A DNA stretch of 59,286 bases. Source: Clostridia bacterium. GTDB lineage: Bacteria > Bacillota > Clostridia > RUG12999. Location of the stretch: assembly GCA_045644605.1 (NCBI GenBank), contig JAZRHB010000068.1, positions 1 to 59,286 on the forward strand, given 5' to 3'. Of the stretch, positions 1 to 59,286 are shown one piece after another. Below the pieces are notes generated by a model. That model had not been told where the DNA came from and did not search any database. It saw only the letters and a list, made by a program, of their open reading frames with translations. Within the stretch, counting starts at the first letter, position 1; every line of letters begins with the position of its first letter. The position numbers and the translations under genes were made by a program.

Positions 1-199
1 CGTGCTCCGCAATTCGTTCAACACGCGCTTTCAGCACCTTGTCACCAAATGTAACGGTGATTATGTCCCCTTCTTTTACACGGTCACCGGGTTTTGCATT
101 TCTTTCATTTATCATTACACGACCCTGCTCGCAGGCATCGTTTGCAACTGTTCTTCTTTTAATAAGGCGCGAAACCTTAAGATATTTGTCTATCCTCAT
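1..199 (-). CDS. S4-domain RNA-binding protein (YabO-like), C-terminus cut by the window edge
   Basis: Hand translation from ATG 199-197: MRIDKYLKVSRLIKRRTVANDACEQGRVMINERNAKPGDRVKEGDIITVTFGDKVLKARVERIAEH. GGAGG lies 4 nt upstream. Not in the ORF track. The yabO-hup-mazG-yabM neighbourhood fits. Confidence 0.7.
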   Translation of the reverse strand, partial: MRIDKYLKVSRLIKRRTVANDACEQGRVMINERNAKPGDRVKEGDIITVTFGDKVLKARVERIAEH

Positions 200-280
200 T
201 TTTCCTCCGAAAAAAATATAAGGACCGAAAAAGCACATTCTGAAAAATGCGCTTTTTCTGCCCTTATATAGTAAGTTCAA

Positions 281-559
281 TTATTTGCCAGCTACTTTGT
301 CTTTTAATGCTTTGCTGATTTTGAAAGCAGGAACTTTAGAAGCAGGAATTTTGATAGCCTGTTTTGTGCGCGGGTTGATACCTGTTCTTGCAGCACGTGT
401 TTTTGTTTCGAATGTACCGAAACCAACTAATGCTACTTTGTCTCCTTTAACGAGTGCTTCTTCGATAGATGCTACAACTGCGTTTAATGCAGCTTCTGCG
501 TCTTTCTTTGTGAGTCCAGCTTTTGCAGCAATGCTTGCTACTAAATCTGCCTTATTCAT
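281..559 (-). CDS. hup: HU family DNA-binding protein
   Basis: MNKADLVASIAAKAGLTKKDAEAALNAVVASIEEAL...GFGTFETKTRAARTGINPRT is a classic HU sequence. I chose the internal ATG at 559 because GGAGGAAAAGG lies upstream. The longer track ORF adds a non-HU extension. Confidence 0.95.
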   Translation of the reverse strand: MNKADLVASIAAKAGLTKKDAEAALNAVVASIEEALVKGDKVALVGFGTFETKTRAARTGINPRTKQAIKIPASKVPAFKISKALKDKVAGK

Positions 560-701
560 AGTCCTTTTCCTCCTTAAAATTGTGATATATAAATTTTCTA
601 TATTAAATATTGAAAATCCTTTTTTTATGCGAAAAATCGTCATTTTTATCGTTTTCAAGGGCTTGTTTTATTGAAATTGCACAATAAAACAGGGAGTTGC
701 G

Positions 702-1487
702 TTATTTTATGCCGTTTTCCTTGGCTTCATCCCACAGCTTGTCCATTTCATAAAGGGTCATATCCTCAAGGTTTCTGCCCTGCCCGTTTGCATTTTCTTC
801 AACATATTCAAATCTGTTTACAAACTTGTTTATTGACCCTTCAAGAGCAAGCTCGGGGTTAACGCGCGCAAACCTTGAAACATTCACTGCCGCAAAAAGC
901 GTATCGCCCATTTCTTCAAAAATGTTTTCTTTGTCTTTATTTTTAACCGCAAGGCGAAGTTCTGCAACTTCTTCCTCAAGCTTTTTAAGTGTATCTTCTA
1001 TTTCCTCCCAGTCAAACCCCACTTTTGCCGCGCGGGTCTGCACCTTTTCCGCTTTAAGCAGTGCCGGAAGCGTTTTTGTTACGTCCTTTAGACGTTGTGT
1101 CACTGTTGACATATTCTTTTCGCCGCTTTTGATTTTATCCCAGTTTTTAAGCACCTGCTCGCTTGTGTTTGCCTCAACATCACCAAAAACGTGCGGGTGA
1201 CGGCGTATCATTTTTTCCGATATCATTGTTATAACATCGTTTATATCAAAGCTTTTTTCTTCCGCACAAATCTGTGACAGCATCATTACCTGAAGAAGCA
1301 AGTCACCAAGCTCGTCGGAAAGCTTTTCTCTTGGTCCGTCAATGGCATCAATAACCTCGTAGGCTTCTTCCATAACATAGTTTTTCATATCTTCTATTTT
1401 AAGTTCTCTGTCCCATGGGCATCCGTCCGGCGCACGAAGACGTGCCACGATATCGCGGAGCTCAGAAAACGAATATTTTTTATCCAT
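702..1487 (-). CDS. mazG: MazG nucleoside triphosphate pyrophosphohydrolase
   Basis: Tandem MazG repeats: CPWDRE...EEAYEV and GFDWEE...EEVAEL...EEMGD. Abuts the upstream flippase gene. Confidence 0.9.
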   Translation of the reverse strand: MDKKYSFSELRDIVARLRAPDGCPWDRELKIEDMKNYVMEEAYEVIDAIDGPREKLSDELGDLLLQVMMLSQICAEEKSFDINDVITMISEKMIRRHPHVFGDVEANTSEQVLKNWDKIKSGEKNMSTVTQRLKDVTKTLPALLKAEKVQTRAAKVGFDWEEIEDTLKKLEEEVAELRLAVKNKDKENIFEEMGDTLFAAVNVSRFARVNPELALEGSINKFVNRFEYVEENANGQGRNLEDMTLYEMDKLWDEAKENGIK

Positions 1488-1488
1488 A

Positions 1489-3084
1489 TTATCCCCTTAA
1501 CAGTTTTAGTTTAGTAAGAATTTCTGCAATTTTTTTACCTTTCGGGAACGAAAGAATATCTTCCTTTGAAACGCCGCCGAAAACAAGAAGTGTAAGAATA
1601 TATGCAATTCCCGAGCATCCGCCGGCAATTACAAAATTAACAATTATAATGTCGCCGGGTAATATGCCATATACAAAATATGCCACTACGCCCATTACAA
1701 CAGCGGCAAGAAGCGGTCTTACCCAGAAATTAAAGCCTATATCCGCTTTTGTTATTTTTCTGATGTATATAAGGTTTAAAAACATATAAATAAAGTAGCA
1801 TACGGTTGTTCCTATCGGTGCACCGTTTATGTTTATTGCAGGATTGCTTACAAGAACGTAGTTTATTATAACTTTTGCAAGTCCGCCAACAAATATGTTT
1901 GCCACAGGTATAAGAACATTTCCCGTTGCCTGCAGAATTGAGTTTGTTACAAGCACCATGGAAACAAACACAACTGCCGGTGCAATAAGCTGAAGAAGAA
2001 GCGCCGCATCACTTGATTTAAACAGAATTTTAAGTATCGGGCTTGCAAGCGTGCCAAGTCCTACTGCACACGGAAGCGCAAAAACATATGCCGCTTTAAG
2101 CGACTGTGTGGTTGTTACTCTTACGGTTTTTGTATCCTTTACCACAAACGCCCTTGCTATTGCCGGCACAAGTGCCAGACAAAGCGACATTACAAGTGTT
2201 GGCGGCATATTATAAAGCACCACCGCTTTACTTGTATATCTGCCGTAAAGAACAACCGGACTTTCGGAAATAAGGTGTTTTATAGAGTCAAGATTTCTTC
2301 CTATAAGCACCGTATCTATCATATTTGTAAGTGTAAATACAGATGCACTTATTGTTACGGGGATTGCTATCATAAGAAGTTTTTTTAGAATTGTTTTTGT
2401 CGGTGCAGGTTCTTTATCGTTATCAATGTTTTCATAAATTGATTTCTTCTTTTTTGTATGGATAGCCGCAAGAATCAGAAGTGACATGAGTGACCCTGCA
2501 GTTACGCCAAGGACAGCACCCGAAGCCGCAATATGAAGACCACGGTCAAGAAGAATATATGCAAGCACATATCCTATAATAAGCTTGCCCGAAGCTTCCA
2601 CAACCTCGCTTATCGCCGTAGGAATCATATTGGACATACCCTGGAAAAATCCACGGTATACCGACATAAGAGATACAAAAAGAATGGATGGTGCAATTGT
2701 CATAACCGCAATATTGGAATTCACAAATTTAGTGGTTGCCGCCCATTTGTCGGCAAACAGGAAAAGAGCACCGCTTCCAAGCACGCCTATAATAAGAAAA
2801 ATTGCATATGCCGTGTTATATATGCGCTTGGTTTCACGAAGATTTCCCTGCACCATACTTTCCGATACCATTTTTGAAACTGCAACCGGAAGACCCGCAG
2901 TTGCAACCACAAACAGTCCTGAATATATATTATATGCCGCATTGAAATAACCCATCCCCTCATCTCCTATAAGATGCTGAAGCGGGATTTTGAAAAATGC
3001 GCCTATTATTTTAACCATAAGGTTTGCAATTAAAAGAATTGCCGAGCCCTTGGCAACCGACTGACCCATTGATTTAGCTGACAT
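1489..3084 (-). CDS. MOP-superfamily flippase (MurJ/SpoVB/YabM type)
   Basis: 531-aa polytopic membrane protein. The N-terminus (GSAILLIANLMVKIIGAFFKIPL) is typical of polysaccharide/lipid II flippases. SD GGAGGAAGG upstream. Position matches yabM. Confidence 0.8.
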   Translation of the reverse strand: MSAKSMGQSVAKGSAILLIANLMVKIIGAFFKIPLQHLIGDEGMGYFNAAYNIYSGLFVVATAGLPVAVSKMVSESMVQGNLRETKRIYNTAYAIFLIIGVLGSGALFLFADKWAATTKFVNSNIAVMTIAPSILFVSLMSVYRGFFQGMSNMIPTAISEVVEASGKLIIGYVLAYILLDRGLHIAASGAVLGVTAGSLMSLLILAAIHTKKKKSIYENIDNDKEPAPTKTILKKLLMIAIPVTISASVFTLTNMIDTVLIGRNLDSIKHLISESPVVLYGRYTSKAVVLYNMPPTLVMSLCLALVPAIARAFVVKDTKTVRVTTTQSLKAAYVFALPCAVGLGTLASPILKILFKSSDAALLLQLIAPAVVFVSMVLVTNSILQATGNVLIPVANIFVGGLAKVIINYVLVSNPAININGAPIGTTVCYFIYMFLNLIYIRKITKADIGFNFWVRPLLAAVVMGVVAYFVYGILPGDIIIVNFVIAGGCSGIAYILTLLVFGGVSKEDILSFPKGKKIAEILTKLKLLRG

Positions 3085-3242
3085 AAGCCTTCCTCCAAAT
3101 TTCTACTACGCCAATTATATATTATTATGCTTTAAAAGTCAAGTATACCGCCATTTTCAAAAAATTTGAAAAAGCTATGGAAATCTTATAATTTATATGC
3201 TATAATATTACTATATATACTATTTTTGAAAGGATTTTTCAA

Positions 3243-5555
3243 ATGGCAAAAAAAGTTGTACGAAAAAAATCAAAAACACCGGCAAAAACTTCCGGCAAAC
3301 AGACCTCTGCCGTTAAAAAGGAATTACTCCCTATTATCAGCGTAGGGATTGGAATATTTTTTATTATAAGCATATGGTTTTCGGGAGGCGGTATTATCGG
3401 CCGTTTTATCACCGATACGCTCCGCGGACTTTTCGGCAATGTGGTATACGCACTGCCCGTTGTCCTTATTGCCTGCGCGGCAATGTCACTTCTTGACAGC
3501 AGTTCCAAATCAAAAGCAAAAATATGGACAATAGGTCTTTGTCCGGTTGTTTTTTCAATGATTAATCATTTTATATATCGTCTTGCGCCCGACAATGAAT
3601 TCGAGGGCGTTATCCGCAATTTTGAAATTGCACAAAGCGGTGGCGGCGGCGGACTTTTCGGCGCGCTTATTGAACCGTTTATTTCCCTTATCGGATTTGT
3701 AGGTGCGGCTATTGTTCTTCTTATTATTGTTGTTGCAATAGTAGTTATAATTTTTGAAATTTCCGTAACCGAACTGTTTGGAAAGGTTACATCAAAAGCA
3801 AAAGAAGGATTTGCCGAATATAAACAAACCCGCGCCGAAGAAAAAAAGGCAGTAAAATCCCTTGAAAAAGAGTTTGAAACCCAGGCGGTATACACAGGTG
3901 AAGATGATGAGCCCGACGAAGAGCTTGAAGCGTATACCTGGATGACAGACGATGTTGTAATCAACGATACTCTTGATAACAATAATGAGGACAAGCCCGA
4001 AGAAACTCCGGCTCCCGCATCTGCACCCGAAAAAGAGGCCGATGACAAAGAAGACAATTCTATGATACCCATAGAAATTGAAACTCCGCCGATTATACAG
4101 GAATATATATACCCCTCGCCCGATCTTCTTTACGAAGGACCGAAGGTACATACAGGTGGCAAAATTGACCAGCTTAAAGCCAATGCCGCACGTCTTGTTG
4201 AAATTTTTGCAAGCTTCGGTATTGATGTTAAGGTTACAAACATAACACGCGGTTCAAGCGTAACAAGATATGAGGTTGTTCCTGCACCGGGTATAAAAGT
4301 AACCAAAATTACCGCACTTGATCAGGATATTGCACTTCGTCTTCCTGCAAACAACGTGCGTATTGAAGTTCTTCCCGGATACGTTGGAGTTGAGGTTTCT
4401 AATGATTCTATTTCCACAGTATATCTCCGCAGTATTATTGAATCTGCTGAATTTAAAAACCACCCATCCAAACTTGCGGTTGCAGTTGGTAAAGATATAA
4501 ACGGCAACACCGTTGTTATGGATATTGCAAAAACACCTCACCTTCTTATTGCAGGTGCTACAGGCTCCGGTAAGAGTGTGTGCATAAACACAATTGTTTC
4601 AAGTATTTTGTACAAATCAACTCCGCAGGAAGTTAAACTTGTTATGGTCGACCCCAAAGTTGTTGAACTTAGCGTATATAATGGCATTCCGCATCTTCTT
4701 GTACCTATCGTAACCGACCCGAGAAAAGCGGCAGGTGCTCTTTACTGGGCAGTTAACGAAATGGAAGACAGATACAAAAAATTTGCAGAATTTGGCGTTC
4801 GTGACCTTGAAGGATATAACAAAAAACTTACTGCAAGCGACGAAAATGCTGTGGCACTTCCACAGATTGTAATTATAATAGACGAGCTTGCCGACCTTAT
4901 GATGGTTGCGGCAAACGAAGTTCAGGATTATATCTGCCGTCTTGCGCAGAAAGCAAGAGCCGCAGGTATGCACCTTATTCTTGCAACACAGCGTCCGTCT
5001 GTTGACGTTATCACAGGTCTTATCAAAGCCAACATTCCGTCACGTATTTCGTTTGCGGTTTCAAGTGCCGTAGACTCAAGAACAATTCTTGACGGCGGCG
5101 GTGCAGAAAAGCTTATGGGTAAAGGCGATATGCTTATGATGCTTTCAGGTGCATCCAAACTCAACCGTGTACAGGGTGCTTTTGTTTCCGATACAGATGT
5201 TGAATCACTTGTAAACTTTGTAAAAGAACAGACAACTGCCGAATATAACAACGACGTTCTCAAAACTATTGAAGTAAGCTCCGCAGGCGGCGGACATAAT
5301 TCCGGCAGCGACAATAGCGCCGACCACGACGACCTGTTTGTTGAAGCAGCAGAAATTGCATTTGAACTTGGTCAGATTTCCGCATCTATGATTCAGCGCC
5401 GTCTTAAAGTAGGTTATGCCCGTGCCGGCAGACTTATTGATATACTTGACAAAAAGCGTGTTATTTCTACATATGACGGAAGCAACAAACCCCGTACACT
5501 TCAGATGACACGACAGGAATTTAACGAAATGATGGAGCGAGAAAATGAACAGTAA
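3243..5555 (+). CDS. ftsK: FtsK/SpoIIIE DNA translocase
   Basis: N-terminal TM segments, an acidic linker, Walker A GATGSGKS, Walker [12 protein letters not shown], and a C-terminal gamma winged helix ([21 protein letters not shown]). Confidence 0.95.
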
Positions 5556-7449
5556 TTTTCTTCCCGTTACAAAACAGGAAATAGATTTACTTGGTTGGGA
5601 TGCGCCCGATTTTGTGTTTGTAACCGGGGACGCTTATGTTGACCATCCGTCCTTTGCGTGTGCAATTTTATCACGCGTTCTTGAAAGCAAAGGGTTTAAA
5701 GTGGCAATCCTCCCCCAGCCTAAAGTAAATAGCGCCGAAGATTTCAAACGTTTTGGCAGACCTCGTCTTGGTTTTCTTGTATCTGCAGGTAATATAGACT
5801 CAATGGTTGCACATTATACCGCCGCAAAGAAAAAACGTCATGATGACGCATATTCACCCGGCGGCAAGGCAGGATACAGACCTGACAGGGCAACTATTTC
5901 ATATTGCAACCGCATTCGTCAGGCATATAAAGACGTGCCGATAATCATAGGCGGAATTGAAGCGTCACTTCGCAGGTTTGCACATTATGATTACTGGGAT
6001 GACAAGGTGCGACGCAGTGTTTTATTTGACAGCGGTGCTGACCTGCTCATATACGGTATGGGCGAGAGAATCCTTACCGAGGTTGCCGAGGCACTTAATA
6101 ACGGATATGACATAAAACAGCTTACTTATATTGACGGCACAGTTTATCTGGCGGACACCCTTGACGGACTTACCGATTACGAAATATGCCCGTCATACAA
6201 AGACGTATGTGCATCAAAAAAAGCATATGCCGAATCTGTGCGGCTGCAGTATACGGAGCATAATCCCATAAAAGGAAAAACCCTTGTGCAGGAACACGAC
6301 GGTAAATATATTGTTGCAAATAAACCAGCAATACCTCTTTTACGGACAGAGCTTGACAGGGTGTTTGCACTTAAATTTGAACGGAAATGGCACCCGATGT
6401 ATGATGAAATGGGCGGCATTCCCGCAATTGAAGAGGTGCAGTTTTCCATAATCAGCTCAAGAGGATGTTACGGCGGATGTAATTTCTGTGCCCTTGCATT
6501 TCATCAGGGCAGAATGGTGCAAAGTAGAAGCCATAAATCCATAATTACGGAAGCAGAAAAATTCGTGTGGAACCCCGATTTTAAAGGCTATATCCACGAC
6601 GTTGGCGGTCCTACGGCAAACTTCCGTGAGCCCGCATGCGAGCATCAGTTTGAGCACGGCGTATGTACAAATAAGCAGTGTATGGCACCAAAGCTTTGCC
6701 CTAATATGAAGGTTTCGCACGAGGATTATCTTGACCTCTTACGAAACTTGCGCAAAATAAAAGGCATTAAAAAAGTGTTTATCCGTTCAGGACTTCGGTT
6801 TGATTATATAATGGCGGATAAAAGTGATGAGTTTTTTAACGAGCTTTGCGAACATCATATAAGCGGTCAGCTTAAGGTTGCGCCGGAACACGTCTGTGAT
6901 GAAGTTCTGAAGCTGATGGGAAAACCCAAAAATGATGTTTATAATGCGTTTAAAGATAAGTTTTATAAAATAAATGAAAAGATAGGCAAAAAACAGTATC
7001 TTGTCCCCTATCTTATGTCAAGCCATCCGGGAAGCACCTTAAACAGTGCAATAAAGCTTGCGCTATACTTAAAAAAAGAGGGGCTTAATCCGCAGCAGGT
7101 ACAGGATTTTTACCCTACACCGGGTACAATTTCCACCTGTATGTACTACACCGGTCTTGACCCGATGACAATGAAAAAAGTATACGTTGCAAAAACTACG
7201 GAAGAAAAGCAGATGCAACGTGCACTTTTACAATATAAAAAACCCGAAAATGCTTCGCTTGTCCGAAAGGCTCTTATAAAAGCCGGACGCGAGGATTTAA
7301 TCGGGTACGGGAAGGAATGTCTTGTTCGTCCCGAAAGGAAAGGAGATTATAAAAATGGCAGCACAAATAATAAACGGCAAGGAAGTTTCAGCAAGAATAA
7401 AAGGGGAGCTCAAAAATCAGGTGGCAGACCTCAAAGAAAAAGGCATTAA
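5545..7449 (+). CDS. YgiQ-family radical SAM protein with a basic C-terminal tail
   Basis: N-terminus FLPVTKQE...[21 protein letters not shown], radical SAM cluster CYGGCNFC, and a K/R-rich tail. Overlaps ftsK by 11 nt and folD by 95 nt. Confidence 0.85.
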
Positions 7450-8206
7450 CCCCGGTCTTGCGGTAGTTATCGTAGGTGATGACCCGGCTTCAAGAGTATA
7501 TGTAAACAACAAGAAAAAGGCTTGTGAAGAAATCGGTATTTATTCAGAAGAATACGCTCTTCCCGCCGAAACCACACAAGATGAGCTTCTTGACCTTATA
7601 AAGACATTATCGGATTCAAAGAAGGTTAGCGGTATTTTAGTTCAGCTTCCGCTTCCGAAACATCTTGATGAAAAAGCGGTTATTGCGGCTATTCCGCCGG
7701 AAAAAGACGTGGATGCATTCCATCCGGTCAACGTTGGTAAAATTATGATTGGCGATTTTGATTTTCTTCCCTGCACACCGGCAGGCGTTATGGAGCTTAT
7801 TGCCGAATCGGGAATTGACCCGGCAGGAAAAGAATGTGTTGTAATCGGCAGAAGCAATATTGTAGGTAAACCTCAGGCAATGCTTCTTCTTCATAAAAAT
7901 GCAACAGTTACAATATGCCATTCAAAAACAGTTGACCTTAAAACCGTTTGCCGCCGTGCAGATATTCTTGTTGCGGCTGTAGGAAAAGCAAAATTTGTAA
8001 CCGATGATATGATAAAACCCGGCGCAGTTGTAATTGACGTTGGTATGAACAGAGATGAAAGCGGCAAGCTTTGCGGTGACGTTGACTACGAAAACGTTAA
8101 AGAAGTTGCCGGTGCAATCACACCTGTTCCCGGCGGTGTCGGTCCTATGACAATTGCAATGCTTATGAAAAATGCCGTTAAAGCGGCACTTATTCAGGAG
8201 GAATAA
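7355..8206 (+). CDS. folD: Bifunctional methylenetetrahydrofolate dehydrogenase/cyclohydrolase
   Basis: [16 protein letters not shown]...[18 protein letters not shown]...GRSNIVGKP...[13 protein letters not shown] 7355 has an AGGAG SD at 7341. The track start at 7322 lies inside ygiQ. Confidence 0.95.
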
Positions 8207-8207
8207 G

Positions 8208-9008
8208 ATGCTTTTACTTGACCGTTTTCACGAAGGAAAAAAACTTATACTTACAATGAGCTATGATGACGGTAATACCCACGACAGACGGCTTGTTGAA
8301 ATATTTAATAAATATGGTGTCCGCGGGACTTTCCACCTTATTTCCGGCAGATTTGATGTTGACCCCGCCGTTATTAAATCGGAAGAGGTAGCTACCCTTT
8401 ATAAAAACCACGAGGTTGCGGTACATACTGTAAACCATCCGTCGCTTATAAAGGTTGCGCCCGCAACTGTTGCAAAAGAAGTAATTGATGACCGTAAAAA
8501 TATTGAAAACCTTTGCGGATATGTTGTTCGTGGAATGTCCTACCCCTACGGTACATATAACGACGAAGTGATTTCCACCCTCAAAAGCTGTGGAATTGTT
8601 TACAGTAGAGTTGTTGCATCAACAATGAACTTTTCACTTCCCGAAGATTTTATGCGGTGGAAACCGACAGGACATCACAAATTCACGCCCGAAATTGCCG
8701 AAAAATTTCTTGAGTTTGTAAACAGTAAAAACCCATATCCTGCGCTTTGTTACATATGGGGACACAGTTACGAGTTTAACAGGGATAACAACTGGGACCT
8801 TATTGAAGATTTTTGCAAAAAAGTCGGCGGGTTTGACAATGTGTGGTATGCAACAAACATTGAAATATATGACTATCTTACTGCACAAAAATCCCTGCAC
8901 ATTTCCGCAGATGAAAGTATTGTATATAACCCCACGCAGATTGACGTATGGGCTACAAAAGACGGCGAATGTGTAAAAATTCCGGCAGGGGAAACAGTAA
9001 TTTTTTAA
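8208..9008 (+). CDS. Polysaccharide deacetylase (NodB/CE4) family protein
   Basis: TMSYDDGNTHDRRLVEIFNKYGVRGTFHL plus the HTVNHP motif. ATG 8208 follows GGAGGAATAAG and lies 1 nt after the folD stop. Confidence 0.8.
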   Translation: MLLLDRFHEGKKLILTMSYDDGNTHDRRLVEIFNKYGVRGTFHLISGRFDVDPAVIKSEEVATLYKNHEVAVHTVNHPSLIKVAPATVAKEVIDDRKNIENLCGYVVRGMSYPYGTYNDEVISTLKSCGIVYSRVVASTMNFSLPEDFMRWKPTGHHKFTPEIAEKFLEFVNSKNPYPALCYIWGHSYEFNRDNNWDLIEDFCKKVGGFDNVWYATNIEIYDYLTAQKSLHISADESIVYNPTQIDVWATKDGECVKIPAGETVIF

Positions 9009-9012
9009 AATT

Positions 9013-9040
9013 AAAGCACCTCTTAAACGAGGTGCTTTTT
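9013..9040. terminator. Bidirectional intrinsic terminator between convergent genes
   Basis: AAAGCACCTC-ttaaac-GAGGTGCTTT, flanked by A and T tracts. Confidence 0.75.
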
Positions 9041-9041
9041 A

Positions 9042-10895
9042 TTATTCAAGTTCAGACAGCCACAAGTTTGCTGCCGCATCGGACGGCATTTTAAGGTCAC
9101 TTCTCGGCGAAAGTGAAATTTCTCCTACTTTCGGGCCGTCGGGAACGCACGAACGTTTGAACTGCTGCGAGAAAAATCTTCTGTAAAAGGTTTTAAGCCA
9201 TTTAAGAATTGTTTCCGCATCATACTGCCCATCAAAGCTATCAGCCGCAAGTCTGTATATTTTTTTAGGTTCAAAAGCGTACTTTACTGCATAATAAATA
9301 AAGAAATCGTGCAGCTCGTACGGACCTACAATATCCTCTGTTTTCTGTGCTATATCCCCCTCTTCCGGCGGAAGAAGTTCGGGGCTTACAGGTGTGTCAA
9401 GAATATCTTCAAGTACTTCCTTAAGCTCGCCCTTCGATACGTCCGCAACATATTTTACAATATAGCGCACAAGTGTTTTCGGTATGCCGCTGTTTACGCC
9501 GTACATCGACATATGGTCGCCGTTATAGGTTGCCCAGCCAAGTGCAAGCTCGGACATATCGCCTGTGCCTATTACAATACCGCCTTCCATATTGGCAATA
9601 TCCATAAGCACCTGTGTGCGTTCTCTTGCCTGTGCATTTTCATAAACTGCGTTATGATTATTTATATCGTGACCGATATCTTCGATATGTTTTGTTACAG
9701 ACTCGGAAATATCTACGCATTTAAGTGTTACGCCAAGTGCCTCGCAAAGCTTTTCGGCATTTCCTTTTGTTCTTTCCGTAGTGCCGAAGCACGGCATTGT
9801 TACCGCAATTATATTCTTTTTATCCCATCCAAGATTATAAAATGCACGCACTGTTGCAATAAGCGCAAGCGTTGAATCAAGACCGCCCGATATACCGATA
9901 ATAGCGGTTTTACTGTATGAACGGGAAAGGCGTTTTTCAAGGCCTGCCGCCTGAATTTTAAGAATATCCTCACACTTATCAAGTTCCGGAATAAACGGAT
10001 ATTTACTGTATTTTCTTGTAAGCGGTGTGTCGGCAAGTTCCATTTCAAAAAGACATTCTACATACTCGCCCGTGCTTTCAGGATAGTATGCTTTTTTTCT
10101 TTCGCCGTCAAGCATTTTTACATCAATATCAGTTATTGCCGCAGTTTTTTCAAACGGCACATTTTCGGCTAAAATTTCGCCGTTTTCAGCGATTATGCTA
10201 TGCCCTGCATAAACCATATCTGTTGTTGATTCGCCATCGCCCACACCCGCATACATATATCCGCAAACAAGCTTACTGCTTGTCATTTTTGCCATATTTT
10301 TTCTTATTTCTGCTTTGCCGACAGTTTCTGGGTCTGCTGCGGAATTAAGAATAATGTTTGCGCCTTCTGTCGCATGATTTTCGGCAAGCGAATAAATGCC
10401 GAAATCATTTCCCGTTACTGCCGCAAACGAAAATTCGGGCAGTTCGGCACATTTAAACAGAATATCCGTACCGAAAAGAGTGAATTTGCCGAATAAATCA
10501 ATTTCAAATGTTTCTTCAGGAGCAGGCGCAAAATATCTGTTTGCGTTTGCTGACGGAACTATACCAAGGATTTTCCCTTTATACACAACTGCGGTGCAAT
10601 TATAGAGTTTCGCTTCAAATGAAAAAGGCAATCCCACCGAAAAAACAATATTTGCACGTCTTGTACCTTCCAAAATATCAGAAAGTGCCTCTTTTGCGCC
10701 GGAAACCAGTTTCTCCTGGAAAAACAAATCTCCGCAGGTGGCACCGGTTATACAAAGTTCCGGTAAAAGTGCAAGGCGCACGCCCGATGCGGCGACTTCT
10801 TTTATAAGAGATATTATTTCTTTAGCATTTGATTTGCAGTCTGCAAGCCTTATTTCAGGCGTAAGACACGCACATTTGATAAATCCGTGTTTCAT
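9042..10895 (-). CDS. nadE: Glutamine-dependent NAD+ synthase
   Basis: N-terminal nitrilase-like domain (LALLPELCITGATCGD) and a C-terminal synthetase domain with the SGGLDS PP-loop. Confidence 0.9.
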   Translation of the reverse strand: MKHGFIKCACLTPEIRLADCKSNAKEIISLIKEVAASGVRLALLPELCITGATCGDLFFQEKLVSGAKEALSDILEGTRRANIVFSVGLPFSFEAKLYNCTAVVYKGKILGIVPSANANRYFAPAPEETFEIDLFGKFTLFGTDILFKCAELPEFSFAAVTGNDFGIYSLAENHATEGANIILNSAADPETVGKAEIRKNMAKMTSSKLVCGYMYAGVGDGESTTDMVYAGHSIIAENGEILAENVPFEKTAAITDIDVKMLDGERKKAYYPESTGEYVECLFEMELADTPLTRKYSKYPFIPELDKCEDILKIQAAGLEKRLSRSYSKTAIIGISGGLDSTLALIATVRAFYNLGWDKKNIIAVTMPCFGTTERTKGNAEKLCEALGVTLKCVDISESVTKHIEDIGHDINNHNAVYENAQARERTQVLMDIANMEGGIVIGTGDMSELALGWATYNGDHMSMYGVNSGIPKTLVRYIVKYVADVSKGELKEVLEDILDTPVSPELLPPEEGDIAQKTEDIVGPYELHDFFIYYAVKYAFEPKKIYRLAADSFDGQYDAETILKWLKTFYRRFFSQQFKRSCVPDGPKVGEISLSPRSDLKMPSDAAANLWLSELE

Positions 10896-10919
10896 AAGTA
10901 GTCTCCTTATCTTTTGTAT

Positions 10920-11471
10920 TTAGTCCATAATTCTTCTTATTCCGTAGGTTCCCGTCTCGGGGTCCATAAAAATCGGAAGTTTAGGCGGATAATATGTAAA
11001 TAATATAACCACCGAAATCATGATTATTATAATCATAAAAGCCCGCACGCTCTGCCGTTTTGACGGGTACATATTTACGCATATATGGTGTGTCGTAAAC
11101 TGTGATGTCATAACCGAAAATACCACTATTAGAAAATCAATGACTTTGCTGTATACACCAAAAGCGCAAATGTAAAAATAGTATAGCATCACCGTCATAA
11201 CCGGCGCCATCAGTGCCGAAAGTGTTGCACCTGTTATAGCCGCCTCCCTTGTTATTTTTAAGCGATATCTTGCAAAATATGCCGCCGCCCAGAACATAAG
11301 TATGGGAAAAACAAGCGTTTTTAAGTATTCCCATATACTTTTGTTTATGGATACAAACGGCGCAAGTATTTCCGCCTGATTTGTTAGATTATAAATATGA
11401 CGTCCCGCCGCCGATAAGCTCACTATCAGCGGCACGCTTATATAAATCCACTTTTCAAACTGTGTTTTCAT
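10920..11471 (-). CDS. Hypothetical polytopic membrane protein
   Basis: 183 aa with about 5 hydrophobic segments. Packed tightly between polC and nadE. Confidence 0.55.
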   Translation of the reverse strand: MKTQFEKWIYISVPLIVSLSAAGRHIYNLTNQAEILAPFVSINKSIWEYLKTLVFPILMFWAAAYFARYRLKITREAAITGATLSALMAPVMTVMLYYFYICAFGVYSKVIDFLIVVFSVMTSQFTTHHICVNMYPSKRQSVRAFMIIIIMISVVILFTYYPPKLPIFMDPETGTYGIRRIMD

Positions 11472-11518
11472 TTAATTTTCCTCCAACACGAGTATATGCG
11501 TTTTCGGAAAATTAAATG

Positions 11519-14500
11519 CTATATATCCATTGTAATCTGGTCGGTTTCGGGAATTCCGTCAAGGCAGTGCTGTTCTTTTAAAAGCGCAATAACCGTTTTG
11601 GAAACCTTACTTCTTTCGCGCAAATCTTCAATACTGAAAAATTCGCCGTCTTTTCTTGCCTCCGCAACAGATTTTGCCGCATTTACACCAAGTCCCGGAA
11701 GTGCCGAAAGTGGCGGCAGAATGCCTTCTTCCGTAGGTATAAACTTGCTAGCGTGGGACTTATACAAATCAATTTTTGTAAACTTCAGTCCCCTTGCATA
11801 CATTTCGTTACACATTTCAAGAATGGTGATAACGTTCTTTTCTTTTGCTGTCGGATTTTCTAAGTTAGTATATTCGTCAAGATGTTTTATTACATTTTCG
11901 TGTTCGCCCGTCATAATAACGGCATCAAATTCGTCCGCACGCACAGTAAAATATGTTGCATAGAATTCTTTCGGATAATTAACTTTATAATACGCAATTC
12001 TAAATGCCATCATAACATATGCCGTAGCATGAGCTTTCGGGAACATATATTTTATTTTTTTACAGGAATCTATGTACCATTCGGGAACGCCCGAATCACG
12101 CATCAGCGTTTCCTGTTCGGGCGAAAGACCTTTACCTTTACGTACGCTTTCCATTATTTTGAACGAGTCTTTTTTCGGAAGTCCCGCATAGATAAGATAA
12201 ACCATAATATCGTCACGCGTACAGATGGCTTCTTTAAGGGTAACTGTGCCGTTCTGTACAAGTTCCTGCGCATTGTTAAGCCAAACGTCCGTACCGTGCG
12301 AAAGTCCTGAAATTCGCACAAGCTCGGCAAATGTGGTCGGCTGTGTATCAACAAGCATTTTACGTACAAACGACGTACCGAATTCGGGGATTCCGTAACT
12401 TCCGACGCTGCTTCTTATAGCTTCCGCTGTAGTACCGAGCGCCTCGGTTGATGTGAAAATACTCATAGTTTTTGGGTCGCCTATTTTAATATCGGTTGCT
12501 TTTGTATTTGTAAGGTCTTCCAGCATTCTTATTACCGTCGGGTCATCATGCCCGAGAATATCAAGCTTGAGAAGTCGTCCTGATATTGAATGGTAATCGA
12601 AATGCGTTGTGATTATATCACTTTCCGTATCGTCTGCCGGATGCTGTACCGGACAGAACATATGTATATCCTCATCTCTCGGCACAACCATGATACCGCC
12701 TGGATGCTGACCAGTAGTACGTTTAACTCCCGTACACCCTTTTACAAGGCGGTCAATTTCCGCCGCTGACGGCATCATTCCACGCTTGTCAAAATATTTT
12801 TTAACAAATCCGTATGCGGTTTTTTCCGCAACAGTACCTATTGTACCCGCACGGAAGGTATAGCCCTTGCCAAACAGCGTTTCCGTATACTGATGGGCAA
12901 CCGGCTGATAATCACCCGAGAAGTTAAGGTCAATATCAGGTTCCTTGTCGCCATCGAAACCAAGGAATGTTTCAAACGGAATATCGTGTCCGTCTTTATT
13001 ATATAATGCACCGCAAACGGGACAGTTTTTGTCCTCCATATCCACGCCTGCGCCGACAGAACCGTCAGTTATAAACTCACTGTGTTTACAATTCGGACAA
13101 ACATAGTGCGGCTGAAGCGCATTAACTTCCGTAATGCCAAGCAGATACGCAACAAACGACGAACCAACCGAACCACGGGAACCAACAAGGTATCCGTCGG
13201 ATAATGATTTGGAAACAAGTCGTTGCGCAATTATATAAAGCACCGAGAACCCGTGTTTTATGATTGAACCAAGCTCTCTGTCCATACGCGCGCGTACAAT
13301 TTCGGGGATTTCTTCGCCGTATATTTCTTTTGCCCGTCCTTCCGAAATTTCAACAATTTCTTCTTCCGCACCATCCATTTTAGGTGTGTGCGGTTCGTCG
13401 GGAAGAAGCATTATATCGTCTACCATATCGGCAATTTTATTGGTATTTTCAACAACAACCTCGTATGCAAGTTCGTCACCAAGATATTTAAATTCATCAA
13501 GCATTTCTTCGGTTGTACGCAGGTATAGCGGTGCCTGAAAATCGGCATCGGAAAAGTCCATTCCGTCCATAAGAATACGGCGGAACACCTCGTCCTGCGG
13601 GTCAAGAAAATGCACGTCACACGTTGCAACCACAAGCTTGCCGAGCTGTTTACCAAGTGCAATAATCTTTCGGTTTATATCGCAAAGTGCTTTTTCGTTT
13701 GCAACTCTGCCGCTGCGCACAAGAAATTCGTTATTGCCATTCGGCTGAATTTCAAGATAATCATAAAACTCGGCAATTTTTTCAATTTTTTGTTTTTTCT
13801 CGCCGTTTAAAACTGCGCGGAACAGCTCGCCCTGCTCGCAGGCAGAACCGATTATAAGACCTTCTCTGTATCGGTTTATCAGATCCCTTGAAATAACGGG
13901 ATGTTTATGGAAATTCTTAAGATGCGAATCCGTAATAATATGATACAGATTTTCGAGTCCCTGTTTGTTTTTTGCGAGTACGATTATATGATAATCCTTT
14001 TTCTTACCGCCATCCGCCGCAAGGTCGGTGTTTATGCGGTCAAGCGCAGTTACACCTTTTTCGCGGAGCATATTAAAGCATACCTTGAGTATTTCGGCGG
14101 TTGCCTCTGCATCATCTACCGCGCGGTGATGATGCTGTAGCTGAATATCAAGCAGTTTTACCATTGCCGCAAGACCGTGTCTTTTTTTATCGGGGAAAAG
14201 AACTCGGCAAAGGTCAAGCGTATCAAGGTAGCAATAGTTAAATTCCGTTTCAAGACGTTCCGCCTGTGCGCGCATAAACCCAACGTCAAAGTTTGCATTA
14301 TGTGCAACAAGCACGCATCCTTCACAGAATTTTTCAAATTCTTTATACACGGTGTCTATCATCGGTGCATCTTTTACCATTGCATCCGTAATGGATGTAA
14401 GCTCGGTAATGTTATCCGGAATATGCATTCCCGGATTTACAAAGCTTGAATATCTTTCTGTAATGTTTCCGTTTTCAACCTTTACCGCACCAACTTCGAT

Positions 14501-15826
14501 AATGCGGTCATCCACCTGCGAAAACCCGGTGGTTTCAATATCAAACACAACAAACGACGAATCTATTGTATAATCGTCATTTACGTTATAGGCAATACTG
14601 AGGCTGTCGCCCTGAAGGTAGCCTTCAACACCATACAGAATTTTAATGCCTTTTTTGCGTGCCACGTCAAACGCGTCGGGAAATGCCTGCACAACGCCGT
14701 GGTCGGTAACTGCAATGGCTTTATGCCCCCAGCTTGCCGCCCTTGAAATAAGGTCTTTTACTTCCGTAACGCCGTCCATTGCCGACATTTTTGTATGCAT
14801 ATGAAGCTCAACACGCTTTACCCCTGCATTGTCTGTTCGCTCTTCTTTTTCAATCCGGTTAATGTCCTTGCCCATAATGACAAGCTCTTTTTCAAAATCG
14901 TCCATTTCTACTCTGCCGCTTACAATAACTCTTATTCCCTCTTTAAGCTTGCCAAGTATTTTATCGAGTTTTTCCTGTGCCCGTTTTTTCTTATCATCGG
15001 GCGCATCGGATTTTGCCCCTTCAAACATCTTTATTTTAACCGAGCTTGTGTAGTCCGTAATCGCAAAGCTTACAAGCACTTTGCCGCTTTTAAGCTCACG
15101 CGTTTCAACCGACAGAACGTCACCCTTAACAACAATATTGTTAAGGCTTGCCGAAAGTTTTGCAATCGGAAACGGCTCATCATTAATCTTTTTACCGCGG
15201 ATTACGCCCATATATTCCACCGGTTCATCTTCAATAACGCTTTTGATTTCCGGCATTGGAAGCTCCGGCTCTTTCGGTTTTTCTTCTACTATAACGGGGT
15301 CTTTTGAAATTACTTCCTGTTCTTTCTTATGTATAAGCTCGTCTTCACGTTTTGCATCTTCTTTAAACTTAAATGTTACGTTATAGTTTTTGCCTGTTTC
15401 ATCAAGCAATATTCTTTTAAGCTTTGCATCGCATTTAAATTCTTTTATATACTGTCCGTCGCCAAAATAAGTAGTAATTACAATTTCCCCATCCCCGATT
15501 TGCCATTTGGAATCGGTAAGCTCACATCTTGCAATAAACGCACCTTCGCAAATGCGGTTTATAAGATAGCTTTTGTAAATAAGAAGATTTTCCGAATTGA
15601 TAGTCATTCCCGTATAATCGCAGGAAATTTCCGCTTTATAGCCTTTCATCATCTTTTCCGCCGCCACTTTCAAGCTTGCCACCTCTTCGGCAGATAAAAA
15701 TCTATGCGGGCGGATAGCAATTTTAGCGCACTTTTCTTTCTTAAATACGTCTATATTTTTTATTTCAATTTTCTCCGATTCGTTTATAAGAACGTTCGGT
15801 CCGAAAAAATCTTTTACATACGTCAT
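11519..15826 (-). CDS. polC: DNA polymerase III PolC-type alpha subunit
   Basis: 1435 aa. PHP domain (HMHTKMSAMDG), inserted DEDDh exonuclease (FVVFDIETTG...HNANFDVGF...HRAVDDA), and a pol III core. Confidence 0.97.
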   Translation of the reverse strand: MTYVKDFFGPNVLINESEKIEIKNIDVFKKEKCAKIAIRPHRFLSAEEVASLKVAAEKMMKGYKAEISCDYTGMTINSENLLIYKSYLINRICEGAFIARCELTDSKWQIGDGEIVITTYFGDGQYIKEFKCDAKLKRILLDETGKNYNVTFKFKEDAKREDELIHKKEQEVISKDPVIVEEKPKEPELPMPEIKSVIEDEPVEYMGVIRGKKINDEPFPIAKLSASLNNIVVKGDVLSVETRELKSGKVLVSFAITDYTSSVKIKMFEGAKSDAPDDKKKRAQEKLDKILGKLKEGIRVIVSGRVEMDDFEKELVIMGKDINRIEKEERTDNAGVKRVELHMHTKMSAMDGVTEVKDLISRAASWGHKAIAVTDHGVVQAFPDAFDVARKKGIKILYGVEGYLQGDSLSIAYNVNDDYTIDSSFVVFDIETTGFSQVDDRIIEVGAVKVENGNITERYSSFVNPGMHIPDNITELTSITDAMVKDAPMIDTVYKEFEKFCEGCVLVAHNANFDVGFMRAQAERLETEFNYCYLDTLDLCRVLFPDKKRHGLAAMVKLLDIQLQHHHRAVDDAEATAEILKVCFNMLREKGVTALDRINTDLAADGGKKKDYHIIVLAKNKQGLENLYHIITDSHLKNFHKHPVISRDLINRYREGLIIGSACEQGELFRAVLNGEKKQKIEKIAEFYDYLEIQPNGNNEFLVRSGRVANEKALCDINRKIIALGKQLGKLVVATCDVHFLDPQDEVFRRILMDGMDFSDADFQAPLYLRTTEEMLDEFKYLGDELAYEVVVENTNKIADMVDDIMLLPDEPHTPKMDGAEEEIVEISEGRAKEIYGEEIPEIVRARMDRELGSIIKHGFSVLYIIAQRLVSKSLSDGYLVGSRGSVGSSFVAYLLGITEVNALQPHYVCPNCKHSEFITDGSVGAGVDMEDKNCPVCGALYNKDGHDIPFETFLGFDGDKEPDIDLNFSGDYQPVAHQYTETLFGKGYTFRAGTIGTVAEKTAYGFVKKYFDKRGMMPSAAEIDRLVKGCTGVKRTTGQHPGGIMVVPRDEDIHMFCPVQHPADDTESDIITTHFDYHSISGRLLKLDILGHDDPTVIRMLEDLTNTKATDIKIGDPKTMSIFTSTEALGTTAEAIRSSVGSYGIPEFGTSFVRKMLVDTQPTTFAELVRISGLSHGTDVWLNNAQELVQNGTVTLKEAICTRDDIMVYLIYAGLPKKDSFKIMESVRKGKGLSPEQETLMRDSGVPEWYIDSCKKIKYMFPKAHATAYVMMAFRIAYYKVNYPKEFYATYFTVRADEFDAVIMTGEHENVIKHLDEYTNLENPTAKEKNVITILEMCNEMYARGLKFTKIDLYKSHASKFIPTEEGILPPLSALPGLGVNAAKSVAEARKDGEFFSIEDLRERSKVSKTVIALLKEQHCLDGIPETDQITMDI

Positions 15827-16002
15827 TTATATTTCCTCTTTTGCATTTTGCTCTTATTTTATATGATATCACATATATAAAATTTTTTCAATACATCAGG
15901 TAGCATTTTGGAGTATTTTAAAGATATTTTTCAAAAAAGTCGTTTAACTTAAAATTACGCCCGCTTAGGCGCACATTTCCTAAAATAAGCCTTGCAAAAG
16001 GG

Positions 16003-16031
16003 TTGAAATAGGCTCTTTTTCGTGCTATAAT
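16003..16031 (+). promoter_or_regulatory. Putative sigma-A promoter for the ABC exporter pair
   Basis: TTGAAA (16003-16008), 17-nt spacer, TATAAT (16026-16031). Confidence 0.55.
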
Positions 16032-16066
16032 AACCTCGAAAATAGTAATAAGTGAGGGTTAGTGCT

Positions 16067-17815
16067 ATGAAAAAATTCAAATTTTATGCAGAACTCCTTA
16101 AAGGACAGACAACACGTTATCTGGTTGTTGTTTTTCTTGGAATTTTAATTTCACTTATTCCTTTATGTTCCAACTATCTTATCAAATCCATTGTTGACGA
16201 CGTTATTGGTAACGGGCGTTATTCACTTCTTATGCCTATTCTTATTACCTTTATGACGCTTACGGTCATACGTATGCTTGTCTGGTATTACAATCAGTAT
16301 ACTCTTGTTGTAATCGGGCAGGATGTGGGTCTTAAAATGCGTCAGAGATGTTTTAAGAAAATAATGTCGCTTGACTTTTCTTATTTTGACAAACACCGTA
16401 CCGGTGATATTATGACCATCATAACTGCCGATATGGATTTTATCCGTCAGTTTTACGCATTTACAGTTTACACAATTATTGAATATTCCGTAACGTTTTT
16501 AGGTGCGGTTGCTATAATAATGTTTATGGGCGACCTTTATTTCATTGCGCTTGTTGCCATTATTGTACCGCTTGTGGCTATTCTTACATATCGTCTTACA
16601 ACTGAAATGAAACCCTGTTTCCGTCGTATCCGCGAAACAAGGGCGTATCTTAACACCATTGCGCAGGAAAATATAAGTGCCAATAAGGTGGTTAAAACCT
16701 TTCAGCGCGAAGACTATGAATGTACAAAAATGGAAGATGCAAACGAGGAATTTAAAAATCAGCAGCTTCATTCAAACGATATTTCGCGTAAATACACCCC
16801 GTTTCTTACAAATATTTCAAACATCTTTACAATTTATATAATAATTGTCTGCGGACTTTTCGTAATTTACGATAAGATGTCCATGGGACAGCTTGTTATG
16901 ATAAACAGTATGGTATGGATGCTTATAACTCCGCTTTCCCAGGTTGGTTATGTTGCCAACTATTTCACCAACTGTATAGCATCAACCGAAAAAATGCTTA
17001 TCCTTCTTGAAACCGAACCCGATATTACAAACTATTCGCTTGTTACCAAAAACCGCATGGAAGGTAATATTGAGTTCAGGGACGTTTCGTTCGGATATGA
17101 ATCGGAGCATACTATAAAAGATATGAGCTTCAGTATTAATAAGGGTGAGCACGTTGCCTTTATTGGTAAGGCAGGAAGCGGAAAGTCCACTATAATAAAT
17201 CTTATCAGCCGTTTTTATGAGGCGGATGACGGGCTTGTGCTTATCGACAGAATAAACATAAAAAACCTCGACCTTGAGTTTTTACGTCGCAGCATTTCCG
17301 TATCACAACAGGACGTATTTCTGTTTTCGGATACCATCAACAAAAACATTTCTTACGGTAATGTAACTGCAACACAGGAGGAAATTGAGGCGGCGGCAAA
17401 ATCCGCAAAGGCACACGATTTTATTATGGAGCTTCCCGATAAATACGAAACCGTTATCGGAGAGCGTGGTGTGGGGCTTTCGGGCGGTCAGAAACAGCGT
17501 CTTACACTTGCAAGAGCACTTCTTAACAAATCCTCAATTCTTATTCTTGACGATACAACCTCGGCACTTGATGCAAATACCGAAAAATATATTCAGGAAA
17601 GTCTTAAAACAGAGTTTGCCGATAAGACGGTAATTATAATTTCACAACGAATTTCTTCCGTTAAGGATTGCGATAAGATTATTGTTCTTGATGACGGAAA
17701 AATACGCGAGCAGGGCACTCACGATGAGCTTCTTGAAAACCACGATTATTATTACGGAATTTATCAGCACCAGTATGGAAATGACTCCGAAGGTGAGGTG
17801 GATATAAATGGCTAA
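16067..17815 (+). CDS. ABC exporter permease/ATPase half-transporter with a degenerate catalytic site
   Basis: Six-TM domain plus NBD. Walker A GKAGSGKST, signature LSGGQKQR, Walker B ILILDD followed by T (the catalytic Glu is replaced by Asp). ATG 16067 follows GTGAGGG. Confidence 0.9.
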   Translation: MKKFKFYAELLKGQTTRYLVVVFLGILISLIPLCSNYLIKSIVDDVIGNGRYSLLMPILITFMTLTVIRMLVWYYNQYTLVVIGQDVGLKMRQRCFKKIMSLDFSYFDKHRTGDIMTIITADMDFIRQFYAFTVYTIIEYSVTFLGAVAIIMFMGDLYFIALVAIIVPLVAILTYRLTTEMKPCFRRIRETRAYLNTIAQENISANKVVKTFQREDYECTKMEDANEEFKNQQLHSNDISRKYTPFLTNISNIFTIYIIIVCGLFVIYDKMSMGQLVMINSMVWMLITPLSQVGYVANYFTNCIASTEKMLILLETEPDITNYSLVTKNRMEGNIEFRDVSFGYESEHTIKDMSFSINKGEHVAFIGKAGSGKSTIINLISRFYEADDGLVLIDRINIKNLDLEFLRRSISVSQQDVFLFSDTINKNISYGNVTATQEEIEAAAKSAKAHDFIMELPDKYETVIGERGVGLSGGQKQRLTLARALLNKSSILILDDTTSALDANTEKYIQESLKTEFADKTVIIISQRISSVKDCDKIIVLDDGKIREQGTHDELLENHDYYYGIYQHQYGNDSEGEVDING

Positions 17816-19592
17816 AGTAAACACCTATCAGAAAGATGAAGAACTGAAAATAAGATTAGGTAAAAAGGAACTTAAAAAAATAGCACATTATATCAAACCA
17901 TACAAAAAAGAATTTATACTTACGTTTGTAATTCTTGTTATTGCAATGGTGGCGTCAACATCTATGCCGTATCTTATACAAAATGCGCTTGACGTGCAGA
18001 TTCCGAATAAAAACGTTAAAGGTCTTCTTTTAATCGGGTTTGCTTTTATTGTTATAACACTTATTTCCATTCTGGCGGCAAGCCTGCGAATGAAATATAT
18101 GAACTACATCGGTCAGAACATCATTTTCGATATGCGAAAAGATTTGTTCAAAACAATGCAGCACCTTCCGTTTTCGTATTTTGATACACATTCACACGGA
18201 AAAATCCTGGTGCGCGTGGTTAACTACGTTAACACTATTGCCGATATGTTCTCATCGGGGCTTGTAACAGCGGTGCTTGAAATTCTGTCGCTTGGGGTTA
18301 TTGTATATTTTATGTTTTCAATAAGCCCTAAACTGTCACTTGTTGCTCTTGCAGGCGTTCCGTTTGTTATTGCTACAACACTTCTTATCAGAAAACAACA
18401 GCGCCGTGCGTGGCAGGTACACAGCAATAAAAACTCCAACCTGACGGCATATCTTCACGAAAGTATAAACGGAATTAAAATAACGCAGGCGTTCGTACAC
18501 GAAAAGAAAAGCTCACGTATTTTCTCAAGACTTTGTACTGAATCATACCGTTCATTTATTGAAGCGAAAACATATGAGCTTATGAGAATTCCGTCAATTC
18601 AGATTATTTCTGACCTTACCATTTGCATCGTATACTACCTTGGCGTTGCGGCTATTGCAAAAGACCCCGTTTCAATGCAGGTTGGGGTAATTGTGGCAAT
18701 GGTTGCATATATACAGAGGTTCTGGGACCCTATTAAAAACATAATCAACCTTTATAATAATATTATAACTAACATTGCATATCTTGACCGTATTATTGAA
18801 ATGCTTGACGAGCCGCAGGAGCTTTCCGACCCCGAGGGTGCGGTAGCGCTTCCCGAATCAAAAGGCAATATTGTGTTTGACAATGTTACTTTCGGATATG
18901 AAGAAGGAATAAATGTACTTGAAAATGTGTCGTTTGAGGTTGAAAGCGGGCAGAGCGTTGCCCTTATAGGACCTACTGGTGCAGGGAAAACAACTATTGT
19001 AAATCTGCTCGGAAAGTATTATAATTTAAACAGCGGCAGAATTTTAGTTGACGGATATGACATATCAAAGGTAACTCTTACATCTCTTCGTGCGCAGATA
19101 GGATATATGTTCCAGGACAGTTTTCTGTTTTCGGGAACTATTATGGAAAATATCCGCTACGGACGACTTGATGCAACAGATGAAGAAGTTATGGAAGCGG
19201 CAAAAGCCGTTAATGCACACGATTTTATCATGGGGCTTTCAACCGGATATGATACATTTGTAAGTGAACGCGGGTCTTCCCTTTCTGTTGGTCAGCGTCA
19301 GCTTATTTCACTTGCAAGAACAATGCTTCGTAATGCAAACATCCTTATTCTTGACGAAGCCACCTCCAATATTGACAGCGAAACCGAAGCAAAGCTTCTT
19401 CTCGGTATGAACGAGCTTATGAAAGGCAGAACATCTTTCGTTATTGCTCACAGGCTTTCGACAATTAAAAATGCCGATAAAATTATGGTTATTGCAAATA
19501 AGGGCATTGAAGAATCGGGAACTTTTGATGAGCTTATGGAAAAGAAAGGCCGTTTCTACGAGCTTTACACAAAACAACATTCATTAGAATAG
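17808..19592 (+). CDS. ABC exporter permease/ATPase half-transporter with a consensus site
   Basis: Walker A GPTGAGKTT, signature LSVGQRQL, Walker B ILILDEATS. Overlaps its partner gene by 8 nt. Confidence 0.9.
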   Translation: MAKVNTYQKDEELKIRLGKKELKKIAHYIKPYKKEFILTFVILVIAMVASTSMPYLIQNALDVQIPNKNVKGLLLIGFAFIVITLISILAASLRMKYMNYIGQNIIFDMRKDLFKTMQHLPFSYFDTHSHGKILVRVVNYVNTIADMFSSGLVTAVLEILSLGVIVYFMFSISPKLSLVALAGVPFVIATTLLIRKQQRRAWQVHSNKNSNLTAYLHESINGIKITQAFVHEKKSSRIFSRLCTESYRSFIEAKTYELMRIPSIQIISDLTICIVYYLGVAAIAKDPVSMQVGVIVAMVAYIQRFWDPIKNIINLYNNIITNIAYLDRIIEMLDEPQELSDPEGAVALPESKGNIVFDNVTFGYEEGINVLENVSFEVESGQSVALIGPTGAGKTTIVNLLGKYYNLNSGRILVDGYDISKVTLTSLRAQIGYMFQDSFLFSGTIMENIRYGRLDATDEEVMEAAKAVNAHDFIMGLSTGYDTFVSERGSSLSVGQRQLISLARTMLRNANILILDEATSNIDSETEAKLLLGMNELMKGRTSFVIAHRLSTIKNADKIMVIANKGIEESGTFDELMEKKGRFYELYTKQHSLE

Positions 19593-19601
19593 GAGAATCC
19601 T

Positions 19602-20318
19602 ATGCCAAGTATTAAAGAACTTCGCGAAATGCCGATTGAAAATCTGGCATATACAATTAAACAAATGTGCGAGGCGGGCGAAAAAGTGCCGCCGAGTATA
19701 GAAAAAAGACTTTCCGAATATATCCGCGTTTGCGGTATGCAAAGGTTTGACCGTTCGTTTGGCACGCCGCACGTTGCAGGAGTTGACGAAGCGGGGCGCG
19801 GTCCGCTTGCGGGATGTGTATATACCGCCGCAGTTATTCTTCCCGAAGATGCTGTTATTGAAGGGATTAACGATTCCAAAAAGCTCAGCGAAAAGAAACG
19901 CGAAGAGCTGTTTGACGTTATTATTTCTACCGCCGTAGCTTACAGTATAACTCCCGTATCAGCGGAAGAAATTGATAAAATCAACATAAGAAATGCTACA
20001 TATAAAGCAATGAATATGTCGGTAAATTCGCTTTCCATACCTGCAAGGTTTGTGCTTGTAGACGGCGATGCAATTACAGGCATGACCCTACCCCATCAGA
20101 CCGTTATAAAAGGCGATGCGAAAAGTCAGGCAATTTCGGCGGCATCAATTCTTGCAAAGGTGAGCAGGGACAGATATATGCTTGAGCTTGATAAAAAATA
20201 TCCCGAATATGGATTTGCCAAGAACAAAGGCTACGGTACCGCCGCACATATTGAGGCGATTAAAAAATATGGTCCGTGCCCCGAACACAGACGCAGTTTT
20301 ATTAAAAATTTTGTATAA
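19602..20318 (+). CDS. rnhB: Ribonuclease HII
   Basis: VAGVDEAGRGPLAGCV...GINDSKKLSEKKRE...KGDAKSQAISAASILAKV. Confidence 0.92.
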   Translation: MPSIKELREMPIENLAYTIKQMCEAGEKVPPSIEKRLSEYIRVCGMQRFDRSFGTPHVAGVDEAGRGPLAGCVYTAAVILPEDAVIEGINDSKKLSEKKREELFDVIISTAVAYSITPVSAEEIDKINIRNATYKAMNMSVNSLSIPARFVLVDGDAITGMTLPHQTVIKGDAKSQAISAASILAKVSRDRYMLELDKKYPEYGFAKNKGYGTAAHIEAIKKYGPCPEHRRSFIKNFV

Positions 20319-20337
20319 ATCTCCATCCGTATAAAAC

Positions 20338-20363
20338 AAACGGCAGTTTTAAAAACTGCCGTT
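20338..20363. terminator. Bidirectional terminator shared by rnhB and the convergent PPTase-GNAT gene
   Basis: AAACGGCAGTTTT/AAAACTGCCGTTT perfect palindrome. It overlaps the last codons of the minus-strand gene. Confidence 0.7.
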
Positions 20364-21473
20364 TATTTTATATACTTCTTTATATAATGTAGCTTTTATT
20401 TCTTCAAATTCGCATTTTTTCAAAGGCTCGTCCGATGTCATAATCATAAGCGGTACCTCGTTTTTCCCTTTTGAAATGGGCGGCTGAATATACGGATATT
20501 CGTTTAGATAAAAGCCGTTTCGCTTATAAAATTCTATTCTGCCCGAGGCAGTATCCGTTTCGGGAGGCTCTGTTTCAAGACATATTTTTTTGCCATACAT
20601 TCTTTTAAGTTCAGCAATCATCTTACTGCCAAGCCCTTCGTTTCTGTATTCGGGACTTACCGCAAAATGTTCTAAAAATATGAAGCTTTCAAATTCCCAT
20701 ACTGCCATAAAGCCTTTTATATTCCCTGCGCAGTACACCTTATAAAGCGGATTATCAAACAGCATTTTCTGCTCATTTTCAGGACGGCGTTCGTCTTCAG
20801 GAAAGCTTTTTTCCATAATTTCAAACATTTTGTCAAAATCAGCTATATCTATTTTCGTAAGTTCCGCTACCGTTTCGTATCCTTTTGCCGCTGTTTTGCC
20901 GCATACAGAGAGTTTATAGCCATCAACATCAAAAGCTCTTAAATACCATTTTTCGCAGTTATGGATATACTCATTTTTTATTCCGCTTTTATCGGCACAT
21001 TCAATGCTTTTAGGTGGTGTTTTAAACCCTGTTCCTATAGCTTTTGCCACTGCTTCTTTAAGTGTCCAGAGCTTAAAAAACACATCTGTTTTATCTTCCG
21101 CCGAAGACAAAAATTCCATTTCATCCGCAGATAGCGTTCTTGCTATAACCTTATCATTTACGTCTTTTACCTGCTGGATATCAATGCCACCCTCGCCTAC
21201 CATAACAACAACATACTTCCCGCTGTGCGATATGGAAAACGGTGCGCCGCCGGGGATATATGGTTTTCCGTTATCATCATATAAAAACCCGTCATCCGCT
21301 GCCTCGGGATGCACTTTTTTAAGCAAAATTTCCGTATAAAGGCACCTGATTTTATCTTCAGTTTTTAAAAATTTCTCCGCTTTTTTTCGTCTTGTTTCAG
21401 ATACAAGGGGAAGAAGGGTTTTTGCCCCTTCTTCCGAAAAAAATCCGCTTACATCGCTTATATAAATCTTCAT
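20349..21473 (-). CDS. Fusion protein: Sfp-type 4'-phosphopantetheinyl transferase (N-terminal) and GNAT N-acetyltransferase (C-terminal)
   Basis: PPTase motifs FSISHSG, GGIDIQ and WTLKEAVAK. GNAT motifs FLEHFAVSPEYRNEGLGSKM and FYKRNGF. The start overlaps the upstream stop as ATGA (21473-21470). Confidence 0.8.
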   Translation of the reverse strand: MKIYISDVSGFFSEEGAKTLLPLVSETRRKKAEKFLKTEDKIRCLYTEILLKKVHPEAADDGFLYDDNGKPYIPGGAPFSISHSGKYVVVMVGEGGIDIQQVKDVNDKVIARTLSADEMEFLSSAEDKTDVFFKLWTLKEAVAKAIGTGFKTPPKSIECADKSGIKNEYIHNCEKWYLRAFDVDGYKLSVCGKTAAKGYETVAELTKIDIADFDKMFEIMEKSFPEDERRPENEQKMLFDNPLYKVYCAGNIKGFMAVWEFESFIFLEHFAVSPEYRNEGLGSKMIAELKRMYGKKICLETEPPETDTASGRIEFYKRNGFYLNEYPYIQPPISKGKNEVPLMIMTSDEPLKKCEFEEIKATLYKEVYKINGSF

Positions 21474-23110
21474 TTTACTACCTGTATTCTGATGTGTTTA
21501 ACCATGTAATCAAAATTATATCCAAGCACACCTTTTTTGTCCGACGAAAAGAAATACATATCTGTTACATTACCATTTTTAATCTCAGTGGAATAAACCC
21601 GTCCGTCAGCAATGGGCAGAACTTTAAAATTGTCTGACGTTACTTCGTATATACCTCCTGTAAAATTTCCTTTTTTTACTTTAGTGTTTTCTATTTTAAC
21701 ATCTGTAAGTTTTGAATTAAATACTTTAAATTTATTGCTTTCAAGGTGAATTGCCACCTTGCCGTCAAGCTTATATTTAACCACTGCCGATATGCTCATT
21801 TCAGTCACCTCAGGAGCATCCGGTGAAATGGTAAGAATTCCATTTTCAAAGGTTATTCCTTCTGAATTTTCCGCTGTATATTCAATGTCATAAACTTTTG
21901 AATACACGTCCTTTGCAATCGGTGAACCGGCTATGTTAAACAGTTTTGGTGTTATATCAAAAACTGTTTCTTTTCCTGGTTTTGCGTACAGTTTTTCTGG
22001 CACAAGAAAACTTCCATCCACCACTTTTTCACTGCTTTTTGGTGCAGAAACAATTTTAATTTCGGTTTCGGCATAAACTTTTTCGTCCGATGCAACAGTT
22101 GCCTTTAAAGCCGCGTTTCCTGAAGAAAGTGCCAGGAAAATGGGATCGTCGGCAATGAGTGCGGCATTTCCTTTTTCAATTGACCATATTACGTCTGTTT
22201 CGGTTGAGTTCGCAGGGTATATTTTATATTCCGGTCTTATCATATCACCCACCATAAGAGTATCGGGGCATACAATTTTAATTTCTTCCGGCCACACTTT
22301 TGTTTCCTGAACAATAATGTTAATACTGTCACTGTTGCCAAAAAAATCAAATGCCGTAATGGTGGATTTCCCCGCAGAAAGTGCTGTAACAACACCATTT
22401 TCGGAAACTGTTGCCACATCTCCCGTGCCACCCCAAAGAATTTCCGACAGTTTCTGTGATTTTATATACAGTTGTTTGGTTTTTCCAATCGCCATATATA
22501 TTGTGTTTACATCCGAATAGGTTTTATCTGTAATTTCTATTTTATCGGGAATAAAATCTTTTGTAAGTTTGAAAATACTGCTTCCGTCAAGCATTTTTTC
22601 GCCTGTCGTTTTAGGATTTAAATAAATATTTGTATCACCGCAGGTAATGACATTTGCATCCGCAAGATAAGAAATGCTGTCCTCACCGCTTGGTTTGTTT
22701 ATTTTAAACTCAAGTGAAAACAGTTTTTCGCTTTCGCCGTTTTTATATGATGCAAATTCGCCTGTGCTTGAAATAATGTAGAGGATTTGTCCTTCGTTTG
22801 CGGAAAAGCTTTCAAGCCATTTCCCGCCAATATCAAGCTTAGACTGTCCGCGTTGTACCTTATCCGTATTTAAAAGAGTAAGTGCCGACGTGTCATATTC
22901 ATATCCAATGGAAAGTCCCGTAAATCCGTAAATTCCGCCCGACACATAAACATCAAGTGTTGCGGTGTCTTCCTTTACTGTTATATTGGTTATTACCGAT
23001 GCGCTGTCATCAGCAAAGGAATATTCCCTTTCACCTGTTACGGAGGCAACAGCATTTACAGACATAATAATCATTAAACTTACAATAATTAAAGCAATTT
23101 TTCTTTTCAT
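21470..23110 (-). CDS. Exported multidomain protein (cohesin-like N-domain plus Big_2-like Ig repeats)
   Basis: Signal peptide MKRKIALIIVSLMIIMSVNAVAS. Cohesin-like GFTGLSIGYEYDTSAL...LFSLEFKI. Big_2-like ATVSENGVVTALSAGKSTITA. ATG 23110 lies 7 nt after GGAGA. Confidence 0.7.
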   Translation of the reverse strand: MKRKIALIIVSLMIIMSVNAVASVTGEREYSFADDSASVITNITVKEDTATLDVYVSGGIYGFTGLSIGYEYDTSALTLLNTDKVQRGQSKLDIGGKWLESFSANEGQILYIISSTGEFASYKNGESEKLFSLEFKINKPSGEDSISYLADANVITCGDTNIYLNPKTTGEKMLDGSSIFKLTKDFIPDKIEITDKTYSDVNTIYMAIGKTKQLYIKSQKLSEILWGGTGDVATVSENGVVTALSAGKSTITAFDFFGNSDSINIIVQETKVWPEEIKIVCPDTLMVGDMIRPEYKIYPANSTETDVIWSIEKGNAALIADDPIFLALSSGNAALKATVASDEKVYAETEIKIVSAPKSSEKVVDGSFLVPEKLYAKPGKETVFDITPKLFNIAGSPIAKDVYSKVYDIEYTAENSEGITFENGILTISPDAPEVTEMSISAVVKYKLDGKVAIHLESNKFKVFNSKLTDVKIENTKVKKGNFTGGIYEVTSDNFKVLPIADGRVYSTEIKNGNVTDMYFFSSDKKGVLGYNFDYMVKHIRIQVVK

Positions 23111-23133
23111 AACCATTCTCCAATATTTTCTAC

Positions 23134-23168
23134 AATAAAAATTAAAGCGAGGCAAGTAAGCCCCGCTT
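23134..23168 (-). terminator. Intra-operon hairpin with a T-tract (possible partial terminator/attenuator)
   Basis: Minus strand: AAGCGGGGC-TTACTT-GCCTCGCTT, then TAATTTTTATT. Lies between the micro-ORF and the next gene. Confidence 0.5.
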
Positions 23169-23194
23169 ATTTTCGTTTCCCCGCAAGTGAGGGA

Positions 23195-23368
23195 TTAGCC
23201 TTGCATCAAAGATGACATTTTATAACTTGTTGTGTAGCCGCTTGCACCACTGCCAAGTCCAAGTCCTGAACCTCTGTTTGTTGTCCAACTGTCGAGGTTT
23301 GATGCTATTTTTTCTATTGCTTCAAATGATTTCATTTCAGCTTCAGGTTTAACATATTTTTTAAGCAT
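23195..23368 (-). CDS. 57-aa micro-ORF with a charged N-half and a Gly/Ser/Thr-rich C-half (not in the ORF track)
   Basis: Codon-by-codon hand translation: MLKKYVKPEAEMKSFEAIEKIASNLDSWTTNRGSGLGLGSGASGYTTSYKMSSLMQG*. SD GGAGGG starts right after the upstream TAA, 9 nt before the ATG. Confidence 0.55.
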   Translation of the reverse strand: MLKKYVKPEAEMKSFEAIEKIASNLDSWTTNRGSGLGLGSGASGYTTSYKMSSLMQG

Positions 23369-23382
23369 ATCCATTACCCTCC

Positions 23383-24405
23383 TTATTCTGCCACGGTAAA
23401 CGGAACTTTAATACCTTTAACGATGCTTCCGTCTGTATACTCAATATATGTCTGTGCAAAGTAACTGCCCGGTTTAAGCTGTTCAAAGATAATACCAAAC
23501 TGATTGTCGGAAGATTTGTTTTCTGCCGGGAATTTCGGTCCGATACCCGAAGCAGCTGTTGTAACATCGCTACCGTCAGAATATGTAAGGTAAATACCAT
23601 AACCTTCAATTGTTTTTCCACTATTTGGAGAAATCTGTCCGAATGCAACTGATACATCTTCTGTTGACTCATTATTAACTTTTCCTTTAAAGACTTCCGG
23701 AAGTGTAAGAGCGTCAACACCTGTCATACCGGTTGATGCAGTAACATCAGCGCTTACGGATTCAATTTTATCAAAGAATACTTCAAATGTTGCATCTTCT
23801 AATGCAGTATACGTATATGTGCTGCCTTTGTATGCATCAAAGCTTCCTGCTTTTTCTACACCATTTTCCTGTACACTGCTTATATAATAACCTATTGCAG
23901 GAGTTATATTTAATTTAACTTTTTTATTCCCTGGCACGACTGCAGAAATAAGTCCGGTTGCCTCATCTGTTGAAATTTCAGCAATCCCACTTCCCGTTTT
24001 GTTTACGGTTATAGTTACTTCAAATTCTTTATAGATAAATTCATATGACGCCGCTTCGGCAACGCCTGTTCCGCCCATAAGAAGTGTGCATTTTGTTCCT
24101 ACTCCAACGCCTGCTTTCATTTTGAAATTAAGCTTTCCGGAATATGTACCGTTTGAGTTCTGGTCAATATAAACAATGTTTGTATCTACGGGAACGGGAT
24201 TTGTTTCATCCGGAGTATATACAAGTACAGTAATCTGGTCGGTAGATGCCATATCTGTTGCTGTGAAGCTTACCTCTACTTCTCCTGTTGTTATATTTAA
24301 TTCATCAATTGAGTCTATTGTAATTGATGCCGCCAAAGTAGCAAATGATGCAAACACCATTACTACCGATACAGCAATCAAAAATTTAAGCAATTTTCTG
24401 TTCAT
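23383..24405 (-). CDS. Exported protein with Ig-like / InlB-B-repeat-like domains
   Basis: Signal peptide MNRKLLKFLIAVSVVMVFASFATLAAS. Repeat-like VTITVNKTGSGIAEIS...KLNITPAIGYYISSV. ATG 24405 lies 6 nt after GGAGG. Confidence 0.7.
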   Translation of the reverse strand: MNRKLLKFLIAVSVVMVFASFATLAASITIDSIDELNITTGEVEVSFTATDMASTDQITVLVYTPDETNPVPVDTNIVYIDQNSNGTYSGKLNFKMKAGVGVGTKCTLLMGGTGVAEAASYEFIYKEFEVTITVNKTGSGIAEISTDEATGLISAVVPGNKKVKLNITPAIGYYISSVQENGVEKAGSFDAYKGSTYTYTALEDATFEVFFDKIESVSADVTASTGMTGVDALTLPEVFKGKVNNESTEDVSVAFGQISPNSGKTIEGYGIYLTYSDGSDVTTAASGIGPKFPAENKSSDNQFGIIFEQLKPGSYFAQTYIEYTDGSIVKGIKVPFTVAE

Positions 24406-24444
24406 TCTCATCCTCCTGTTCTTAAAGAACATAATCCATACTTT

Positions 24445-24473
24445 ATTTTATCACAAATAAAAAAATATTGCAA
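24445..24473 (-). promoter_or_regulatory. Putative sigma-A promoter of the exported-protein operon
   Basis: Minus strand: TTGCAA (24473-24468), 17-nt spacer, TAAAAT (24450-24445). Confidence 0.5.
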
Positions 24474-24530
24474 CTTTTTTTTGCAGTAAAAAGTATAAAA
24501 AAAGAGTGCTGATTTTTGTGCATTATTATA

Positions 24531-24567
24531 GAAAAAAATAAAGCGGATGCAGATGCATCCGCTTTTG
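24531..24567 (-). terminator. Intrinsic terminator after rpsR
   Basis: AAGCGGATGC-agat-GCATCCGCTT, followed on the minus strand by a T-run. Confidence 0.75.
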
Positions 24568-24575
24568 ATTTTGAA

Positions 24576-24839
24576 TTAGTCCGCAGAGAAAGGTAAAAGT
24601 GCAATAATTCTTGCTCTTTTAATAGCTGTTGTCAGCTGACGCTGATGTTTTGCACAGCAACCATTCACTCTTCTGGGCACGATTTTGCCTCTTTCAGAAA
24701 CGTATTTTCTTAATTTAGCAACATCTTTATAATCGATAGAATCAACCTTGTCCACGCAGAAACTGCAAACTTTTTTCTTTGCACGTCTTGCTCTTAAAGG
24801 AGCGCGGTCGTTTCTTTCCATTTTTTCCTTTTCTGCCAT
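24576..24839 (-). CDS. rpsR: 30S ribosomal protein S18
   Basis: [37 protein letters not shown]...[14 protein letters not shown] chose ATG 24839 because it lies 9 nt after GGAG. Confidence 0.93.
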
Positions 24840-24862
24840 TATTTTCATCTCCTTATTAACTA

Positions 24863-25294
24863 TTAAAACGGTAAATCGTCATCATCAACATCTGTTGTGA
24901 AGCCTTGCGCACTTACTGCAGGCTGATAAAAATTATCTCCGCTCTGTGCAGGCGCACCCGCACCGTAATTGTCACGTTTTGGTTCAGCAAAATGAACTTC
25001 ATCGGCAACAACTTCAGTTACATAATGTTTTTTACCTTCTGCATCTTCCCAGTTTCTTGTCTGCAGTCTTCCGCAAACAGCAACAAGCTGACCTTTTGTG
25101 AAATATCTTGCAACAAAATCCGCACTTGCACGGAATGCAACAATATTAATAAAATCTACCTGTCTTTCTTCACCGGCTTTAGCGTATCCTCTGTCTACCG
25201 CAAGAGTAAATGTTGTTACGCTTATGCCTGACTGGGTTGATTTCTGTTCCGGGTCACGTGTTAAGCGACCCATTAAAATTACTTTGTTAAGCAT
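24863..25294 (-). CDS. ssb: Single-stranded DNA-binding protein
   Basis: [18 protein letters not shown] fold and the acidic tail DDDDLPF. Confidence 0.95.
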
Positions 25295-25305
25295 ACTTTC
25301 CCTCC

Positions 25306-25599
25306 TTAGTCTTTAACGACTACTATAGAACGCATGATACCGTCTGTAATCTTGTAGATACGTTCAAGTTCTGCAGGGAAATCGGTTTTTGAAGTAAAGT
25401 TAATAAGAACATAATAACCTTCTGTTTTGTAATCGATTGCATATGCTAATCTTCTTTTACCCCAAACGTCAACGTTTTCGATTTCAGCATTTGCTTCGAT
25501 TAATGACTTAAACTTTTCAACAAGACCGTTGATAGCTTCTTCACCTAATGTTGCGTCAACAACAAAGATTGTTTCATAAGCTCTTTTGATTTCAGTCAT
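25306..25599 (-). CDS. rpsF: 30S ribosomal protein S6
   Basis: RAYETIFVVDATLGEE...VWGKRRLAYAI. ATG 25599 lies 8 nt after AGGAGG. The track start at 25608 is a GTG that touches the SD. Confidence 0.93.
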   Translation of the reverse strand: MTEIKRAYETIFVVDATLGEEAINGLVEKFKSLIEANAEIENVDVWGKRRLAYAIDYKTEGYYVLINFTSKTDFPAELERIYKITDGIMRSIVVVKD

Positions 25600-25609
25600 T
25601 TCTTTCACC

Positions 25610-25660
25610 TCCTTATGGACTTTGGCTGTAATAATTTACAGCAAGGATTTATAGCCAATT
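25610..25660 (-). promoter_or_regulatory. Structured rpsF 5' UTR (candidate S6:S18 autoregulatory leader)
   Basis: Nested hairpin: TTGGCT...AGCCAA enclosing CTGTAA-ATTA-TTACAG (plus-strand 25622-25658). Lies between the promoter and the SD. Confidence 0.4.
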
Positions 25661-25664
25661 TAAG

Positions 25665-25693
25665 ATTATACACTATTTTTTTACATTTGTCAA
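25665..25693 (-). promoter_or_regulatory. Sigma-A promoter of rpsF-ssb-rpsR
   Basis: Minus strand: TTGACA (25693-25688), 17-nt spacer, TATAAT (25670-25665). Confidence 0.65.
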
Positions 25694-25698
25694 GACCC

Positions 25699-26520
25699 TT
25701 ACAATTCAATTTTCTTTTTATCAAGGTCGTCTATTATTTTTGCAATGGCATGTTCATTATTACTTACAGTAATTATATCCGCCGCTTTCTTTGCACCCTC
25801 GCTTGCATTTGCAACAGCATAACCTATTTTTGCCGTCCGTATCATTGAAATATCATTATCATAATCGCCAACGGCAATGGTTTTATCCATACTTACGCCA
25901 AGCATTTCCGCCATTCGCACAAGAACACCGCCCTTACTGTTTCCTTTCGGCAAAATTTCGTACAAGTCGTGTGCGGAACGGATAAAATCAAACTCACTCG
26001 CAAGCGGATGCGAATTTAAAAGCTTTGCAAGTTCGACAATCCTGTCATCATCTTCATGTGTAAAAATTATTTTTGCAATCGGTTCTGTTACGTCTCTGTA
26101 ATGCTTGAACAAATCCGGAAGCTCCACAATTTTTCTGAACTTTTTCATTGCCGCATTGTCACGGCTGAAATATACAACATCCGGTGCATCCACAAGCATC
26201 CCCACGTCGGGCATCTTTTCATATATTAGGTCCATAAGCTGAAATGCTGTTCTCGGCAGTGTGGTCATCCACAGCATTTCGTTTTTATATGGGTCATATA
26301 TACCGCCGCCGTTGATACATCCGTACGGCACATTCGGATTAAGAATGGCACATATTTTTCTTGATGTCATAGGCATTCTGCCCGTTATAAAAGTAAAAAG
26401 TCCGCCGCGCGATTTAAAATATTCAATTGCATCAAGATTTTCTTTTGACACGTTTTTATTACTGTCAAGCACCGTGCCGTCAAGGTCGGTACAAATGAGT
26501 ATTCCACTGAATTTTTCCAT
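25699..26520 (-). CDS. Cof-type HAD-IIB phosphatase
   Basis: ILICTDLDGTVLD motif I and VGDYDNDISM motif IV, with a Cof-type cap. Confidence 0.85.
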   Translation of the reverse strand: MEKFSGILICTDLDGTVLDSNKNVSKENLDAIEYFKSRGGLFTFITGRMPMTSRKICAILNPNVPYGCINGGGIYDPYKNEMLWMTTLPRTAFQLMDLIYEKMPDVGMLVDAPDVVYFSRDNAAMKKFRKIVELPDLFKHYRDVTEPIAKIIFTHEDDDRIVELAKLLNSHPLASEFDFIRSAHDLYEILPKGNSKGGVLVRMAEMLGVSMDKTIAVGDYDNDISMIRTAKIGYAVANASEGAKKAADIITVSNNEHAIAKIIDDLDKKKIEL

Positions 26521-26531
26521 TTTTCCTCCGT

Positions 26532-27899
26532 TTATATTACTGACATTATAAACACTACTATTATTATAACCGGAAGTACATATGATACATACGGTTTAAG
26601 CCATTTCGGCAGTTTCAAACCCTTTCCTTCGTTTACTTCGGCAAAATATTTGTTCCATCCCCAGCCGTAACGGGTTGTACAGAACAGAACATACACAAGG
26701 CTTCCGAGCGGAAGAAGAACGTTTGAAACCGTAAAGTCTTCCAAATCCATAATTCCTTTACCGAAAATTGTTACGCTTTCCCAGATATTAAATCCGAAAA
26801 TACACGGAAGCGAAAGCACTGTCATAAGAATTATGTTTATAATTGCAACCTTACGGCGGCTCATTTTTGTAAGTTCAAGCCAGAACGAAACAATGTTTTC
26901 GAACACCGCAATAACGGTTGAAAGTGCCGCAAACGCCATAAATATAAAGAACAGCACGCCTATAATTCTGCCGCCGGGCATTGCATTGAAAATGCTTGAC
27001 AGTGTTGTAAACAAAAAGCTTGCGCCAACTGTTGACGCATCTGCAGTTACGCCGTTATTATAGGTAAAGCACGCCGGGAAAATAATAAGTCCGGACACGA
27101 GTGCAACGAATGTGTCAAGTGAAAGGATTGTAAGGGCTTCACCGGGAAGACTTCTGTCTTTTCCGATGTAGCTGCCGAAAATCGCAATTGAACCTATACC
27201 GATGCTGAGTGTAAAGAAGGATTGTCCCATTGCCGCAGAAATTACTGTCCATATACCGTGGTTTTGTATACCTTCTGCGTTTGGCACAAGATAAAACTTA
27301 AGTCCTTCTGCCGCATTTGCAAGTGTGCAGGAATATATTGCAAGTCCTATCATAAGCGCAAGAAGAGCAATCATCATTCCTTTTGTGATTTTTTCAACGC
27401 CCTTCTGAAGTCCGAGCGAGCATATGCCGAAACAAAGAACTATAACTGCCACTGCCGCAACGGTAAGCATAACAGGGTCTGATACGATGTTGCCGAAAAC
27501 TCCACCCAGTTCTTCTACAGTTTTAAACTGCATAATTGAGCCGTTTAAATATTTCACAAAATATATAAGCATCCATCCGGAAATGGTGGTGTAAAACATC
27601 ATAAGAAGATAGTTCCCTGCCATACCGAAATATTTAAACCAGTGCCATTTTTGTCCCTGTTTTTCAAGCACATCAAAAGATGATGCAATACTTCTCTGAC
27701 TTCCTCTTCCTACCGCAAGCTCCATTGTCATTATCGGAAATCCGAGAAGCAGCAAAAATGCAATGTAAATAAGTACGAACAGTGCACCGCCGTACGAGCC
27801 TGCCATAATAGGAAAACGGTATACGTTGCCAAGTCCTATTGCACAACCTGCCGAAATGAGTATAAACCCAAGTCGTGATGAAAATTTTTCTCTTTGCAT
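26532..27899 (-). CDS. Sodium-dependent transporter (SNF/NSS family)
   Basis: FSSRLGFILISAGCAIGLGNVYRFP N-terminal signature. About 11-12 TM segments. Confidence 0.9.
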   Translation of the reverse strand: MQREKFSSRLGFILISAGCAIGLGNVYRFPIMAGSYGGALFVLIYIAFLLLLGFPIMTMELAVGRGSQRSIASSFDVLEKQGQKWHWFKYFGMAGNYLLMMFYTTISGWMLIYFVKYLNGSIMQFKTVEELGGVFGNIVSDPVMLTVAAVAVIVLCFGICSLGLQKGVEKITKGMMIALLALMIGLAIYSCTLANAAEGLKFYLVPNAEGIQNHGIWTVISAAMGQSFFTLSIGIGSIAIFGSYIGKDRSLPGEALTILSLDTFVALVSGLIIFPACFTYNNGVTADASTVGASFLFTTLSSIFNAMPGGRIIGVLFFIFMAFAALSTVIAVFENIVSFWLELTKMSRRKVAIINIILMTVLSLPCIFGFNIWESVTIFGKGIMDLEDFTVSNVLLPLGSLVYVLFCTTRYGWGWNKYFAEVNEGKGLKLPKWLKPYVSYVLPVIIIVVFIMSVI

Positions 27900-27910
27900 T
27901 GTAAATCCCC

Positions 27911-28438
27911 CTAGTTTCTTATGTAATCAATTAAATCTTTTATCGACTCTTTATCCATAAAATCGCCGTCCGCATCACACAGGTCAATAAGCATTTTTTC
28001 CATTTCTGTAGGATTTTCTTTTGACGACATTATTTTTTTGAGTGTTTTAAGTGCCGTACGGTGAACTACCGAAAGCTCATCCATAATCATTTTGCCCATA
28101 AAATTAAAAACCTTTACGTTTTCCGGCACACCGTTTTTGAAATTTTTCTCTATTACCATTTTATCGTAATAATCTCTGCATGAGAGCGGCGTAATTCCGG
28201 TTGAATAAACGGCAATTTTCTTATCTTTCAAGAGGTCGATATTTTTTGTTATAAGAAAAAGACCGCCTATTATTTCGGCATAAAGACCGCCGCCGTATAC
28301 AATGGCATCATACTGTGCAAGGTCTTTTGCGGAAATGTTTTTTTCATCAACCGCCTCGCACGAAAGCTCGTTTGCAATCCAGTTTGCATAGGTTTTTGCA
28401 CTACCGTATTTTGACTTGTATACCACAATTGTTTTCAT
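27911..28438 (-). CDS. Flavodoxin-like domain protein
   Basis: MKTIVVYKSKYGSAKTYANWIA...YDAIVYGGGLYA. I chose ATG 28438. The upstream track extension overlaps the preceding gene. Confidence 0.72.
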   Translation of the reverse strand: MKTIVVYKSKYGSAKTYANWIANELSCEAVDEKNISAKDLAQYDAIVYGGGLYAEIIGGLFLITKNIDLLKDKKIAVYSTGITPLSCRDYYDKMVIEKNFKNGVPENVKVFNFMGKMIMDELSVVHRTALKTLKKIMSSKENPTEMEKMLIDLCDADGDFMDKESIKDLIDYIRN

Positions 28439-28470
28439 ATATATATCACCTATATTATTGTATTCACATA

Positions 28471-28923
28471 TTAATATCCGTATAACCACCCTGACGGAAC
28501 AAGGAACGTATACGGTGCGGTTACAACCGCAAACACAAGTGCAAGTTTAAGTTTTGTTTTATGTTCACATTCTTTAAATGTAATAAAATAGTTAAGTATA
28601 AAAATCATTGCCGCCGAAATAAGCATTGCCGGAAGCGTAATATACCATTCATCACCCATTCTGCCAAGCTCAAATACCAACATCAATATCAACATATACG
28701 CCGAACCTATTGCATCAGCAAGAAGTCCGAATCCATATACTTTAAGTATATTCTTTTTATAAAAATCTTTTTTCTCAGGCAGTTTTATAATGCACATACT
28801 TATTATCAAAACTATACTGTCAATTATAAAATTGCCCGGCAGTACAATAAGCCACGTTACCGGAAACAAAAGGAGCATCCACAGCGGAAACAGAACATTA
28901 TACAGCGTTACATCTTTTTTCAC
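28471..28923 (-). CDS. Hypothetical membrane protein
   Basis: 150 aa with 4 hydrophobic segments. No recognisable motif. Confidence 0.5.
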   Translation of the reverse strand: MKKDVTLYNVLFPLWMLLLFPVTWLIVLPGNFIIDSIVLIISMCIIKLPEKKDFYKKNILKVYGFGLLADAIGSAYMLILMLVFELGRMGDEWYITLPAMLISAAMIFILNYFITFKECEHKTKLKLALVFAVVTAPYTFLVPSGWLYGY

Positions 28924-28990
28924 AATGCCACCTCCGGAAAAAATATCAATTTATTATATCATAAAAAAATCCTCCCGTAAAGGAGAATTT

Positions 28991-30202
28991 TTATTCTTCA
29001 TCTATTCCTATTTCATTACCGAGTGCCGAACCGAATGTTATTGCGCCTTTACCGAATTTTTCCCTTATTTTATCTATATTCGTTTCAAGACGCTGAAGCT
29101 TTTCGTGTTTTTCGGTATTGACATCTTCAAAAAGCGACAACTGCACACCGCAGTTATCTTGATGTTCTATGTTAATTCCCGTAATCCTGATCATGCGTAT
29201 GGCTTTTCGTTTATCTCTTACGGCATTTGCAAGCAGGAGTGCCTCTTTTGCAATTTCCTTTGATACGTTTGTCGGAAGCGATAGTTGTTTTTGTTTTGAA
29301 ACCGATTTAAAATCCGCATACTTTATATACACCTGTATACCTCGGCATTTCACGCAGTAGCCTCTCATTCTTGAGCAAACGCTGTCCGAAAGTGCGGTTA
29401 TTCCGCAACTAAGAGAGTCCTCTGTTACAATATCTGTTTTAAACGTCATCCCGTTACCAACGGATTTTATTTCCCTTATATCTTCTGCATTTTTTACAGG
29501 GTCGTTATCAATTCCGTTTGCGTAATCATGCAGCATATACCCCATTTTACCAAGCATACCGCCTATGATTTCTCTGTCTGCAGCTGCAAGCTCTCCAATG
29601 GTTTTTATGCCGATTTTCCCAAGCATTTCGGTAGTACGCCGTCCCGCAAAAAGCAGGTCGCCCACAGGAAGAGGATACACAATATCTTTATAGTTATTTC
29701 TGTCAATAACGGTAGTGGCGTCGGGTTTTTTATAGTCACTTCCCAGTTTTGCAAAAACCTTGTTGAAGGAAACCCCTACCGATACCGTAATACCGATTTC
29801 CTCCCTTACACTGCGGCGGATTTCATCCGCAATATGTACTCCGTCGCCAAAAAGGTTTTTGCTTGCGGTAACATCAAGCCACGATTCATCAATCCCAAAC
29901 GGTTCTACAAGGTCGGTGTAGCGTTTATATATATCATTAACTTTTTTCGAATATTCGGCGTAAAGCTCGTGATGCGGCAGAACAAGCACAATATCGGGGC
30001 ATTTTCGCCGTGCGCTGCCTATTGTTTCCGCCGTTTTCACACCATATGCTTTTGCAATTTCATTTTTTGCCAGAATTATGCCGTGCCGTTTTGTAATATC
30101 GCCCGCTACTGCCATTGGCACATCTTTAAGCTCGGGACGAAGCATACATTCAACGGAAGCATAAAAGGCATTGCAATCACAATGCAGTATAGTCCTATCC
30201 AT
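28991..30202 (-). CDS. dinB: DNA polymerase IV (Y-family)
   Basis: ILHCDCNAFYASVE...LVEPFGIDESWLDVT...SVGVSFNKVFAKLGSDYKKPD. Confidence 0.92.
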   Translation of the reverse strand: MDRTILHCDCNAFYASVECMLRPELKDVPMAVAGDITKRHGIILAKNEIAKAYGVKTAETIGSARRKCPDIVLVLPHHELYAEYSKKVNDIYKRYTDLVEPFGIDESWLDVTASKNLFGDGVHIADEIRRSVREEIGITVSVGVSFNKVFAKLGSDYKKPDATTVIDRNNYKDIVYPLPVGDLLFAGRRTTEMLGKIGIKTIGELAAADREIIGGMLGKMGYMLHDYANGIDNDPVKNAEDIREIKSVGNGMTFKTDIVTEDSLSCGITALSDSVCSRMRGYCVKCRGIQVYIKYADFKSVSKQKQLSLPTNVSKEIAKEALLLANAVRDKRKAIRMIRITGINIEHQDNCGVQLSLFEDVNTEKHEKLQRLETNIDKIREKFGKGAITFGSALGNEIGIDEE

Positions 30203-30219
30203 AATTCACCTTCTTTTAC

Positions 30220-30252
30220 AAAAAAATCCCGAGCGCTTGCGTTCGGGATTTT
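30220..30252 (-). terminator. Intrinsic terminator after the 30258-30686 gene
   Basis: Minus strand: AATCCCGAACG-caag-CGCTCGGGATT, followed by TTTTTT. Confidence 0.65.
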
Positions 30253-30257
30253 ATAGC

Positions 30258-30686
30258 CTAGTTGATTTCATATTCTCCTTTTACCATTACAAGAACCTTT
30301 GACCCGGCCTCAATTCCTCTGCCGTCGGAAACAGGAACTATAAGAAGATGGTTTGCAGGCATAGCCATACCGTTTGACGGGTCGTTTCCTGCAGTAACAT
30401 CCGCAAGACCGCCTTTTTCGGTAGATATTACAGTTGCACTGCCCTGACGCAGGATAAGCTCGCATCCCGCCTGACCTATAAGCTTCTGTCCTTCTTTAAG
30501 CTCAACAACCGCAAAAGCATTTTTTTCTTTTACATAGTCTGTAATTTCGGGTTTGAACACTTTGTCAAGATAATCCTTTGAAATAAGGGGATTATCGTCA
30601 CTTCCCGGTGTGGCAAGTGCAACAATTGCACAAAGTGTTATGATTGCAAGTCCGGTTGCAAGTCCGGCCATAAAGTTCTTTTTCAT
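30258..30686 (-). CDS. Hypothetical exported/anchored protein
   Basis: N-terminal hydrophobic segment MAGLATGLAIITLCAIVALA. No recognisable catalytic motif. Confidence 0.5.
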   Translation of the reverse strand: MKKNFMAGLATGLAIITLCAIVALATPGSDDNPLISKDYLDKVFKPEITDYVKEKNAFAVVELKEGQKLIGQAGCELILRQGSATVISTEKGGLADVTAGNDPSNGMAMPANHLLIVPVSDGRGIEAGSKVLVMVKGEYEIN

Positions 30687-30710
30687 TTGTCATTCCTCCG
30701 TAATTATACG

Positions 30711-31061
30711 TCAAAATTCGTCCAGCCCAAAGCTTATTCCCAAAGCTTTGTCCACACCATTCATAAGGTCATCACTCAGGCGTCCGATTTTTTCACGTAG
30801 CCTTTGTTTGTCTATAGTACGGATTTGTTCAAGCAGAATTACTGAATCTTTATTAAGTCCGTAATTTTCTGCTCCTATTTCAATATGCGTCGGCATTTTT
30901 GCTTTGTTAATCTGCGAGGTAATAGCCGCCGCAATAACCGTAGGACTGTATTTATTTCCAACGTCATTCTGGACAATAAGCACAGGCCGCACGCCACCCT
31001 GTTCAGAACCGATTACAGGGCTTAAATCCGCATAGTAGATGTCCCCTCGTTTTACTATCAT
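30711..31061 (-). CDS. ndoA: MazF/EndoA-type endoribonuclease toxin
   Basis: [33 protein letters not shown]...PTHIEI...[17 protein letters not shown] closely resembles Bacillus EndoA. Confidence 0.93.
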
Positions 31062-31064
31062 GTT

Positions 31065-31337
31065 TTATTCACACTCCGCCAGTTTTTCCTCGTAGCGGTC
31101 AAGGGCTTCCTGATCCGCATCAAAACATATTTCGGCGAGTTTGAGATTGAGTTTTCCCATTTCCGTATACCCTTTTTTAAGGTCCTGCCGTAATTTTCTC
31201 TCTTCTTTTTTTACAAAATCCTCGGCAGCTTCTCTTAAAATCTTAGTGCGGCTTGTGCCCTTTTTATTTGCAATGGCGTCAAGCTTTTTAAGCAAGGGGT
31301 CCGGAAGACTAAACAATATTTTTTTCAGCTGCGGCAA
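31065..31337 (-). CDS. ndoAI: RHH (CopG-type) antitoxin EndoAI
   Basis: KKILFSLPDPLLKKLDAIANKKGTSRTKILREAAEDF. TTG start at 31337 lies 8 nt after GGGGG. The stop is 3 nt before the toxin ATG. Confidence 0.8.
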   Translation of the reverse strand: MPQLKKILFSLPDPLLKKLDAIANKKGTSRTKILREAAEDFVKKEERKLRQDLKKGYTEMGKLNLKLAEICFDADQEALDRYEEKLAECE

Positions 31338-31463
31338 GCTTCATGCCCCCTTTTTAGTTTAATATAAGTCCCGGCATAATCTTGTTTTAAAATTTCCACA
31401 GCGGGTATAAATAAATTATACAACACTTTTATGTAAAAATCAATTACAATTTACACCAAACTA

Positions 31464-32627
31464 TTAAACAAGCTGATTTAAAATATCGGTTATTTCCCCG
31501 TTTTTTAAATATACTCTGGGCACACGTTTGCCCACGTCACATACAATCTCGTAATTAATGGTTCCTATAATGCCGGCAAGAGTATCCGCACTGACGCACT
31601 TGCCGTCGGCACAGCCCATAATGATTACTTCATCGCCTACATTAACATTATTCACATCAGTTACGTCAATCATACACTGATCCATACAAACTTTTCCAAC
31701 AATATTCGCATACTTGCCGCCGATTATTACCTTTCCTTTATTGGATAACAGTCGGGAAAGTCCGTCCGCATATCCTATAGGCAGGGTTGCAATTTTCATT
31801 TCTTTTTCGGCTTCATATGTTCCACCGTAACTGATTTTTTCACCCTTACATATACATTGTATGCGGGAAACCACAGTTTTTATACTCATAGCGGGTGTCA
31901 AATTTATAAGATTTCTGTCAAAATTCTCCGACGGATAAAGTCCGTATACAATTATTCCCACACGCACCATATCAAGGTGCATAGACTTAAATTTCGCTGT
32001 TGCGGCACTGTTGCTCGCGTGGTGAACGGGGATTTTTTTGCCGCATTTTTCCTCCAGCTTATTTACAAAATCCGTATATTTTTCAAACTGTTTTTTTGTA
32101 AGTTCATCTTCATTTTCGTCTGCACAGGGGAAATGTGTGAATATCCCTTCCGCAAACAGATTTTTCATATTCATTATTTCTGCCGCTTCATCGACAGATG
32201 ATGTTTCAAACCCTATTCTGTTCATACCAACATTTATTTTTATATGAACCTTTGCGGTTTTGGAAATGCGTGCAGCTACAGCGTCAAGCGCCTCCGCATC
32301 CTCAAGTCTGAACACCGTCAGCGTAACGTCGTTATTTACCGCATCTTCATACTCGCCTTCGGGTGTGTATCCGAGAACGAGTATGGGTGCATTTATACCA
32401 AAGTTTCTTATTTCAAGAGCTTCGTTAACACAACTTACTGCAAGATAGTCCACACCTGCATCAAGCACGGTTTTAGCCGTCATTTTAACGCCGTGACCGT
32501 AGCCGTCGGCTTTTACACTTGCCATTATTTTAACGCTGTCGCCCACAATTTTTCTTATTTCGGCAATATTGGCGGAAATTGCATCCACATCAACCTCTGC
32601 CCAGGTTCTTTTTACAAAAGTTTTCAT
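31464..32627 (-). CDS. alr: Alanine racemase
   Basis: The PLP-lysine motif ASVKADGYGHG and the overall Alr layout. Lies immediately upstream of ndoAI-ndoA, as in Bacillus. Confidence 0.95.
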   Translation of the reverse strand: MKTFVKRTWAEVDVDAISANIAEIRKIVGDSVKIMASVKADGYGHGVKMTAKTVLDAGVDYLAVSCVNEALEIRNFGINAPILVLGYTPEGEYEDAVNNDVTLTVFRLEDAEALDAVAARISKTAKVHIKINVGMNRIGFETSSVDEAAEIMNMKNLFAEGIFTHFPCADENEDELTKKQFEKYTDFVNKLEEKCGKKIPVHHASNSAATAKFKSMHLDMVRVGIIVYGLYPSENFDRNLINLTPAMSIKTVVSRIQCICKGEKISYGGTYEAEKEMKIATLPIGYADGLSRLLSNKGKVIIGGKYANIVGKVCMDQCMIDVTDVNNVNVGDEVIIMGCADGKCVSADTLAGIIGTINYEIVCDVGKRVPRVYLKNGEITDILNQLV

Positions 32628-32639
32628 CTTAAGAATATC

Positions 32640-32760
32640 CCCCTTGTAAGCCGAGGGGAATCAAACCCCACAAGCCTTAAACTTGTTAAATTTTATTCTT
32701 GCAACTTGTCGTCCTTGCAAGGCGTCAGCCTTGCTTCGTCCTTCGCATTCCAATTATATA
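32640..32760 (-). promoter_or_regulatory. Structured GC-rich region upstream of alr (alternative hairpins plus an anti-SD)
   Basis: Minus strand: GCAAGGC-TGAC-GCCTTGC (32734-32717) competes with CTTGCAA-N10-TTGCAAG (32721-32698). CCCCT (about 32658-32654) can pair with the SD AGGGG (32645-32641). Confidence 0.35.
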
Positions 32761-32825
32761 AAATTTTCCTGCGTTTAAGGTCGAAGAGTTTAAAACCTTT
32801 AAATTTTGATGAAAGACAAAGAAAA

Positions 32826-32875
32826 TTCAAAAACAATACTGGCGTATGTTTGCAGAATTTTCTGCAGTATTACGC
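32826..32875 (-). terminator. Putative terminator after the ydcC-like gene
   Basis: Minus strand: GCGTA..TGCAGA-AAAT-TCTGCA..TACGC, followed by a T-rich run. Confidence 0.4.
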
Positions 32876-32922
32876 AAAATTTATGGTTTTAAACCTTGTG
32901 TGTTTGACTCCCATCGGCTTAG

Positions 32923-33519
32923 TTAGCTTATTTGAAAAAGCTCATCTCCCAGTTCGGGATTTATTTTAAATTCCGTATATTCGATTTTTGAATAGGTTTT
33001 TCCGTCACGTCCTTTTATTTCAAGACACAGCGGTTTCATTTGCACAGTGTCAAGCATCAGTTTTGCTTCGGCTTTATAATGATTGGAAAGACCTGTATCA
33101 ACGGTTAAAGTAACCACTTCATCATCACTTGATGAAACAGATGCCGTCACATCCTCATTACGATAATATGCTTCAAAAAAGTTCTGCAAAAACATAAAAT
33201 CTCCTTCATCAATATCAAGCCTTTCAAGCTTAAACGGAGAAGATGTGCCGTTTCCTTTTACTATTGCAAAGTCGCCGTTTATTACCGTAATAACACCGCC
33301 CGACTCACTGCGCATTTTATCGGGTGATTTATAATACTGCTTCATTTCATAAGTATTTGTATTATTATTGGAATATGTAGTAAGGCGTACTATCGCCGAA
33401 TAGCTCTGCATTCCTGCAAAGGTATTGTAAATTCTTTTGCTTGTGTCAAGCTCGGGGCGCATAACAGAGCACGCCGAGCATACTATCATAAGTATAACAG
33501 GCAAAATTATTTTTTTCAT
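32923..33519 (-). CDS. LolA-fold lipoprotein (YdcC-like)
   Basis: Lipobox in MKKIILPVILMIVCSAC|S. ATG 33519 follows GGAGG. Position upstream of alr matches B. subtilis ydcC. Confidence 0.7.
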   Translation of the reverse strand: MKKIILPVILMIVCSACSVMRPELDTSKRIYNTFAGMQSYSAIVRLTTYSNNNTNTYEMKQYYKSPDKMRSESGGVITVINGDFAIVKGNGTSSPFKLERLDIDEGDFMFLQNFFEAYYRNEDVTASVSSSDDEVVTLTVDTGLSNHYKAEAKLMLDTVQMKPLCLEIKGRDGKTYSKIEYTEFKINPELGDELFQIS

Positions 33520-33562
33520 AAAGCCTCCTGAATAGATTTTTTCTCTAATCAGGAACAAAGGA

Positions 33563-34528
33563 TTACTGTTCCGGATTTTTTATCCTTTGAAGTGCCGTCG
33601 CCACACATTTTGCAGTATCCGTCGGCAGCATTCCCATCCGCCCGATTTGTCTGGCTGCAATATCGCCCGCAAGACCGTGTACATACACACCCGCCACAGC
33701 CGCATCTTTTACAGACATTCCGCGCGCCATAAATGCGCCGATAATCCCCGAAAGAACGTCACCGCTGCCGCCGGTTGCCATACCGGGATTTCCCGTGGAA
33801 TTAACATATGTGCTGCCATCCGGCGCAGCAGTTACCGTGCCGGCACCTTTCAGCACCATTGCCACATTATATTCTGCGGCAAAGCTTTTTGCAAGCTTTA
33901 TACGATTGTTTTGCACATCTTCCGTACTGATGCCGAGAAGACGTGCCGCTTCTCCGGGATGCGGCGTAAGTACCACCTTGCCGCCGGAGTTCTTTAATAT
34001 ATCTATATTCCCGCAAAGCGCATTTATGCCATCGGCATCTATTACCACGGGAACATCTTTTTTAATCACATATTCTACTATTTTATATATATCCTCGCCT
34101 CTGCCAAGTCCGGGACCTATTACATATGCATCCGCCACTACAGAGTCAATTGCCTTTTTTGCCGCATCAAAAGTAAGGCTGTTTTCACAAGCCGCAGGTA
34201 CCGTCATTGCTTCGGTAAGCTTTATTTCCATAATTGTATTAAGGTTGTCGGGAATTACAACCGACACAAGCCCCGCACCGCTTCGAAGTGCACCAAGTGC
34301 CGAAAGCGTTGCCGCCCCCGTCATCCCTTTGCTGCCTGCAATAATGCAAAGTCTGCCCATAGAGCCTTTATGTTCATCCGCCGCCATATCGGGAATCATA
34401 TCCGCAATATCTTCTTCATCGGGATAAAAGCATTTTGTCTCCGCAGGTACAAAATCAAGCGGTGCAAAAACAATTTCTCCCGCAGATGTTTTTTCTTTCA
34501 TTTCTTTTGAAGAAACAAGTTCAAGCAT
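33563..34528 (-). CDS. nnrD: ADP-dependent NAD(P)H-hydrate dehydratase (YjeF C-terminal domain only)
   Basis: KGSMGRLCIIAGSKGMTGAATLSALGALRSGAGLV...GGSGDVLSGIIGAF. Confidence 0.9.
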   Translation of the reverse strand: MLELVSSKEMKEKTSAGEIVFAPLDFVPAETKCFYPDEEDIADMIPDMAADEHKGSMGRLCIIAGSKGMTGAATLSALGALRSGAGLVSVVIPDNLNTIMEIKLTEAMTVPAACENSLTFDAAKKAIDSVVADAYVIGPGLGRGEDIYKIVEYVIKKDVPVVIDADGINALCGNIDILKNSGGKVVLTPHPGEAARLLGISTEDVQNNRIKLAKSFAAEYNVAMVLKGAGTVTAAPDGSTYVNSTGNPGMATGGSGDVLSGIIGAFMARGMSVKDAAVAGVYVHGLAGDIAARQIGRMGMLPTDTAKCVATALQRIKNPEQ

Positions 34529-34529
34529 T

Positions 34530-35051
34530 TTATTCTCCTGTTATTACCACGCTCGGTCTGTACTTTTTAAACGCATCAATAAGCTCATCACCAGGATTGA
34601 AAAGCACCCTTACCTTACCCACATCGTGACGTTCGGTAATAAGATAATAAAGTCTGTCATTTTCATCTTTTGTTGAGCAGTTAAGTGTTTTATACGTGCC
34701 GCTGTACGGATGGCTGATAGGTGCCATAAGCTCAAGCTCCATTTTTGATATGGTGATAACCCTGCCGCGCCTTGAACCCGCAATAATCATATCTATATCA
34801 AGTGTGCCTTCCGTAAAAATATATTCATATTCCACTGTTTTTGATTTTATAAGGCGTACAATGCACCACCATACTGCCGCAAGCAGCACAAGGAAAACAT
34901 AGCCGAGATACCGAAGAGCAAACCCGAAATAAAGTGCCATTGGTGTAAATACAATACCGCATACGACAAGCAAGATGCTTGTCCATACATCCTTGCTCGT
35001 TTTTTTTCGTTTTATAAGCTGCTCAACAAAAATACCGTCCATTCTTATCAC
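34530..35051 (-). CDS. Hypothetical membrane protein
   Basis: Two TM segments near the N-terminus, then a soluble C-domain. The stop abuts the nnrD start. Confidence 0.5.
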   Translation of the reverse strand: MIRMDGIFVEQLIKRKKTSKDVWTSILLVVCGIVFTPMALYFGFALRYLGYVFLVLLAAVWWCIVRLIKSKTVEYEYIFTEGTLDIDMIIAGSRRGRVITISKMELELMAPISHPYSGTYKTLNCSTKDENDRLYYLITERHDVGKVRVLFNPGDELIDAFKKYRPSVVITGE

Positions 35052-35141
35052 CTTTTTACAAATTCATATATATATTATATCACGTTTATTTTACATAAAC
35101 AACAATTTTTTTAAATAATTAACATTTTTTTAAAAAAATAC

Positions 35142-35170
35142 TTGCATTACTGGAATTTTTGTGTTATAAT
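35142..35170 (+). promoter_or_regulatory. Sigma-A promoter of rpsT (extended -10)
   Basis: TTGCAT (35142-35147), 17-nt spacer, TGtTATAAT (35162-35170). Confidence 0.6.
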
Positions 35171-35207
35171 ACATTTTACGTATTATTGTATGAGAGGTGA
35201 AAACGCA

Positions 35208-35471
35208 ATGCCTAACATTAAATCGGCTAAAAAAAGAGTTAAGGTAATACAGACAAAAACTTTAAGAAACCAGATGATTAAATCTGCTCTTAAAACTTCT
35301 ATTAAATCTTTTGAAACTGTTGCTTTAAGCGGTGATAAAGCAAAAGCTGAAGAAAGCTTTAAATTAGTTGTTAAGAAGATTGACCAGGCTGTTTCCAAAG
35401 GTGTATTGCACGCTAACACTGCAGCCAGAAAAAAATCCAGATTAGCAAACGTATTAAATAAAGTTGGATAA
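35208..35471 (+). CDS. rpsT: 30S ribosomal protein S20
   Basis: MPNIKSAKKRVKVIQTKTLRNQ...HANTAARKKSRL. ATG 35208 follows GAGAGGTGA. Confidence 0.93.
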   Translation: MPNIKSAKKRVKVIQTKTLRNQMIKSALKTSIKSFETVALSGDKAKAEESFKLVVKKIDQAVSKGVLHANTAARKKSRLANVLNKVG

Positions 35472-35557
35472 TTAAAGATAAGACCCCACCCAACAGCGCA
35501 ATCGAAGATTGCGGTTTGGGTCCCGGGAACCTTGTTGTATTCTACAATAAACATGAA

Positions 35558-35587
35558 AATAGGCATATTTACATATGCCTATTTTTT
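35558..35587 (+). terminator. Intrinsic terminator downstream of rpsT
   Basis: AATAGGCATAT-ttac-ATATGCCTATT followed by TTTT. Confidence 0.7.
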
Positions 35588-35602
35588 GATTTGGGTGAAT
35601 TT

Positions 35603-36250
35603 ATGTATAAATGTTGTATATTTGATATGGACGGCACTCTTGCCGATACCATACATTCAATTGCATATTTCGGGAATAAAGCACTTGCTGAAATAGGCTT
35701 GCCGCCTATTGATACTGAAACCTATAAAATCCTTGTGGGTAACGGAGCCGAAACACTTATCCATCGTGCGCTCGACCATTATGGATGCGATACAAAAGAA
35801 AATTTCGATAAGGTTTTTCCGAAATATAAATCGGATTATGATGCTGATTTTATGTATCTTACAAGGCCGTATGACGGAATTATGGAGCTTCTTAAAGAAC
35901 TTAAAGCCCGCCAGATTAAAACCGCTATTCTTTCAAACAAACCCCATTCTACAGCCAAAAAGGTTTCAAATATTATGTTCGGTGACGAGCTGATTGACAT
36001 TTGCCGTGGCGAAACCCCCGAAGTGCCGATAAAGCCCGACCCGAAAGGACTTTTCCTTTTGCTTGAAGAGTTCTCCTGCAAACCCGAAGAATGTATCTAC
36101 ATAGGCGATACAGGAACAGACGTCGCAACAGGAAAAAGTGCAGGTGCATTTACCATAGGTGTTTTATGGGGATTTAGAAAAAAAACCGAGCTTGAAAATG
36201 CGGATGCAATCATTTCTCATCCGTCAGAAATCCTTACTTTTCTTGACTGA
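35603..36250 (+). CDS. HAD-IA hydrolase (phosphoglycolate phosphatase-like)
   Basis: CCIFDMDGTLADT motif I, SNK motif, and IYIGDTGTDVATG motif IV. ATG 35603 lies after the terminator, so the track start at 35516 is unlikely. Confidence 0.8.
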   Translation: MYKCCIFDMDGTLADTIHSIAYFGNKALAEIGLPPIDTETYKILVGNGAETLIHRALDHYGCDTKENFDKVFPKYKSDYDADFMYLTRPYDGIMELLKELKARQIKTAILSNKPHSTAKKVSNIMFGDELIDICRGETPEVPIKPDPKGLFLLLEEFSCKPEECIYIGDTGTDVATGKSAGAFTIGVLWGFRKKTELENADAIISHPSEILTFLD

Positions 36251-36296
36251 TTATCATTTTTTCCGGCCCCGCCGCGTATAGTTTAATATAAAAACT

Positions 36297-36330
36297 AAAA
36301 CTGCCTTTTTGCTTTTGCAAAAGGCAGTTT
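36297..36330 (+). terminator. Hairpin after the HAD gene
   Basis: CTGCCTTTT-N9-AAAAGGCAG, followed by TTT. Confidence 0.55.
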
Positions 36331-36350
36331 CTTGTAAAGGGGTGTTCATT

Positions 36351-36602
36351 TTGAATAAAAGTGCAGATTTCCGCAATAAAGAGGTTATAAATATTTCCGA
36401 CGGCAAACGCCTTGGGTTTGTGAGTGATGTGGATATAAATTTTGAAAAAGGTACGGTTGAGGCTATTATTGTACCAGGCCCGTCAGGGTTTGTGAATTTT
36501 TTTACCGGCGGACGTGACGATTATGTTATTCCCTGGAATAATATCCAGAAAATAGGAGACGATATTATACTCGTAAACTTCAGTACCTCTTACAAACGGT
36601 AA
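36351..36602 (+). CDS. YlmC/YmxH-family PRC-barrel sporulation protein
   Basis: FRNKEVINISDGKRLGFVSDVDINFEKGTVEAIIVPG...IPWNNIQKIGDDIILV. TTG 36351 lies 6 nt after GGGGTG. The track start lies inside the terminator. Confidence 0.8.
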   Translation: MNKSADFRNKEVINISDGKRLGFVSDVDINFEKGTVEAIIVPGPSGFVNFFTGGRDDYVIPWNNIQKIGDDIILVNFSTSYKR

Positions 36603-36689
36603 TTGACAAAATATGCCGCTTATGATAAACTTATTATATTAATTCAATTTTTATTTTTTCTTTATATAACCCCCATTGGAGGACAAATT

Positions 36690-38012
36690 ATGAATATTAC
36701 CGATTTAAGTGTTTCCCAGCTGCGTGAGCTTGCAAAAGAGCGTGGTCTCAAAGGTATAAGCGCACTTAAAAAAGACGAGCTTATTACCCTTCTTGAAAAT
36801 ACCGACCCGATTTCTTCCGAAACTGTTTCCGAACCCACCGAGGATAAAAAACAGCTTTTTGATGTGAATAAAACCGAGGCAAACGTTAACGGAATTCTTG
36901 AAGTTCTTGCCGACGGATACGGATTTGCAAGGGGTGCAAACTGTCTTGATGATGGCAGCGACGTTTATGTTTCCCCCGCAATGATAAGAAAATATTCTCT
37001 CAAAACGGGAGATAAAATTACAGGCTATGCCGTAAAGCGTGAGGGCGAGAAATTTGAAGCTCTGATTTATATCAAAAGCGTTAACGACGAGCGTCCCGAT
37101 TCAATACGCAGTCGCAAACCGTTCGAATCGCTTGTTCCGGTATATCCCGACGAAAGACTTCGTCTTGAAACCGACTCTAAAAACTATGCAATGCGTATTG
37201 TAGACCTTATTTCTCCCGTGGGAAAAGGTCAGCGCGGTCTTATTGTTGCACCGCCGAAAGCCGGCAAAACAACCCTTCTTAAACAGATTGCAAAAAGTAT
37301 GCTTGCCAACAATAAAGACATTCATATGATTGTCCTTCTTATAGACGAACGTCCCGAAGAGGTTACGGATATGCAACATTCAATTGAAGGTGCGGATGTG
37401 GTATATTCAACCTTTGATATGCCGCCCGAAAACCATGCAAAAGTGGCTGAGCTTGTTCTTGAACGGGCACAAAGACTTGTTGAGCACGGCAAGGATGTTG
37501 TTCTTCTTCTTGACAGTATTACCAGGCTTGCACGTGCATATAACATAACCGGTCAGGCAAGCGGAAGGTCGCTTTCCGGCGGTCTTGATGCCGGTGCACT
37601 GTATAAACCAAAAAAATTCTTTGGTGCGGCACGTAACATAAAAGGCGGCGGCTCTCTTACCATTCTTGCAACCGCTCTTATCGAAACCGGCAGCCGTATG
37701 GATGACGTTATTTTTGAGGAATTCAAAGGTACGGGTAATATGGAGCTTCATCTGGACAGACATATGTCCGAGCGCCGTATATTCCCTGCTATTGACATAT
37801 TCAAATCAGGCACAAGAAAAGAAAATCTTCTTATGCCATACGAAGAACTTAATGCCGCTTGGAATATAAGGCGGGCATTCGGCGGCGGTGCAAGTCCCGA
37901 GGTTACGGAATATATCATCAACAAGATTATAAACACCAAAAATAACGACGAGTTTGTCAAGGTTATAAATGACGAGCTCAAACATGAAAAGTTTTCCAGA
38001 AACGGGAGGTAG
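36690..38012 (+). CDS. rho: Transcription termination factor Rho
   Basis: Rho_N ([17 protein letters not shown]), RNA-binding domain ([14 protein letters not shown]), Walker A PPKAGKT, and IDERPEEV. Confidence 0.95.
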
Positions 38013-38017
38013 GAATC

Positions 38018-39157
38018 ATGAAAAAAGTAATATCTGTTTTACTGGTTTTAACTATCCTTGTTTCCGGACTTTGTGTTATTGCAGCACCAAAAGCAGAGGA
38101 TTTTACCGCAAAGGCGGCAATTCTTATGGAAGCATCAACCGGTAAAATTCTTTACGAATATAACAAAGACGAAAAGCTTGCAATGGCAAGCATAACAAAG
38201 CTTATGCCACTTCTTATAACAATGGAAAAGCTGGATGCAGGCGAACTTACTCTTGATACGCCCATTACAGGTTCACCCAAAGCAAAAGAGGCAGGCGGAA
38301 GCACCATTTTCCTTGATGTAGGCGAAAAAATGGCGCTTAATGACATAATAAAAGGAATATGTATTGCAAGCGGAAACGATGCAACCATTGCCCTTGCCGA
38401 AACCCTTGCGGGAAGTGAAAATGATTTTGTTTCACTTATGAATCAAAAAGCTTCTGAGCTTGGAATGACAAATACAAACTACGTAAATGTAACGGGGTTT
38501 GATGCGGATTATCATTACACAAGTGCATACGATACCGCCCTTCTTGCAAAAGAAATCATCACAAAGCATCCCGAAGTTTTAAACTATACTACCATCCGCG
38601 AAGAATGGCTGCGCGGAAACCGCACACAGCTTATAAATACAAACCGTCTTTTGTCCACATATCAGTATACAACCGGACTTAAAACAGGGACGGAAACAAA
38701 TGCCAAATACTGCGTTGTTGCAACCGCTAAAAAGGATAATATGGACCTGATTGCCGTAATACTCGGCGCTGAGGATACGAGTGCAAGATTTTCAGAAGCA
38801 AAAATGCTTTTGCAGTACGGATATTCGGCATACGAGCTTTGTCATCCGGTTGAGGATAATGAGCTTGTAGGCACAGTTACCATAAATAAAGGCGCAAAAG
38901 ACAGTGTAAACGCAATAATTTCAAACCCCGTCGGCGTTGTTGTGCCGAAAACATATTCGGATAATATAAAAAAGGAAGTAACTCTTTTTAAAGATGTACC
39001 CGCACCTGTACAAGCAGGCGATATAATAGGCGAAATGGTTATTTCCGCTGCAGATGAGCCTGTTACAACCATGCCTGTTGTCGCCGCGGAGGATGTAAAT
39101 AAACTTACATTCTGGCAGGCAATATGGAAAATCTTTACGGCCGTTTTTCAGTTTTAA
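38018..39157 (+). CDS. Serine-type D-Ala-D-Ala carboxypeptidase (PBP5 family)
   Basis: Signal peptide, then SITK (SxxK), SGND (SxN) and KTGT motifs. Confidence 0.9.
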   Translation: MKKVISVLLVLTILVSGLCVIAAPKAEDFTAKAAILMEASTGKILYEYNKDEKLAMASITKLMPLLITMEKLDAGELTLDTPITGSPKAKEAGGSTIFLDVGEKMALNDIIKGICIASGNDATIALAETLAGSENDFVSLMNQKASELGMTNTNYVNVTGFDADYHYTSAYDTALLAKEIITKHPEVLNYTTIREEWLRGNRTQLINTNRLLSTYQYTTGLKTGTETNAKYCVVATAKKDNMDLIAVILGAEDTSARFSEAKMLLQYGYSAYELCHPVEDNELVGTVTINKGAKDSVNAIISNPVGVVVPKTYSDNIKKEVTLFKDVPAPVQAGDIIGEMVISAADEPVTTMPVVAAEDVNKLTFWQAIWKIFTAVFQF

Positions 39158-39162
39158 GGCAT

Positions 39163-39191
39163 AAAAAAGCACCTCGATTGAGGTGCTTTTA
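39163..39191. terminator. Bidirectional terminator between convergent genes
   Basis: AAAAAAGCACCTC-gatt-GAGGTGCTTTT. Confidence 0.75.
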
Positions 39192-39192
39192 T

Positions 39193-40056
39193 TTATCTTT
39201 TATCTGCGTAGAAGAATACTGCCATTGTGCCCGGGCCGGAATGTGCTCCGATTGACGGGTCAAGAATGATAATTCTTACATCCTCTACACCCATTGCATT
39301 AAGCTGTGCTTTTACTTTTTCAGCTTCTTCGAGGCAGTCACCGTGTGTTATAAACACAGTCTGGTTTTTATCCGCTCCCATTTCTTCAAACTTGCTTGCG
39401 ATTGTGCTTAAGGATTTTTTACGGCCCATAACCTTGCCTTTAACAACAAGCTTACCATTGTCATCAACGCGCATTACAGGTTTAACACTGAGCATTTCAC
39501 CGAATGTTGCGGAGGCACGGCTTACTCTGCCGCCGCGCATAAGGAAGAACAAATCGTCAACAGTAAACCAGTGGTTCATGCGGAGTTTATTATCTTCAAC
39601 CCACGCTGCAACCTCATCAATTGATTTTCCTTCTGCTTTCATTTTTGCAGCATCCCATACAAGCATACCGCCGCCGATACTTGCAGAAAGAGTGTCGATT
39701 GTAATGATTTTTCTGTCGGGATATTTATCCTCAATCATACTTTTTGCAATTGTTGATGCCTGATATGTTCCCGAAATTCCGCTTGAAAGACCGATGTAAA
39801 GAACATCCTCGCCGTTTGCAAGTGCCGTTTCAAAAGCTGTTGCAAATTCATCGGCATTTACAAGTGATGTTGTTATCTGCTCCTTATTTCGCATTTTATC
39901 ATAGAACATTTTAAGATCAATAGTTGTGCCTTTTTTATAGCTTACATATTCTTTGTTATCAACAGTAAACTTAAGTGATACAACTTCTATACCATATTCT
40001 TCATACATTTCGCGTGTAAGGTTTGACCCGTTATCCGTAAATATTCTGTAACTCAT
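39193..40056 (-). CDS. DegV-family fatty-acid-binding protein
   Basis: MSYRIFTDNGSNLT...YIGLSSGISGTYQ...HGDCLEEA. ATG 40056 follows GGAGGT. Confidence 0.9.
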   Translation of the reverse strand: MSYRIFTDNGSNLTREMYEEYGIEVVSLKFTVDNKEYVSYKKGTTIDLKMFYDKMRNKEQITTSLVNADEFATAFETALANGEDVLYIGLSSGISGTYQASTIAKSMIEDKYPDRKIITIDTLSASIGGGMLVWDAAKMKAEGKSIDEVAAWVEDNKLRMNHWFTVDDLFFLMRGGRVSRASATFGEMLSVKPVMRVDDNGKLVVKGKVMGRKKSLSTIASKFEEMGADKNQTVFITHGDCLEEAEKVKAQLNAMGVEDVRIIILDPSIGAHSGPGTMAVFFYADKR

Positions 40057-40085
40057 AATTACCTCCATACAATCTAATATATTAT

Positions 40086-40126
40086 ATTATATTATATCAT
40101 AATTCGCATGTCAATAGGTAATTTGA
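40086..40126 (-). promoter_or_regulatory. degV promoter with a shared 17-nt motif over the -35
   Basis: Minus strand: TTGACA (40114-40109), 17-nt spacer, TATAAT (40091-40086). The motif gtcaataggtaatttga (40110-40126) recurs at 41096-41112. Confidence 0.5.
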
Positions 40127-40127
40127 T

Positions 40128-40469
40128 TTATTCCTTTATGCTTTCTATAAGGCTTATAATATTTTCGGTTTCGGTATCTTTTTCCATTTTGCCTACCTTA
40201 TCTATAAGTACACCCAGCGCTGATGCAAGCTGATTTAGCGGTGCCGCCTTAATTTTTTCTGATTTTGAAAGCTCGTCCATATACATATTAATAATTTCCA
40301 TTGCTTTTATCCGGCATTTTGCATCAAATTTTTCGGGGGAATATTCATCAATCAGTTTTTTTACGCTTTGCACCGAAACTTTGTTTCGTTTTGCAGTTTC
40401 CTCGCAGGATTTTGTTTCTTTGTAATCACCCAGTATTTTTTCCTTTTTTATCTCCGACAGTTTCGGCAA
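40128..40469 (-). CDS. Small hypothetical protein with an HTH-like N-terminus
   Basis: 113 aa. CEETAKRNKVSVQSVKKLIDEY looks like an HTH. TTG start 40469 lies 8 nt after GGAG. Overlaps the upstream gene by 22 nt. Confidence 0.5.
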   Translation of the reverse strand: MPKLSEIKKEKILGDYKETKSCEETAKRNKVSVQSVKKLIDEYSPEKFDAKCRIKAMEIINMYMDELSKSEKIKAAPLNQLASALGVLIDKVGKMEKDTETENIISLIESIKE

Positions 40470-40870
40470 TTTCTTTTCTCCTCTCTTCCGAAAATGTTAT
40501 ATCTTATGTAATCTCCATTTTTCATACACTCTTCAAGTATATCGCACACAATCTTTTTACTTCTCCCAAGCTGAGCACATATATTTTCAACACCCGACCC
40601 TTCAAAATAGTATCTGCATACAAGCATTTTTGTATCGTCTGTAACAGGATTCGGGTTTGTAGGTTTTTTGCGCGAAAACATAAGCAAATCCGTTATATGC
40701 TTTTTCTTCAGTTTTAAATTCAGCATTTTTGCCATTTTCAGAAACTGCGGTGCCGATATATCAAGATCCGCCATTATTGTTTCGATGGGAATTACTCCAA
40801 AATATTTTTTCATGTACGCAAACTCTGTTTTTGTGGGAACAAATCCACGTCTTTTCATTCTGAGCTCCAT
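40448..40870 (-). CDS. Hypothetical protein with two HTH-like segments
   Basis: I prefer the start MELRMKRRG at 40870 because it lies 6 nt after AAGGAGAG. The track start at 40978 (GTG) has no SD. Confidence 0.5.
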   Translation of the reverse strand: MELRMKRRGFVPTKTEFAYMKKYFGVIPIETIMADLDISAPQFLKMAKMLNLKLKKKHITDLLMFSRKKPTNPNPVTDDTKMLVCRYYFEGSGVENICAQLGRSKKIVCDILEECMKNGDYIRYNIFGREEKRNCRNCRR

Positions 40871-41071
40871 AATAATCTCTCCTTCATAAGGGCTGCTTTT
40901 CTTCATTTCTTTGCCCGATGTCATATCCATCAAAGCTGCTGTAATCTTCATCTTTGTTTTCATCACAAACAAAAGCACCGCCTGTTATCCACAAATCCAG
41001 ATGGCGCTCAAGTTTATTCCGCTCTGAAATATTTATTATGGGTTTTTCCTCCTTTTTTATCTCGCACCGAG

Positions 41072-41112
41072 ATTATATCACACATATTGCTACTCGTCAA
41101 TAGGTAAATTGA
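41072..41112 (-). promoter_or_regulatory. Promoter of the two-gene HTH unit carrying the same 17-nt motif
   Basis: Minus strand: TTGACG (41100-41095), 17-nt spacer, TATAAT (41077-41072). Motif gtcaataggtaaattga at 41096-41112. Confidence 0.5.
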
Positions 41113-41130
41113 AAAATATCTCATTTTGTG

Positions 41131-41772
41131 TTATTCTTTGACGAAATCTCCGTTAAAATTGGCATATGTGTCGGGAACTGATCCTACAAGTACCACCTGT
41201 GCAACCGGAATTGTACGATTTACATTTACTGCAGTCCGGAAAGGAATGGCACTTACCATCATTTCCGCTTCTATTATTATATTAACCGAAAATTTTGTCT
41301 GATTTATTCCCGCACTAACAAAACCGTCTTCAAATTTAACCAGAACATTGGGGGATGGCGAAATTTTTACGGGCAGCTTCGGTCCGAAACCCATAATTGT
41401 GCGCATACCCAGAATATTTGCAACAGAAAGTGTTATGTAATACTGATTATTTGCACGCAGGCTTTCAATGATGCGGGCAGAAATTTCGCTTTGCATATTA
41501 TTTATAAGTGCCGAATCCGTGCTTACCGCAGCTATTTTCCCTTCGTTATCATATTCTTTTATTATAGTATCGGAATATGTTCTGCCGCCATCCGCACTTA
41601 CTTCAGCTATGACTTTATTGATTATATAGGTAGCTTCAAGCCGGGCTTTACTTGCCGCAAGAGAATTAAAAAGTGTCCCGACCCGAACCGCAAGCACCAC
41701 CATAATAAGAGCTGTTATAAGAAAAAAAATTATGAATTTCATTTTCCTTCTTTTTTTTGCAAAAACTCTCAA
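41131..41772 (-). CDS. yunB: Sporulation protein YunB
   Basis: N-terminal TM segment, then a YunB-like body (ATYIINKVI...NILGMRT...PVKISP...VNIIIEAEM). TTG start lies 9 nt after GGGGGA. Confidence 0.8.
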   Translation of the reverse strand: MRVFAKKRRKMKFIIFFLITALIMVVLAVRVGTLFNSLAASKARLEATYIINKVIAEVSADGGRTYSDTIIKEYDNEGKIAAVSTDSALINNMQSEISARIIESLRANNQYYITLSVANILGMRTIMGFGPKLPVKISPSPNVLVKFEDGFVSAGINQTKFSVNIIIEAEMMVSAIPFRTAVNVNRTIPVAQVVLVGSVPDTYANFNGDFVKE

Positions 41773-41895
41773 TTTTCGTCATCCCCCATAAAATATTATA
41801 TGTTTTTGGACATTTTTTTGTGAAAAACATCTTGACAACGCACTAAAGCTGGTATATAATGAAGTGTATAAATGATGTAATAGGGGGCGTGCACT

Positions 41896-42534
41896 TTGTC
41901 AACTCAACCCTCCGAATGCAACCTTGAGATATCAGAATTAAGTGATATTGAACTTGTAACGGAGGCGCGCAGCGGGAATAATGATGCTTTTGAAATTTTG
42001 ATTTCTCGCTATAAACCAAGCATAACAGCAAAGGCAAAAACGTATTTTTTACGCGGTGCCGACAGGGAGGATATAATCCAGGAAGGACTTATCGGTCTTG
42101 TTAAAGCCATAAGGGACTTTAAAAGTGACAGGACCTGCGGTTTTCGGGCATTTGCGGAGCTTTGCATAACGCGCCAGATCATCACGGCAATCAAGACAGC
42201 AACAAGGCAAAAACACATTCCGCTTAATTCTTATGTTTCACTCTATAACAACGAGTCAAGCGGCGAAGGCGAACGAATGCTTATTGATTTGATTGAAGGC
42301 GACTCCAGTCTTAATCCCGAAGAATATATGATTATAAGCGAAAGCTATAAAGGGATTGACGATAAGCTTCTTAAAATTTTAAGCAAGTTTGAACGGATTG
42401 TCCTTGAACACTATATTTCCGGCAAAAGCTATGTTGAAATTGCCGAGGTTGTCGGAAAGCCCGTCAAATCAATTGATAATGCACTCCAGCGTATCAAGCA
42501 CAAGCTTGAAAAATCACCTATTGCTAACTCATAA
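41896..42534 (+). CDS. sigH: Sporulation-initiation sigma factor SigH
   Basis: DREDIIQEGLIGLVKAIRDF...FAELCITRQIITAIKTATRQKHIPLN...SYVEIAEVVGKPVKSIDNALQRIK. TTG start lies 8 nt after GGGGG. Confidence 0.9.
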   Translation: MSTQPSECNLEISELSDIELVTEARSGNNDAFEILISRYKPSITAKAKTYFLRGADREDIIQEGLIGLVKAIRDFKSDRTCGFRAFAELCITRQIITAIKTATRQKHIPLNSYVSLYNNESSGEGERMLIDLIEGDSSLNPEEYMIISESYKGIDDKLLKILSKFERIVLEHYISGKSYVEIAEVVGKPVKSIDNALQRIKHKLEKSPIANS

Positions 42535-42653
42535 GGTTATCAGGCAAATAGCCATAACAATATTATAAAGTCCATGAATCTTACGTATGTCGCGCTGCTT
42601 TTGGCAGGAGAATGGTTTGAGTCAGGATAAAAAACAAAGTGAGGGAAAACACA

Positions 42654-42926
42654 ATGTACGAAGACAAAACTTTAATTTGTAAGGACTGCGGAAACGAATT
42701 TGTATTCACAGCAGGCGAGCAGGAATTCTATGCTGAAAAAGGCTTCCAGAATGAACCGCTCAGATGTAAAGAATGCAGAGTTAATCGTAAAAACGCATTA
42801 AGAGGCGCAAGAGAAATGTTCACAATTACTTGTGCAGAATGCGGCGCAGAAGCTCAGGTTCCTTTCAAACCAAAGAATGACAAACCTGTATATTGCAGCG
42901 AATGTTTCGCAAAAAACAAAGAATAA
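42654..42926 (+). CDS. Small duplicated CxxC zinc-ribbon protein
   Basis: Two copies of the pattern CKDCGNEF.F...EQEFY..KGF...P..CKEC and CAECGAEA.VPF.P....PVYCSEC. Confidence 0.8.
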   Translation: MYEDKTLICKDCGNEFVFTAGEQEFYAEKGFQNEPLRCKECRVNRKNALRGAREMFTITCAECGAEAQVPFKPKNDKPVYCSECFAKNKE

Positions 42927-42935
42927 TTTCTTTAT

Positions 42936-42971
42936 AAAAAATACCGTTGCCGCAAGGCGACGGTATTTTTT
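42936..42971 (+). terminator. Intrinsic terminator
   Basis: ATACCGTTGCC-gcaa-GGCGACGGTAT followed by TTTTT. Confidence 0.8.
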
Positions 42972-42990
42972 AGTAAACGGAGGATACCCA

Positions 42991-43587
42991 ATGATTTCCA
43001 TTAAAGAAGCCATTTTGGTCGAAGGTAAATACGACAAAATTAAAGTTTCATCAATTTTTGACACCACCATTGTTTCACTTGGAGGGTTTGGCATATTTAC
43101 CAACAAGGAAAAACAAAAACTTATAGTGAAACTGGCAAAAAAACAAGGCATTATTATTTTAACCGATTCCGACAGAGCAGGTTTTTTGATAAGGAATTTT
43201 ATTTGTGGCATTGTTGATAATATCTATATAAAACATGCATATATTCCTCAACGTCCCGGCAAGGAAAGCCGGAAAAGCGAACCCTCAAAAGATGGTTTTT
43301 TAGGCGTTGAAGGCATTGACAATCAGACAATTATGGAAAGTATTCAAAACGCCGCAACCATAACCTTACCAAACGAAAATGAAAAAATCACAAAATCCGA
43401 TCTTTATGCACTTGGTTTTTGCGGGCGTAAGGACAGCAGTATTTTACGCAATAAACTTCTTCAGTTTCTGGATTTGCCAATTGGCATAACTGCCAATCCC
43501 CTGCTTTCAATCTTAAATGCACTTTACACCCCGGAAGAATTCGGAAAAATACTTGAGGAATTTGAAAAAAGTATTATATTGGAATAA
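42991..43587 (+). CDS. Toprim-domain protein (RNase M5-like)
   Basis: ILVEGKYDKIKV...IIILTDSDRAGFLIR. ATG 42991 follows GGAGGA. The track start at 42832 lies inside the previous gene and its terminator. Confidence 0.75.
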   Translation: MISIKEAILVEGKYDKIKVSSIFDTTIVSLGGFGIFTNKEKQKLIVKLAKKQGIIILTDSDRAGFLIRNFICGIVDNIYIKHAYIPQRPGKESRKSEPSKDGFLGVEGIDNQTIMESIQNAATITLPNENEKITKSDLYALGFCGRKDSSILRNKLLQFLDLPIGITANPLLSILNALYTPEEFGKILEEFEKSIILE

Positions 43588-43611
43588 TTTACATTTTTTC
43601 GACAAATACTA

Positions 43612-43640
43612 TTGCAATAATGACAAATTTAGTGTAAAAT
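43612..43640 (+). promoter_or_regulatory. Putative pfkA promoter
   Basis: TTGCAA, 17-nt spacer, TAAAAT. Confidence 0.5.
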
Positions 43641-43689
43641 ATTTATGCTCACTTTTTGGGGATAGCAAGAATACGGAGGATTTGCAAGT

Positions 43690-44880
43690 ATGGATAATTC
43701 AATAAAAAAAATCGGTATTATGACCGGCGGTGGGGACTGTCCGGGCCTTAATGCAGTAATTCGCGCGGTAACAACAACCGCAATCAACAAATACGGCCTT
43801 GAAGTTGTTGGTATCAAAAACGGCTACAGAGGTCTGTATCTTGGCGAATCACAGATGATTCCTCTTACTATCGACAGTGTAGAGGGGATTATCGGCAAAG
43901 GTGGTACCATTCTTTATAATTCAAATAAGGACAACCTTTTTAAATACCCAAGAAGAAATAAAGACGGTCTTGTTAAAGACGAAAACGGTAAAATTGTTTA
44001 CGATGATTTGTCCGATGTTGCAGTAAACAACCTTAAAATAAACGGAATCGACGCACTTGTTATAGTTGGCGGTGACGGTACACTTACATCAGGAAGAGAT
44101 TATTCCAACAAAGGTGTTAAAGTAATCGGTGTTCCGAAAACAATAGATAATGACCTTAACTCAACCGATGTTACATTTGGTTTTGACACAGCAGTTAACA
44201 GATGTGTTGATGCGATTGAATGTCTTAAAACAACAGGCGAAGCTCATCACCGTGTTATGATACTTGAAGTAATGGGACGTGATGCAGGACATATTGCCCT
44301 CAACACAGCTATCGCCTCAGGTGCAGACGTTGCGCTTATCCCCGAAATAGAATACGATATTGCAAACGTAGTTGAAAGAGTAAAAGCGTCTCTTCGCAGT
44401 GAAAAACAGTTCTCTGTTGTAGTTGTTGCGGAAGGCGCTCCAACACCGTCAGGTGCAGCAGCCGTTGGTATTACAACAGAATTTGCTCCTGATGGATATA
44501 AATATAAAGGCGTGGGCGACGCTGTTGCAAAAGAAATTGAAACAAGAATCAATTCCGACCGCGACGATAACGGATATGCGATTTCTGAAACTATTATGGA
44601 CGTTGAAGCACGCGCAACCGTAATCGGTCATATTTCAAGAGGTGGCAGCCCTTCATCTGCAGACAGAATTCTTTGCACAAGATACGGTTCTTATGCAGTT
44701 GACGCACTTATGAACGGCAAAAACAAACATATGGTAGCACTTAAACAGGGCGTGCTTACCGCAGTTCCGCTTAATGAAGTTATCCCCTCAAGCGATATGC
44801 ACAGCAATTTCAGACCCGTTGACCCTGACGGCGAACTGGTTAAACTTGCAAGAACAATGGGAATTTATGTAGGAGAATAA
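43690..44880 (+). CDS. pfkA: 6-phosphofructokinase (long PfkA-family form; GGDG motif suggests ATP dependence)
   Basis: IGIMTGGGDCPGLNAVIR, VIVGGDGTLTS, GVPKTIDNDL, EVMGRDAGHIAL. Confidence 0.88.
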   Translation: MDNSIKKIGIMTGGGDCPGLNAVIRAVTTTAINKYGLEVVGIKNGYRGLYLGESQMIPLTIDSVEGIIGKGGTILYNSNKDNLFKYPRRNKDGLVKDENGKIVYDDLSDVAVNNLKINGIDALVIVGGDGTLTSGRDYSNKGVKVIGVPKTIDNDLNSTDVTFGFDTAVNRCVDAIECLKTTGEAHHRVMILEVMGRDAGHIALNTAIASGADVALIPEIEYDIANVVERVKASLRSEKQFSVVVVAEGAPTPSGAAAVGITTEFAPDGYKYKGVGDAVAKEIETRINSDRDDNGYAISETIMDVEARATVIGHISRGGSPSSADRILCTRYGSYAVDALMNGKNKHMVALKQGVLTAVPLNEVIPSSDMHSNFRPVDPDGELVKLARTMGIYVGE

Positions 44881-45810
44881 ATGCTATATAAAGAATATTC
44901 AAAAGCTTTAGCAGACAAGTACGATGAAAAAGTGTACAAGCTTCCCGTTAATTTAGATGTAACCTGCCCAAACCGCGACGGAACAATCGGTTTGGGCGGT
45001 TGTGCTTATTGCGGAAGCTACGGTGCAGGATATGAAAGCCTTTCAAACACCTTATCTGCCAAAGAACAGTTAAAACTTAATATGCAATATATAGGCCCTA
45101 AATATAACGCCAAAAAATTTATTGCCTATTTTCAGAATTTTTCAAACACCTATATGCCGCCCAAAGATTTCCGCGAGGCGGTCCAGCAGGCTCGTATGGA
45201 AAACATTGTAGGAATTGACGTTTCCACACGTCCCGACTGCATTGCGCCTGAATATCTTGACATTCTCAAAGAAACCGAACTTGACATTTGTATAGAACTT
45301 GGACTGCAGACGGTAAATTATCATACTCTTAACGAAATCAACCGCGGTCACTCTCTTGCGGAATTTATTGATGCGGTGCTTATGGTAAAATCCTACGGTT
45401 TTGAGGTTTGCGCCCACGTAATTCTTGACTTTCCGCAGGACAGTATGGAAGACATAGTTGAATGTGCAAAAATTCTTTCCGCACTTAAAATTGATACTGT
45501 AAAACTGCACTCACTTTATATTGTAAAAGGTACGGCATTTGAAAAAATGTATGACGATGGCACTCTTAAACTTCTTTCGGCAGAGGATTATGTGGACAGA
45601 TGCGTGGCATTTTTGCGTCACCTCTCCTCTGATATTGCAATAGCACGAATTATCGGCAGAGCACCCGAAAAGGATACACGAATTGCTAATTTTGGTATGA
45701 GCTGGTGGAAAATAAAAGATATGATCCTTGAAAAAATGGAATCGGAAAATATTTATCAGGGTGATATGTGCACATACCTTGGCGGAAGTGCCGTCAGAAA
45801 ATTTTTATAA
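44881..45810 (+). CDS. TIGR01212-type radical SAM protein
   Basis: KLPVNLDVTCPNRDGTIGLGGCAYC plus IELGLQT. The start abuts the pfkA stop. Confidence 0.85.
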   Translation: MLYKEYSKALADKYDEKVYKLPVNLDVTCPNRDGTIGLGGCAYCGSYGAGYESLSNTLSAKEQLKLNMQYIGPKYNAKKFIAYFQNFSNTYMPPKDFREAVQQARMENIVGIDVSTRPDCIAPEYLDILKETELDICIELGLQTVNYHTLNEINRGHSLAEFIDAVLMVKSYGFEVCAHVILDFPQDSMEDIVECAKILSALKIDTVKLHSLYIVKGTAFEKMYDDGTLKLLSAEDYVDRCVAFLRHLSSDIAIARIIGRAPEKDTRIANFGMSWWKIKDMILEKMESENIYQGDMCTYLGGSAVRKFL

Positions 45811-45847
45811 TTCCGGAATAATTCTTGTAAATTTGGTTTAAAATATA

Positions 45848-45876
45848 TTGACAAACAAATTTTGTTGTGGTATAAT
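45848..45876 (+). promoter_or_regulatory. Consensus sigma-A promoter of the tRNA-Leu/tRNA-fMet operon
   Basis: TTGACA (45848-45853), 17-nt spacer, TATAAT (45871-45876). Confidence 0.75.
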
Positions 45877-45893
45877 AACAAAGTAGTTCACGA

Positions 45894-45982
45894 GCTGGAA
45901 TGGCGGAACTGGCAGACGCACAGGACTTAAAATCCTGCGGGATTTAACCCCCGTACCGGTTCGATTCCGGTTTCCAGCACCA
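45894..45982 (+). tRNA. tRNA-Leu (anticodon UAA), type II with a long variable arm, CCA encoded
   Basis: Acceptor GCTGGAA/TTCCAGC, anticodon arm CAGGA-CTTAAAA-TCCTG, T-arm ACCGG-TTCGATT-CCGGT. Confidence 0.93.
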
Positions 45983-45997
45983 CTACGAATTCAATAT

Positions 45998-46074
<77 letters not shown>

Positions 46075-46078
46075 AAAT

Positions 46079-46110
46079 GAAAAAGGCAGATGCGAAAGCA
46101 TCTGCTTTTT
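46079..46110 (+). terminator. Terminator of the tRNA operon (copy 1 of a duplicated hairpin)
   Basis: AAAAAGGCAGATGC-gaaa-GCATCTGCTTTTT. Confidence 0.8.
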
Positions 46111-46115
46111 CGTTT

Positions 46116-46190
46116 TCGTAGGGTTGGTTTGAGTCAGTGACCGTAGGGTTATGAGCCCGCAGGGCGAATAACCTGCTTTGCTGCCGAGCG
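46116..46190 (-). pseudogene. Inverted, degenerate tRNA-fMet-like fragment
   Basis: gggttatgagcccg (46146-46159) is the exact reverse complement of the tRNA anticodon arm (46026-46039). Flanks weakly match the T-arm and D-arm. No foldable cloverleaf. Confidence 0.5.
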
Positions 46191-46270
46191 CTCGCAGTGC
46201 GAGATGAAGCGAGGCGGAAAAGGGGCAGCGGTCGACAAAATCGAGAGTGGCTCTGCCGCGCGAATATTTT

Positions 46271-46322
46271 GTCGGGCACCGCAACCCGATAGGAGCCCAT
46301 TCAAATCCGGCCCCGTGAGCCA
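46271..46322 (+). pseudogene. Direct partial copy of the tRNA-fMet 3' two-thirds
   Basis: gtcggg-caccgcaa-cccga...ttcaaatccggcccc-gtgagcca aligns with 46024-46074. The anticodon loop is destroyed and there is no 5' half. Confidence 0.6.
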
Positions 46323-46357
46323 AAATGAAAAAGGCAGATGCAAGCATCTGCCTTTTT
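46323..46357. terminator. Copy 2 of the duplicated terminator; also ends the convergent acyl-CoA synthetase gene
   Basis: ccaaaatgaaaaaggcagatgc is identical to 46072-46093. The stem is GGCAGATGC/GCATCTGCC with A and T tracts on both sides. Confidence 0.75.
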
Positions 46358-46366
46358 CATTTTTTA

Positions 46367-48670
46367 TTACTGTCCTACTTTTTTAAGGTCGTTATTTCTG
46401 ATTTCCACACGTCTTACTTTACCGCTGATTGTTTTTGGAAGTTCATCCACAAAATCAACAATTCTCGGGTATTTATAAGGCGCGGTATGTGTTTTAACAT
46501 ATTCCTGAATTTCTTTTTTAAGTTCATCTGTACCGTTTGTTCCTTTAGTAAGAACAATTGTTGCTTTTACAATCTGTCCGCGGACTTCATCGGGAACGGC
46601 TGTGATTGCACATTCAAGAACATACGGAAGTTCCATGATAACGCTTTCAATTTCAAATGGTCCGATACGGTATCCCGATGATTTGATTACATCATCGATA
46701 CGTCCTACATACCAGAGGTAACCATCTTCGTCCATTGTTGCCTGGTCGCCTGTATGGTAGTATCCATCGTACCATACATCTTTTGTTTTTTCATCATCCT
46801 GATAATATCCGGTAAAGAGTCCGCACGGAACATTTTCACTTGTGCGTACACAAATTTCACCGGTATCCCCTATCTGACATTCGTTTCCGTCAGCATCAAG
46901 AAGTACAACATCATAAAGCGGACTTGGTTTACCCATTGAGCCGATTTTTGGCGTTGAACCGACAAAGTTTGCAATTGAAAGTGTTGTTTCTGTCTGTCCG
47001 AAGCCTTCCATAATTTTAAGTCCCGTTGCTTTATAGAACTGATTATAAACTTCGGGGTTAAGTGCTTCGCCCGCAGTTGTTGCATATTCAATAGAAGAAA
47101 GGTCGTATTTTGACAAATCTTCTTTTATGAAGAAACGATACATTGTAGGCGGTGCACAGAATGTTGTGATATTATATTTCTTAAAGAGCGGCAGAATATC
47201 ATCCGGATGGAAGCGGTCGAAATCGTATGTGAAAACTCCCGCTTCGCAAAGCCACTGACCGTAAAGCTTACCCCAGAGTGCTTTACCCCAACCAGTATCA
47301 GAAATTGTGAAATGAAGTCCGTCCGGATTTACGTTGTGCCAGTGTTTTGCAGTCGGATAATGACCGAGTGCATATTTATATGAATGTGTTGCGATACGCG
47401 GATATCCTGTTGTACCGGAGGTGAACAGCATAAGCATCGGATCATTTCCGCACGGAGTATTTTCGGCACGATCAAAATGAGTGCTGAAACGTTCCATTTC
47501 AACATTGTAATTGTACCAGCCTTCTTTTTCGCCGCCAACAAGGATTTTAAGCATATCCGGGAATGCTGCTGCCGCTTTTTCCGCTTCGGCAGAAACATCG
47601 CCATCAGCAGTACATACAATTGCTTTTACGCCTGCCGCTTTGTATCTGTATTCAAAATCGTGTTCAACAAGCTGATTTGTTGCAGGAATTGCAATTGCAC
47701 CGATTTTATGAAGTGCAAGCATACAGAACCAGAACTGGTAATGACGTTTGAGCACAAGCATAACCGTGTCGCCTTTTTTGATTCCGAGCGATTCAAAATA
47801 GTTTGCTGTTTTTGCAGAATATTTTTTCATATCGCTGAATGTAAATCGGCGGTCGGTTTTATCGTTTGCAACCCACAGCATAGCAGTTTTATCGGGTGTT
47901 TTCTTTGCAATAGCGTCTACGCAATCAAATGCAAAATTGAACTTATCATCATTTTTAAATGTAATTCCGTTAAATACGCCATTTTCATCATATGTTGATG
48001 TGATAAAATCATCCGCAACTGTTTTTGATGTTTTCTTCTCAGCCAGTTTCACTTTTTCCACAACATACGGTGTTTCGGGATATTCTTCGCTGAAATGTCC
48101 GTCCTGCGGATTAAGTACAACGGCGTGGAATTCACATCCGTCTTCACTTGCGGCAATCATTCCGTGTGGGATGATACTGTTATAGAAAATTGAATCTCCT
48201 TCGTTAAGGATATCAACATGATTACCTATCTGTACTTTGAGTGAACCTTTAACAATAACGTCAAATTCCTGACCGTTATGAGATGCAAGCTTAATAGGTG
48301 CATTCTGTTCTTCTTCGATATAAGGGAATTTAACAAGAAACGGTTCTGCAAGCTTGCCTTTGAATTTTGGTGCAAGGTTGTTATAAACAGCGCCCTGTTT
48401 TTTAAGAATTTTGATACCTTCGCCTTTTCTGGTGATGTTAAAGGCTGTAAGGGTTGTGCTTGTTCCTTCAAGAAGGTCAACAACTTCAACACCGCACGCT
48501 TTGGCGCATTTGTAAATGAATGTGAATGTAAAATCCGTTTCGCCTTCTTCAAGAACTTTGTAGTCCTCTACCGATACTCCCGTAAGTTTTGCAAGCTCTT
48601 CGGGAGTATAGCCTTTTGCTTCGCGCAGGTCTTTGATTCTTCCTGCAACCTCTTTCAAATTGTAGTCCAT
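46367..48670 (-). CDS. Fusion protein: XRE HTH, cupin, and medium-chain-type acyl-CoA synthetase (ANL superfamily)
   Basis: HTH LREAKGYTPEELAKLTGVSVEDY. Cupin GQEFDVIVKGSL...GDSIFYNSIIPHG. ANL motifs TSGTTGYPR, DTGWGKALWG, YYHTGD, GRIDDVIKSSGYRIGPFEIES, PKTISGKVRR. Confidence 0.85.
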   Translation of the reverse strand: MDYNLKEVAGRIKDLREAKGYTPEELAKLTGVSVEDYKVLEEGETDFTFTFIYKCAKACGVEVVDLLEGTSTTLTAFNITRKGEGIKILKKQGAVYNNLAPKFKGKLAEPFLVKFPYIEEEQNAPIKLASHNGQEFDVIVKGSLKVQIGNHVDILNEGDSIFYNSIIPHGMIAASEDGCEFHAVVLNPQDGHFSEEYPETPYVVEKVKLAEKKTSKTVADDFITSTYDENGVFNGITFKNDDKFNFAFDCVDAIAKKTPDKTAMLWVANDKTDRRFTFSDMKKYSAKTANYFESLGIKKGDTVMLVLKRHYQFWFCMLALHKIGAIAIPATNQLVEHDFEYRYKAAGVKAIVCTADGDVSAEAEKAAAAFPDMLKILVGGEKEGWYNYNVEMERFSTHFDRAENTPCGNDPMLMLFTSGTTGYPRIATHSYKYALGHYPTAKHWHNVNPDGLHFTISDTGWGKALWGKLYGQWLCEAGVFTYDFDRFHPDDILPLFKKYNITTFCAPPTMYRFFIKEDLSKYDLSSIEYATTAGEALNPEVYNQFYKATGLKIMEGFGQTETTLSIANFVGSTPKIGSMGKPSPLYDVVLLDADGNECQIGDTGEICVRTSENVPCGLFTGYYQDDEKTKDVWYDGYYHTGDQATMDEDGYLWYVGRIDDVIKSSGYRIGPFEIESVIMELPYVLECAITAVPDEVRGQIVKATIVLTKGTNGTDELKKEIQEYVKTHTAPYKYPRIVDFVDELPKTISGKVRRVEIRNNDLKKVGQ

Positions 48671-48724
48671 ATTTTTTGCTCCTTTCTTTTCCGCCGCGTA
48701 TTTTTACGCCGACACGGATTTGAA

Positions 48725-49006
48725 TAAAACAAAAAACCCGCCTCAAATTTTGAGACGGGTTGTAATCAACTCGCGGTACCACTCAAATTGCGAATATAAA
48801 AATTCGCCACTTACCAGGCTCTATCAAGCCCTTGCTTTAACGCAGCTTTACGGAAGGAGTCTACTTGGCTTCTCGCTTTTCGGTCCTCCAACTCAGAAGT
48901 GATGGGTCATTGGAAAGCTTCCCCATTGGCTTGCACCAACCGCCAACTCTCTTTAGGTTTCACACTCCGACCGTCTTCGTCATAGTTGTTTTGTGATATT
49001 CAAATT
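48725..49006 (-). promoter_or_regulatory. T-box riboswitch leader (candidate specifier AUC, Ile)
   Basis: Stem I at 48973-48881 with an AGAGAG bay and a GGUUGGUGCAA distal loop. Stem III at 48807-48790. T-box core AAUUUGAGUGGUACCGCGAG at 48789-48770. The antiterminator competes with the terminator. Confidence 0.85.
48731..48762 (-). terminator. T-box expression-platform terminator
   Basis: AACCCGUCUCAAA/UUUGAGGCGGGUU followed by UUUUUU. Its 5' arm (CUCAAA) pairs alternatively with the T-box UUUGAG. Confidence 0.85.
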
Positions 49007-49012
49007 ACTATC

Positions 49013-49041
49013 ATTATACTCGCTTATTTTTTATTTGTCAA
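49013..49041 (-). promoter_or_regulatory. Consensus sigma-A promoter driving the T-box leader
   Basis: Minus strand: TTGACA (49041-49036), 17-nt spacer, TATAAT (49018-49013). Confidence 0.75.
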
Positions 49042-49174
49042 TACCTTTTTTAAAATTTTTGCCTGCCTTTCCACGATTGAAGTAAAATGATGCCGATTGG
49101 GCAAACTTAAGTCCCGAAGCTGTACATAGGTACCGCGAGAGGCGAAGGTTGCCCGAAGTGCAGAAGCTTTAATA

Positions 49175-49206
49175 CAAAAAGAAATCCGCATTTAATGCGG
49201 ATTTCT
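49175..49206 (-). terminator. Terminator of the MarR-ABC operon
   Basis: Minus strand: AGAAATCCGCAT-TAA-ATGCGGATTTCT followed by TTTTG. Confidence 0.75.
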
Positions 49207-49288
49207 ACATAAATATTTTCTATCTTTTAGTTTGCATTATCCAGTTTCGTTAGTGCTTCTGCGCGGTCGGCGCTTTTTAATTCAATCG

Positions 49289-51244
49289 TCAAGATAATTC
49301 AAATGCGCCTGTATACAGCTGATAATACTGACCTTTCTGGGCAATAAGCTCATCGTGACTGCCTCGCTCAATAATTCGGCCATAGTTAAGCACCATAATA
49401 ACGTCGGAATTCTTAACAGTTGAAAGTCTGTGTGCAATTACAAATACAGTTCTTCCTTCCATAAGCTTATCCATACCGCGCTGAACAATCTGCTCGGTTC
49501 TTGTATCAATGGATGATGTGGCTTCGTCAAGAATCATAACCGGCGGGTCGGCAACTGCCGCTCGTGCAATTGAAAGAAGTTGGCGCTGACCCTGCGATAA
49601 GTTTTCGCCGTTATTTTCGAGCATAGTATCATATCCTTCGGGGAGACGGGTTATAAAATCGTCTGCGCCCGAAAGCTTTGCCGCCGCTATACATTCTTCA
49701 TCGGTTGCATCAAGCTTTCCGTAGCGGATATTTTCCATAACACTGCCTGTAAACAGATTTGTGTCCTGAAGAACAAGTCCGAGCGAACGGCGAAGGTCGG
49801 ATTTTCGGATTTTATTTATGTTTATTCCGTCGTATCTTATCTTGCCGTCTTCAATATCATAAAATCTGTTGATAAGATTTGTGATTGTGGTTTTTCCTGC
49901 ACCCGTTGCACCGACAAATGCAACCTTCTGACCGGGCTTTGCATAAAGGTCAATATTATGAAGGATTGTTTTACCCTCTTCATATGCAAAATCCACGTCA
50001 AACATACGCACATCGCCCGCAAGCGGTGTATAGGTAATACTTCCATCGTGATGCGGATGCTTCCATGCCCATTGTCCTGTATGCTTATCGGTTTCTTTAA
50101 TATTTCCGTTTTCGTCAATTTCGGCATTCACAAGAGTTACATAACCTTCGTCTTCTTCTTCGGTTTCGTCAATAAGGTCAAATACGCGCTGTGCCCCCGC
50201 TATTGCCATTGCAATAGAGTTAATCTGCTGCGAAACCTGGTTGAAGTTACCCGTAAACTGTTTTGCCATATTAAGAAACGGAATAAGAACGTCAATTGTA
50301 AGAACGCCGATTGTCCCCGTAATAATTGAGCTTACACCGATGTTCGGCACTTTTGTAAGAAGAATGACTCCGCCGACTATTGCAATAAGCACGTAAAGGA
50401 TATTACCGATATTCATAATAATCGGACCAAGAATATTGGCATATGCGTGCGCTTTGAAATTATCCTGAAACAGCTCTTCATTTACGGTATCAAAACCCTC
50501 GCGGCATTGAGCCTCGTGGTTGAACACTTTAATAACCTTTTGTCCGCTCATCATTTCCTGAATAAACCCTTCGGTTTTTCCAAGAGATTTCTGCTGACGG
50601 ATGAAATATTTTGCACTGCCGCCGCCGACTTTTTTTGTTACAAACGAAATTGCGGCAACTCCGAGAAGAACCACAAGTGTCATCCAGAAGCTGTAATACA
50701 CCATAATGCAGAATACCGTTACAATTACAACGCCTGTCTGCAGTATTGACGGAAGCGACTGTGAAACCATCTGGCGAAGCGAGTCAATATCGTTGGTGTA
50801 ACGGCTCATAATATCGCCGTGTTTGCTTGTGTCAAAATATTTAATCGGCAAGGTCTGCATTTTTGCAAACATTTTGCAACGCAGTTTATGCAGAAAGCCC
50901 TGGGTAATATATGCCATAAGCTGTGTATGTGCAACAATTGCAATGAGCGAAACAACATAAAACGATGCTAAAATAGCAATTTTCGGAAGTATCACCTTGC
51001 TTGCCTCTGCCCAGTTGCCTGTAGGCATCCATATGCCTATATCTGCCATTATCTGCTGCAGGAAAATTGCCGGCATTGCAGACGTTACCGCACAAAATAT
51101 AATACAGAATACTGCAATGGGAATAAGCACCGGATAGGATTTTATAAGCAGTTGTAACAGCCTTTTAAGGCTGCCCTTCGGCATTGGAGGACGTCCTCCC
51201 ATAGGGCCGTGGCCGCGTTTTCCCATAGGCATACGATTATTCAT
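49289..51244 (-). CDS. ABC exporter half-transporter with a consensus site
   Basis: Walker A GATGAGKTT, signature LSQGQRQL, Walker B VMILDEATS. I chose ATG 51244, which overlaps the partner stop by 8 nt. The track start at 51364 lies inside the partner gene. Confidence 0.88.
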   Translation of the reverse strand: MNNRMPMGKRGHGPMGGRPPMPKGSLKRLLQLLIKSYPVLIPIAVFCIIFCAVTSAMPAIFLQQIMADIGIWMPTGNWAEASKVILPKIAILASFYVVSLIAIVAHTQLMAYITQGFLHKLRCKMFAKMQTLPIKYFDTSKHGDIMSRYTNDIDSLRQMVSQSLPSILQTGVVIVTVFCIMVYYSFWMTLVVLLGVAAISFVTKKVGGGSAKYFIRQQKSLGKTEGFIQEMMSGQKVIKVFNHEAQCREGFDTVNEELFQDNFKAHAYANILGPIIMNIGNILYVLIAIVGGVILLTKVPNIGVSSIITGTIGVLTIDVLIPFLNMAKQFTGNFNQVSQQINSIAMAIAGAQRVFDLIDETEEEDEGYVTLVNAEIDENGNIKETDKHTGQWAWKHPHHDGSITYTPLAGDVRMFDVDFAYEEGKTILHNIDLYAKPGQKVAFVGATGAGKTTITNLINRFYDIEDGKIRYDGININKIRKSDLRRSLGLVLQDTNLFTGSVMENIRYGKLDATDEECIAAAKLSGADDFITRLPEGYDTMLENNGENLSQGQRQLLSIARAAVADPPVMILDEATSSIDTRTEQIVQRGMDKLMEGRTVFVIAHRLSTVKNSDVIMVLNYGRIIERGSHDELIAQKGQYYQLYTGAFELS

Positions 51245-52997
51245 CTGTTTCACTTTCGCCACCTCCCATTGTCTGCTGCTGATAAATTTCGCAGTAGATT
51301 TCACTTTCTGCCATAAGCTTTTCGTGGTTACCTGCCGCCGAAATTTTCCCTCCGTCCATAACAATAATCATATCCGCATCCTGTACGGATGAAATTCGCT
51401 GTGCAATAATAATTTTTGTTGTTTCGGGAATAAACTCTTTAAATCCCTGACGGATAAGCGCATCCGTTCTTGTATCAACCGCAGAGGTAGAATCGTCAAG
51501 AATAAGAATTTTCGGTTTTTTAAGAAGCGCACGGGCAATGCAAAGGCGCTGTTTCTGCCCACCCGATACATTAGAGCCGCCCTGTTCAATATAGGTGTCA
51601 TATCCTTCGGGGAAGGAAGAAACAAACTCATCCGCCTGTGCAAGCTTTGCGGCATATATAATTTCTTCGTCGGTCGCATTTTCATTACCCCAGCGCAAGT
51701 TTTCTTTTATTGTGCCCGAAAACAGTTGATTTTTCTGAAGCACCATTGCAACGCTGTCACGAAGATTTTCAAGGTCATATTCGCGTACATCGCGTCCGCC
51801 CACACATACCGAGCCTACCGACACATCATAAAGACGTGGGATAAGCTGAACAAGAGTTGATTTACTTGAGCCTGTACCGCCTATGATGCCGACGGTCATT
51901 CCCGAATCAATGTGCAGGTTAACTCCTTCAAGCGAATAGTTCTTTGATTTTGCCGAATATTTAAAGCTTACATCCTTAAAATCAATGCTGCCGTCAGGAA
52001 TTTCCATAACCGGTTTTTCGGGATTTGTAAGTGTTGGAGTTTCGTCAAGCACCTCAACAATACGTTTCATTGATTCAAAAGATATTGTAATCATAACGTA
52101 CACCATTGAAATCATCATAAGAGACATAAGTATCTGCATACCGTACGTAAGCATTGCGGAAATCTGTCCTACATCAAGGCTCGAACCCATACTTGTGATT
52201 ACAAGATTTGAACCTACGGTAAGTACAAATATCATATTGAAATACAGACAAATCTGCATAATAGGTGTGTTGCAGGCAACAATTCGTTCCGCTTTTGTAA
52301 AGTTACTGCGGATTTCGTCCGCCGCTTTATAGAATTTTTCGGTTTCGTACTGTTCACGCGAAAAACCTTTTACAACACGCATACCACGGATGTTTTCTTC
52401 AACCGATTCGTTAAGTTTATCGTATTTTTTAAATACCTTGCGGAATGTAGGCATCGCCTTGCGGCTTACAAGAAAAAGTCCAAAGCCAAGCACGGGTACT
52501 ACAACCACAAACGAGGTGGCAAGCGCACCGCCCATAATATATGCCATTAAAATTGCAAAAATAAACATAAACGGTGAGCGCACCGCAATTCTTATAAGCA
52601 TCATATACGACATCTGCACATGAGTTATGTCTGTTGTAAGTCGTGTTACAAGCGATGATGATGCAAATTTATCAATATTTTCAAACGAATAGTCCTGAAT
52701 TTTATTGAAAATATCGTGACGCAGGTTTTTGGCAAAGCCTGCCGATGCCTTTGCACTTGTGTATCCCGCTATGCCGCCGCAGGCAAGTGAAACAAGAGCC
52801 ATAAGCACAAGCGATATTCCCGTTATAAGAAGTGCTTTAATTTCTATTCCGGCTTTAATCTGATTTACAAGACTTGCCGTAATAAACGGAATAATACATT
52901 CTATAATTACCTCAAGCATAATGAGAAGAATTGTAATTATGCTGGGTTTTTTATATTCTCTTACGCAGGAAAAAAGTTTTTTAATCAAGCTCCTCAT
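51237..52997 (-). CDS. ABC exporter half-transporter with a degenerate site
   Basis: Walker A GGTGSSKST, signature VSGGQKQR, Walker B ILILDDSTS (Asp replaces the catalytic Glu). Confidence 0.9.
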   Translation of the reverse strand: MRSLIKKLFSCVREYKKPSIITILLIMLEVIIECIIPFITASLVNQIKAGIEIKALLITGISLVLMALVSLACGGIAGYTSAKASAGFAKNLRHDIFNKIQDYSFENIDKFASSSLVTRLTTDITHVQMSYMMLIRIAVRSPFMFIFAILMAYIMGGALATSFVVVVPVLGFGLFLVSRKAMPTFRKVFKKYDKLNESVEENIRGMRVVKGFSREQYETEKFYKAADEIRSNFTKAERIVACNTPIMQICLYFNMIFVLTVGSNLVITSMGSSLDVGQISAMLTYGMQILMSLMMISMVYVMITISFESMKRIVEVLDETPTLTNPEKPVMEIPDGSIDFKDVSFKYSAKSKNYSLEGVNLHIDSGMTVGIIGGTGSSKSTLVQLIPRLYDVSVGSVCVGGRDVREYDLENLRDSVAMVLQKNQLFSGTIKENLRWGNENATDEEIIYAAKLAQADEFVSSFPEGYDTYIEQGGSNVSGGQKQRLCIARALLKKPKILILDDSTSAVDTRTDALIRQGFKEFIPETTKIIIAQRISSVQDADMIIVMDGGKISAAGNHEKLMAESEIYCEIYQQQTMGGGESETDE

Positions 52998-53493
52998 CCT
53001 CCTTTATTTGTATTGCGCTGAGCTTTTTCGCTTCCTCAACAAGTGACATAAACGAAATATCCTCTGCATCTTTTGAAATATTTTTAATCATTCTACCGAA
53101 GAAATCATACAACGTCTCACACTCTTTTTCGCTGAACCCCGCAAAAAGCTGTGCATCAATTTGGTCGTACTGCGTGCGGCATTTTTCTGATATTTCAATG
53201 CCCTTTTTTGTAATGGAAAGCCTGCTGTATCGCTGGTCAGTTTCATCGGTTTCCTTTTCAATAAGACCCGCTTTTTGCATCCGCTTTACACTTGTTGCAA
53301 TGCTTGGCGGAGAAATTTTAAGAAAATTTGCCAGCTCGCGTTGGGTACATTTATTATTCTTTCTTATATATTCAAGAATAGGCAATTGCCCAAGATAAAG
53401 CCCGTTTTTATAGGCCTCGGTCTGGATGTTCATTCTGTGAATAATGTTGAGTTTATTCATTCTGTCAATAATCTCAAAATAGGTCAGTGCCAT
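52981..53493 (-). CDS. MarR-family transcriptional regulator
   Basis: LGQLPILEYIRKNNKCTQRELANFLKISPPSIATSVKRMQKAGLIEKE..DQR winged HTH. ATG 53493. Overlaps the ABC gene by 17 nt. Confidence 0.88.
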   Translation of the reverse strand: MALTYFEIIDRMNKLNIIHRMNIQTEAYKNGLYLGQLPILEYIRKNNKCTQRELANFLKISPPSIATSVKRMQKAGLIEKETDETDQRYSRLSITKKGIEISEKCRTQYDQIDAQLFAGFSEKECETLYDFFGRMIKNISKDAEDISFMSLVEEAKKLSAIQIKEDEELD

Positions 53494-53540
53494 GCGCTCA
53501 CCCCTTAAAGTTAATTGATTAATAGTTAATCGACTTATCA

Positions 53541-53604
53541 ATTATACTGTATCCTTACATTTTTGTCAATATAATTGACAAAAATAAGCATAAAATGTTA
53601 TACT
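53541..53604. promoter_or_regulatory. Divergent promoters sharing a 25-nt palindrome (likely MarR operator)
   Basis: TTTTTGTCAAT-ATA-ATTGACAAAAA (53560-53584) holds both -35 boxes. The minus -10 is TATAAT (53546-53541). The plus -10 is TGtTATACT (53596-53604). Confidence 0.55.
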
Positions 53605-53630
53605 TATAAAAAGAAATGAGGCGATATTTT

Positions 53631-54482
53631 ATGTCAAAAAACGTTATTATTATAGGCGGCGGGCCTGCGGGCACATCTGCCGCACTTTATACTGCAAGGG
53701 TAGGAATAGATACAATTATTATAGAAAACGGCGCGCGTGCACTTGAAAAAGCCGAAAAAATTGAAAATTATTACGGATTTGAAAACGGCATTTCGGGAAA
53801 AGAGCTGTATGCCGCAGGACTTGCGCAGGCAAAAAATGTTGGTGCAAGGGTAGTAACCGATGAGGTTGTCGGGATTTCATTTGAGGATAAGTTCAAGGTT
53901 AAAACAACGGCAAACGAATATACTGCCGACAGCGTTATTATTGCAACAGGCGCATCAAGAAATAAACCGAAAATAGAAAATCTTGAAAAATTTGAAGGCA
54001 GCGGTATAAGCTACTGCGCCGTATGTGACGGATTTTTCTTCCGCGGGAAAGACGTTGCCGTGCTCGGCAGCGGCGAATATGCCATACACGAAGCATCGGT
54101 TCTTGTGCCGTTTGCATCTTCCGTAACACTTCTTACGGACGGGAATGATGTTTCCGCACCCGACGGAATAAATGTAAATATATCAAAAATAAAGGCAGTA
54201 TCGGGAAGTGCCGTTCTGGAAAAGGTTGTTTTTGAGGATAATTCAGCACTTGATATATCGGGGCTTTTTATTGCGCTCGGCACAGCAGGCGGCGCAGATA
54301 TTGCAAAGAAAATAGGCGCGGTTACAAACGGAAGTGCCGTTGCCACAGATGAAAATATGGCAACCAACATTCCCGGAATTTTCGCCGCAGGCGATTGCAC
54401 AGGGGGAATACTTCAGATAGCAAAAGCCGTACACGACGGAATGACGGCAGGGTTTTCCGTTATAAAATTTTTAAAAGGATAA
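53631..54482 (+). CDS. Thioredoxin-reductase-like FAD/NAD(P) disulfide oxidoreductase
   Basis: GGGPAGTSAALY FAD motif, redox CAVC (ISYCAVCDG), GSGEYA NAD(P) motif, and FAAGDC. Confidence 0.85.
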   Translation: MSKNVIIIGGGPAGTSAALYTARVGIDTIIIENGARALEKAEKIENYYGFENGISGKELYAAGLAQAKNVGARVVTDEVVGISFEDKFKVKTTANEYTADSVIIATGASRNKPKIENLEKFEGSGISYCAVCDGFFFRGKDVAVLGSGEYAIHEASVLVPFASSVTLLTDGNDVSAPDGINVNISKIKAVSGSAVLEKVVFEDNSALDISGLFIALGTAGGADIAKKIGAVTNGSAVATDENMATNIPGIFAAGDCTGGILQIAKAVHDGMTAGFSVIKFLKG

Positions 54483-54517
54483 AAAAAGACCACTTATGAG
54501 TGGTCTTATACTTTTTT
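54481..54517. terminator. Bidirectional terminator
   Basis: AAGACCAC-ttatga-GTGGTCTT between A and T tracts. Overlaps the 3' end of the DUF896 gene. Confidence 0.7.
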
Positions 54518-54718
54518 AACCGATTTCTTTTCAACCTTACGTTTGTTTCCGTCTTTATCCATAATGTAAACGGTGCTCATTGTGTTTTCCATTCCCTGAC
54601 GGAACATTCTTAAATATTCCTGCCTTAATTTTGCCTGCTCTGCTTTTTCTTCTTCAGTAAGCCCTTCTTCTTTTGATTTTTTAGCTAAAGCATTAATTTT
54701 TTTAATAAGCTCGTCCAT
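54506..54718 (-). CDS. DUF896/UPF0291-family small protein (YnzC-like)
   Basis: KINALAKKSKEEGLTEEEKAEQAKLRQEYL..FR...E. Confidence 0.8.
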   Translation of the reverse strand: MDELIKKINALAKKSKEEGLTEEEKAEQAKLRQEYLRMFRQGMENTMSTVYIMDKDGNKRKVEKKSVKKV

Positions 54719-54810
54719 ATCTTTCTCCTTAAAATGTTGTATAATTGTAATTATAGCACATATTTACAATCTTTGCAATATTACATCTTCCAAGTGTTCG
54801 AATACAAGAC

Positions 54811-54845
54811 AAAAGACAGATACCCGAAAGGGTATCTGTCTTTTT
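54811..54845 (-). terminator. Terminator after tRNA-Pro
   Basis: AAAAGACAGATACCC-gaaa-GGGTATCTGTCTTTTT. Confidence 0.8.
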
Positions 54846-54847
54846 AG

Positions 54848-54924
54848 TGGTCGGGGTTGAGGGATTCGAACCCGCGGCCTCATGGTCCCAAACCATGCGC
54901 GCTACCAAACTGCGCCAAACCCCG
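54848..54924 (-). tRNA. tRNA-Pro (anticodon UGG), CCA encoded
   Basis: Reverse complement: CGGGGTT...CATGG-TTTGGGA-CCATG...CGGG-TTCGAAT-CCC...AACCCCG-A-CCA. Confidence 0.93.
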
Positions 54925-54946
54925 ATGTTCAACGCCACAAGATAGT

Positions 54947-54975
54947 ATTATATACTTTTTTTTAGTGTTTGTCAA
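54947..54975 (-). promoter_or_regulatory. Sigma-A promoter of tRNA-Pro
   Basis: Minus strand: TTGACA (54975-54970), 17-nt spacer, TATAAT (54952-54947). Confidence 0.7.
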
Positions 54976-55000
54976 GTAAAAACTTAAAAAATAAAGAAAT

Positions 55001-55044
55001 CTATTGACAAATCTATTGACAATGGTTAATTTTTGTGGTAGAAT
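55001..55044 (+). promoter_or_regulatory. Sigma-A promoter of tRNA-Ser with a duplicated -35 box
   Basis: Tandem CTATTGACAA repeats. The second TTGACA (55016-55021), a 17-nt spacer, then TGgTAGAAT (55036-55044). Confidence 0.65.
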
Positions 55045-55063
55045 TAACAACTGAAAGCAACGC

Positions 55064-55155
55064 GGAGAGGTGGCTGAGTTGGTTGAAGGCGCACGATTGG
55101 AAATCGTGTAATGGCTAATACCCATTCGAGGGTTCGAATCCCTTCCTCTCCTCCA
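55064..55155 (+). tRNA. tRNA-Ser (anticodon GGA), type II, CCA encoded
   Basis: Acceptor GGAGAGG/CCTCTCC, anticodon arm CACGA-TTGGAAA-TCGTG, long variable arm, T-arm GAGGG-TTCGAAT-CCCTT. Confidence 0.9.
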
Positions 55156-55159
55156 GAAA
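55137..55159 (+). repeat. 23-nt direct repeat, copy 1 (tRNA-Ser 3' end plus 4 nt)
   Basis: aatcccttcctctcctccagaaa is identical to 55298-55320. Confidence 0.9.
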
Positions 55160-55191
55160 AAGCAGATACCCGTTTGGGTATCTGTTTTTTT
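55157..55191 (+). terminator. Terminator after tRNA-Ser
   Basis: AAAAAGCAGATACCC-gttt-GGGTATCTGTTTTTTT. Nearly the same stem as the tRNA-Pro terminator. Confidence 0.8.
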
Positions 55192-55194
55192 GTT

Positions 55195-55605
55195 TTATTG
55201 GGATTCGAACCAGAAATGGGAGCAAGCAAAGCGAGCGACAGAGCGAAAGTCCAGTGGACTTTTGCGACATTTCTCCAAGCAGCTTGCTGCGCGATAAAAT
55301 CCCTTCCTCTCCTCCAGAAATAAAAAGACACCCAATCGGATGTCTTTTTTATTTTTTTCTTTATGAATCTGCCATAAAACCCACGGCAATTTAATAATTA
55401 TATAAATTGTAATTCCAATAAATTTAAACGGAGCAATAATAAATCTTAATTTCCACAACCAATATGATAAACGGTACATACTAACTGTGCGTTTCCACTG
55501 CCCACATCCCTCACACAAATTTAATTCCTCTGACATAATGTATTTTATGGCAGGCTCGTTAGTTTCATTTATTCTATTTAAACACTCCAGACAAAATTCA
55601 GCCAT
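55195..55605 (-). CDS. Zinc-ribbon/single-TM protein whose reading frame runs through a terminator and tRNA-derived DNA (possibly 3'-disrupted)
   Basis: MAEFCLECL...CEGCG zinc ribbon plus TM FIIAPFKFIGITIYIIIKLPWVLW. SD GGGGGAG. No stop until 55195, inside the tRNA scar. Confidence 0.45.
   Translation of the reverse strand: MAEFCLECLNRINETNEPAIKYIMSEELNLCEGCGQWKRTVSMYRLSYWLWKLRFIIAPFKFIGITIYIIIKLPWVLWQIHKEKNKKDIRLGVFLFLEERKGFYRAASCLEKCRKSPLDFRSVARFACSHFWFESQ
55298..55320 (+). repeat. 23-nt direct repeat, copy 2 (orphan tRNA-Ser 3' end)
   Basis: Exact copy of 55137-55159. Preceded by an inverted T-arm fragment gggattcgaacc (55200-55211). Confidence 0.9.
55324..55354. repeat. 31-nt terminator-hairpin repeat, left copy
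   Basis: aaagacacccaatcggatgtcttttttattt matches 56146-56176 at 29 of 31 positions. Confidence 0.85.
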
Positions 55606-55727
55606 AATTGCTCCCCCACAAATATATTTTTTATTTATTATATCACATCGCTTTTTCAGTTGCAATACATTCGCAATGCATACATATTGTATTTATTTAC
55701 ATATAATTGTATTGCAGAGGTGATTGT

Positions 55728-55898
55728 ATGAAAAAATTTAAAATTCCGTCCGTTCCACCTACAACAAATAAATGTATAAGATTTCCAAACAACGTAATTG
55801 AAGATGTTGAAAAAGCAATTAAAGGAAAGAATTGCACTTTTACAGCTTTTGTTGTTGAAGCTGTAAGGGTAGCTTTGGAAAACATTAAAGAAGATTAG
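55728..55898 (+). CDS. Small RHH/Arc-like DNA-binding protein
   Basis: MKKFKIPSVPPTTNKCIRFPNNVIEDVEKAIKGKNCTFTAFVVEAVRVALENIKED shows a beta-alpha-alpha pattern. ATG 55728 follows AGAGGTGA. Confidence 0.55.
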   Translation: MKKFKIPSVPPTTNKCIRFPNNVIEDVEKAIKGKNCTFTAFVVEAVRVALENIKED

Positions 55899-55922
55899 CA
55901 AAAAGACATTCTAGAGGAATTT

Positions 55923-56147
55923 ATGGACATAAATTACGAAAGACACTTAGGAGAAAACATAAGAAAATTAAGAAAGGCTCATAAGCTTACCCAAGAGCAT
56001 TTAGCAGCTAAATTACAGGTTTCGGGATGCGACATTACACGCAGTGCTTTGGCTAAAATTGAAGTAGGTCAAAGACATCTATATCCCGACGAATTAAAAG
56101 CTCTCAAACAAATATTAAATGTATCATACGAAAACATTTTGGATTAA
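55923..56147 (+). CDS. XRE-family HTH protein
   Basis: LGENIRKLRKAHKLTQEHLAAKLQVSGCDITRSALAKIEVGQR. Confidence 0.8.
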   Translation: MDINYERHLGENIRKLRKAHKLTQEHLAAKLQVSGCDITRSALAKIEVGQRHLYPDELKALKQILNVSYENILD

Positions 56148-56176
56148 AGACATCCTATCGGATGTCTTTTTTATTT
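56146..56176. repeat. 31-nt terminator-hairpin repeat, right copy
   Basis: aaagacatcctatcggatgtcttttttattt forms a perfect AGACATCC/GGATGTCT stem. Confidence 0.85.
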
Positions 56177-56243
56177 AATAATTGAATTCTTATTTTATTA
56201 GTGATATAATATTTTGCGGATATTTGTAACCTTTGGAGGAATT

Positions 56244-57116
56244 ATGAAAACTAAAGCTTTTATATACATAGTACTGACAGGGATATTATGGGGCACATCG
56301 GGGCTTTTTGTTAATGCGCTTTCGCCGTTTGGATTTTCACCTTTGCAGATGACCGCCATGCGCGGTGGTGTTGCGGCAATTTGTTTTTTCCTTTACGCCC
56401 TTATCCGTGGCAGAAGTATATTTAAAATAAGTATATCCGAACTTGTTCTTTTTGCTTTAAGCGGTATCGGTATATTCGGTACGGCAAGCTGCTATTTTGC
56501 ATCTATGCAGGCATCAGGCGTTTCCACCGCCGTTGTGCTTATGTACACCGCGCCAATTTTTGTTATGGCATATTCGGTAGCATTTCTTGGCGAAAAGCTT
56601 ACGCCGAAAAAGCTTATTGCAGTAATATTGATGCTTATCGGATGCGTGCTTGTTTCGGGCATTATCGGCGGCGGAAGCTTTAATTTTTGGGGTATTTTAC
56701 TCGGGCTTATGTCGGGCATTTCCTACAGTGCATACAACATATTTACAAAACTGCAGATGCGCCGTGGGTGCCGTCCCCTTTCCGCAACACTGTACTGTTT
56801 TATTTTTATGGGCGCCCTTGCTCTTGCGGCATCAAATCCTGTGCATATAATTCAGTTTACAATGGCAGACCCAATTAAAATTATTCCGCTTATGCTGGGG
56901 CTTGGTGTTTTTACAGCCGTTCTCCCCTATTTATTATACACTTTTGCCCTACGTGAGCTTCCTGTAGGCACGGCATCGGCAATGGGTATTGTGGAGCCGA
57001 TGTCCGCCTGTCTTTTCAGTATAACACTGCTTGGCGAAAGATTGGCATTTTTACCTGCCTGCGGTATTATTCTTATACTTGGCGCAGTAATTTTACTTTC
57101 AAAAACAGACGGATGA
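56244..57116 (+). CDS. EamA/DMT-family transporter
   Basis: 10-TM protein with two EamA repeats (GILWGTSGLFV...). ATG 56244 follows GGAGGA. Confidence 0.85.
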   Translation: MKTKAFIYIVLTGILWGTSGLFVNALSPFGFSPLQMTAMRGGVAAICFFLYALIRGRSIFKISISELVLFALSGIGIFGTASCYFASMQASGVSTAVVLMYTAPIFVMAYSVAFLGEKLTPKKLIAVILMLIGCVLVSGIIGGGSFNFWGILLGLMSGISYSAYNIFTKLQMRRGCRPLSATLYCFIFMGALALAASNPVHIIQFTMADPIKIIPLMLGLGVFTAVLPYLLYTFALRELPVGTASAMGIVEPMSACLFSITLLGERLAFLPACGIILILGAVILLSKTDG

Positions 57117-57140
57117 AAAAAGCACCCATTGGGTGCTTTT
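57116..57140. terminator. Bidirectional terminator
   Basis: AAAAAAGCACCC-att-GGGTGCTTTT. Confidence 0.75.
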
Positions 57141-58030
57141 CATATTTTACTTATTATATCAATCATATTTTTATGCATTACCATTTCGGTTTGCATTTTT
57201 CCGTATTCTTTTTCAAGCAGAGTTTTAAGATTTATTAAATCCCCCGTTCCCGAAAGTCCCTTAGGCGACCATTCAATACCGTCAAAATCACTGCCCAGTC
57301 CCACGCCCTTTCCCGCCGACAGATTTAGAAAATAATCTATATGCCGAAGAACGTCCGTTATATCGGCATCCTTTGTTCCCGTAAGAAAAAGCGGATAAAA
57401 GTTTATTCCGACGCCGCCGCCCGTGAGGGTTATTGCACGAAACATATCTTCGGTTAAATTGCGTTCATTATTACAAATCGTACGTGCACAGGAATGGCTT
57501 GAAACTACAGGGCCTTTTGCCGTTTTCAATACATCCCAGAAGCTTTCGTCGTTAAGATGCGCCGCATCCACAATCATATGATTATTTTCAAGAAACGCCA
57601 GAACTTCTTTTCCAAACGGTTTTAGTCCGCCCATCGAACCGCATCCCGATGCAAGTGCATTTTCGCCGTTCCAGGTAAGTGATGCACTGCGTACGCCAAG
57701 TTCATAAAAGAACTCCATATTCGCAAGGCTACCTTCAAGACAGTCGCATCCTTCAAGATGCAAAACTGCCGCTACCTTACCCGATGCGGCAATTTTTTTT
57801 GCATCGAAAAGATTATATACAATTTCAATTCGCCCGTCTTCCGCTACCGCATTTTTAAAACGTGTAATCACGTTTTTTACATCCTCAAACGGATTTTTCG
57901 TATCCGTCATTGCGGTGCAGCAGGCAAACACCTGCACGCCGCCGCCCATATTATATGCCTTTTCAAGAGAAAACTGCCCCTCAAGCTGATGGGGCAGAAA
58001 TATTGTATCGCAATGTAAATCAACAAACAT
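57140..58030 (-). CDS. Dipeptidase (peptidase M19 family)
   Basis: MFVDLHCDT N-terminal metal motif, then HLEG...VDAAHL...SHS...GSDFDG. Confidence 0.85.
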   Translation of the reverse strand: MFVDLHCDTIFLPHQLEGQFSLEKAYNMGGGVQVFACCTAMTDTKNPFEDVKNVITRFKNAVAEDGRIEIVYNLFDAKKIAASGKVAAVLHLEGCDCLEGSLANMEFFYELGVRSASLTWNGENALASGCGSMGGLKPFGKEVLAFLENNHMIVDAAHLNDESFWDVLKTAKGPVVSSHSCARTICNNERNLTEDMFRAITLTGGGVGINFYPLFLTGTKDADITDVLRHIDYFLNLSAGKGVGLGSDFDGIEWSPKGLSGTGDLINLKTLLEKEYGKMQTEMVMHKNMIDIISKI

Positions 58031-58039
58031 AAAATCACC

Positions 58040-58957
58040 TTATTTGATTTTATTAATATCGTACGGAGTTTCCTGATATACGAAATAGTTGAGCCAGTTG
58101 GTATAAAGCAGGTGTGCGTGCGCACGCCACGTTACAGGCGGATTTTTGGTTGGCTTGTTATTCGGATAATAGTTGTAAGGGATATCAATATCAAGCCCTT
58201 TATCCACGTCACGCATATATTCAAGATGCAGAGTTTCCGCATCATATTCCGCATGACCTGTAACAAAAATCTGTTTGCCGCCTTTTGTGGTTACAATATA
58301 TACACCCGCCATATCACTTTCCGCCTGAATGGAAAGCTCCGGCACTTTTTCTATATCCTCACGACGCACCTCGGTATGTCTTGAGTGTGGTGCCAGAAAT
58401 GTATCATTATATCCTCTTAAAAGCTTGGTATTTTTTCTTACAACCTTATGTTCAAAAATACCGAACATTTTCTTTTCAAGCGGATATTTCGGCACACCGT
58501 AATGATAATACATTGCCGCCTGAGCCGCCCAGCAGATATGGAATGTACTTGTAACGTTTTTTACTGTCCAGTCCATTATTTCAGTAAGTTCGGGCCAGTA
58601 ATCCACATCTTCAAATTCCATATTTTCAACGGGCGCACCCGTTATTATCATACCGTCATATTTATTATCTCTGACCTCGTCAAAGGTTTTATAAAACGAA
58701 AGAAGATGTTCCTTTGACGTGTTTTTTGACTCGTGCGTTGCCATATGGATAAGGTCAATTTCCACCTGCAGCGGCGTGTTGCTGAGCATACGCAGCAGCT
58801 GTGTTTCCGTAACAACCTTTGTAGGCATAAGATTAAGTATTAAGATTTTAAGTGGACGGATGTCCTGTTTCATTGCCCTTGCGTGTGTCATTACAAATAT
58901 GTTTTCGTTTGTAAGCACCTTTTTTGCAGGCAAATCGTTTTGAATTTTAATCGGCAT
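58040..58957 (-). CDS. metA: Homoserine O-acyltransferase, MetA family
   Basis: [11 protein letters not shown]...[20 protein letters not shown]...PLQV...[10 protein letters not shown]...HICWAAQA. Confidence 0.92.
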
Positions 58958-58971
58958 TTTATCCCTACTCT

Positions 58972-59286
58972 CTATATTAACTTTATGGATTTTCTAAGTT
59001 TGAAATTCCTGATATCGTCCTGATTTTCGATTTTTATAAATTCGCTTGCGCCACACGCGCCGCAGCTTATCGTCACACCTGTTCTGCAAAGACGGAGTGT
59101 AAGCTCGCATTTACCACAGGGACAAGCTATTTTATCGTTTATTGCAATACTGTCTATTATTGCAAGCCCTTCTTTCATAACATCGCTTATTTCGGGGATT
59201 ACATCCGCCGCCATATCGCCCGTCATTTCATCAAGGGTATCGTCAAGATGGCGAAGTGCATTTGCCACTTTTATTCCGTCTCCTAT
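58972..59286 (-). CDS. Hypothetical Cys-rich (zinc-ribbon-like) protein, N-terminus possibly beyond the window
   Basis: [25 protein letters not shown]. The frame stays open to the window edge. The GTG at 59268 has only a distant SD. Lies 14 nt upstream of metA. Confidence 0.45.

Follow-up and report, generated by a model that had tools for sequence, protein, structure and literature searches.

What is a T-box leader doing in front of a gene for an acyl-CoA synthetase? The locus lies in a 59,286-nt stretch of DNA from a Clostridia bacterium (the window, meaning here the whole stretch that was analysed), and it raises two questions. Which tRNA does the leader answer to, and what would the induced enzyme be for? 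The explanation that we consider likely is that a canonical class-I transcriptional T-box, specific for tRNA-Ile (anticodon GAU, which reads AUC), controls a stand-alone branched acyl-CoA synthetase that serves branched-chain amino acid (BCAA) salvage.

Architecture of the leader and of its transcription unit

The elements of the unit, in the direction of transcription, are the following.

49013..49041, minus strand: sigma-70 promoter TTGACA-17-TATAAT (-35 box at 49041-49036, -10 box at 49018-49013)
48993..49006, minus strand: conserved box AATTTGAATATCAC, ~7 nt after the -10 box and roughly at +1, outside the Rfam T-box model
48748..48992, minus strand: full-length T-box leader RNA (RF00230), by cmscan
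48891..48986, minus strand: Stem I, with K-turn (UGA...GA), helix GAAG/CUUC, specifier loop, AG bulge and distal loop
48952-48947, minus strand: AG bulge AGAGAG of Stem I, by covariance-model alignment
48941-48931, minus strand: distal loop GGUUGGUGCAA of Stem I, by covariance-model alignment
48900..48903, minus strand: specifier AUC (48903-48901, Ile) and conserved 3′ purine A (48900), by covariance-model alignment
48888-48854, minus strand: Stem II, by covariance-model alignment and covariation
48852-48841, minus strand: Stem IIA/B element, by covariance-model alignment and covariation
48816..48831 (approximate), minus strand: extra linker hairpin GGGCUU...AGCC(U), outside the Rfam consensus, by RNAalifold
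48790..48807, minus strand: Stem III, by covariance-model alignment and covariation (helix 8)
48749..48787, minus strand: antiterminator with the T-box bulge UGGUACC (48781-48775), by covariance-model alignment and folding
48729..48761, minus strand: intrinsic terminator, a 12-bp stem (48761-48735) followed by a U-tract
48718..48726, minus strand: post-terminator box UAUUCAAAU, the reverse complement of AUUUGAAUA in the 5′ box
48679..48684, minus strand: ribosome-binding site AAGGAG, 8 nt 5′ of the ATG
46367..48670, minus strand: regulated gene (767 aa), with HTH_3 (residues 12-65), Cupin_2 (127-184), AMP-binding (253-623) and AMP-binding_C (673-751)
46322..46363, no strand assigned: palindromic bidirectional terminator, a 19-bp stem with T-runs on both sides, directly 3′ of the stop codon

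The leader is a T-box element far beyond chance. The match at 48992..48748 on the minus strand covers model positions 1-219 of RF00230 with 100.2 bits (E = 6.3e-21), against an Rfam gathering score of 93 bits. The core TGGTACCGCG is found 87-155 nt 5′ of the ATG in 73/76 related loci, counting those with at least 140 nt of upstream sequence. The T-box sequence itself reads AAUUUGAGUGGUACCGCG, with the bulge UGGUACC. When folded alone, the antiterminator adopts the form UUUGAG(UGGUACC)GCG...CGUCUCAAA at -8.9 kcal/mol, with a 7-nt bulge, and the terminator folds at -22.5 kcal/mol (z -3.9). The two structures are mutually exclusive, both claiming CGUCUCAAA; of the two, the terminator has the greater stability. 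A 4-nt deletion in the model alignment removes the AGUA half of the S-turn in the specifier loop. Minimum-free-energy folding of Stem I in isolation fails to give the T-box fold, and its z-score is not significant; the structural claim rests on the covariance model and on covariation counts.

Across 75 aligned leaders, 93.9% of cells pair, versus 35-48% in slid controls, and 19 pairs change on both sides, versus 6-11 in the controls; the observed values were reached in 0 of 500 shuffles. Helices 1-5 of Stem I all covary (the pair 62/76, for example, is CG in 38 leaders, GC in 28 and UA in 8), as do helices 6 and 7, which correspond to Stem II and the IIA/B element. In Stem III, 6 of the 7 pairs change on both sides, the first being AU in 41 leaders and GC in 34. 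In the extra linker hairpin, alignment columns 194-199 pair with 205-211 and compensatory changes such as GC:50, GU:16 and AU:8 are seen; the terminator helix pairs columns 278-288 with 303-313 (both by RNAalifold).

Most of what the first-pass annotation had read from the letters is recovered in this way: a complete T-box, the AGAGAG bay and the distal loop in Stem I, a Stem III hairpin, an antiterminator with the 7-nt UGGUACC bulge, a competing terminator with its U-tract and the consensus promoter on the minus strand. The covariation of stems that it had proposed as a check is also found. Its limits for Stem I (48973-48881) need correction to 48986-48891 according to the model alignment. 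Stem II, the Stem IIA/B element and the extra linker hairpin did not appear among the elements it had listed.

The promoter matches the consensus at 12/12 positions, and most orthologous leaders also carry a TTGACA/TATAAT-like pair; GAAAGGAG, the region of the ribosome-binding site, is kept in nearly all of them. The T-box/synthetase unit has terminators on both flanks, and since the palindromic terminator directly follows its stop codon, the synthetase gene is monocistronic. Beyond that terminator a tRNA-Met and a tRNA-Leu lie on the opposite strand. A search for operon partners within the window yielded no neighbour tied to BCAA metabolism; the neighbours are ABC exporters, a MarR-type regulator, thioredoxin reductase, PFK, SigH, tRNAs and an MnmL/YtqA-type radical SAM tRNA-modification protein.

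The specifier codon and the predicted tRNA

In the covariance-model alignment, AUC followed by A stands at the 3′ end of the specifier loop, exactly where it had been placed from the sequence before (48903-48900). ATC occupies this position in 78/78 close leaders inspected and AUC also in six leaders of distant Ile-type paralogs; the three bases immediately 5′ of it vary among the close leaders (CCC, CTT, CCT, TCT, GCT). The helix beneath the codon was earlier given as GGAG/CUUC and is actually GAAG/CUUC (48978-48975 with 48899-48896). It covaries, being GAAG/CUUC in 56 leaders and GAGG/CCUC in 19. At the other end of the leader, the bulge TGGTACC is present in 17/17 distant leaders checked, and its UGGU would pair with the ACCA end of a tRNA bearing discriminator A, the base expected for tRNA-Ile. 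A tRNA-Ile gene was looked for in the window and in 60 related loci, and none turned up.

Could the specifier have been misread, or could the leader respond to another tRNA or to several, for instance through AUG (Met) or a shifted frame? Without its AGUA motif the specifier loop departs from the usual form, and TBDB allows alternative frames in some T-boxes (PMC7778990). Nevertheless, we regard this as highly improbable. The AUG in CCAAUGACC is not the codon, because its G falls on the conserved GA of the specifier loop in the model alignment, and the AAUGAC stretch is gone in four leaders (L015, L025, L052 and L076) that retain AUC. AUC alone is invariant, since the shifted triplets vary (xAU, with x being C or U; UCA, UCG and UCC). 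Moreover, the UGGU bulge fits the discriminator A that is generally expected of tRNA-Ile, and the paralog leaders display clean codons for Val or Leu where this leader has AUC.

The enzyme, its relatives and the proposed salvage route

The regulated protein passes the Pfam cutoffs for HTH_3 (37.2 bits, cutoff 23) and Cupin_2 (34.0 bits, cutoff 27.2). This N-terminal HTH-cupin domain plays no part in the explanation that we prefer; possibly it contributes control of a second kind, at the level of DNA. The best solved relative of the catalytic domain is MacsMa of Methanosarcina (PDB 3etc, E = 1.6e-203, 56% identity), an enzyme that prefers 2-methylbutyrate and whose pocket residues have been described (PMC10455477). 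The Gly that replaces the pocket Trp of Acs (GFGQTE) is conserved, and so is the alternate pocket Trp, Trp466, which corresponds to Trp259 of MacsMa. The window protein, like both of the paralog groups described below, retains the catalytic motifs TSGTTG, GFGQTE, YHTGD and PKTISGK. Among NCBIfam models MbcS (NF047394) matches best, at 454 bits where an equivalog would need 850; the protein is a relative of MbcS and no MbcS equivalog. MbcS activates exogenous 2-methylbutyrate and isobutyrate (PMC10026030). We assign the protein to the MACS-type short branched-chain acyl-CoA synthetases, as an HTH-cupin fusion of the Ile type; it probably activates 2-methylbutyrate, although substrate preference cannot be read from the sequence because the identity to MacsMa is only 56%. 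The earlier description of the gene under the T-box as a MACS/MbcS-like fusion agrees with both the domain hits and this identity.

The comparison with relatives adds new evidence. In distant relatives (53-65% identity) the fusion occurs as tandem paralogs, the first copy behind an AUC (Ile) T-box in 6/6 clusters and the second behind a GUA or GUC (Val) T-box in 8/8. Thirteen residues, including a G/A next to the pocket Trp, separate the Ile-type and Val-type enzymes perfectly, and the window protein is Ile-type at 13/13 of them; pairwise identities of the two types overlap, the two copies of L083 being 71% identical. Five of the eight distant clusters (L083, L084, L086, L087 and L088) continue 3′ of the Val-type copy with a CbiA-like gene and with genes for a 4Fe-4S ferredoxin and three OFOR subunits; the spacing is short, the five gene tables giving anything from an overlap up to 52 nt. 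An aminotransferase gene comes next in L083, L084 and L087 (an Aminotran_4 gene in the latter two). In L083, the one cluster scored for these families, the OFOR alpha subunit passes the NCBIfam cutoff for VorB (540 versus 399 bits) and the aminotransferase that for IlvE (485 versus 307 bits). A third specificity appears in L086-L088, where a CUC (Leu) T-box lies 5′ of a LeuA-like gene and a third AMP-binding fusion.

VOR, IlvE and a second paralog are all missing from the 59-kb window, and likewise from the surroundings of the gene (up to 4 kb) in 80 close genomes; the pathway partners are therefore only inferred for the window's own clade. Two neighbours alone recur in the 80 close loci: 13-17 of them have a LeuA-like gene, and 18 have an AP_endonuc_2/AMP-binding fusion. 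The family is large: 375 sequences belong to the window protein's own cluster at 90% identity and 1874 to a neighbouring cluster, and more than 580 genome stretches were matched in GTDB representatives (one genome per species). Present annotation of these genes goes no further than 'AMP-binding protein', 'helix-turn-helix domain-containing protein' or 'acetyl-CoA synthetase'.

Many rumen and gut anaerobes have been known since the 1960s to need or use isobutyrate, 2-methylbutyrate and isovalerate for the synthesis of valine, isoleucine and leucine, and reductive carboxylation of 2-methylbutyrate to isoleucine has its place in the classical rumen literature. It is an accepted route in rumen organisms (PMC2812497). 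We propose the following mechanism. Transcription would begin at the consensus promoter (49041..49013, minus strand). As long as tRNA-Ile is mostly charged, the terminator at 48761-48735 would form and the transcript would stop short of the gene. Once uncharged tRNA-Ile builds up, its anticodon would pair with AUC in Stem I and its free ACCA end with UGGU of the antiterminator bulge; the weaker antiterminator would be stabilised and RNA polymerase would read through into the gene. The enzyme would then turn an exogenous branched short-chain acid, most likely 2-methylbutyrate, into its CoA thioester, from which a VOR-type 2-oxoacid:ferredoxin oxidoreductase would make 2-oxo-3-methylvalerate by reductive carboxylation and a branched-chain aminotransferase would make isoleucine. 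Both this direction of flux and the occurrence of VOR and IlvE in the genome of this bacterium are presumed. That branched acids would feed BCAA synthesis by reductive carboxylation had already been suggested for this locus, and the Ile and Val paralogs with their VOR/IlvE clusters lend the suggestion comparative support.

The acyl-CoA could have another destination. In Staphylococcus aureus, MbcS supplies 2-methylbutyryl-CoA as a primer, and here too the T-box might serve to spare isoleucine, inducing the synthetase so that exogenous 2-methylbutyrate, rather than Ile catabolism, primes anteiso fatty acids. MbcS is the best NCBIfam match and feeds 2-methylbutyrate and isobutyrate to FabH-primed fatty-acid synthesis (PMC10026030, PMC11167679), and the gene stands alone in the window's clade, with neither VOR nor IlvE nearby. 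We consider this purpose rather unlikely, however, since the VOR-type subunits closely 3′ of the Val-type paralog in five relatives, joined by an IlvE-type aminotransferase in three, point to amino-acid synthesis over lipid priming. T-boxes are known mainly 5′ of genes that restore tRNA charging (PMC3766115, PMC2494555), and no fab genes are linked at any locus examined. The two roles are compatible, because the same acyl-CoA could serve both.

A different alternative concerns the HTH-cupin domain and two conserved boxes. The exact 14-mer AATTTGAATATCAC occurs in 55/80 related loci; each of these has a single copy, which lies in the leader without exception, and the window has one exact copy. 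The post-terminator box UAUUCAAAU is kept in most close leaders, with A-to-G variants. The two boxes could form a candidate long-range RNA helix, with which the A-to-G variants opposite U are compatible; this helix would have only 9-11 mostly A-U pairs and shows no true compensatory change. BirA sets a precedent for enzymes that double as regulators, and the protein might likewise be mainly a transcription factor (a 'trigger enzyme') with its adenylate-forming domain as the sensor. The chance of this seems to us slight, and equally slight that of its working form, in which the HTH-cupin domain binds DNA, for example AATTTGAATATCAC at its own start, and the T-box sets the level of the regulator. 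In its favour are the HTH_3 and Cupin_2 scores above the Pfam cutoffs, an architecture like that of stand-alone HTH-cupin regulators such as PDB 1y9q (weak similarity), the box at about +1 that is identical in 55/80 species and has an inverted partial copy after the terminator, and a distant fusion clade (P0165) that lacks the P-loop and the catalytic Lys and retains the HTH-cupin. Yet neither the window protein nor either paralog group has lost any of the catalytic motifs, and the box is missing from the distant leaders (L081-L089), which carry the same fusion. As a regulon operator the box was rejected: matches with at most 3 mismatches number 17 in the window versus 15.5 expected by chance, so that further copies do not exceed chance. 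The putative DNA binding would in any case add a regulatory role to the enzymatic one, not replace it.

Implications and comparison with known systems

Extending isoleucine salvage to all three amino acids gives a broader reading, which we hold only tentatively and think more doubtful than not. Uncultured Clostridia of gut and rumen would possess a three-part Ile/Val/Leu T-box regulon together with bifunctional synthetases whose HTH-cupin domain binds the start-site box. The Ile T-box would govern one HTH-cupin acyl-CoA synthetase, the Val T-box its paralog with ferredoxin, VOR and sometimes IlvE, and the Leu T-box a LeuA-like gene with a third CoA ligase. If there is such a regulon, each BCAA shortage would induce salvage of the matching acid (2-methylbutyrate, isobutyrate or isovalerate), and if the synthetases are bifunctional, a second, ligand-dependent layer of control would lie atop the T-box.

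The genes that activate branched short-chain acids, and the regulation of the route, have so far been poorly assigned. Here the specifier codon acts as a built-in functional label that marks a large gene family as isoleucine- or valine-linked, and the linkage to VOR and IlvE supplies the remainder of the pathway. The T-box regulon is thereby extended to a class of precursor-salvage enzymes, and a possible enzyme-regulator fusion is indicated. All this matters for the nitrogen economy of ruminants and for what becomes of branched short-chain acids in the gut. The first-pass annotation knew of no description of this wiring, and we found none: the searchable full-text literature, including Wels 2008 and Sun 2013 (main text and supplement) and TBDB (main text), holds no link of a T-box to an acyl-CoA synthetase or to VOR, though a passing mention elsewhere is possible. 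Neither 'T-box' nor 'CodY' occurs in the text of the MbcS paper (PMC10026030).

How does the system compare with those already known? The window protein resembles MacsMa over the whole catalytic domain (56% identity), with the same Gly for the Acs Trp, the same alternate pocket Trp and the same YHTGD and PKTISGK motifs. It differs in being bacterial and under T-box control, in its ~240 extra N-terminal residues (HTH_3, Cupin_2 and a linker) and in that its substrate is a predicted one. MbcS of S. aureus represents its best NCBIfam family (454 bits); in contrast to the window protein, MbcS has no HTH-cupin domain, and it serves fatty-acid priming. The trigger enzymes BirA, PutA and NadR also have a DNA-binding domain fused to an enzyme, which in BirA is adenylate-forming, whereas the window protein joins an XRE HTH to a cupin and may be likened to them by architecture only.

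The leader shares with the Ile T-boxes of ileS and ilv-leu operons in Firmicutes (RF00230) the order of domains from Stem I to antiterminator/terminator, the AUC codon with its usual C at the third position and, as proposed, the logic by which uncharged tRNA induces a gene meant to restore charging. Unlike them, it lacks the AGUA half, has an extra linker hairpin and a 5′ 14-nt box, and precedes an HTH-cupin acyl-CoA synthetase rather than an aminoacyl-tRNA synthetase, an ilv/leu biosynthesis gene or a transporter. As for the reductive carboxylation route of rumen, gut and methanogen organisms, which runs from acyl-CoA through VOR to a transaminase, the relatives cluster an acyl-CoA synthetase, ferredoxin, three VOR-type subunits and, in three cases, an IlvE-type aminotransferase, all co-directional, and this is the enzyme set that the route needs. 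For the known route, no T-box control and no CoA synthetases assigned to individual amino acids were found in the searchable literature, whereas in the relatives three T-boxes, for Ile, Val and Leu, partition it.

The T-box leader and its specifier codon

When the whole window was compared with Rfam, a single T-box (RF00230) was found, at 48992..48748 on the minus strand. It scores 100.2 bits against a gathering threshold of 93 (E 6.3e-21) and spans all 219 model positions, and within the family the window RNA is an ordinary member. The elements of the transcription unit, all on the minus strand, are as follows.

49041..49013, minus strand: promoter TTGACA-17-TATAAT, 12/12 positions in the promoter scan
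48993-49006, minus strand: 14-nt box AATTTGAATATCAC, beginning ~7 nt after the -10 box
48903-48900, minus strand: specifier AUC followed by A
48761..48735, minus strand: terminator with a 12-bp stem and a T-run, from the same scan as the promoter
48718-48726, minus strand: inverted partial copy of the 14-nt box, just beyond the terminator U-tract
46367-48670, minus strand: ORF of 767 aa, the gene under T-box control

No other perfect promoter match occurs in the 3.5 kb scanned. The 3′ domain of the T-box, when folded by itself, gives the terminator (-22.5 kcal/mol, z -3.9); after removal of the terminator 3′ strand it gives the antiterminator UUUGAG[UGGUACC]GCG...CGUCUCAAA in its textbook form (-8.9 kcal/mol). 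The first-pass annotation, which had read a complete T-box here, located the promoter, AG bulge, distal loop, T-box core, antiterminator, terminator and AUC+A correctly. Its list of elements omitted Stem II, Stem IIA/B and an extra linker hairpin, all of which are present, and the helix beneath the codon, given as GGAG/CUUC, is actually GAAG/CUUC. The window leader lacks the AGUA half of the specifier-loop S-turn.

With the downstream protein as query against GTDB contigs, one genome per species, more than 580 stretches matched. The best 80, which were kept, share 86-93% protein identity with the window product; every one is from a MAG, and almost all of the source samples are animal gut or faeces, with labels including Clostridia, Oscillospiraceae, Acutalibacteraceae and Ructibacterium. 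Of the 76 loci whose upstream DNA is long enough, 73 have the sequence TGGTACCGCG 87-155 nt upstream of the ATG. Every one of the 78 inspected leaders has ATC at the specifier position (58 matched by a pattern, 20 read from the alignment by eye), with three variable bases on its 5′ side (CCC, CTT, CCT, TCT, GCT) and on its 3′ side an A, replaced by G once and by C in four divergent leaders; the helix below it covaries, being GAAG/CUUC in 56 leaders and GAGG/CCUC in 19. The window's Rfam structure was mapped onto a 75-sequence leader alignment for pair counts.

Base pairing in the leader alignment
Cells in standard pairs: observed 93.9%; control with 3′ partners slid 35-48%
Pairs changed on both sides: observed 19/47; control 6-11
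Shuffles matching the observed values: 0/500

Independently, RNAalifold recovered Stem I, Stem II, Stem III, the extra hairpin and the terminator, with compensatory change in 29 of its 61 pairs. Given the conserved leader, its covarying stems and the invariant ATC, the T-box is a real, conserved element under structural selection with a codon for Ile, as had been proposed from the single sequence.

Two local features of the leader were also seen. In the upper helix of the antiterminator (48770-48774 with 48755-48759, minus strand), the window and about ten other leaders share an A·C opposition (GCGAG/CCCGU) where most have G·U (GCGGG/CUCGU), an isosteric wobble exchange, and the C/U column covaries with G/A in the terminator 3′ strand. 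A hairpin that follows the post-terminator box and precedes the RBS (~48716-48691, minus strand) reads CCGUGUCGGCGUAAAAAUACGCGGCGG in the window; its inner sequence varies by locus (for example CCGCATATGCGG in the close locus L001) within constant CCG...CGG flanks, which hints that the 5′ UTR of the read-through transcript keeps a structure here.

The regulated synthetase

The 767-aa product is a fusion of an HTH-cupin region with an acyl-CoA synthetase, with four domains.

Residues 12-65: HTH_3
Residues 127-184: Cupin_2
Residues 253-623: AMP-binding
Residues 673-751: AMP-binding_C

The stop codon is followed by a palindromic terminator, beyond which lie tRNA genes on the opposite strand, so the unit is monocistronic. 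The adjoining tRNA-Leu(UAA)/tRNA-Met(CAU) pair (45894-46074, plus strand) recurs only in the closest relative, L001 (6895-7076, minus strand). Since flanking genes differ in the other loci, the T-box and its gene appear to move as a self-contained cassette.

The closest solved structure is 3etc, the Methanosarcina acetivorans enzyme MacsMa (E 1.6e-203; 56% identity over 523 aligned residues); MbcS is the best NCBIfam model, at 454 bits under its cutoff of 850. MacsMa prefers 2-methylbutyrate. Two features define its pocket (PMC10455477), a Gly where Acs has Trp and an alternate Trp259, and both are kept in the window protein, as the Gly of GFGQTE and as Trp466. S. aureus MbcS activates 2-methylbutyrate and isobutyrate (PMC10026030). 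The N-terminal 230 residues weakly resemble stand-alone HTH-cupin regulators (PDB 1y9q, E 5e-5). Public names in the protein cluster are only 'AMP-binding protein', 'helix-turn-helix domain-containing protein' and 'acetyl-CoA synthetase'.

Ile, Val and Leu T-box clusters in distant relatives

The N-terminal 240 residues, searched without a profile against 1.84 billion representative proteins, returned other full-length fusions at 35-47% N-terminal identity. One of them, P0144 (53% identical overall to the window protein), served as query in turn and, with genomic contexts, led to nine loci (L081-L089) from different samples at eight distinct genomic places, L081 and L082 having identical gene order. 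By cmscan, eight of the nine carry 17 T-boxes, each with the UGGU bulge (17/17); specifiers were taken from model alignments and a helix-anchored pattern.

First fusion paralog, AUC (Ile) T-box: L081, L083, L084, L086, L087, L088
Second fusion paralog, GUA (Val) T-box in L083-L089, GUC (Val) in L081
Leu (CUC) T-boxes, 113-125 bits: L086 12743-12989; L087 15235-15472; L088 12662-12912
CbiA-like gene of ~220 aa: L083 7325-7987; L084 7305-7970; L086 9337-9996; L087 9299-9964; L088 9296-9952

In L083, L084, L086, L087 and L088, the Val copy is followed by the CbiA-like gene, a 68-aa 4Fe-4S ferredoxin and three subunits of a 2-oxoacid:ferredoxin oxidoreductase (OFOR), and the gene tables show spacings that range from an overlap up to 52 nt; a class-IV aminotransferase comes next in L083, L084 and L087. 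The L083 OFOR alpha subunit passes the NCBIfam cutoff for VorB (3-methyl-2-oxobutanoate dehydrogenase, ferredoxin; 540 vs 399 bits), as does its aminotransferase that for branched-chain aminotransferase (485 vs 307 bits). The ~220-aa gene, always placed between the Val-type synthetase and the ferredoxin/VOR genes, has no more than weak or faint Pfam CbiA/ParA matches and no NCBIfam family at E 1e-25; its product may be a factor for the Fe-S clusters or the maturation of VOR. Directly 3′ of the IlvE gene in the L087 Val cluster lies a sub-threshold match to the Gut-1 sRNA (RF01706; 13702-13772, plus strand; 47.6 bits vs gathering 50).

The Leu T-box of L086-L088 precedes a 459-aa LeuA-like gene (HMGL-like and LeuA_dimer), under all NCBIfam LeuA cutoffs, and then a ~840-aa protein in which a xylose-isomerase-like TIM barrel (AP_endonuc_2) is joined to an AMP-binding CoA ligase that may activate isovalerate. 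Genes of both families also occur upstream of the Ile unit in 13-18 loci of the close set of 80.

At the sequence level the enzymes track the specifiers: 13 alignment positions distinguish the 12 Ile-type proteins from the 8 Val-type ones with no exceptions, and at every one of them the window protein has the Ile-type residue. Four map to segments that, in Acs-family enzymes, line the acyl pocket.

DTGW[G/A]K, the position four residues ahead of the pocket Trp: Ala in Val-type proteins, Gly in Ile-type proteins and MacsMa
Three positions shortly C-terminal to GFGQTE: T/S, L/M, A/G

It is reasonable to read the Val-type pocket as the smaller, which would suit the smaller acid isobutyrate. Computation establishes the RNA, its codon and conservation, the enzyme family and, in relatives, the split into Ile, Val and Leu units with linked VOR and IlvE.

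Proposed salvage route, alternatives and known T-box systems

In the best-supported account, the T-box would sense uncharged tRNA-Ile and switch on a synthetase with 2-methylbutyrate as predicted substrate; the CoA ester would undergo reductive carboxylation by VOR, and transamination by IlvE would yield isoleucine. Reductive carboxylation of 2-methylbutyrate is an accepted isoleucine route in rumen organisms (PMC2812497). We infer the substrate, the tRNA response, the direction of flux and VOR and IlvE in this genome; tblastn detected neither one within the 59-kb window, nor in the neighbourhood of the 80 close copies. The distant clusters raise this interpretation from plausible to supported, and the wiring proposed in the first-pass annotation gains support from conservation, covariation and gene neighbourhood.

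A misread specifier is effectively excluded. One less likely rival, compatible with the same enzyme, is an Ile-sparing supply of anteiso fatty-acid primer, as with MbcS. Another is a mainly regulatory fusion acting through its HTH-cupin domain. In its favour, 55 of 80 species share an identical 14-nt box, AATTTGAATATCAC, at about +1, and its core AUUUGAAUA recurs as the reverse complement UAUUCAAAU beyond the terminator U-tract; both copies match TTTG-N7-CAAA and could serve as operator to the HTH domain of the protein itself or pair as a long-range RNA helix. One distant clade, moreover, is without catalytic motifs. P0165, a 758-aa distant HTH-cupin-ACS fusion 41% identical to the window protein, has QSYSYGMAK for the P-loop FTSGTTGYPR, GYGLAET for GFGQTET and PKDANGV for PKTISGK; it looks like a catalytically dead paralog and may be purely regulatory. 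Against a mainly regulatory role, however, the window protein's own catalytic motifs are intact, and the box is clade-specific, being absent from distant leaders, with no further copies in the window above chance.

The targets named in T-box regulon surveys (PMC2494555, PMC3766115 and the main text of PMC7778990) are aminoacyl-tRNA synthetases, genes for biosynthesis, transporters and some regulators, and no acyl-CoA synthetase under a T-box was found in these texts. A full-text literature search for T-box together with acyl-CoA synthetase, CoA ligase or ferredoxin oxidoreductase gave nothing relevant; a passing mention is possible in Vitreschak 2008 and Gutierrez-Preciado 2009. The finding would not overturn T-box biology. 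Gut anaerobes have long been known to use branched volatile fatty acids, and for this it supplies a concrete genetic basis and a regulatory logic, both open to testing, together with an annotation for a very large, uncharacterised protein family. The switch and its 'restore charging' logic are already familiar; what is new is their application to precursor salvage by dedicated, paralogous, regulator-fused CoA synthetases.
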